Source: Octopus bimaculoides
Lineage: Eukaryota
Reading direction: 5' to 3'
NCBI RefSeq assembly: GCF_001194135.2
Contig: NC_068993.1
Span: 25,951,491-26,015,490, forward strand
DNA: 64,000 nucleotides
Shown piece after piece: positions 1 to 64,000 of this stretch; the stretch's first letter is position 1; every line of letters begins with the position of its first letter. The notes beneath the pieces were generated by a model that saw nothing but the letters and a program-made list of their open reading frames with translations, was not told the origin of the DNA and made no database searches. Made by a program: the position numbers and the translations under genes.

Positions 1-27108: not shown

Positions 27109-28746
27109 TTATGTGGTGAACTCAAATCGCCAAGGGTGGGCCTTAATTTTGTGCAATCGAAGTGCATCTGATCGCTTGCAGTTCTTGCCACAAATTTCAC
27201 ACGTAAATAGAACAAGGCCTGCACAAGTCTTTTCATGCCGATTTTTATTTGTTCGAAATGTAAATGCTGCACCACACACTTTACACAATGACCGGTTATG
27301 CTCACGCTGGCTATGAGCTTCGAAGATGCCCCAGTTCTGAACTTCGAATGCACAGAAACTGCACTGAAAGTGCCCTCTTTCGTTGAAATTTGGTTTTTGG
27401 CTAATTTGGTTGCGATTATGCTGACTGGCTGATGCTCTGACTTTCCGAGACAATGCAGAGCCAAACAGCTGTGATGACATAGAAAACTTAGAAGCAGCTC
27501 GCTGAAGGGTTACCTCGTATGTTGACTTTACAGTACCACTGGACTGTACTTGGAAATTTGGAGAGGTTGAGTCTAATGGGGGGAAAGTAAGGACAGAAGA
27601 AGACTGGCTCTGCTGAATAGGTGAGCTATTTGGCAAACTATCAGCATGCTGACTTAAATCAACACCTTCTAAATTCATGTCGGATTGACCGTTCATGTTT
27701 TGGCTATTTTCATAGCCATTATCTGGTGGCTCTGGCTTGACAACAACTTCAAAATCTGGGCTTTGTTGTTCAGAGGACATGTCATTTGAGGCAGCAGAAC
27801 CATCTGCTCTTAGTGAAGTCTCTGAGACGGAGGACAAAGCAGTTTCATTCTGCGTGGAGTTTTTCATCTGCATATTCTCTGTGGTTTCATGATGACTTGC
27901 AAAAACATTCATAACCCGACTAGCTTCAGATTGGATCTGCTGTTTCCCACAAAATCCTGAACGTAAGTGATTGCGTAGGTGGCTATGGCTCCGGAACATA
28001 GCACTACACATCATGCATTTTGTAAATCGTCCTCTCTGCGATTGCAAAACGGAGGAACGGATTTTGTTCCGTTTTGAACTAGTTAGTAACTTTCCCAAGA
28101 TTGAACCCTGACCCGATGCGGATGCTGCTGAGGCAGCATGAGCTGAATGAAAGCTGGGCATTATTGCAGATCCTGATGAAAACTGAGAGCTGCTACTTTG
28201 AAGTCTCATTGATGTCTCACTTTGGAGTCGCATTCTACTTTCAGACTCGATGGTGTCAGGGAAAGCAGTTGCTCCATAAGAATTCTGCAAATGTAAGTTG
28301 TTCTCTGCAACAATGCGGCAGCTTTCATCCTTAACCCCAGGGATGTCAAGGACGGAAGAGATTTCTTGAGCAGATTCATTTCCATAGGAAAGTTCACGTT
28401 GGTTGGCATTTGAGGAAACAGATCCATCAATGCCATTGCTCATTGCATAGCTTGGATCATGCCCATTCTCCTGGCTAGACTGAGCCTGGCAGTGATTGAA
28501 GTGGTCATCATGTCTTACAGAGTGGACTGATGACTTTGGACAATTGTTCTTTGATGTGCTACTAATGCTGACGTTTCTAAGTTTCTCATGGATCTTTACA
28601 ACAATCTGATTGTCGGGTTCCTCAGTAGCAATACAGATGATACCATCAATTTCAAGGCGGCTACTATGCTCCGAATCTAACTGCTCACAGCACAGCTTTA
28701 TGACGGCATCATAGATGAGTTTGTTCAATTTCAGTTGGCCAGCCAT
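27109..28746 (-). CDS. C2H2/C2HC zinc-finger transcription factor, 545 aa, single coding exon
   Basis: Only long non-repetitive ORF in the window. First ATG at 28746 (AAG ATG GCT); the track start at 28767 is a GTG. TAA at 27111-27109. Four C-x2-C-x12-H-x3-5-H/C fingers: CMMC..H..C (~27948-28017) and a triplet CSFC..H..H, CKVC..H..C, CEIC..H..H (27136-27363). S/Q/N-rich linkers. Confidence 0.92.
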   Translation of the reverse strand: MAGQLKLNKLIYDAVIKLCCEQLDSEHSSRLEIDGIICIATEEPDNQIVVKIHEKLRNVSISSTSKNNCPKSSVHSVRHDDHFNHCQAQSSQENGHDPSYAMSNGIDGSVSSNANQRELSYGNESAQEISSVLDIPGVKDESCRIVAENNLHLQNSYGATAFPDTIESESRMRLQSETSMRLQSSSSQFSSGSAIMPSFHSAHAASAASASGQGSILGKLLTSSKRNKIRSSVLQSQRGRFTKCMMCSAMFRSHSHLRNHLRSGFCGKQQIQSEASRVMNVFASHHETTENMQMKNSTQNETALSSVSETSLRADGSAASNDMSSEQQSPDFEVVVKPEPPDNGYENSQNMNGQSDMNLEGVDLSQHADSLPNSSPIQQSQSSSVLTFPPLDSTSPNFQVQSSGTVKSTYEVTLQRAASKFSMSSQLFGSALSRKVRASASQHNRNQISQKPNFNERGHFQCSFCAFEVQNWGIFEAHSQREHNRSLCKVCGAAFTFRTNKNRHEKTCAGLVLFTCEICGKNCKRSDALRLHKIKAHPWRFEFTT

Positions 28747-28792
28747 CTTTGCAGGAGAAGAAATCACAGCCAGACTGGTAAGAAACCCAGGA

Positions 28793-28821
28793 CTGCAAAT
28801 AGAGAAAGTAAAAGGTTAGAA
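28793..28821 (-). promoter_or_regulatory. 3' splice acceptor of the ZNF coding exon (exon starts 28792, 46-nt 5'UTR portion)
   Basis: Minus strand reads ttctaac (branch-point-like, 28821-28815), then cttttactttctctatttgcAG|tcctggg; AG at 28794-28793. Confidence 0.75.
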
Positions 28822-29281
28822 TAAGGAAATAAGGAAATATAAGGAAACAAGCATCACAGTCAGACAATAGGTACCACACACACACACACACACACACGCA
28901 TACATACACATATCAAATGGAAAGGAATTAAAGGATTGCATTGGTAGGTAAGAGTTGTATAGAGAGAAGCAGTGCAATGAAAATGTAGGGACAGAGAGAA
29001 GGAATATATTGATGTTTTGACAATAAATAAATGTTACAGAAGTGGGTAATGAGAATGTAGAAACAAGAGGGCTACACAAAACAATAGATAAGGAGTACTT
29101 GTGGTACAAATGTGAGAGAGACAGTCAGACAGACTGAGACAGAAGCATAATATTCTCTAAAGTGAAAGCTTCCCCAACTGTTTAAGATCAATCAACATAG
29201 AGTGTGGAGGATGTCGAAAATGTTGAAAATATGAATTTGCTAAGGTAAAGATTGTATAAATATGATAAATATAGACTAAAA

Positions 29282-29950
29282 TTAGTAATTAGCAGTCATG
29301 GCCTGGAATTTGGAGCACTTATTTTTTGCATGTATGTCTATATGTCCACTCAGTGGAATATGTCTAGTACTGGGGTCTTGTATTTGTTGTTGGTGAATGA
29401 TCAGTCTATTTCTTAGAATAAGCTTTGTTTGACCTACGTAATCTTCATTACATCCTTCACATTTGATAGCATATATTAAATTCCTTGAAGAACATGTAAA
29501 GTGATTCTTTATGGTAAAAGTCTGTTCTGATTTGAATTTGTATGTTGTGTCTTCAGTAAGGCTGATGCAGATCCCACAACAGGGGTGGCCACACTTTTTG
29601 ACTGTCGGTGTAGGAATTGTGGAAGGTAATTTTGCACTTGTGAGGAATATTTTGAGGGTTTTTGATTGTCTTTTACTTTTGATTGTTTTGTGTATTTCAA
29701 ATGCTTGTTTCATTCTTGGGTCTTGTTTTAGTAGTGGGATATTCCGGTGGATAATATTGTAAACCTCTGTTTTCTTCGGTTGTGTTGTAAGAAAGGGTAG
29801 AATATTGGATGTATCTGGAGCATTTTTTGTAACTCTTCACTATTTATTGCTTTGGCATGTTCTATTCCGTTGTCTATTAGCATTAGTGGATATTGTCTTT
29901 TAAGTAGTATTTGCTTTAGTTCCTAGAGTCTTTTATTGTGAGTTTCAGGG
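29282..29950 (-). mobile_element. Penelope-like element fragment: linker and GIY-YIG endonuclease
   Basis: CGHPCCGIC and FTCSSRNLIYAIKCEGCNEDYVGQT..LRNRL..H motifs; upstream RQYPLMLIDNGI and LPFLTT. ORF ends before the downstream conserved Glu and Asn. Confidence 0.88.
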
Positions 29951-30437
29951 TTTGAGACAAAATATAATCACATGACACTAATGCACGAACGTAGTGGGAA
30001 ACATACAAAAGGTTACAAACTTAATCATGTGTTCATTCTCTAAAAACACTTGACAGAAAACATTCGGAGTATTGATTGTTTGGACATGTTCAGTCAACCA
30101 TTGTCAGCCTTAACTTACGATGACAAACATTGTCACTTGATACACATGGACGTAGCAGGGAACCTGCAAAAATTTCTAAGACCAGTCATGTGACTATTCT
30201 CTACAAATCAAATCCAATTCAAAACATATACTAATTTGAGCCATGAACTCCCTATAAAAATAGGACAAGCTTCAAACACCAGTCAGGAGCAAGACAGCTG
30301 CGACATAAGCCATGTCTTTCTATTTGAACTTTTTGAAAATCAGTGTAAACTGTGAAACCAGTTAAAGCTTTAAATATATTAATAAAAAATATTTTAACTA
30401 TTCTCAATGAATTTTCAACTTCTATTTTTCATATATA

Positions 30438-31242
30438 CTAGCAGTATAACCCGACGTTGTCCGGGTGTGACTTATTACGCCATCTACGATAAGTCTTGCT
30501 AGGTGAAAATCAACTAAAAAAGAAAGACTTACAACGAAAAAACACTTATGATGTAAATATGTTCGTAATTCAAAAGACGATGAAATTAAAAGGGCAAGTT
30601 TGAAGGCTGTTTTGCATAACATTATTAATCGTACGTAAATTTCATCCGTGTAATTGGCTATACAAATGATATGTGCAAAACAACTTTTTGCACTGCCCTG
30701 ATTATTCATAGCATGGTAATCCCTTTCCGCAGGAGCAAAGCGTGAATGTTTTGAGACGCCTTATGGGAGTCAAGAAACAAAAGGAAAATAGTGTAATAGA
30801 TGCTTTTAAAAAGAAAAAAGGATTTTATCCCTTATATGTATACTGTTCAGTATCTATGCGTTGAATAAAATCTATCTTTCTACTTGTACTACCATACATT
30901 TCAGCGCTTCGAAAAACAAACTTGTAACTAAGAGCATAAGAGAAAGTAGGAGTTATCGTTCGTAAACGTTCGTAAGAGAAAGTAGGAGTTGAAAGGATTT
31001 GTAAAGGTTGTAGAAAGAGGAAATTTAGGTTTTATTAGAGGGGGAAAATGTTATTTTGCGCAGTTTAATGGATTTTATTGGTAACTGTGATTGATTTTGA
31101 CGGAAAAAACGGCGCAGTTACCTAGGTTATGGTATTTAGAATATTAATTCCAATTGTTTTATTCAAGAAATTTGGAATTGTGTAAATGTATGACTTGGAT
31201 ACACAAACACACACACTCACAAACTCAGCTATATATATATAG

Positions 31243-31243
<1 letters not shown>
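30438..31243 (-). mobile_element. Complete non-autonomous Helitron (806 bp)
   Basis: Minus strand starts A^TCTATATATATATAGCTGAG (31243) and ends with hairpin acccggacaacgtcgggt (30466-30449), 7 nt before CTAG^T (30441-30438). Sits between A and T with no TSD. Confidence 0.8.
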
Positions 31244-31273
<30 letters not shown>

Positions 31274-31297
31274 AATACATACATACATATACAATGC

Positions 31298-31334
<37 letters not shown>

Positions 31335-31344
<10 letters not shown>

Positions 31345-31725
31345 CAAACTGCAGTGCCACATGGTAGTGAGATGTGGGTCTTGAATGCAGGCGATATGCA
31401 AAGACTAAAAAAAGTGAAACTGGTAAGCTCTGCTGGATGTGTAATGTCAGGGAACATGTGCAACAGAGCACTAGAGTATTAAGAAAAAAGTTAGGCATAA
31501 GATGAATTATATGTAGTGTGCAAGAGAAGAGATTGCACTAATTTGGTCATGTGATGTGGATGGATGAGGACAGCTGCATAAAAAAGTGGAGGGAAGTTGT
31601 GGAAGAGGGTGACCTAGAAAGACATATGACAAAGTATCAAAGGCCAATCTCAAAACACTGAGCCTTATGAAGGAGATGACAGTTGACTGAGATATATGGT
31701 GCATTGGTATACTCAAGAACCTCAC
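31335..31725 (+). mobile_element. RTE LINE fragment (post-RT region)
   Basis: CIQTAVPHGSEMWVLNAGDMQRL and FGHVMWMDEDSCIKK match the same region of the 59-60 kb RTE. Confidence 0.8.
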
Positions 31726-31988
31726 CACCACCACCACCATCACAACAGAATTGATATACTAAAACCAAGGTGTAACACAAAAAGCACTGGTGGTCATGGA
31801 GCCATGTAAAAAGTAGCCTTCAACTAACGGGTTATATATATATATATATNNNNNNNNNNNNNNNNNNNNNNNNNNNNNNNNNNNNNNNNNNNNNNNNNNN
31901 NNNNNNNNNNNNNNNNNNNNNNNNNNNNNNNNNNNNNNNNNNNNNNNNNNNNNNNNNNNNNNNNNNNNNNNNNNNNNNNNNNNNNNNN

Positions 31989-33110
31989 CATCACAACATA
32001 TTTCAACAATGTGGAAATTTTATTCATCAAAGTAAGTACCATTACAATCAACACATTTTTGCCAAGTTACAAATTTGTTTATTCCAGTAGCATAAAAGTC
32101 TGGAGTTCTGGAACTGATGAACTCTTTGAATGCATATTCAGCATCAGTTTGATTTTCAAACTCCTCTCGCAGGAAATTATCAAGGTGCTTGAAAAAGCGG
32201 TAGTCGGTAGGAGAAAGGTCTGGGGAATAAGCTGGGTGGGGAAGAACTTCATAGCCAAGTTCCCTCAACTTCTGGAGCGTCCTTAGTGGAATGTGTGGTC
32301 GAGCATGAAAAGTGATTGGCCCTCTTCTGTTGACCAGTCTGGGATGGAGGAGTAGCAATTTTTCATTCATTTTGGAAATTTCATGGCAATATGTATCTGC
32401 AGTAATGGTTTTTCCAGGTTTTAGGAAGTTATAGCAGATGAGTCCAGCAGTACACCACCAAACAGTTACCATAACCTTCTTTTTGAAGAGCTCAGGTTTA
32501 GGGAAAGTTTTCAATGCTTCATTTTGGTCCAACCACAGTGAAGGATGTTTTTATTATTGTACAGAATCCATATTTCATCGCAAGTTACAATATGGTCGAG
32601 AAATGGATTGGTCTGGTTACGGAGAAGAAACAACGAACAAATTTCGCATCTGCACATTTCTTGATTTTCACTCAAATCGTGTTGCATCCATTTGTCAAGC
32701 TTTTTTGATTTTCTGATCGCATGCAAATGGTTGCAGGCAGTTTTCTGGCTAACATGAAGTTCTTTTGCCAGTTCTCAAGCGGTTTTACGTGGACTTTTTT
32801 CAATGGTGGTCTTTAATTGACTGTCATCGATGACAGACAGGCGTCCACTATGCTCACGATCTTCAAGGCTCAGGTCTTACTTAAACCACTTTTGAGTCAA
32901 CCACTCACTGGTCATTTCCCTCACAAAATGTTTCGTTGATATCGCAAACAGTTTCAGCTGCTTTACATCCTTTTTTGAAGTTAAATAGCAAAATTGCTTG
33001 AATATTACACTTTGACAGTTCCATTTCAGTTGATTGTAGCAACGGTGAAAAAAATATCGATGTTAATTCATTGATGCATTTGGGCAAGTCTATGTCTGTA
33101 TTATGAGACA
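31989..33110 (-). mobile_element. Second mariner relic (Hsmar1/cecropia-like), transposase pseudogene 32020-33024
   Basis: MELSKCNIQAILLFNFKKG N-terminus; IVTCDE; KKVMVTVWW; PHPAYSPDLSPTDY; WQKCVDCNGTYFD C-terminus. The HDNARPH Asp is lost and there are frameshifts. One end abuts an N-gap, so TIRs cannot be verified. Confidence 0.85.
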
Positions 33111-33506
33111 ATTACAAAAAAAAAAAAAAAAAAAANNNNNNNNNNNNNNNNNNNNNNNNNNNNNNNNNNNNNNNNNNNNNNNNNNNNNNNNNNNNNNNNN
33201 NNNNNNNNNNNNNNNNNNNNNNNNNNNNNNNNNNNNNNNNNNNNNNNNNNNNNNNNNNNNNNNNNNNNNNNNNNNNNNNNNNNNNNNNNNNNNNNNNNNN
33301 NNNNNNNNNNNNNNNNNNNNNNNNNNNNNNNNNNNNNNNNNNNNNNNNNNNNNNNNNNNNNNNNNNNNNNNNNNNNNNNNNNNNNNNNNNNNNNNNNNNN
33401 NNNNNNNNNNNNNNNNNNNNNNNNNNNNNNNNNNNNNNNNNNNNNNNNNNNNNNNNNNNNNNNNNNNNNNNNNNNNNNNNNNNNNNNNNNNNNNNNNNNN
33501 NNNNNN

Positions 33507-33575
<69 letters not shown>
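33507..33575. repeat. (GA)n microsatellite
   Basis: Read directly; abuts an N-gap. Confidence 0.95.
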
Positions 33576-33577
<2 letters not shown>

Positions 33578-35134
33578 TCTCTTAACAGTATTTCACAACC
33601 AGGGAAACAAAGCTACAATACTACATTCACACCAGAATGTGTATAACACATATAGTAAGCATAATGAAATGAGAAACAAATTTTTGAAGAGCAACTAATA
33701 TTCAATGCATTATTACAAGGAAAGAGCAGTAGTCAGTTAAGACATGGTACTTAATTCTATGCAATAAGTGCTGTGTTTAAGGCTAACAATTGCACATTTT
33801 ACTCAAAACCATTTCCAACAAGTAGAATATTATAAATGGGAGAAAAGATAGAGGACCTTTAGGAATTTCCTAGCTAGTTAAAGGGTAGCAGTTAAGAATG
33901 GCTGTACCACTGTGACACAGAATAACTACACAACAATGAGCAAAATATAAAGGACATGTATTGTCATTACTTTAAAGAGTTTTAAGGTTGATTTTGTTGC
34001 TATTGTAGTTTATGAGTGGGAGGTATACAAAGTAAAGTGTGTGTATGTGAATACACATACACCAAGCAAACACTGTACAGAAGTTCAATAAATGACTGCA
34101 GTATTGAATATACTCCACTTAAAATCAATAGTAAAATATCAACTCTGCTGTCTTTATAACAACAGCTATCACTACTATTACTGCTACTATTACTACGATG
34201 ACGGCCACCACCACTACCACCATTATTATCACTAATGTAATTGTTGTTATTGTAAAAATCTTTAGTACTACTGCTACCATAGTCATTATATAAGGAACAT
34301 ATGAGAGGTGAACACAAGAGGTGAATGGTGAACATCCATGGTAAGCCATCTTAGTGAGAAGCAATATTAACAATAATGTGATTAAAATTAATTTCTGAAG
34401 TCAAGAACTTTTTATAGAGTGAGTAAAACAGTGTAGTTTTAGAACACCAAGAGATTTTTGGTATTTATTTCATCATGTGTCACTCTCTCAATCTAGTATA
34501 AACTTAGTTTAAAACTAAAACTTTATGCCCCCTCCCCCAGTTCAATTTTGCAGGTGGTAGATTTCATCACCCAGTTTAACACCTGGTTCTTGAATGTATT
34601 AAAGAGAGTACATTCTATTACAAGTATTTGAACCTCGCCTCCAATTTGAGGATAATTTCTACCCTCACCCCCATCAGTTTCAAGAGCCCTGAAAATGGTC
34701 AAGGTTCTATTTTCCTTCAGCTGACTAAGCAATAAAATATAAAATCAAAAACACAAAATAAACTGGTGTCACGTCAGTCTCATAAAATTATGACCTGTTA
34801 TTATTATAATGGGACTTGTAAATTCAAATTGAGAACTTCAAACATTTCAAGGATCTTCAATAATCTTGATTGTATAATCATTGTCATTGATCAACTTCGG
34901 TATTACATTGGTACTATGGTCAAGACAAATGTTAAAGCAGAGCAATAATATCAGAATGATAGACCCAAGTAGATATTAAAACAAGTACTCTATAGCAACT
35001 GCAATGGTCATTCCTGAATGAGATTAGTAGGTCAGTGCTAAAAAGAAAGTAAAGCTCTAATGGTCAACTGAATAATAAGTCAAATACCAAATAATATCAA
35101 TGAAGCAGCAGAGTTAAGTATATATATATATATA

Positions 35135-35323
35135 TTGATTTCAAATTTTGGCACAAGGTCAGAAATTGGGGGAAGGAACTAAGTTGATTAGATCAACCCC
35201 AGTGCTCAACTAGTACTTATTTTATCGACCTTTCGTGGAATTTTAATTTAGAATGTCAAGACAGACAAAATGCTGCTAAGCATTTTGCCTGGCATGCTTA
35301 AGGATTCTGCCAGCTTACCACCC
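35135..35323 (-). mobile_element. SINE family D copy (core partly deleted)
   Basis: aattttggcacaagg tail and gattctgccagcttaccacc head. Confidence 0.75.
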
Positions 35324-35612
35324 CTAAGGTGATTCTAAATATTGATAGACAACAGTTTAAAACTAGACCACAACACCACTAACATCCTCTCCTCAGCTAT
35401 TCTCACTATACACCACCTACTTTTACACCACCACTACTGTGATAAGATTTTTCATCGAACATCAGCCACCACAGTAACTGTCACCACCATTCACTGTTGC
35501 AACAATCAAAGCACAATATATCCACCACAACCATACATGATGCCCCCTTGCTATTATAGTGATCGTGATAGAAAATGCAAGAAGACTCTTAAGATGAATA
35601 ATGTAGTCAATA

Positions 35613-35671
<59 letters not shown>

Positions 35672-36780
35672 ATCATGTACTCACATGTGGTGTGTCTGTG
35701 TGTGTGTATGTACATATAAATATTACTATTAAATCAGAGAGATTCTACCCACCAGAAGTTACATTATAGTAAAGCAGACAATATTTCATATTAATAAATA
35801 TAGACTTGCCCCACTATACAATACAATAATGTTTACTATAACATACCACACTTCACTATAACTGCATCATGAAGCACTATGCTATGACATATCACATAAC
35901 ACTATTTGAACATTACACTGTGTGTAACACATTACAACTGCACCACGAAACACTACACAATGAAGGCTAGAGTTTTCATCAATGAAAGATTTTCCTGGCA
36001 GACACTACTTGCCATGTTAATAAGAAATCAATACATCAAATAAACAGGGTGGAGAGAGAGGGGGGAAGAGAGAGGGGGATGGAGAGAGAGAGTGGGGAGG
36101 GAGAGAGAGAGAGAGCTGATCCATAACTGACTGACTATTTTCCAACTGATACTGCAGAGCTGTCTGGTGGATTGAGGTTACAGATTTTGGAAGCGCAGCA
36201 TTAGGTGAGAGAAGAAAGGAAAGAAAGAGAGCAGTGTGCCAACATAGAAGTGAGAAGGAGAGTAGAGCATGTCTGTTAATGGAAGTGGAACTTGCCAATG
36301 TTTAGCTGTTGGCCTGCTAACAGAACAGCTCTAGACATGGCTAATCATTTCTACCTTCAATGGAATAATAAACTCTCAGATATATTAGGAAAGGCTAACA
36401 CTTGTATAGAAGACAGTTAATGATAGATATTGAACTATATTTAAACAGGTACATACTCAACTTCTCAAGTAAGGTTAATGTTGGACTGATACTAAACCTC
36501 TAAAATATAACAGTTAAAGCTGGCTCTTGTATCTAGAAGAGACTCACTGATTTTGAATGCATGTTGAATGAGGAGGAGGAGAATTGAAATGTTTGATATA
36601 GTAGTAAAATAAAAACTAGATTGTTTATAATTGTTGATAGTTACTGATCTAAGGTTCTGAATTAAAAAATAAAAGTACAATATTTCTAGTTGCCAAGTGC
36701 CAAGTTCTCACTTAATATCTCTAGTATATTATTACAAAGACATTTCTCATGTAGAAGATGATGGCCACTACTGTCTAGCC

Positions 36781-37019
36781 CAGTGGTTCTCAACCATTTT
36801 TTACCTATGGACCCTTTTGATTCTTATTTTACACAAGTAGCCCCTCATAGTTATTTGATGCTTAAAAAGAACCCCTTTATATTTATATAATCAAATATAT
36901 GAAACTGTATTAAAAAAAAAATTGTTAAAACATTTTATGTTATTTTAGAAGTATAAGCAATTTATTGCAGATAAATTTTAACAACAAAATCTTATATGGA
37001 CCCTGGTTGAGAACCACTG
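36781..37019. mobile_element. hAT (Charlie-like) MITE, 239 bp
   Basis: TIRs CAGTGGTTCTCAACC and GGTTGAGAACCACTG; 8-bp TSD gtctagcc / gactagcc (1 mismatch). Confidence 0.88.
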
Positions 37020-37330
37020 GACTAGCCAAATACAAACTACTAACATATTGCGGAACTGCAAATAACACTGGCATTAAGAGATAGTTCATGAAAACCAAAT
37101 GTCACTGGCAGATGGCTACAGCCAATGTTGTGTTATGATCATCTCAGTCCTATCCTATTCCTATACTTAATTCACATCAGATGTTAATCCAACTGGTTAA
37201 ATTGGACACCAAGTCAATGGATTGGCTAGCTGCAGCAAGTAATATGAGTATTAGAAGTTAGCAGTAAAGGTGCTGAAAGTTGTCTAAAATTACGGTAGCA
37301 TATAGGAGACACTGGTAAAACTTTATATCT

Positions 37331-37731
37331 TTTATCTTTTACTTGTTTCAATCATTAGACCATGTCCATACTGGGACAATGCCTTCAAGGATTTTGGTTG
37401 AACGAATTGACCCCCAGTACCTTTTTTTTTGTCTTTTTGAAGCCTGGTATTTATTCTACCAGCCTCTTTTGCTGAACTGCTAAGTTATGGCTATGTAAAC
37501 ACACTAACACTGACTGCCAAGCAGTGATGAGGGACAAACATGGACAGAAAAACACACACACACACACAGATACATATATACAATGGTCTTCTTCAATCAA
37601 CCAAATCCACTCACAAGGCTTTGGTTGGCCAGAGGTTATAGTAGACATCACTTGCCCAGGGTACTACATGGTGCGACTAAACCCAGAACCATGTGGTTAG
37701 GAAGTAAACTTCTTACCATACAGCCATGCCT
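37331..37731 (-). mobile_element. SINE family A, older diverged copy
   Basis: Colinear diverged match (ccactcacaaggctttggttggcc, aacccagaaccatgtgg). Confidence 0.75.
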
Positions 37732-38299
37732 TTTGCCCATATTTTAGTTCACTACTTATCAAAAAAATCAAAAGACTCCTGAAATATTTTAACATTTTTC
37801 ATACATAGCTTGATTTAGTAACTCTTTACATTTTTTTAATATTGTAGCAAATGTTTTACCAAGTGTACTTCCAATCTCTCCTAGAGGACTGAGCAAACAA
37901 ATTCCAAAGCTCTCCAACAAAGGAAAAAAATGGACCCAGTCCACATGACGGTCAAGGTTTACAGAAATATCCTACCACCTACCTAAGTATGGAGAAAATT
38001 GACAACAAAAATGCCATTTATTATGAAATTAGATAAGCGGTTTATTTAATTTATTATCAAATTAAATAATAACCTTATTAATCAATTATTGACTGATGTA
38101 ATTGACCAACCTGACATGTGCAAAAAATTCTTAATTGACTGAAATTTATCCCTTATTTTGAAAAAGAAAACAAAAAAAACCTTGTGGTGTCCGTTTTCAA
38201 TTATTTATAATTGTTATTTACTAGGAAAAAGTAGGAAAAAATTATCGTTGTTCTTAAACTGGTAACAAGGAGTCAGAAAACGCTATGCTTACTGAAAAT

Positions 38300-39717
38300 A
38301 AAATTGATGATTGAATCTGACACATTTGGATTGAAAAGAATCCCAATTGGTATCCAGATGGACATTCACAAGCACTATTGGAATTTCTTGAATCTTGTCA
38401 GACAGGCATAAGGGAAAGCCTTAAAACAAGTGGAAAAAGTCCTGGAATAATCTCACAAATTCCCAACATTACACACCCCAATATCTAGCTAATAACGATT
38501 CTATTGTTATTAAAATGGCGGATAAGGAAGGTGCTATCGTAATTATGGACAAAAGTGAATATATTTTGGCTTGTGCAAAAGTTTTAAGTGACAAAACTTC
38601 ATATGAAGAATTACCTGTTGATCCAAACCCCAATTACAGAGAAGAACCTGACAAAATAATTCTGGAAAAGGAGGAAAACAATTTCCTTAATACGGCCAAA
38701 TCCAGGATTTTATGGTCAGAAAGTAGAACACCTGCATTTTATGGTTTCCCTAAAATACACAAAAAGTTTGAAAGATTTTCTCCAATGTGCCCAATTTGCA
38801 GCAGATATGAATGTTGTACAGCCAAGATTTCAGAATGGCTGGATGGCTTTCTACTCCCTGTTGGAAAAAAGATCAAGTTCTTATATTCGGGATACTTTTG
38901 ATTTTGTGTCTAAAATCAACAACTTATTTTAAGCACCAAAGCCATGTCGAGAACTGTTTCTTGGTAACCATGGATGTTTCTTCCTTATATCCCAATATTG
39001 ATCATGATGAAGGGGGTGGAAGCATGCAATGAATGCCTCAAAAAACAGTCAAACAAAAGTATTCCATCAAATTTTCTCTGTAGGTAATTAAGGTCTGTGT
39101 TACAAAGTAACAATGAAATTTGGACAAAAATTTTACCACCAGAAATTTGAGACACAGTTACTGAAGACATTCAAATCCTTAAATGGTCATGAACCAATAC
39201 TCTGATTACGGTTCATTGACGACGTATTTTTTGGTTGGGAAGGATCACAGGATAGTTTAATTGACTTCTTGCATTTTTGTGACAGTTATGCTAAAAACTA
39301 TGCCTTTAAGTGCAACATAAAATTTACATCTAGTTTTTCAAAAACTAGTGTTGAATTTTTGGACACAACAGTTAAGTTTTCTGGAGTCAGAATAGTAACA
39401 GAATTATTTTGCAAGCCCACATCATCTCACATTTACCTCCACTGCTGCTCCGATCATCCACATCATATAATTCAGTCAAATCCAAAATCCCAATTTTTGA
39501 GAACAAAATGAATTTTTACTGACATAAGGGATTACTGGAAACATGCAAATGCTTTTGTACACTATTATGTCAACCAATTAAAGGAAATAGCAAACAAGAT
39601 AGCTAAGATAAGTAAAGAAAGTTTAACCTTCACACATAATTTTAGCAAACACATCCTTTAGTGATTAACTGGCACTGAAAATTTCACTGGCATTTCAAAC
39701 ATGTTGCATAAAAGTTA
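38300..39717 (+). mobile_element. Penelope-like element fragment: reverse transcriptase pseudogene
   Basis: IKMADKEGAIVIMD, FYGFPKIHK, SSYIRDT, VTMDVSSLYPNIDH, RFIDD (39208-39222), VEFLDTTV, YLHCCSDHP, KSQFLR. Stops and frameshifts; the GxAMG motif appears deleted; ends at a SINE insertion. Confidence 0.88.
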
Positions 39718-39920
39718 CCAAATTTTGGCACAAGGCCAGTAATTTTAAGGGCGGGGATAAGTCGATAAATTGACCCAGTGTTCAACTGGTACTTATTTTG
39801 TCGACCCCGAAAGGATGAAAGGCAACCACAGCGGCATTTGAACTCAGAATGTAAAGTTGGAAGAAAAGCTGCTAAGCATTTTTTCTGGCGTGGTAATGAT
39901 TCTCACAGCTCACTGTCTGA
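39718..39920 (-). mobile_element. tRNA-derived SINE family D (Meta-domain-like core)
   Basis: Minus strand: tRNA-like head (ctgagttcaaatgccg) then ttgcctttcatcctttcggggtcgacaaaataagtaccag core and ggccttgtgccaaaatt tail. Confidence 0.8.
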
Positions 39921-40349
39921 AATTATGTCTGTGTCACAAACAATTATCATTAGTTTACCTAAATCACTGGTTTGGTGAAGATAGGTTTGTATTACAATGT
40001 TTTAATGTATATGTTTAAAAATCACTGTTTTGAATTTAATTCACGCCAGATCAACTTTGCAATTCAACCAGCTGGAATTCAACCAGTTATATCCTGAAAG
40101 TTAGGAAATAATCTCTTAGCAGAAGAGAATTAGAATCAATTGGTTATAGACAAAAGAAACTAGTATAGTATCACTTATTAAAGCCTAGTAGTTGAGGTAT
40201 TAAAATACTGGTCATGGGTTCAAATCATATAACAGAATTCATTCTGCATCCTCTGAGTATCTCAATGATCAACAACTGACAGGATACCTTACCATAAAAC
40301 AAATACCATATCGACATTTTTAAAACAACAACACAGCTATACAAAGACA

Positions 40350-40590
40350 GCAATTCAGCTATGCTAAAACACCAACTCAACCATACTAAAACAATAACCT
40401 AGCCATACTAATATAGCAACCTAGTTATGCTAAAATAGGAACCTAGTTGTAGTAGAATGTAAACCAGTTCTATTAAAACAGAAACCAAGTCATAGCAAAA
40501 TAGCAACCTGCTTTACAAAAAGAGCATCCCGCCATACCAAAATAGCAACCTAGTTATACTAAAATATTAACGTAGCCAATAGCAAACTAT
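40350..40590. repeat. Degenerate ~22-bp minisatellite (tactaaaatagcaacctagtta), resuming at ~41915-41975
   Basis: About ten diverged units left of the mariner and further units right of it. Confidence 0.7.
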
Positions 40591-40593
40591 CTA

Positions 40594-41900
40594 TCAGGTC
40601 ATCCCATAAGTTCTGTCCGAATTTTGAATAAAGAAAACAAGTGATCATATGTTATATTTAATTGAAATTTAATCATCAATGTACTTTCCTTGATTATCTA
40701 TGACTTCCTTCCATCTATTTACAAGCTTTTTAATCCGATCAATGCAAAACTCTTTTGGTTTCAAAGCGAAGAATTCTTAAATGTCAGTTTCGACCACCTC
40801 CTGGCTTATGAAAGTTATGTCCCCCAAATGATTCTGTAAACTACGAAACAAATGGTAGTCTGAAGGAGCAAAGTTGGGAGAATAAGGTGGATGAGGAATT
40901 TTTTCCCAACCAAGCTCTTCGGTCTTCTGTGATGTGATCTTTGCAGTGTGGGGTCGCGCATTGTCCTGATGAAACATCACTCCTTTTCGATTCACTAAAG
41001 CAGGTCTTTTTCCTTCAAAGCTTGGTTCAAACACTCTAATTGCTGACAGCAGACTTGAGCATTGATTGTTGCATTAGGTGGTAACAATTCAAAATGAATT
41101 ACTCTTTTGCAATCCTACCAGATAGAGAGAAGAACCTTTTTTCCCATGAAGTTTCTTTCTCGGTTGTGGTTGAGTTTTTTTTCCCTTTTACCAATGTTTT
41201 TTTACCTTTAACCAATGTTTACGACATTTAACATTTCGATAGAAGATTCATTTTTCGTCACCAGTCACAAGTCTATCCAAAAAGGGTGAAATGAGTTCGT
41301 GAGAATGGAGAGAAGAGCAGATGTCAACTCGGGATTTGCGGTTGCTTTCTGACAATTCATGAGGCACCCATTTTCCAAGTTTAGGAACCTTTCCAAATTG
41401 CTGAAGATGATGATGAATAGTTGTATGGTTTGAAATAAGCTTTATTGCCAATTCTTCAACTGATAATGCAGGATTTTCTTCAAGTAATGCCTCAATGAGT
41501 TTATCATCAAACTCAACTGGACGTCCTGTTCAATCTTCATCTTCAAGGGTGAAATCTCCACTTCTGAATTTTGCAAACCATCTTCTGCAAGTTCTGTCAT
41601 TCAAGCGTTCTTTCCCATAAACTGAGTGTATGTTTCGAGTCGCTTCGACTACAGAGTTTACTTTTTTGGACTCATAAAGCATTATGTGCCTTAAATGCTC
41701 TTTGGATACTTCCATGTGAGAAAGGGTTTTAATCAAAGAAATTTTAATTCTATTATTCTGTAAAATAATATTTAATTAGTTTAAATGTACACAAATGCAT
41801 AAAAATAATTTTAAATTCTATTAGACATTCTAAAATACTATCAAATTTCATTCAATTTTAAAAAAGGGTAAAATCAGACAGAACTTATGGGATGACCTGA
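40594..41900 (-). mobile_element. Complete mariner (Tc1/mariner, DD34D) transposon, 1307 bp, inactive
   Basis: TIRs tcaggtcatcccataagttctgtc(c/t)ga at 40594 and 41900 (27 bp, 1 mismatch), TA on both sides (40592-93, 41901-02). Confidence 0.93.
40669..41715 (-). pseudogene. Mariner transposase pseudogene
   Basis: MEVSKEHLRH..RWFAKFRSGDF HTH; WVPHEL; VTGDE, HQDNARPH and YSPNFAPSDY motifs with 34 residues between the 2nd and 3rd Asp. In-frame TGA at 41530 and 41248, plus frameshifts. Confidence 0.9.
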
Positions 41901-43215
41901 TATATTAAATAACTATGGTAAAGTAAAACAGGAACCCAGCTATACTAAAATAGCAACCATAGCAACCCAGCTTTAATAACAAGAGAAAACAATACAGTGA
42001 AGACAATAGAAAAGTTTTCAACTGTCTTCTGAAAGATTCATAGTTTATGCAAGTTGCTGATAATTTTGACAGTTTGCTCTTATTTTGCTGGTGGTGCATG
42101 ATAGATTAAAAGAAGAAAGAAAGAAAAAAAAACAAAACAAACAAAACAGCGTATTTGTGAGCTATCATCAAAGGATGTGAATCAATGCTGAACTCTCAAG
42201 CATGAATGAATTCCATAGAAAGCAGATATATGGGGGCGAGGTATTGAATTATTGCAAAGGTAACTAGAGCAATTGTTCAAACAAACTCACAAAATCATCT
42301 GATCAGTATACTCATCAATCACCAACTGATTCAGAATTAAGCATCAAAAATGTTATGACAGAGACAACAGTCTGAGAGAATATCTGACTTTGACTATTAA
42401 CACAAATCATGTGTGACAATAGCTATCAGATAAGTAAAAACCATAAACATGCAAACTAACCTGTAAAAAACAATTCGACTAAATAGTGAACTGGTTATAT
42501 TGTGTAGGTCCCTATCATATATCAGCATAAAATATTGCATAATATCAGTTCTATGTACAACCAATTAATAATGTTACATATTTCTAAGATGAATTAATCC
42601 AATCAGTATTTTATCACTGTAGTGATATTAACTTTATCATTTGTGCTTTACATCACATTTCAAGTGAGATACAGTTACTGACATATCTTTATGTTAGAGA
42701 TGAACTCATGGACAAGGTTTCACTGTTCTTTTCTAATGTTCTTTTCTATTAGTCTACGCAAATGTATACATGGACAAATATGGCATCAGAAAATAAAACA
42801 AATACTGAAACATCACCATCATCAAAGTTTTGGTATGTATTTTTCCATACTAGCAACAGTCAGTATTACAGCCTGCATCTTCTGCCAGGCTCATCATCCT
42901 GAGATCAGATCTCATTACTTCCACTTTCAAGATGTGATGCCTTTTCAGTTTTTTTTACTTATTGTCCATTTCCATTCAATGTTCACATCAGTTTACACCT
43001 ATAATGCTAAGCTGCTCTCTCAGCAAACTAAAGTAAATAGTGGACGGGAGAGAACACTGCTATTAACTCAACTAATATGTGTCACAGAATGGCATAATGT
43101 GAGAATTTATCTTGTGAATAGCACTTAACTATACTTAAATTCCTGTCATGCTACCAGCTGCTGTGGTTTGATTTAGCATCTCTTTACTTATCTTAATCAG
43201 GGTTTAATAATGTAA

Positions 43216-43431
43216 CCCTTTAGCATTCAGATTTCTCTGTTAAATGTAATGCTTATTTATCTACACTGTTTTGAATTAACCATGCATTACCTTAGCTTCA
43301 AATTTTGATGCTGTGATTGTATATTTTTAGAATGACAGTGTAGAGTAGGTGCGGGATGCTAGTTTTGGCTAATTTGAACACAAAACGATAGACTATTTTG
43401 GCCTTGTATAGCCAGTTTACATGCTGAAGAG
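43216..43431 (+). mobile_element. piggyBac-like MITE, copy 1
   Basis: (g)TAA-CCCTTTAGCATT ... atgctgaagag-TTAA; matches 61932-62157 in reverse along its length. Confidence 0.6.
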
Positions 43432-45199
43432 TTAAACCATTGAACCATTCTAATTGCTTGCTTCTTCCTTTTGTCACTGTTATTGATATTGTTGTAGTCA
43501 CCATCAAGATGACATTAGAAATGGTTAAGATAGAATTTCAGATTAGATACTTTGTAATATCAAACTTGATGTCTTCTATCTCTGTTGAGGAGCATCAATA
43601 TATACCAGTACTATACACTGGTTGATACAATTTACAACACTTCTATATTTTACAAATGCTGCATTCTCAACCACAAGAGAGTATTACAATTATTACTATT
43701 ATTTTATTAGGAAGATAAATAGTACAGAAACAAAGTGCTTTACCTCACTGTTCTGAGCTCAGTTCATTCCAGAATTGATATTAATCTTTCTGGGAGGTAC
43801 AATGTCAATCAAATAGGTACCAATAATGGTGAAGTTTTCACACTGTCTCTACAAAAACATGATATAACCATGAAACAGGTAGCTCAAATATTGTCCTTAA
43901 GCATGGTACATTAATTATTCTTGTTTTGGGGTTGAAGAAAAAAGATTCAGCAGTTTTTTTTTATTACAACTACTGTACAAGAGATGTGTCAAGTATCTTA
44001 GCGCTAATTAGTACTATGAAATTGACAAGTTTTTGACTTACAGTCTTGAGTTCAAGGTAAAAATCTATCTGCAATAGGCCAGCATCCAATCCAAATGGGG
44101 TTATTTCTCATCTCTTTAATGCTATGGAAACAAGAGTTGAGAACAACTCTGTGGATCCTGGTGTTTTGGAAATTATTAGCATTTTTATTCTTTTCTCTCT
44201 AGTGCAGCTGAAAAAGAAGGAAGAAATTCTCACCATCTTACAATATTTGGAAAAGGTACTGCTTAACTCTCCTGCCATTTATTTGTTACCAGACAAATTA
44301 TTCAATAGAATGAAGTATGGTTATTATTTATTTCCAGTGACACCAACTATTTTATAAAGTTGCAATTACAATAGTGTTGATAATTGAAGAAAAAAAATCT
44401 ACAAATTTTGATTAGCTGTCAATAGTCATCTTTCATTATGAAAGAATGGAGCAGTTGTGTCAACTGTATAGAAGATATATAATTGTTAGCAGTGACTGAA
44501 AAACTAATGTTGTCAAGGAAGTTGAAAGATTACATATTTGAAACAACAAAGTTGTTGGGCAAGAAATTACTAAAATGATAGAGAGAGGATATGAGTAAGA
44601 ACTATCAGTGAAGTTTTAAAACCAACAAACTTGTCCACAATATATAACTGGTATGAACATTTTAACACACATGGAATGATGACACACAAAGCTACAAGAG
44701 CTACTGATCCTGTTCTGTACCAATTCACTCAAATAAGAACTTTGAAATTACATAGACTCAAAAACAGAGGGGACTGTACAAAAGATGGAATGCAACAGAA
44801 AAGGGGGTTACATTAAATCATTTAAAAAGAAAAGCATAAAAAAAAAACAGATGATGATGATACAATCTTCCTGATATAGGAAAACCTCTAGGGCCAATCA
44901 AGAAACCTAACCATCCAAGATCTCCCGAAACTTCAAAGGCAAGTGCTTTCTCTGTCATTCTCCAACTGACAGGTTTACTTTTAGAGTGATTCTCATACAC
45001 TCTAACCAACTTCACACCCTCTTACCCACTTTCCAATAAATTCCTTCAGAAAGCTGCTCCCTCTCCACTCCCACGTCCCTTTTCTAGTGAAAGTTGAAAA
45101 AATTGATGAGAACTTTATCAGAGAATAAAGTCTTTGCTTTCGTACAAGTCAACCTTGTCCAATACACAATCTCTTTCAGTATAGACACCAGGCAGGGGA

Positions 45200-46900
45200 A
45201 AACTGCCTAAAGGAGGGCAGTGGGGAAATCATCACAGTGGGCTCAGCTGACATCTGGACCTGTCCTACATGTGACAGCAGCATTTCAACAAAACTACACA
45301 AGTCAGCAATGCCCAGAGATCAAAAGAGTACATGCAGAGCAGTTTTGTTTACAAGCATCTCACAATGGCCTGTCTGATGGCACTTCAGTGCTTGTGTAGT
45401 TTATTGCAACTTGTTACGTAGCACTGTTAAACCAAGGACTTCTGGAAATAATCCAAAATAATCAGTAGTCTGAAAGGTCTGGAACAGACTCACAACATCC
45501 AGTCTCCACAAGAATGTTATCACTCTTTCCCACCAATAATCCGCTACAAATCCCTAGAATGGAACATCCACAGATCCCATTGCCTGACTGGCAGATGAGT
45601 GTTTGATGACATTTTAAATGCCAGGTACCCAGTTTCCATTACTGCTTCACTTAGGACTGTTGCTCTGTCAAGAAGATGAGCTACAGAAAGACATGCCTCA
45701 CAAATACTAGTTCACAGTCGATGAATCTCTGCAGGTGGTGCAGCCTCAGAGTGATTTGATTTTGGCCCCTACTACTGTCTCAAGTTCCGGTAAAATGGTG
45801 CTAACCCTCTGCAATTTGGTGGTACAGGACACCATGATGATGATTTCTGCATAAGCCAATATGGCTCTCCCAGATCTTGATCAAGAAGGATGCTCTCAAA
45901 AGTCCCAACTTCTTCAGCAGTAGCTCTAGTGCTGGTATATACTCAAGAGGAAGAGAAGAGGCAGCCTGATCAAAAAATGTCTGTGATGTAGAATGGGTCC
46001 CAAGAGGTGGTTGTTTACTTTGACTACCAAGCAGGTGTTGCTGTGTGGATTGCAAATGGGCTGCTGTTATCAACTTTTTGCAATACCTTACATCCTTTGC
46101 TGAGATCAGTGTTGAGTTATTGTGATAGGAGTAATGCAGTCCATTCATTCTGCGAAGCACTACCAGCCCTGAACAGTCAAATAAAGTGCTGCTCGAACAC
46201 TGCAAACATCTGCTTAGAATCAAAATATGCCTACCGAAGTCATCAAAGACCTAAGTGTGGATTTCTTACCACATCATGCCCCTTCCACTCTACATTTCAG
46301 GCAGCCTTTATTCCCTCATGTTTTAGCACACAAGCCTTAGCTCTGACATCAGAGACTCTGTGGTTCATATTGAAAAAAAAAAAAAAAAAAATGTCAAAGC
46401 CCATCCTCACAATTAGCACATCAGATGTAACACTTTTACTAATAGCATCTTCTATACTCCAATCTAATCGACTTCTTCAAAGCAACCAACCACCAGTTGT
46501 TGATGACTGCTTCCATCAATCTCCACTTGACTAATTCATTAATCTGATCCTTGTAGTTATTTTGAATGCTGGTAAGAACACATTCAACCAGGTCCTTGTC
46601 TGTGGGTCTTATTTTAATCAACCAAGTCGAACTGTGAATATCCAATGTTATCCTTATCCACTAGCTTAACAAATACTCTAACTATCCACATGGATGATCC
46701 ACTGTGGTTAATCCATGCCCACACTGGCACATGTAGGAAATGCAGTTGGCACCTTGGAAACATCTGAGCAAGTTTTTGAGGTGGATGCATCTCCTTCCCT
46801 TATGTGATAGTCCCCTTTGTGCATCTGAAAATACAGTTCCAATCTCCCACTAGTGATATTGATTAAGATGTCCCCAGGAAAGCTTCTAGATGTCTGAAGA
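45200..46900 (-). pseudogene. Highly decayed Ty3/Gypsy-like pol remnant
   Basis: Across shifting frames, in Gypsy order: AYFDSKQ (~46230-46213) then DCSGLVVL..NG..SY..STL.SAK.RY (RNase H-like), IWESHIGL (integrase Zn-like), LLIILDYFQK (~45468-45439, integrase core-like). No LTRs found; boundaries approximate. Confidence 0.45.
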
Positions 46901-47251
46901 AATCAAACCATCCTGCTTCACTTGAGGCTTATCGAGTATTTCCAGAACAGTTTCACCTACTGCTGGCAAAATTGCTGCTATTGGTCACTGGATGCTTATT
47001 TCTGACAGCATATACAAGGCTTGGTGGCAGGTAATGAGTAAAGGAAAGCTGCCTACCCTTCCCCCCTACACACAGTGAGGGCTCATAGAAACAGAAGTAA
47101 GAGTATATGTCAGAGAAGTTATGTGTGGAGTTATACAAATAAAAAGTTTGTTATATTTAATTTTAAGGTAATGAATGATTTTTCTTTTGACAATTAGTAT
47201 TCATTCCATCATTTTGAATAAGTACCAAGGAATTTCATAAAACTTAATATA

Positions 47252-47648
47252 GGCGTAGGAGTGGCTGTGTGGTAAGTAGCTAGCTTACCAACCACATGGT
47301 CCCGGGTTCAGTCCCACTGCGTGGCATCTTGGGCAAGTGTCTTCTACTATAGCCTCGGGCCGACCAAAGCCTTGTGAGTGGATTTGGTAGACGGAAACTG
47401 AAAGAAGCCCGTCGTATATATATATATATGTATGTATGTATGTGTTTGTGTGTCTGTGTTTGTCCCCCCAACATCGCTTGACAACCGATGCTGGTGTGTT
47501 TATGTCCCCGTAACTTTGCGGTTCGGCAAAAGAGACCGATAGAATAAGTACTAGGCTTCTAAAGAATAAGTCCTGGGGTCGATTTGCTCGACTAAAGGCG
47601 GTGCTCCAGCATGGCCGCAGTTAAAAGACTGAAACAAGTAAAAGAGTA
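47252..47648 (+). mobile_element. tRNA-derived SINE family A, near-intact full-length copy
   Basis: Head ggcgtaggagTGGCTGTGTGG (A box) and GGTTCAGTCCC (B box); internal TA/TG microsatellite; tail gtgctccagcatggccgcag..gaaacaagtaaaagagta. Confidence 0.9.
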
Positions 47649-47717
47649 TATGTAAGCCAGAATTCCTGATATTACCCAACGCTGCCGGTCATATGACGAG
47701 TAACACTAATAATAACG

Positions 47718-48120
47718 CTTTCTTATTTTGGCATGAGGCCAGCAATTTTGATGGTGGGGAAGATTGGTTGACGCCATCGATCCCAGTACTTGACTGGAAC
47801 TCTATTTTATCAACCCTGAAAGAAAGAAAACAAAGTTGATCTCAGTGGAATTTTAGATCGGAATGTAAAGAGATGGAACAAATACTGCAAGGCAATCCGC
47901 CCCCACCTGCTCTAATCATTCTGTAGCTGTACTGTTTCTAATTTAAGTAAAAGACTAACAATTTTGTAGGGGTCGATACCATTGACCCCAATACTAGACA
48001 GATACTTTATTTTATCGCCTCCGAAAGAATGAAAATAAAGCTGACCTCGCAGGATTTGAACTGGAATAAAAACCACGAGGCATTTTGTCCGACGAGTTAA
48101 CAATTCTGCCAATCCATCAC
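47718..48120 (-). mobile_element. Two head-to-tail SINE family D copies
   Basis: The tail-core-head pattern occurs twice (~47718-47900 and ~47930-48120). Confidence 0.7.
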
Positions 48121-48857
48121 CAAGGTTAGTTTTGTAAAAGAACAAAATTGATTGGTAGAAGAACATGTGGATGGAGACAGAGGTTAATATGTGACTCGGT
48201 ACGAAAGTAGACTTGTCCAACGTGGAAAAAAATCGAACATAAAACGAGCTATTTCCTAACTAATACAGCCAAACAGAAAACACATTATTAACATGTGACT
48301 AAATATGAATTGAAAACAAAGATGCGAAATCATTCTATCGTTTTGAACACTTAACCTCTATCAAAAAAAAACATATAGCTTCTGAAACCAGATATAATAA
48401 ACAATGATAAAACATAATATAAACATGATGAACATGCCCGAAAAATAACGGAGCTAACCACAAATTATATAGTTAGGCTTCGTTATAAACCGAGATTTAT
48501 GATTAGATTTAATACACGTGTACACAATTGGTTACACACTACATTTCGATAATCTGTGCAAAGAATTAGAAATATAACAACAACAATAGTAAACAAAGAA
48601 AATGACAATATTATGTGAAAAAGGTATTGAAGGCATTTAGTAAGATGTAGGTTAAATTCCTATTGACGATGCAGTTAGTAGCTGCTGAAATCGACATTGA
48701 TGGAAACATGGGGAAGTAATAGCTGCACTTGCACAATAACGAGTTGCTTCCCCTAGCATTGTCGCTTGTCTCGCGTTCTTTTCTTTCACGATCTTTATTT
48801 GGTTTAATTATATTTTCATATCCCTCCTCCTACATGGGCCTCCTTTTCACCATCACC

Positions 48858-48894
<37 letters not shown>

Positions 48895-49069
48895 AAATGT
48901 ACAAATTTCAGGCACACACACTCTCCACAAACATACAATTCTTCCCCTCATTCATATATATCTCTTTACGTAACTACACATAACCTTTCCCCACCACCAT
49001 TGTATCCTAAATCTATCGACCTGCACACACACACACACACACACACACAACACCTTCACACCTATCTAC

Positions 49070-49400
49070 CTGGCTGCCTTTCCGCAATGACCCAACTTGA
49101 AGAGACAACACACACACACACACAAGCAGACGACTAGACATGTCTGCTTCGTGTGTTGTCTACAGCCACTGATATTAATAGAAGTCCGTTTATATCAAGC
49201 ATAGCTGGTGAAGGTGATCAAGTGGGAGTTTTGGTTATTTCTTTCATAACTCAGTCAGTAGCTGTACCATTAACGATCATTGACCTCTCTAAATCTATCA
49301 GCAGGCAGCAGGGGTTTATAACGTTACAATGACAGCGCTCTCGAAAGACGGCGGCATTGAGACGCAGGAAGACAGAAAGGGGAAAAGAAACAGAAATGTA
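49070..49400 (-). promoter_or_regulatory. Candidate promoter and non-coding first exon in a CpG-retaining region
   Basis: Visibly CpG-enriched zone ~48150-49700 not explained by a recognisable young TE. On minus: pyrimidine tract, gccgccg..gagcgc, TATAAA at 49320-49315 and a weak donor CAG|GTAGAT at 49070/49069 followed by (TG)n. Confidence 0.25.
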
Positions 49401-51064
49401 TATTGATGAAGAGAGAGAGGAAAGGATATGAATGGGCAACGATATAGAGTGTGAAGAGAGAAAGCGAATGAATGGGGGGGATTACGATGTGGGTATGGTG
49501 AAATGAAAAGAATCAAAACTGGGTCACAAATTTACAATATAAACAATGATTGTTTCTGGCTGAAATTGTCCTTTCAAATATACATTTAAGTTTACTAACA
49601 GTTACTTTTAAGAAGTCGATCGGTCCAGGAAAGTTTATGATAAAACCCCCAAGACTTGAACATGGAGAAGTAAGGTAACGATGAATTAACGCATGAAATA
49701 AATTACAATGTCAGTGCTGATAGTGACTAAGGTGGAAACACAGACACACACACACAAGTGGGTGGACAAACGAAGGAAGGAGGCATTCAACACATTTGGT
49801 AAGAATATATATATATATTAATATTTAATAACAGTATGATTAGATTCTATGCACCCAGTCCTCCGTATACATAAGAGCACGTACACACACGCGTGCATAA
49901 GTGAGCTGAAACATCGAAATCACTGTCAAATAAATATAAATAAATATGGTACCCCATTGGAAAGCATAGAGTAATCTTCAATATAATATCGAAGTTTCTA
50001 TATATAACTTTACATAAGAAGAAAAAACGTGTGAGTGTGAAAATACACATGAAATGAAAATGTGCTCTGAGGAATAAACTAAGAGTGGCCACTGGCATGT
50101 ATTTTTTGCACAAGATGAAATGGGGTATATTAAGTAATAAACAAGATAAATTCTATATTTATTGAAAGTCGCTCAGCTTCCAGACAGGGTAGAACAATTG
50201 CTTTCTTGCAATTGGTACAAACCCAAATGGGAAAAAAAGACAATATCAAGAAGAAAAACTCTCTAAAACTGACATGCCATGAAGAAAATCACAGGCTGTT
50301 AGTCTGAAGACAAGAGTACACCTACCTAAAATGTTTCTGCCTTAATAGGCATCTTCAACACAGTACATGTCTTACATTATCTCCAGCAGATAGAATACTT
50401 AGACATATACAAAGAGTAAAGTATAATTTAAATACATTGCATCTATCTCTCTATCTATCCATCCATCCATCCACACACATATAAATATATATCTATATAG
50501 ATACACACAAACATACACATACATATGTATATATGATAGATAGATAGATGGATGGATAGGTACATATATAAGCACGTGTATATGTATAGTACACACATGT
50601 ACATAGACATACATATGTAAATACACACACACACATACCAAAATTCATATTTTTGCTTGGAGGGACTACATCAATTGTACAAATGTTTGTGGACCCTCTG
50701 CCACTTATATGCATTGGAGGGTGCACTGGACAAATGGAACAATCTTTGAAATTGATGTAACATCCACCAACCACCAGTTTCTTGATTGAGTCTGCTAACA
50801 CAGGAAACAACGCAGGGTTTGTTATAATCTATTTTGATGATGAGAGGTTAAAAAAAACATGCAGTAAGAATATATGTAAAAATAAATAATACAACTGTAG
50901 AACCATCACAAGTTTATATACAAAACAGATTACATAGAAAATGTAAACACATGCAAAACCATCAAAGCAACACTTGAGTGGTTCTTGAATTGATGTTAAA
51001 AAGTGTGCAATTGTTTTCATCCTTAAATTTTTTGGCATGAGAATTTTATTAAATGAAGGCTAAT

Positions 51065-51238
51065 GTCTCTTATCTTTTACTTATTTCAGTCATTAGATTG
51101 CAGCCATGTTGAGGCACCGCCTTAAGAATTTTTAGTGTAATGGATCAACCCCAGAACTTATTTTTTGTCAAACCTGGTACTTATTCTATCAGTTCTTTTG
51201 CTAAGTTACAGAGACATAAACATACCAACACTGGTTGG
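51065..51238 (-). mobile_element. SINE family A 3' part (cut by gap)
   Basis: cttttacttatttcagtcattagattgcagccatgttgaggcaccgcc.. matches the family A tail. Confidence 0.75.
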
Positions 51239-52120
51239 NNNNNNNNNNNNNNNNNNNNNNNNNNNNNNNNNNNNNNNNNNNNNNNNNNNNNNNNNNNNNN
51301 NNNNNNNNNNNNNNNNNNNNNNNNNNNNNNNNNNNNNNNNNNNNNNNNNNNNNNNNNNNNNNNNNNNNNNNNNNNNNNNNNNNNNNNNNNNNNNNNNNNN
51401 NNNNNNNNNNNNNNNNNNNNNNNNNNNNNNNNNNNNNNNNNNNNNNNNNNNNNNNNNNNNNNNNNNNNNNNNNNNNNNNNNNNNNNNNNNNNNNNNNNNN
51501 NNNNNNNNNNNNNNNNNNNNNNNNNNNNNNNNNNNNNNNNNNNNNNNNNNNNNNNNNNNNNNNNNNNNNNNNNNNNNNNNNNNNNNNNNNNNNNNNNNNN
51601 NNNNNNNNNNNNNNNNNNNNNNNNNNNNNNNNNNNNNNNNNNATATATATATATATATATATAAGGTGCAGGTGTGGCTGTTTTTGTAAGAAATACACAT
51701 CAGCATATAGGTATGATTGCATGGTTAAAAAATCTGCTTTGTAAGTGTGATTCTGGACTTGTTCAAGGTGTAACTGAAATATGATATATGAAAACTATGC
51801 AGAAGCCCAACAGATACACACACATACATGCATGTGTTTGTGCATGCAAATATCTATTCATCTGTTCTTTTAATGTTTTTATAGATTGGACTGTGGCCAT
51901 GTCTTTAGCTGTTTCAGTTTAATTACATCCACTTCAGCTATTATTTCAGTATAGTCTTTATTTTATTGATCTATGATTATCAAATTGAGGAGCTACACTT
52001 TTTAACACAAAATTGTTATTTAGATCAGTAAAGAAACATGATGCACTTCTACCTATAAGATGAAGAAAATACTGGGGAGGGGCCATTTCCCATTATGTTA
52101 TAACCAGAGTTTGTGACAAG

Positions 52121-52290
52121 GCAAAATGGTTAGTGGCATTTCAGCCATCTAAATTCCGCCAAAGTTGACTTTGCTTTTCATCCTTTCAGAGTTGGTAAAG
52201 TAAAAACCAGTTGACCATTAGGGTCAATTTAATCGACTTTGCCCCACCCCTGAAACTGCTGGCCTTGTGCCACTATTTGAAACTAATATT
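52121..52290 (+). mobile_element. SINE family D copy
   Basis: aaattccgccaaagttgactttgcttttcatcctttcagag..ggccttgtgcc. Confidence 0.75.
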
Positions 52291-53640
52291 ACAATGACCT
52301 TAACAAAATCCTAGGATAACTAATCTCTTTTAGAAAATTATAAATGAAATAAAAGTTTAAGTTTGTGTTTGCATCAGTAACACCAACAAAGATACAAGTC
52401 TGTCTAACAGACTTTACCAATCCCTTTCGGCTTGTCTGATGACTTTCAAAATGATAAACATTAAAAATACTTTGCTTTCCTTACTTATTTAATCTTTCTG
52501 TGTGCGACACACTATTAAATGGTGGTGGTATATTGAACCAAGCTGAAAATAATGAAGATTAAAAGCGATTAAATCTTATCAACTGAAGATTTCACTCATA
52601 GCTGTTTGAATTCCCAAGTTCCAGCACACATCACATTTTCTAATTCTCCACCAACAATCATTGTAACAGATAGAAAAATGTTTAATAATAAAAGAGCAGA
52701 CTTCATCAAAACTAGCAGTATAAGCAGGAGTTAACAGATTCAAAACAAAAATATGACTTCTAATAAATATAATAATTCTGTGTTCCATAGGTTCTATTGT
52801 GGGTTTTTGTCTCGAATTTTAGATAATTTTCTATCTCTACACAACCTCAACACACTTAAATTTTTTTTCCTTCCTTTCAGCTTTAGTTTGGCCAATTTTC
52901 CTGACTTTATCATTTTCAATCTTTCCATCCAGCTTTAACTGTTCCAATTCCTGTGACAGAACAAAAGTACCTTAATCCCATATAAAAATACTAGTTGACA
53001 ATAGAATAGGAAATGAAGAACAGAGAGCAAAGAATGGGTCATTGAGAAGAAAGGAAGCAGTCAGTGGATAAAGGCAAAATGGTCAGTCAGTTGTCTGATA
53101 AAGCTTTTTAAGAACAACCAATCACAAATGATATGAAATAAGAAAAACAAAGCCTTTTACTCCTATCATAATACCCTGCAGGCTAAGTGCAACATCTTTC
53201 ATTCTCTCCTCCCTGTGCCTGTGAAATCTTGTATCCCTGCTGTAAGGCTTTATTTCCACACACGCCAGCTTAATTTAATTCATCCTTAGTCGAAAGGTAC
53301 CTGTTGTTATGTCCTGTTATTATTTTATTGTATTTGTGTAACATTATTCGTTTTTTTCCGTCCTTGTTTTTGTATACATTCGCTGCTTTCTTCCAAGGGA
53401 TCTAATGCTCTTAGCTTAGTTTTTCCTTAGGGCTGGCCAGATTGGAGCAATATCGAGTATAACCAGCCGAAATTGCAAATATAATCTGGATCTCAACTGA
53501 TGAAAGAAAACTCCAATGACCTGTCCTTGTTTTCTTTGTATCGTCTATCTGGATGTTTTGTTGTCCTTTTCTTGTATCACCTAACTGCCTGGATGTTTTG
53601 CGTTCTTGTCCCATTTTGTATTATATATATATTATATATA

Positions 53641-53936
53641 TCATCATCATCATCATCATCGTTTAACGTCCGCTTCCCATGCTAGCATGGGTTGGACGAT
53701 TTGACTGAGGACTGGTGAACCAGATGGCTATACCAGGTTCCAATCTGATTTGGCAGAGTTTCTACAGCTGGATGCCCTTCCTAACGCCAACCACTCCGAG
53801 AGTGTAGTGGGTGCTTTTATGTGCCACTGGTACAAAGGCCAGTCAGGCGGTACTGGCAACGGCCACGCTCAAAATGGTGTATTTTACGTGCTACCTGCAC
53901 AGGAGTCAGTCCAGCGGCACTGGCAATGATCTCGCT
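53641..53936 (-). mobile_element. RTE 3'UTR-only copy
   Basis: (CAT)n gtttaacgtccgcttcccatgctagcatgggttggacg..ctacagctggatgcccttcctaacgccaaccac matches 59330-59480; two ~65-bp repeat units. Confidence 0.8.
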
Positions 53937-55000
53937 CATCTCCATACATACACACAACATATATACAGTATATGAAGTTATCACAGTTTAACAACTATAG
54001 AGCATCAATTCTATTCTGTTATGCCTCTCAAACTTCTTCACTGTAATTTGGTTTTATTTTCAGCTGTGAACCACAACTATGAAACTGTCATTCCCATCTC
54101 TACAAAACATATTGATACTGTGCACCAGTGATTCTTAAGGTTTTTTTTTTTTTTTTTTGGTAACATTGTCTCTTTGCATTTACAAACTTTTTTCAACACC
54201 CACTTTTTGCTTCATATGCACTTGCATATCTACCAGTTAACATTTATCACTATATTCCAGTTTATAGTTGTATTTTCTGTGAGTTCACACACATATGTAC
54301 ACACATGGATTTCTCTGTCCATGTGCAAATTTACACGTCAGTTTACACACATGGATGATGAGCTCAACAAATGACACTTATAGCTAGAGCTGACACCATT
54401 CAAGCATCAACAAATTCATATATATGCACACACATAAGGATGTGATCTAATACTACAAGTGTAATGACCTCCTTTATTGCATGTATGGAAATAACCACAA
54501 ATTTTGACAAAGACTTTTGAATTATATTTTGTTTATAATTTACATGCATAGGTGATACGTAGTCAGTTTTGTTTATTTAATTATTTACATATGAAAGTCT
54601 ATTATTATTGTTGATGTTGTAATTGTAGCTCAGAATTTATCTTGATGCTCTATTTGAAGTTTAGAAGACAAACAACTGCACAAATTCTCCATACCATGAC
54701 TTGTTCCCACATCCATAGACAATTGTACGCTGCCAACATTCACAAGCACTGCCATACATATAGGAGAACAACACACTATCGATTGCAATCTTCCATTACC
54801 AAAACAAAACAAATGATGCGATGTAACACATGGCTGGTTTCACCTCCTTGTCTGAGTGAATCCCTTGAACAAATGACTAACACAACATCATCACCTTCTC
54901 CACTCACTGATTCACCATCATCATTACCCACAATCCAGTCATGTTCCCTCACTTAATAATCACTGACATCCCAACAACAATTAGCATATATATATATCAT

Positions 55001-55056
<56 letters not shown>

Positions 55057-55809
55057 CTGTACAACATGCAGCTGGCCTCTGGAAAAACCAACATGTATTG
55101 GTTTGATGGGAATACCAGCTTAATTTACTTTCAAATTTCACATAAACAAATGGAGGTGGAGATGAGAGGAAGGACTTGAGCAAAGAAGGGAGAGAAAGGC
55201 GAAGGCAAGAAGACAGAAAGAGATACAAATAATGTTAGGAAGAATTATAAATAACTACACCAAAATAAAGAAGAGCATGAGGTGAGAAGCAAGACATTCA
55301 CCGAGGATATTCATCACTGACACCACGAAGAGTCATAGGGTACAGATATACAGAACAGCGTGCCCTTGGTATAACATGGTAAGGTATGTATCATGTATGT
55401 GATAATGTTAAGACACATTGCCTAGACAATGCAATCATAGCATTTTCCTTATATAACAAAATATATAACACGAGAATAAACCATATATCATATGTTTACT
55501 TATGCTTTGTCGTGTTTGCATGGATTGAATGGGTCTTTTCTTACCATTTGTTGTGGTTCTTTGCCATCAAAATAAACCATCAGTACCCTTCAATAGTTTT
55601 ATTAGCATAAACATCTTTCTTTCTGGATGCAAGTGAATGGTTGAGCACTCTGATGAAACAGTGTGAACAGACTTTTCAAATGATAATTTTGGATTTCTCT
55701 TTTATGAATATGGCTTTTTATTGCTGCTGAGCAATTATACTATATAATATATGAGGTAACAATACTTTCATTAGATTATACTTCTGTAATTTTCTAGTAA
55801 TAATATGAA

Positions 55810-55920
55810 TCAAAGTGCTTTTGTCCTCTCGGGGTCAATAAAAGTTAAATACTGGGGTCAATGTAATCAACTTACCGCTGCCCTGAAATTGCAGGCCTTG
55901 TGCCAAAATTTGAATCAATA
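55810..55920 (+). mobile_element. SINE family D 3' half
   Basis: ggggtcaatgtaatcaac..gcaggccttgtgccaaaatttgaatcaata. Confidence 0.7.
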
Positions 55921-56329
55921 CGAATCAAGGTGTTTCAGAAGAAAATATTTGATGGTTGATGGTACCCTGTTACAAGCTTGTTTTACTTCAATAGCCTCAT
56001 TTTAGTCATTCAGACTTAGGTCAAGTTTCTTACCATTGTAATGTCTTGCAGCTACTTTAAAAAAGTTCAACTAAAAGTTGCTAAGTACTTTAAGTGGAAC
56101 AAATGTCTTAAATCTAACAGCACTACTAGCTTGTCTTTTTATGACTTATTAGATCCCTACTTATTGATGCTTAATACAAACATAAAAAGTAAAATTAAGA
56201 ATGAACCAACGATGATAAATATGTCGAAAATATAGGCGTTTGTAAATGTGTGATGGTAAAAACAAATCGCAACCTCTTCACAAACCACTCTTGCAAACTA
56301 TGTCATCAATGAGCTGGTGTTACAGCTGC

Positions 56330-56941
56330 TGTAACATTCCAAACTATACCTAGGGCTAGTCTGGGCCAGGCCAGAGTATACCCCTGACCAGACTATACCC
56401 CATGCTTACGGACAAATAACAAAGCTGTACCTCACTTGTAAAAGTTGCCTCAGAACATATGTAAAATTTTATATCAATTGATGAAGAATTTAAAGTTACA
56501 TGTAAATTTCAATTTAAACATAGCCAGTTAGAATTATCAAATGCAAATATTCAATGTACCATTATAAATGCAATGGATAGGTCGATTGGAAACCAATTGA
56601 CAACTCGTGCATGCTGTGCAGCACATCTGTACTGTGAGTTATAGCCTAGACTTGCGCAAATGTGGCCATTGGTGTTGCATTTATATTGGTACATTTTAAA
56701 GTATATTGCATTTGATAATTCTAAATTGCTATGTTTAAATCGAAATTTACTAGTAACTTTTAATTCTTCATCGAGTGACATCAAATTTTATATATGTTCT
56801 GAGGCAACTTTTATAAGTGAGGTACATCTGTGTTGTTTGTCCGCAAGCAGGAGGTATAGTCTGGACAGGAGTATATTCTGGCCTGATTGTTTGGATGGCC
56901 CTGGGTATAATCTGGGCAGGGGTATATTCTGGGCTGTTACA
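56330..56941. mobile_element. Fold-back MITE with ~265-bp TIRs and TGT..ACA ends (Ginger-like)
   Basis: 56330-~56595 is the diverged reverse complement of ~56670-56941. Termini TGTAACA / TGTTACA; subterminal ccagactataccc-type repeats; flanks ctgc / cagc. Confidence 0.7.
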
Positions 56942-57341
56942 CAGCTAATTTTCAATTCTGTTTAGACTTGTTGCACCCATACCCCTGCACCAGTCAAGCC
57001 TGCATTCAAGTATGTGCTTGTCGCCGCACATGCATTCTATCTGTAAGGCTTTTTTTAACACATAAATTAGGGGTTCTGTGTAATGCATGCATGTTCAATG
57101 GTTCCAGTTTTAGCTAAAACTGAAAAAACCTAGGATTTTGAACATTATAAATCTGAAAATTGGTGACCCCTTTGCAGATCCCTAAAATTGGTCGATGAAC
57201 CCCAGTTTGGGAACCAAGGTTCTATAGTGTAATAAAGATATAATTTGATAAAATAAAATACATCTAGCTGCATGGACCATTTTCTACATGATGTAGTATA
57301 CACAATGATTTCCATACATAACTGTATAGGATTCTAGACAG

Positions 57342-57412
<71 letters not shown>

Positions 57413-57419
57413 TTATAAT

Positions 57420-57450
<31 letters not shown>

Positions 57451-57522
57451 CACACTCATATATGTATACACACACATATATGTATGTATGTGTATATGTA
57501 TATATATATATATGCATACATA

Positions 57523-57850
57523 GGTGCAGGAGTGGCTGTGTGATAAGAAGCTTGCTTCCCACCCACATGGTTCAGGGTTCAGTCTCATTGCGTGGCACCT
57601 TGGGCAAGTGTCGTCTACTGTAGCCTTGGGCCTACCAAAGCTCTGTGTGTGTTTGTCTCCCCACCACACCATTGTTTGACAACTAATGTCGGTGTGTTTA
57701 TGTCCCTATAAATTAGTGGTTCGGCAAAAGAGAGCAATAGAATAAATACCAGGCTTACAAAGAAAAAGCCCTGGTGTTGATCTGTTTGACTAAAGGCAGT
57801 GCTCCAGCATGGTCGCAGTCAAATGACTGAGACAAGCAAAAGAGTAAAAG
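57523..57850 (+). mobile_element. SINE family A copy (internal deletion)
   Basis: Same head and tail as 47252-47648. Confidence 0.85.
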
Positions 57851-57873
57851 AAAATATACATATGTATACACAT

Positions 57874-57924
<51 letters not shown>

Positions 57925-58063
57925 NNNNNNNNNNNNNNNNNNNNNNNNNNNNNNNNNNNNNNNNNNNNNNNNNNNNNNNNNNNNNNNNNNNNNNNNNNNN
58001 NNNNNNNNNNNNNNNNNNNNNNNNNNNNNNNNNNNNNNNNNNNNNNNNNNNNNNNNNNNNNNN

Positions 58064-58094
<31 letters not shown>

Positions 58095-59329
58095 ACTGTA
58101 TAGGCTAGATTCCACACAGTAATGGCTGTAGACTTGCTCTTCTGTTTAAATATTCGACTGAAAAACCACAAGTAATCAAATTATATAGAACAATTTATTT
58201 TCAATGATTAACAAACAATGCCAAAAATGACTAGACCCTCTGCCTCCCACTCCAAACAGGGTAAAATTATTCCTTGCATAATTTTCTGTACTGTGTTATA
58301 ATGTTGAACAATTATGCACAGAAAAAGAATAAAATGAGAGAAAATGGGGTTAAAAGGGGGGGGGGGATGTGAATAAAAATAAAAACAAAACTGTTGCAGA
58401 TAGGTGAGAAACCTATGAGGATTGCAACTGTTCATAGGTTACTTTTATGTAATCTAATAGTGTATTGATTTTTAGCCTTTTTAGTTACATACAATGTCGA
58501 TGGAGAGCTTTGCCCCAAAGCCAGGACTAGCTTCTGCTCTTCTATACTTGGCTTTTGGCCCTGCAACTCTGAATTCTCTATTGACTTCTTTGGACAAACA
58601 TCGGCAAGTAGAGGCTTTCAGAATTTAAGCCTTTAAGTCATACAACTCTGCCAATTCCCAAAACTGTTCAACTTTTACAGCAACTTAACTTACACAAAAC
58701 AAAAAGCCATCTATCTTCTTTCAACCACAATTAGCATTTCCAGCAATTTCAATTCCTATGAGAGGTTTCTAATTCCTCACCAATCACGCACAAACAGATG
58801 TTTCAATTATTCCCTGTTAGTAGATGTCTACACTCACTTTGCTGTTGCCAGCTTCTTTAGATTATACTTTTATCTCATTTACACTTTAAACAATAATTTC
58901 AAGTAACAGAAGTAATAGAATATGATTTAGTTTTCCACAGGCAATGGGTTAAATATATTTAACATCCTAAAAGTCAACCCTTGAGAATGTGCAAGAGAAA
59001 GATTGTTCAACTAATTAAACCACAAGTTGTTGATAGTTGAAACATTAACATTGGAAGATGGATTGCTGGAACAATAATTTTGAATCCAGCCAATTATTTC
59101 AAATTAACACCAGCTTAGTGGTGGTGGTGGTGATGATGATGATGATGATCACCACCACCATACATACACTTGATAAAAGTGATAGTATGTTGGTAGCTGG
59201 GAGTCAATAATCATTAGAGAAGGTCACCAAATAAGTCATAAACTGTCTCTATCGTTTCAGAAAATTATTCACATAATTAGTTTGGTCATAAGGTAAGAAT
59301 AAATGTGTATCAACAACAATAATAATGAT

Positions 59330-60890
59330 ATCATCATCATCGTTTAACATCCGTTTTCCATGATGGCATGGTCTGGACAGTTTGATCGAGGCCTGGAGAG
59401 CCAGCAGCTGCATCAGGCTCCAATCAGATCTGGCATAATTTCTACAGCTGGATGCCCTTCTTAATGCCAACCACTCTGAGTGTAGTGGGTACTTTTTACG
59501 TGCCGCTGGCACCGGAGCCAGTCGGGCAGGCTGGCATTGATCACATTCAGATAGTGCTTTTTACATGCCACCAGCACAAGAGCCAGTCAGGGGGTACTGG
59601 CATTGGCCATGTTTGGATGGTGTTTTTTTACATGCCACTGGCATGGGAGCCAGTCAGGGGACACAGGCATCAACCATGTTCGGATGATGCATTTTACGTG
59701 CCACTGTAACAGGAGCCAGACAGGAGGCACTGGCCACAGCTACGATTTTGGTTTTACTTGACTCAATAGGTCTTCTTAAGCATATCATATTGCCTGACGC
59801 ATCAAGGGTACTCTTAAATGGGCCAAATATGCAACACTGGCATTGGCCATGGCTGTGATCTCACTTTAGTTGCTGGGTCTTCTCAATCACAGCATGTCTC
59901 CAAAGGTCTTGGTCTCCTGTCATTGCCTCTGTGAGGCCCAATGTTCGAAGGTCATGCTTCATCACCTCATCCCATGTCTTCCTGGGTCTTACCTCTTCCA
60001 CAGGTTCCTTCCACAGTTAAGGTGTGGCACTTCCTCACACAGCTGTCCTCATCCATACATAACACATGAACATACCAGCACAGTCATCTCTCTTGCACAC
60101 CGCATTTGATACTTCTTATGTACAGCTTTTCTCTCAGGACACTTACACTCCGTCATGTATGCACACCGACATTACACATGCAGTACATCATACTAGCTTC
60201 ATTTCTTTCAAGCCTACGCATGTCCTCAGCAGTCATGGCCCACGTTTCACAGCCGTGTAGCATGGTAGTTTGCACACATGCATCATACAGTCTACCATTC
60301 ATCCTGAGTGAGAGGCCCTTAGTTGCCAGCAGAGGTAGGAGCTCCCTGAACTTTGCCCAGGCTATTCTTATTCTAGACACTACTTCTGGTTTTTCCTCCT
60401 GGCACGTGATGGAATTTGTTTTCTGTACATCTTCAGTGTTTATTGCACCTGTGCATCTGCCACACACAAAAACTATCTTCCCGGTTAACCTTTCTTTGAT
60501 ATTGCTGCACCTTTTATGTGTCCATAGAGTACATCGTATGGAGTTTCTACCCACACCTTTTTTACAGATCAAGCAGGGTCATCTACCTGAAGGGGTTTGT
60601 GATTTGTCAGCCTTCCTACTTACTAGGACTTTGGTTTTAGCTAGGTTAACCCTAAGGCCCTTTGATTCTAGACCTTGCTTTCACACCCTAAACTTTGTCT
60701 CTAGTTCTAGCAGTGACTCTCTGCTGATGACCTATTAGAGCAAGGTCATCAGTATAGAGGAGCCCCCAGGAGCAGCCTGTCTTGAATTCTTGTTATTGCC
60801 TGGAGGACTATAATGAATAAAAGAGGGCTGAGGACTGATCCTTAGTGAACCCATACTTCTACCTGGAATTCTTCACTATACTCGCTGCTA
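59330..60890 (-). mobile_element. 5'-truncated RTE-clade LINE (RT C-terminal half, PHD-like insert, 3'UTR, (GAT)n tail)
   Basis: Minus frames give GSVLSPLLFIIV, LYTDDLALI, RIRIAWAKFRELLPLL, LYDACVQTTMLHGCETW, DLWRHAV with stop at 59863-59861. The 3'UTR has ~65-bp repeats and ends ..gttaaacgatgatgatgat. Confidence 0.88.
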
Positions 60891-61139
60891 AATCTCACCT
60901 TACTGACAATAATAAAGTGACAACTGCACTGACATCTACAAAACTAAACATTACTATAAAGAAACTTATCACAAGGTATACTGATAAAAAACCCCATCAT
61001 AATCATCTCTTCTCCCCACCCCAAAACCACCACTACTGCTGCCGCCACCATCCCCACCACCACCGCCAATTTTAAGTATTCCTCAAATCTTTGAGAAGTA
61101 AAAGGAACTAATTTATAAATAGATATCTTTGGGTTAAGG

Positions 61140-61271
61140 CAAGCATGGGCAAACGTTTTCAAGACATGGGCCAAATGGGACACAGCTGCACTACTAAAAA
61201 AATTCACGATAATTTTTTTTGTTAGGCATGCCATTCAGAAAATTTTGCGGGCCACAGGTTGTCCATGACTG
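61140..61271. mobile_element. Degenerate hAT-like MITE
   Basis: Ends caagcatgggcaaac and gttgtccatgactg are imperfect inverted repeats; no TSD recognisable. Confidence 0.4.
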
Positions 61272-61931
61272 GACAATTTTTGCAAAAGGAGAATACTATG
61301 GATTAAACTGACTCTATATGGTTTATACTTAATTTATCCAAAATCCAAATTTGATATGAACTCAGAACCAAGAGGTATAAAACTAGAAACCACAAAATAC
61401 CCAGTATGATGTAGTACAATCTCAGTTATTTCAAGTTTTATCCAATTTATGAATGCTGGTAAGATAAACATTCCTTTCCTTGCACTTAATTTGCATGTGC
61501 ACATGCATGCATGCACGCACATGTGCGTGCACACACACACATCCTTCCAGCAGTTTCACTTGCAGGAATTGAAATCTAGGCCTGCTCTGTCTTTGCTATT
61601 TTTTCTATCAAAGGTGAAGGTAATTTGAATGTGAGCAGCACTAATCCCATATGTTGCACTCAACAGAGTGAATTGTTAGTACCAAATGGGTTTTACCTCG
61701 GATAACTACAAAATGTGGTTTTTATGCATGCATGCATGTGCATGTGCACACACTCACTGTTCATTAGTTCATTGTTTTGGTGTTTTTGCTGATGCCTTTT
61801 TAGATATCCAATCATTCTGTTCATGCAGACTAACCCAGCTTACAACTGTTTCACAGTCGTCTTATTTTGTGAGGTTTGTTTAGTGTTAAACTCTCTACAC
61901 ATCTCTTCTTACACATTTATTTTACTACTTC

Positions 61932-62157
61932 ACCTACTTAGCATTAAAACTGGCCATATCCGGCCAAAATATTCTACCTGTTTTATTTTGAAACAGGCTA
62001 GATTTGGCCTCTCACACTTACCCTCTAATATTATTCTAGGAATAAACAATCATATCACTGAAACCTGAAAGCTACAAGATAATGAATAATTAATTCAAAA
62101 CAATGTGAATAAATAAGCATTACATTTGATAGAGAAATCTGAATACTAAAGGGTTAA
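61932..62157 (-). mobile_element. piggyBac-like MITE, copy 2
   Basis: Ends aatctgaatactaaaggg-TTAA; same family as 43216-43431. Confidence 0.6.
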
Positions 62158-62744
62158 AGACAATGAGAGATAAACAAGGCAAAAAGATACAACAAAAACT
62201 AAGATGATCATATTTGCTAGTCGTAAGCTTTCTGGGTGTTTTGTAATGTGAGTAACAAAACTTTATGTTAACTCATCATCTACTCAACAGCAAATCTATC
62301 TTCTCTATTTAATATTCATTTTTCCCAAATAAATATGTGATTAGTTTCTAACATTCCACAAACTGTTAGCGGTAAAAGATAACAAACTACAAGGTTATGA
62401 CTGTTGAAAATTTGTCATCACTGAGTCGTGCCTTTACATATGTAATTTTACTGTTTGTTTTGTCTGACTAAAAAACAAAGACAAGCCTACCATAAAACTG
62501 TTTCACTTGAAATGAAGGGGATTTAAACATACTGCCATAGTAAATGTCATTGCAGATTAAACTTTAATTGAACAAACGTAGTCAGTAGATCAAAAACTCA
62601 GACTAAGACTAGCTGAACAGAAATACCACCTCTACTTCAAAGTTTGATTTTTATCTATAGGAACAGGAGCAGCTGTCCAATTGTTAAATGAGTTGCTCAA
62701 CAATTCATATGCAAAAATCCAAATAATAACAACAATTGTTTAAA

Positions 62745-63132
62745 ATTTTGGCACAAAGCCAGCAATTTTGAAGAGAGGATACATCAGCCCCAGGACTTGA
62801 CTGCTATTTTATTTTCGTGACAAAAGGCAAAGTTGACCATGGCAGGATTTGAGCTCAGAACATAAAGAGTCAGAAGAAATGCTACTAAGCATTTTGTCCA
62901 ATGCACTAACAATTCTACCAGCATGCCTAATAATAATGATTTCAAATTTTGGCACAAGGTCAATAATTCCAGTGGAGTGATTACATCACCTCCACCCCAA
63001 GTGCTCAACTCATACTTGTTTTACTGGCACAAAAATGATGAAAGGCAAAGGTGAGCTCAGCAGAACTTGAACTGAGAATGTAAGGACAGATGAAATGCCA
63101 CTAAGCAGCCCAGCATGCTGCCTTAGCATGCC

Positions 63133-63133
<1 letters not shown>
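62745..63133 (-). mobile_element. Two head-to-tail SINE family D copies
   Basis: aattttggcacaa..gcatgcct occurs twice, separated by a short (AAT)n. Confidence 0.75.
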
Positions 63134-63168
<35 letters not shown>

Positions 63169-63170
63169 TG

Positions 63171-63726
63171 ATGCCCGGATGCAGTACCAGGCGGTGGCTC
63201 TCATGGCTTCTGATCTTAATTGATTGGAAGTGTTATCATGTACATTGTTTCGTCTTGGTATAAACGATAGGCTACAGCAAATATTCTGCTTAATACCACA
63301 GATTTGCTTGTCAGTTGTTTGACCTTAACCAGTTGAGCATGTCCATTGATGGCTGACGATATGTGCACCTCTGATCATGAGCAGAAGTAGTGGGGGAGCA
63401 TCATAGCCATGTGTTGAGAGGAATTCTTTGGGGTTTGAATAATTTACCTTTGGAAACATGGGTGTTTTGCTCAACATCCTTAAACAAACCTTATTCAGGG
63501 ACCTTTTGAGTGGGATGGGCTACTCGACCTGAAGAAAATTCTAACTGGGCCCCACCTGCGAAGTCATGCGCTGTTTATCTTGATATGAGATTACCATGTT
63601 GCGCACATATGGTTGTGATGCATGTGCCTGGTGTACTCTTGTCAGACAGGTAGTCATGATGGGTATAATGGTCTTCGTACATTTTACCCCAGTGTCACTT
63701 TGATGGCATGCACTGCTCTCTCACTC
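63171..63726 (-). mobile_element. Unclassified ~556-bp element flanked on both sides by (AAT)n
   Basis: GC-richer non-coding block with sharp edges between (AAT)n runs 63134-63166 and 63727-63755; no A/B boxes or TIRs seen. Single copy in this window, so mobility and orientation are inferred. Confidence 0.5.
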
Positions 63727-64000
63727 AATAATAATAATAATAATGATAATAATAATGCTCTGCTATAGGCACAAGGCCTGGAATTTTAGGGGATGGGGTT
63801 AGTTGATCATATAGACTCCAGTGCACACCAAATGCAGCGAAAAGTGCTTTACAGTGGAATCCGGATGGATATAGAAAGAGGGGTAGGCCTAAGAACTTGT
63901 GGCGTAGATCAACACAAAAGGAACTAGAGAAAGGGGAACATTCATGGCAGAGTATATGTACAGAAGCGAAAAATTATGCGACATGGAATTCAATTATGAG

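What the first reader, a model, noticed from the sequence alone, without database searches (positions are those of the whole stretch)
28579..28746. Compact ~56-aa N-terminal domain on the zinc-finger protein, a candidate lophotrochozoan analogue of KRAB/ZAD/BTB
Seen: MAGQLKLNKLIYDAVIKLCCEQLDSEHSSRLEIDGIICIATEEPDNQIVVKIHEKL is ordered and hydrophobic-patterned (amphipathic helix with LC, then strand-like LEIDGIICI and QIVVKIHE), unlike the low-complexity sequence after it. It does not fit BTB, KRAB, SCAN or ZAD patterns. From memory it resembles an N-terminal motif of mollusc and annelid ZNF proteins (helix-LC..F/L-x-I-x-G-x-I/L-x-I..V-x-I-x-E), for which I know no established name or function; this is unverified recall. 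Inference: a lineage-specific oligomerisation or co-repressor-recruiting module defining a ZNF family.
Basis: partly seen in the sequence, partly recalled or inferred. Interest (0 to 1): 0.7.

Follow-up and report, generated by a model that had tools for sequence, protein, structure and literature searches.

The report
New N-terminal domain of spiralian zinc-finger proteins
The first ~56 residues of this octopus zinc-finger protein form a real, strongly conserved small folded domain that recurs at the N-terminus of mollusc and annelid zinc-finger proteins, matches no described domain or solved structure, and most likely mediates protein-protein contacts such as self-pairing.

Summary
Window 28746..28579 (-) encodes MAGQ...HEKL, the true N-terminus of a single-exon 545-aa protein with four C2H2-type fingers.

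- **Conservation in cephalopods:** residues 1-63 are almost unchanged while the next 20 codons are free to vary (27 synonymous / 1 non-synonymous codon differences, against 2 / 14).
- **Relatives:** an exhaustive phmmer scan of 1.84 billion proteins found 22 more distant clusters (36-55% identity). All carry the motif at the extreme N-terminus. Named sources are Octopus/Argonauta, the bivalve Sinanodonta, and the annelids Owenia (at least 7 genes on one chromosome) and Ridgeia.
- **Partner domains:** mostly C2H2 arrays, often with a shared C-terminal triple finger; once a pogo-type DDE_1 transposase domain.
- **Structure:** AlphaFold2 on the 23-sequence alignment gives a confident helix plus beta-hairpin (pLDDT 84.5).
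- **Known families:** Pfam, PDB sequence search and Foldseek (PDB, BFVD) give nothing significant, so KRAB, SCAN, BTB and ZAD are excluded.
- **Function (inferred only):** the distal hairpin is hydrophobic on both faces and the helix C-terminal half has a second hydrophobic stripe. I favour a homo-oligomerisation module; cofactor recruitment is the main rival.

It appears to be an undescribed domain family of a known kind. Interest is moderate.

The parts
28579..28746 (-). N-terminal domain as flagged (aa 1-56). The conserved core is aa 7-56 = 28579-28728.
   Evidence: Translation. Family alignment A2 and per-column conservation. Profile hit at E=4e-23, the only one in the window.
28681..28743 (-). 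Predicted amphipathic alpha-helix (aa 2-22), containing the invariant C19 in the 'LKLC' motif.
   Evidence: AlphaFold2 on the 23-sequence alignment: pLDDT 84.5, helix 2-22. Positions 7, 10, 11, 15, 16, 18 and 19 are hydrophobic in 96-100% of members (23 lies just past the helix).
28627..28659 (-). Predicted beta-strand 1 (aa 30-40), 'LEIDGIICI'. D34 and C38 are invariant; E32, G35 and I36 are nearly invariant.
28576..28608 (-). Predicted beta-strand 2 (aa 47-57), 'QIVVKIHEKL'. K51 is invariant and H53 nearly invariant. It pairs with strand 1 as a hairpin.
27109..28746 (-). Complete single-exon CDS (545 aa plus stop) of the zinc-finger protein that carries the domain.
   Evidence: ORF list. Identical or near-identical database proteins from Octopus and Argonauta named 'zinc finger protein 236(-like)'.
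28747..28794 (-). 46-nt 5'UTR part of the coding exon (28747-28792) plus the inferred splice acceptor AG (28793-28794). The upstream exon or exons are non-coding.
   Evidence: Sequence. Spliced and genomic contigs of a related species define the homologous junction and show an in-frame stop upstream of the start. A weak blastn match links L001 upstream to window 28759-28799.
27949..28023 (-). Isolated central zinc finger (aa 242-266, C244/C247/H260/C266).
   Evidence: Pfam zf-met / zf-C2H2_jaz stretch 244-263. Invariant in cephalopods.
27136..27369 (-). C-terminal triple zinc finger (aa 460-537), with an unusually short linker between fingers 1 and 2 (H-x4-H-x4-C here; x2-3 in most relatives). 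It is homologous to the triple-finger module of many other family members.
   Evidence: Pfam zf-C2H2. blastp of this segment against family members: 29-37% identity over 73-85 aa, E 1e-10 to 4e-15.
27718..27741 (-). Conserved 'VKPEPPDN' (psi-K-x-E-P) SUMO-consensus-like motif in the disordered middle region.
   Evidence: Invariant K337/E339/P340/P341 in cephalopods. psi-K-x-E..P motifs number 15 against 3.4 expected across family members.

Best explanation
Residues 1-56 (core 7-56) are an autonomously folding N-terminal domain of about 50 residues. It consists of one amphipathic helix packed on a two-stranded beta-hairpin.

The domain heads a family of mollusc and annelid C2H2 zinc-finger transcription factors. 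The typical layout is domain, long disordered linker with SUMO-type motifs, then zinc-finger clusters including a shared C-terminal triple finger.

Shown:
- The domain exists.
- It is under strong purifying selection.
- It is always N-terminal.
- It is found in two phyla.
- It has been combined with different C-terminal modules: varied C2H2 arrays, a tandem self-duplication, and a pogo-type DDE transposase.
- It has no detectable relative among described domains or solved structures.

Inferred: it works as a protein-protein interaction module, most likely by self-association into a dimer or higher oligomer.
- One hairpin face (L31, I33, G35, I37, I39, I48, V50, I52, L56) would pack on the helix.
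- The other face stays hydrophobic at its distal end (I36, C38, V49). Together with a second hydrophobic stripe on the C-terminal half of the helix (I16, C19), continued by L23 just past it, it would be buried against a second copy.
- The invariant charged cluster E32/D34/K51/H53 would form a cross-strand salt-bridge network or a specific contact patch.

Self-association would bring two sets of zinc fingers together. The protein could then bind paired sites or bridge DNA, as ZAD, BTB and SCAN do for other zinc-finger families.
For: Existence and constraint:
- Exact peptide on the minus strand, with a true N-terminus.
- aa 1-63 invariant except L5V in cephalopods.
- 27 synonymous against 1 non-synonymous codon differences in the domain, and 2 against 14 just after it.

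Family:
- 22 distant clusters, all with the domain starting at residues 4-30.
- Profile E-values of 1e-21 to 6e-13 for further short members.
- Named taxa are Octopus, Argonauta, Sinanodonta, Owenia and Ridgeia.
- In Ridgeia the domain ORF sits directly upstream of, and in frame with, a long ZNF ORF.

Modularity:
- C2H2 arrays of 1-17 fingers.
- DDE_1 fusion in one continuous ORF.
- Two tandem copies in Owenia P0016.

Fold:
- pLDDT 84.5, pTM 0.66; helix 2-22, strands 30-40 and 47-57.
- The shallow full-length model gave a similar helix-plus-strands topology (three strands rather than two; low confidence) and nothing ordered afterwards.

Oligomer inference:
- 20 of 50 core positions are hydrophobic in at least 96% of members.
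- Runs 36-39 and 48-50 are hydrophobic on both strand faces.
- The C-terminal half of the helix is hydrophobic at wheel angles from about 0 to 160 degrees.

No known family: Pfam, PDB sequences, Foldseek PDB best E=3.6, BFVD best E=0.81. No description was found in the papers searched.
Against: - No multimer prediction or experiment was available, so self-association is inferred from hydrophobic patterning only.
- AlphaFold2 was confident for a monomer, so the fold may not need a partner.
- The invariant polar residues (E32, D34, K51, H53) and two invariant cysteines would fit a heterologous partner-binding surface, or possibly an inter-subunit metal site, equally well.
- The strand register used to assign faces comes from the DSSP summary, not from coordinates.
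- The family is small, and single-copy in cephalopods, unlike classical expanding effector-domain ZNF families.
- The remote-homology search used a single sequence, and no profile search against Pfam/PDB70 (HHpred) could be run.
Confidence: 0.5

Rival explanations
1. The domain does not self-associate. It is a docking module that recruits a heterologous cofactor (co-repressor or co-activator, chromatin enzyme, or SUMO/ubiquitin machinery), as KRAB recruits TRIM28. The invariant E32/D34/K51/H53 patch and the exposed hydrophobic strip form the binding surface.
For: - The invariant polar cluster lies on one hairpin face.
- The position is strictly N-terminal and the domain combines with unrelated DNA-binding or transposase modules. 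This is the pattern seen for KRAB in host-transposase fusions such as POGK (established knowledge).
- AlphaFold2 is confident for a monomer.
- SUMO-type psi-K-x-E motifs are enriched in the linkers, as is typical of repressors.
Against: - No partner is known.
- About 40% of the core is invariably hydrophobic and the distal hairpin is two-faced hydrophobic, which suggests a larger buried interface than a peptide-docking site.
- Tandem duplication of the domain in P0016 fits a self-pairing unit.
Confidence: 0.27
2. It is a very divergent member of an already characterised domain superfamily. The relationship is below the sensitivity of the searches that could be run here.
For: - Only HMMER-level sequence searches and Foldseek on one AlphaFold model were possible.
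- Small alpha+beta units are hard to match.
- There are weak, non-significant echoes: the PKA RI-alpha dimerisation/docking helix (E=0.088, helix only) and the E2F-DP coiled-coil/marked-box as top Foldseek hit (E=3.6, TM 0.29). Both are dimerisation modules.
Against: - All 23 members fail every Pfam model at E<=10.
- The profile against PDB sequences gives nothing below E=0.09.
- Foldseek finds nothing at E<=0.001 in 350,542 PDB chains or in BFVD.
- No AlphaFold DB library was available, so cellular predicted structures were not compared.
Confidence: 0.12
3. It is a metal-binding or nucleic-acid-binding module, for example an unconventional Cys/Cys/His(/Asp) zinc site built from C19, C38, H53 and D34, possibly shared between two subunits.
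For: C19, C38, D34 and K51 are invariant and H53 is nearly invariant across two phyla. Invariant Cys and His in a nuclear protein often mean metal ligation.
Against: - In the predicted topology C19 (helix C-terminal end, near the base of the hairpin) and C38 (near the hairpin tip) should be far apart within one chain. This is inferred.
- There are no CxxC or HxxxH spacings.
- AlphaFold2 folds the domain confidently without metal.
- The cysteines sit in fully hydrophobic columns, consistent with core packing.
Confidence: 0.07
4. It is not a functional domain: a chance hydrophobic pattern or a mis-annotated start.
For: None beyond the prior that short N-terminal segments are often unstructured. 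The O. vulgaris model starts 21 residues earlier.
Against: - There is an in-frame stop upstream in transcripts of a relative.
- Purifying selection is extreme.
- Cross-phylum homologues have database-wide significant E-values.
- The structure prediction is confident.
Confidence: 0.01

Closest known systems
ZAD (zinc-finger-associated domain, Pfam zf-AD PF07776) of insect C2H2 proteins
   Same: - It is a compact N-terminal domain on C2H2 proteins, separated from the fingers by a disordered linker.
- It is restricted mostly to one animal clade.
- ZAD acts as a homodimerisation module (established knowledge), which is the function I infer here.
   Different: - ZAD is about 70-90 aa and is built around a zinc ion held by two CxxC pairs. 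This domain has only two isolated invariant Cys and no CxxC.
- There is no Pfam hit.
- ZAD families are large (about 90 genes in Drosophila). This family is small.
SCAN domain (PF02023) and BTB/POZ (PF00651) of vertebrate ZNFs
   Same: Both are N-terminal oligomerisation modules attached to C2H2 arrays. SCAN is also found in transposon-related contexts.
   Different: - SCAN is all-helical (about 80 aa) and BTB is about 95-120 aa alpha/beta. This domain is one helix plus a hairpin in about 50 aa.
- There is no sequence or structural match.
KRAB (PF01352) and KRAB-transposase fusions such as POGK
   Same: It is an N-terminal effector on C2H2 proteins. The same domain is also found fused to a pogo-type DDE transposase (P0015: domain + DDE_1), paralleling KRAB-pogo fusion genes.
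   Different: - There is no similarity to the KRAB A/B boxes.
- TRIM28, the KRAB partner, is a vertebrate protein (established knowledge).
- No cofactor is known here.
FiNZ domain of cyprinid fish ZNFs (Wells et al. 2023, PMC10547256)
   Same: It is a recently recognised, lineage-restricted N-terminal ZNF-associated sequence without similarity to known domains. This is a precedent for the category.
   Different: - FiNZ is 28 aa, glutamate-rich, and heads about 700 rapidly evolving genes in zebrafish.
- This domain is about 50 aa with a hydrophobic core and is slowly evolving, in a small family.
E2F-DP coiled-coil/marked-box heterodimerisation domain (PDB 5tuv, 2aze)
   Same: It is the top-ranked Foldseek target. 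There a long helix followed by beta-strands from each subunit assembles into an intermolecular coiled coil plus beta-sandwich, which shows how a helix + hairpin unit could dimerise.
   Different: The match is not significant (E=3.6 and 9.2, TM 0.27-0.29, rmsd about 15 A). It is an analogy only.

Membership tests
ZAD (zf-AD, PF07776) | Match to the zf-AD profile. | tested here: not met
   hmmscan of the window peptide and of all 23 aligned family members against Pfam-A at E<=10: no zf-AD hit.
ZAD (zf-AD, PF07776) | Four zinc-coordinating cysteines arranged as two CxxC pairs. | tested here: not met
   Only C19 and C38 are invariant. No CxxC pair is conserved in alignment A2.
KRAB (PF01352) | Match to the KRAB A-box/B-box profile. 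| tested here: not met
   No hit for any of 23 members at E<=10.
KRAB (PF01352) | Binds TRIM28/KAP1 and represses transcription. | not testable with these tools
   Requires an interaction or reporter assay.
SCAN (PF02023) | An all-alpha domain of about 80 residues (five helices) that matches the SCAN profile. | tested here: not met
   No Pfam hit. The predicted secondary structure is one helix plus two long beta-strands.
BTB/POZ (PF00651) | An alpha/beta fold of about 95-120 residues that matches the BTB profile. | tested here: not met
   No Pfam hit. The conserved, ordered region is only about 50 residues. No BTB structure appears among the Foldseek PDB matches.
FiNZ (cyprinid fish) | A 28-aa glutamate-rich N-terminal sequence on cyprinid ZNFs. 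| not tested
   No FiNZ model or sequence was at hand. Length, composition and taxon differ according to the description in PMC10547256.
Generic class: N-terminal self-association domain of C2H2 proteins | Located N-terminal to C2H2 fingers, separated by a linker, and recurrent across paralogues and orthologues. | tested here: met
   All 22 distant hits carry the domain at residues 4-30 onward, and most have 1-17 C2H2 fingers downstream.
Generic class: N-terminal self-association domain of C2H2 proteins | Forms homo-oligomers. | not testable with these tools
Hydrophobic patterning is suggestive, but that is inference.
PKA RI-alpha dimerisation/docking domain | A helix-turn-helix X-type four-helix bundle with a significant sequence match. 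| tested here: not met
   The profile match covers 19 residues of one helix only, at E=0.088. The rest of this domain is beta.

The most novel reading that the evidence does not exclude
[quoted passage not shown] On this reading it is an obligate dimerisation module that pairs widely spaced zinc-finger clusters, giving architectural or looping transcription factors as ZAD does in insects. It is modular enough to have been captured by a pogo transposase to make a host-transposase fusion gene. That would make it the lophotrochozoan counterpart of ZAD/SCAN/KRAB.
Probability: 0.3. Interest if true: 0.6.

Novelty: new variant of a known kind. Interest (0 to 1): 0.45.

Why it matters
C2H2 zinc-finger proteins are the largest transcription-factor class in animals. 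Their behaviour is largely set by their N-terminal partner domains: KRAB, SCAN and BTB in vertebrates, ZAD in insects, FiNZ in carp-like fish. No equivalent is described for molluscs and annelids, although cephalopods have very large C2H2 repertoires.

A defined, conserved, foldable 50-residue module gives:
- a handle for a new Pfam-type family;
- a way to classify an otherwise anonymous 'ZNF236-like' group;
- a concrete construct for dimerisation, partner-finding and reporter experiments in spiralians.

The fusion to a pogo transposase suggests the same domain-capture process that built vertebrate KRAB-transposase genes also operates in this clade.

The family is small and its function is unproven, so this is a solid annotation-level discovery rather than a surprise that overturns anything.

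Tried and rejected
- **Plus-strand reading of the coordinates:** contains a stop and is unrelated.
- **Word-index homology search with the 70-aa N-terminus:** found nothing, not even the identical orthologues. This is a limitation of the index for short queries, not evidence of absence.
- **Upstream coding exon.** I considered that the AG directly before the ATG (caaAG|ATG) might be an acceptor joining an upstream coding exon. I rejected this:
  - Transcripts of a relative splice 46-48 nt further upstream and have an in-frame stop before the start.
  - The 21-aa longer O. vulgaris model (P0007) simply reads through this UTR and the intron.
- **Full-length AlphaFold2 on the 5-sequence cephalopod alignment:** unusable (mean pLDDT 31.8; even the fingers were not modelled). 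It did give a similar helix-plus-strands topology for the N-terminus.
- **PDB sequence searches** with the single sequence and the profile gave only noise. The PKA RI-alpha D/D helix resemblance (E=0.088) covers one helix, so I treat it as convergent.
- **Foldseek against PDB and BFVD:** nothing significant.
- **Intramolecular C19/C38/H53 zinc site:** judged unlikely on predicted topology.
- **Terminal inverted repeats around the domain-DDE_1 ORF** (L004), which would show an active transposon: none flank it. There is only an unrelated palindromic element upstream.
- **Naming the unnamed cephalopod and ENA/Logan sources** via run accessions in the literature: no hits.
- **Literature searches for a described mollusc/annelid ZNF-associated domain:** nothing found.
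Full report
**1. The observation**

The finding's coordinates are right, but the feature lies on the minus strand. Translating 28579-28746 on the plus strand gives an unrelated peptide with a stop. The reverse complement gives exactly MAGQLKLNKLIYDAVIKLCCEQLDSEHSSRLEIDGIICIATEEPDNQIVVKIHEKL.

This peptide heads a long minus-strand ORF, 27109..28767. Counted from the ATG at 28746, the ORF encodes 545 aa in one exon. Pfam finds only C2H2-type fingers: one central (aa 244-263) and a C-terminal cluster (best stretch 514-537). It finds nothing on aa 1-56, even at E<=10.

**2. Whether it is really the N-terminus**

An AG lies immediately before the ATG, so an upstream coding exon had to be excluded. 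Contigs carrying an 82-83% identical cephalopod orthologue (P0003) settle this.
- One contig (L001) is genomic, reading ...tttgcag|GTATGG....
- Two (L002, L003) are spliced transcripts with different 5' exons joined at that same junction.
- All three have an in-frame TGA 21 nt upstream of the start (MMAGQ).

The homologous acceptor in the window is tatttgcAG|TCC (AG at 28793-28794), which leaves a 46-nt 5'UTR in the coding exon. The RefSeq model for Octopus sinensis also starts at MAGQ. The 21-aa longer O. vulgaris model reads through the UTR and intron.

**3. Constraint**

The window protein is identical to a database protein. It clusters at 96% identity or more with proteins from Octopus sinensis, O. 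vulgaris and Argonauta hians named 'zinc finger protein 236(-like)'. Three further cephalopod clusters are 80-84% identical.

In the five-sequence alignment, residues 1-63 are invariant except L5V, and the following segment is variable. At the codon level against L001:

| Codons | Synonymous differences | Non-synonymous differences |
|---|---|---|
| 1-63 | 27 | 1 |
| 64-83 | 2 | 14 |

 The protein sequence of this segment is therefore under very strong purifying selection.

**4. Relatives elsewhere**

The word-index search fails on so short a query. An exhaustive phmmer scan of aa 1-70 against 1.84 billion cluster representatives found 23 proteins at E<=1e-3. These are the cephalopod cluster plus 22 distant ones (36-55% identity, E 1.4e-6 to 7.9e-4). 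In every one the match starts at residues 4-30 of the protein.

A profile of these N-termini (alignment A2) gave the following:
- It retrieves further short members at E 1e-21 to 6e-13.
- It scores the window ORF at E=4e-23.
- No other ORF in the window scores.

The sources that carry names are:
- Owenia fusiformis, an annelid, with at least seven genes all on contig CAIIXF020000002.1;
- Ridgeia piscesae, an annelid;
- Sinanodonta woodiana, a bivalve;
- the cephalopods.

The remaining hits come from unnamed ENA/Logan/JGI assemblies. No named hit lies outside Mollusca and Annelida. Because the search was single-sequence, more distant members elsewhere are not excluded.

**5. Family anatomy**

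The consensus is L..L.Q.S.LKLC......F..sLE[IV]DGI[IV]C[IV]S......QIVVK.HE. C19, D34, C38 and K51 are invariant. E32, G35, I36 and H53 are nearly invariant.

Downstream partners vary.
- **C2H2 arrays.** Most members carry 1-17 C2H2 fingers.
- **Shared triple finger.** Many members share with the window protein a homologous C-terminal triple finger with an unusually short linker between fingers 1 and 2 (H-x4-H-x2-3-C; x4 in the window protein). Identity is 29-37% over 73-85 aa, E 1e-10 to 4e-15. The layout 'domain - disordered linker - triple finger' is therefore probably ancestral; P0044 shows the same layout.
- **Tandem domain copies.** Owenia P0016 has two tandem copies of the domain.
- **Transposase fusion.** P0015 joins the domain to a pogo-type DDE_1 transposase domain in one uninterrupted 679-aa ORF. 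No flanking inverted repeats are present.
- **Split annotation in Ridgeia.** The domain is annotated as a separate 99-aa gene. It is followed 22 nt later by a ZNF gene model, with a single TAA between them in the same frame.

**6. Structure**

AlphaFold2 on the 23-sequence alignment gives mean pLDDT 84.5 and pTM 0.66. It predicts a helix at 2-22 and a beta-hairpin at 30-40 / 47-57. A shallow full-length run was poor overall, but it showed a similar helix-plus-strands topology for the N-terminus (three strands rather than two) and no order immediately after it.

From the symmetric hairpin I infer the pairing i+j=87.
- One face (L31, I33, G35, I37, I39, I48, V50, I52, L56) is wholly hydrophobic and presumably packs on the helix face formed by L7, L10, I11, A14, V15 and L18.
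- The other face carries the conserved charged cluster E32/D34/K51/H53 proximally.
- Distally that face is still hydrophobic (I36, C38, V49).
- The C-terminal half of the helix has a second hydrophobic stripe (I16, C19), continued by L23 just past it.

Twenty of the 50 core positions are hydrophobic in at least 96% of members. A 50-residue monomer cannot bury all of this, which is the basis for inferring a protein-protein interface, most simply self-association.

**7. Comparison with what is known**

- None of the 23 members matches KRAB, SCAN, BTB, zf-AD or any other Pfam family at a meaningful level.
- PDB sequence searches give only noise. The best hit is a 19-residue resemblance to the PKA RI-alpha docking helix at E=0.088.
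- Foldseek finds nothing at E<=0.001 in the PDB. The best hit there is the E2F5-DP1 coiled-coil/marked-box at E=3.6, TM 0.29. It also finds nothing in BFVD.
- The literature held here describes FiNZ as a recent lineage-specific ZNF-associated domain (PMC10547256), but nothing for molluscs or annelids.

In position and probable logic the domain therefore works like ZAD, SCAN or BTB, or alternatively like KRAB. It is a member of none of them.

**8. Verdict**

The functional reading is plausible but untested. I rate the alternatives as follows:

| Reading | Confidence |
|---|---|
| Self-association | about 0.5 |
| Heterologous cofactor docking | about 0.27 |
| Hidden membership of a known superfamily | about 0.12 |
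| Metal or nucleic-acid binding | about 0.07 |

The family is small and slowly evolving in cephalopods. It is not a KRAB-scale expansion, and its restriction to Lophotrochozoa is provisional.

It is best described as an apparently undescribed domain family of a known kind, the N-terminal ZNF-associated protein-interaction module. Interest is moderate.

Noticed in passing
L004:4001-6040 (protein P0015; ENA ERZ25069853 contig ctg32771l): The same N-terminal domain is fused in one continuous 679-aa ORF to a pogo-type DDE_1 transposase domain (Pfam E=2.4e-5). The domain is about 80% identical to that of the ZNF protein P0014. No terminal inverted repeats flank the ORF. It looks like a host-transposase fusion or domesticated gene, analogous to KRAB-pogo genes.
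   Followed up: partly
Protein P0016 (Owenia fusiformis CAH1778244.1), aa ~10-56 and ~88-140: There are two tandem copies of the domain ahead of 17 C2H2 fingers. The first copy has a degenerate second strand (QQLAIAKFRNN).
   Followed up: partly
Owenia fusiformis contig CAIIXF020000002.1 (L011 and proteins P0016, P0017, P0024, P0029, P0032, P0033, P0047): At least seven genes with this domain lie on one 35.75-Mb chromosome-scale contig. They include an adjacent pair (CAH1777110/CAH1777111) and a subfamily with the variant 'VVKMHRTI' strand. This is a modest local expansion in an annelid.
   Followed up: no
L010:10001-10300 and 10322 onward (Ridgeia piscesae JAODUO010001155.1): The domain is annotated as a separate 99-aa 'hypothetical protein'. 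A 1217-aa ZNF gene model begins 22 nt later, with a single TAA between the two in the same reading frame. This may be a split gene model, a sequencing error or a recent nonsense mutation.
   Followed up: partly
window 27718-27741 (-), aa 336-343, and homologues: A conserved VKPEPP (psi-K-x-E-P) SUMO-consensus / synergy-control-like motif lies in the disordered linker. Such motifs are enriched across the family (15 observed, 3.4 expected from shuffles; the four cephalopod sequences are not independent).
   Followed up: partly
window 29282-29713 (-): A 143-aa ORF lies about 0.5 kb upstream of the coding exon, in the 5' intron or promoter region. It has a Cys-rich stretch and a weak GIY-YIG match (E=0.0026, below Pfam's cutoff). 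It resembles the endonuclease end of a Penelope-like retroelement.
   Followed up: partly
window 32020-32726 (-): This is a mariner-type transposase remnant (Pfam Transposase_1, E=3e-19), broken across overlapping ORFs.
   Followed up: partly
window ~31830-32030 and ~33140-33520; 28878-28900; 31250-31400: Runs of N (assembly gaps) translate as poly-X in the ORF list. There are several (CA)n / (GA)n microsatellites around the gene.
   Followed up: no
L002:1-1037 vs L003:1-662 (transcripts of the P0003 orthologue): Two different 5' non-coding exons are spliced to the same acceptor, which suggests alternative promoters or 5'UTRs for this gene in a related cephalopod. Neither 5' exon could be located in the window by blastn.
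   Followed up: partly
window 27112-27138 (-), aa 537-545: The extreme C-terminus HPWRFEFTT is invariant in all cephalopod orthologues, directly after the last finger. It is a possible short linear motif, with a loose resemblance to WRPW-type co-repressor tails. This is unverified.
   Followed up: no
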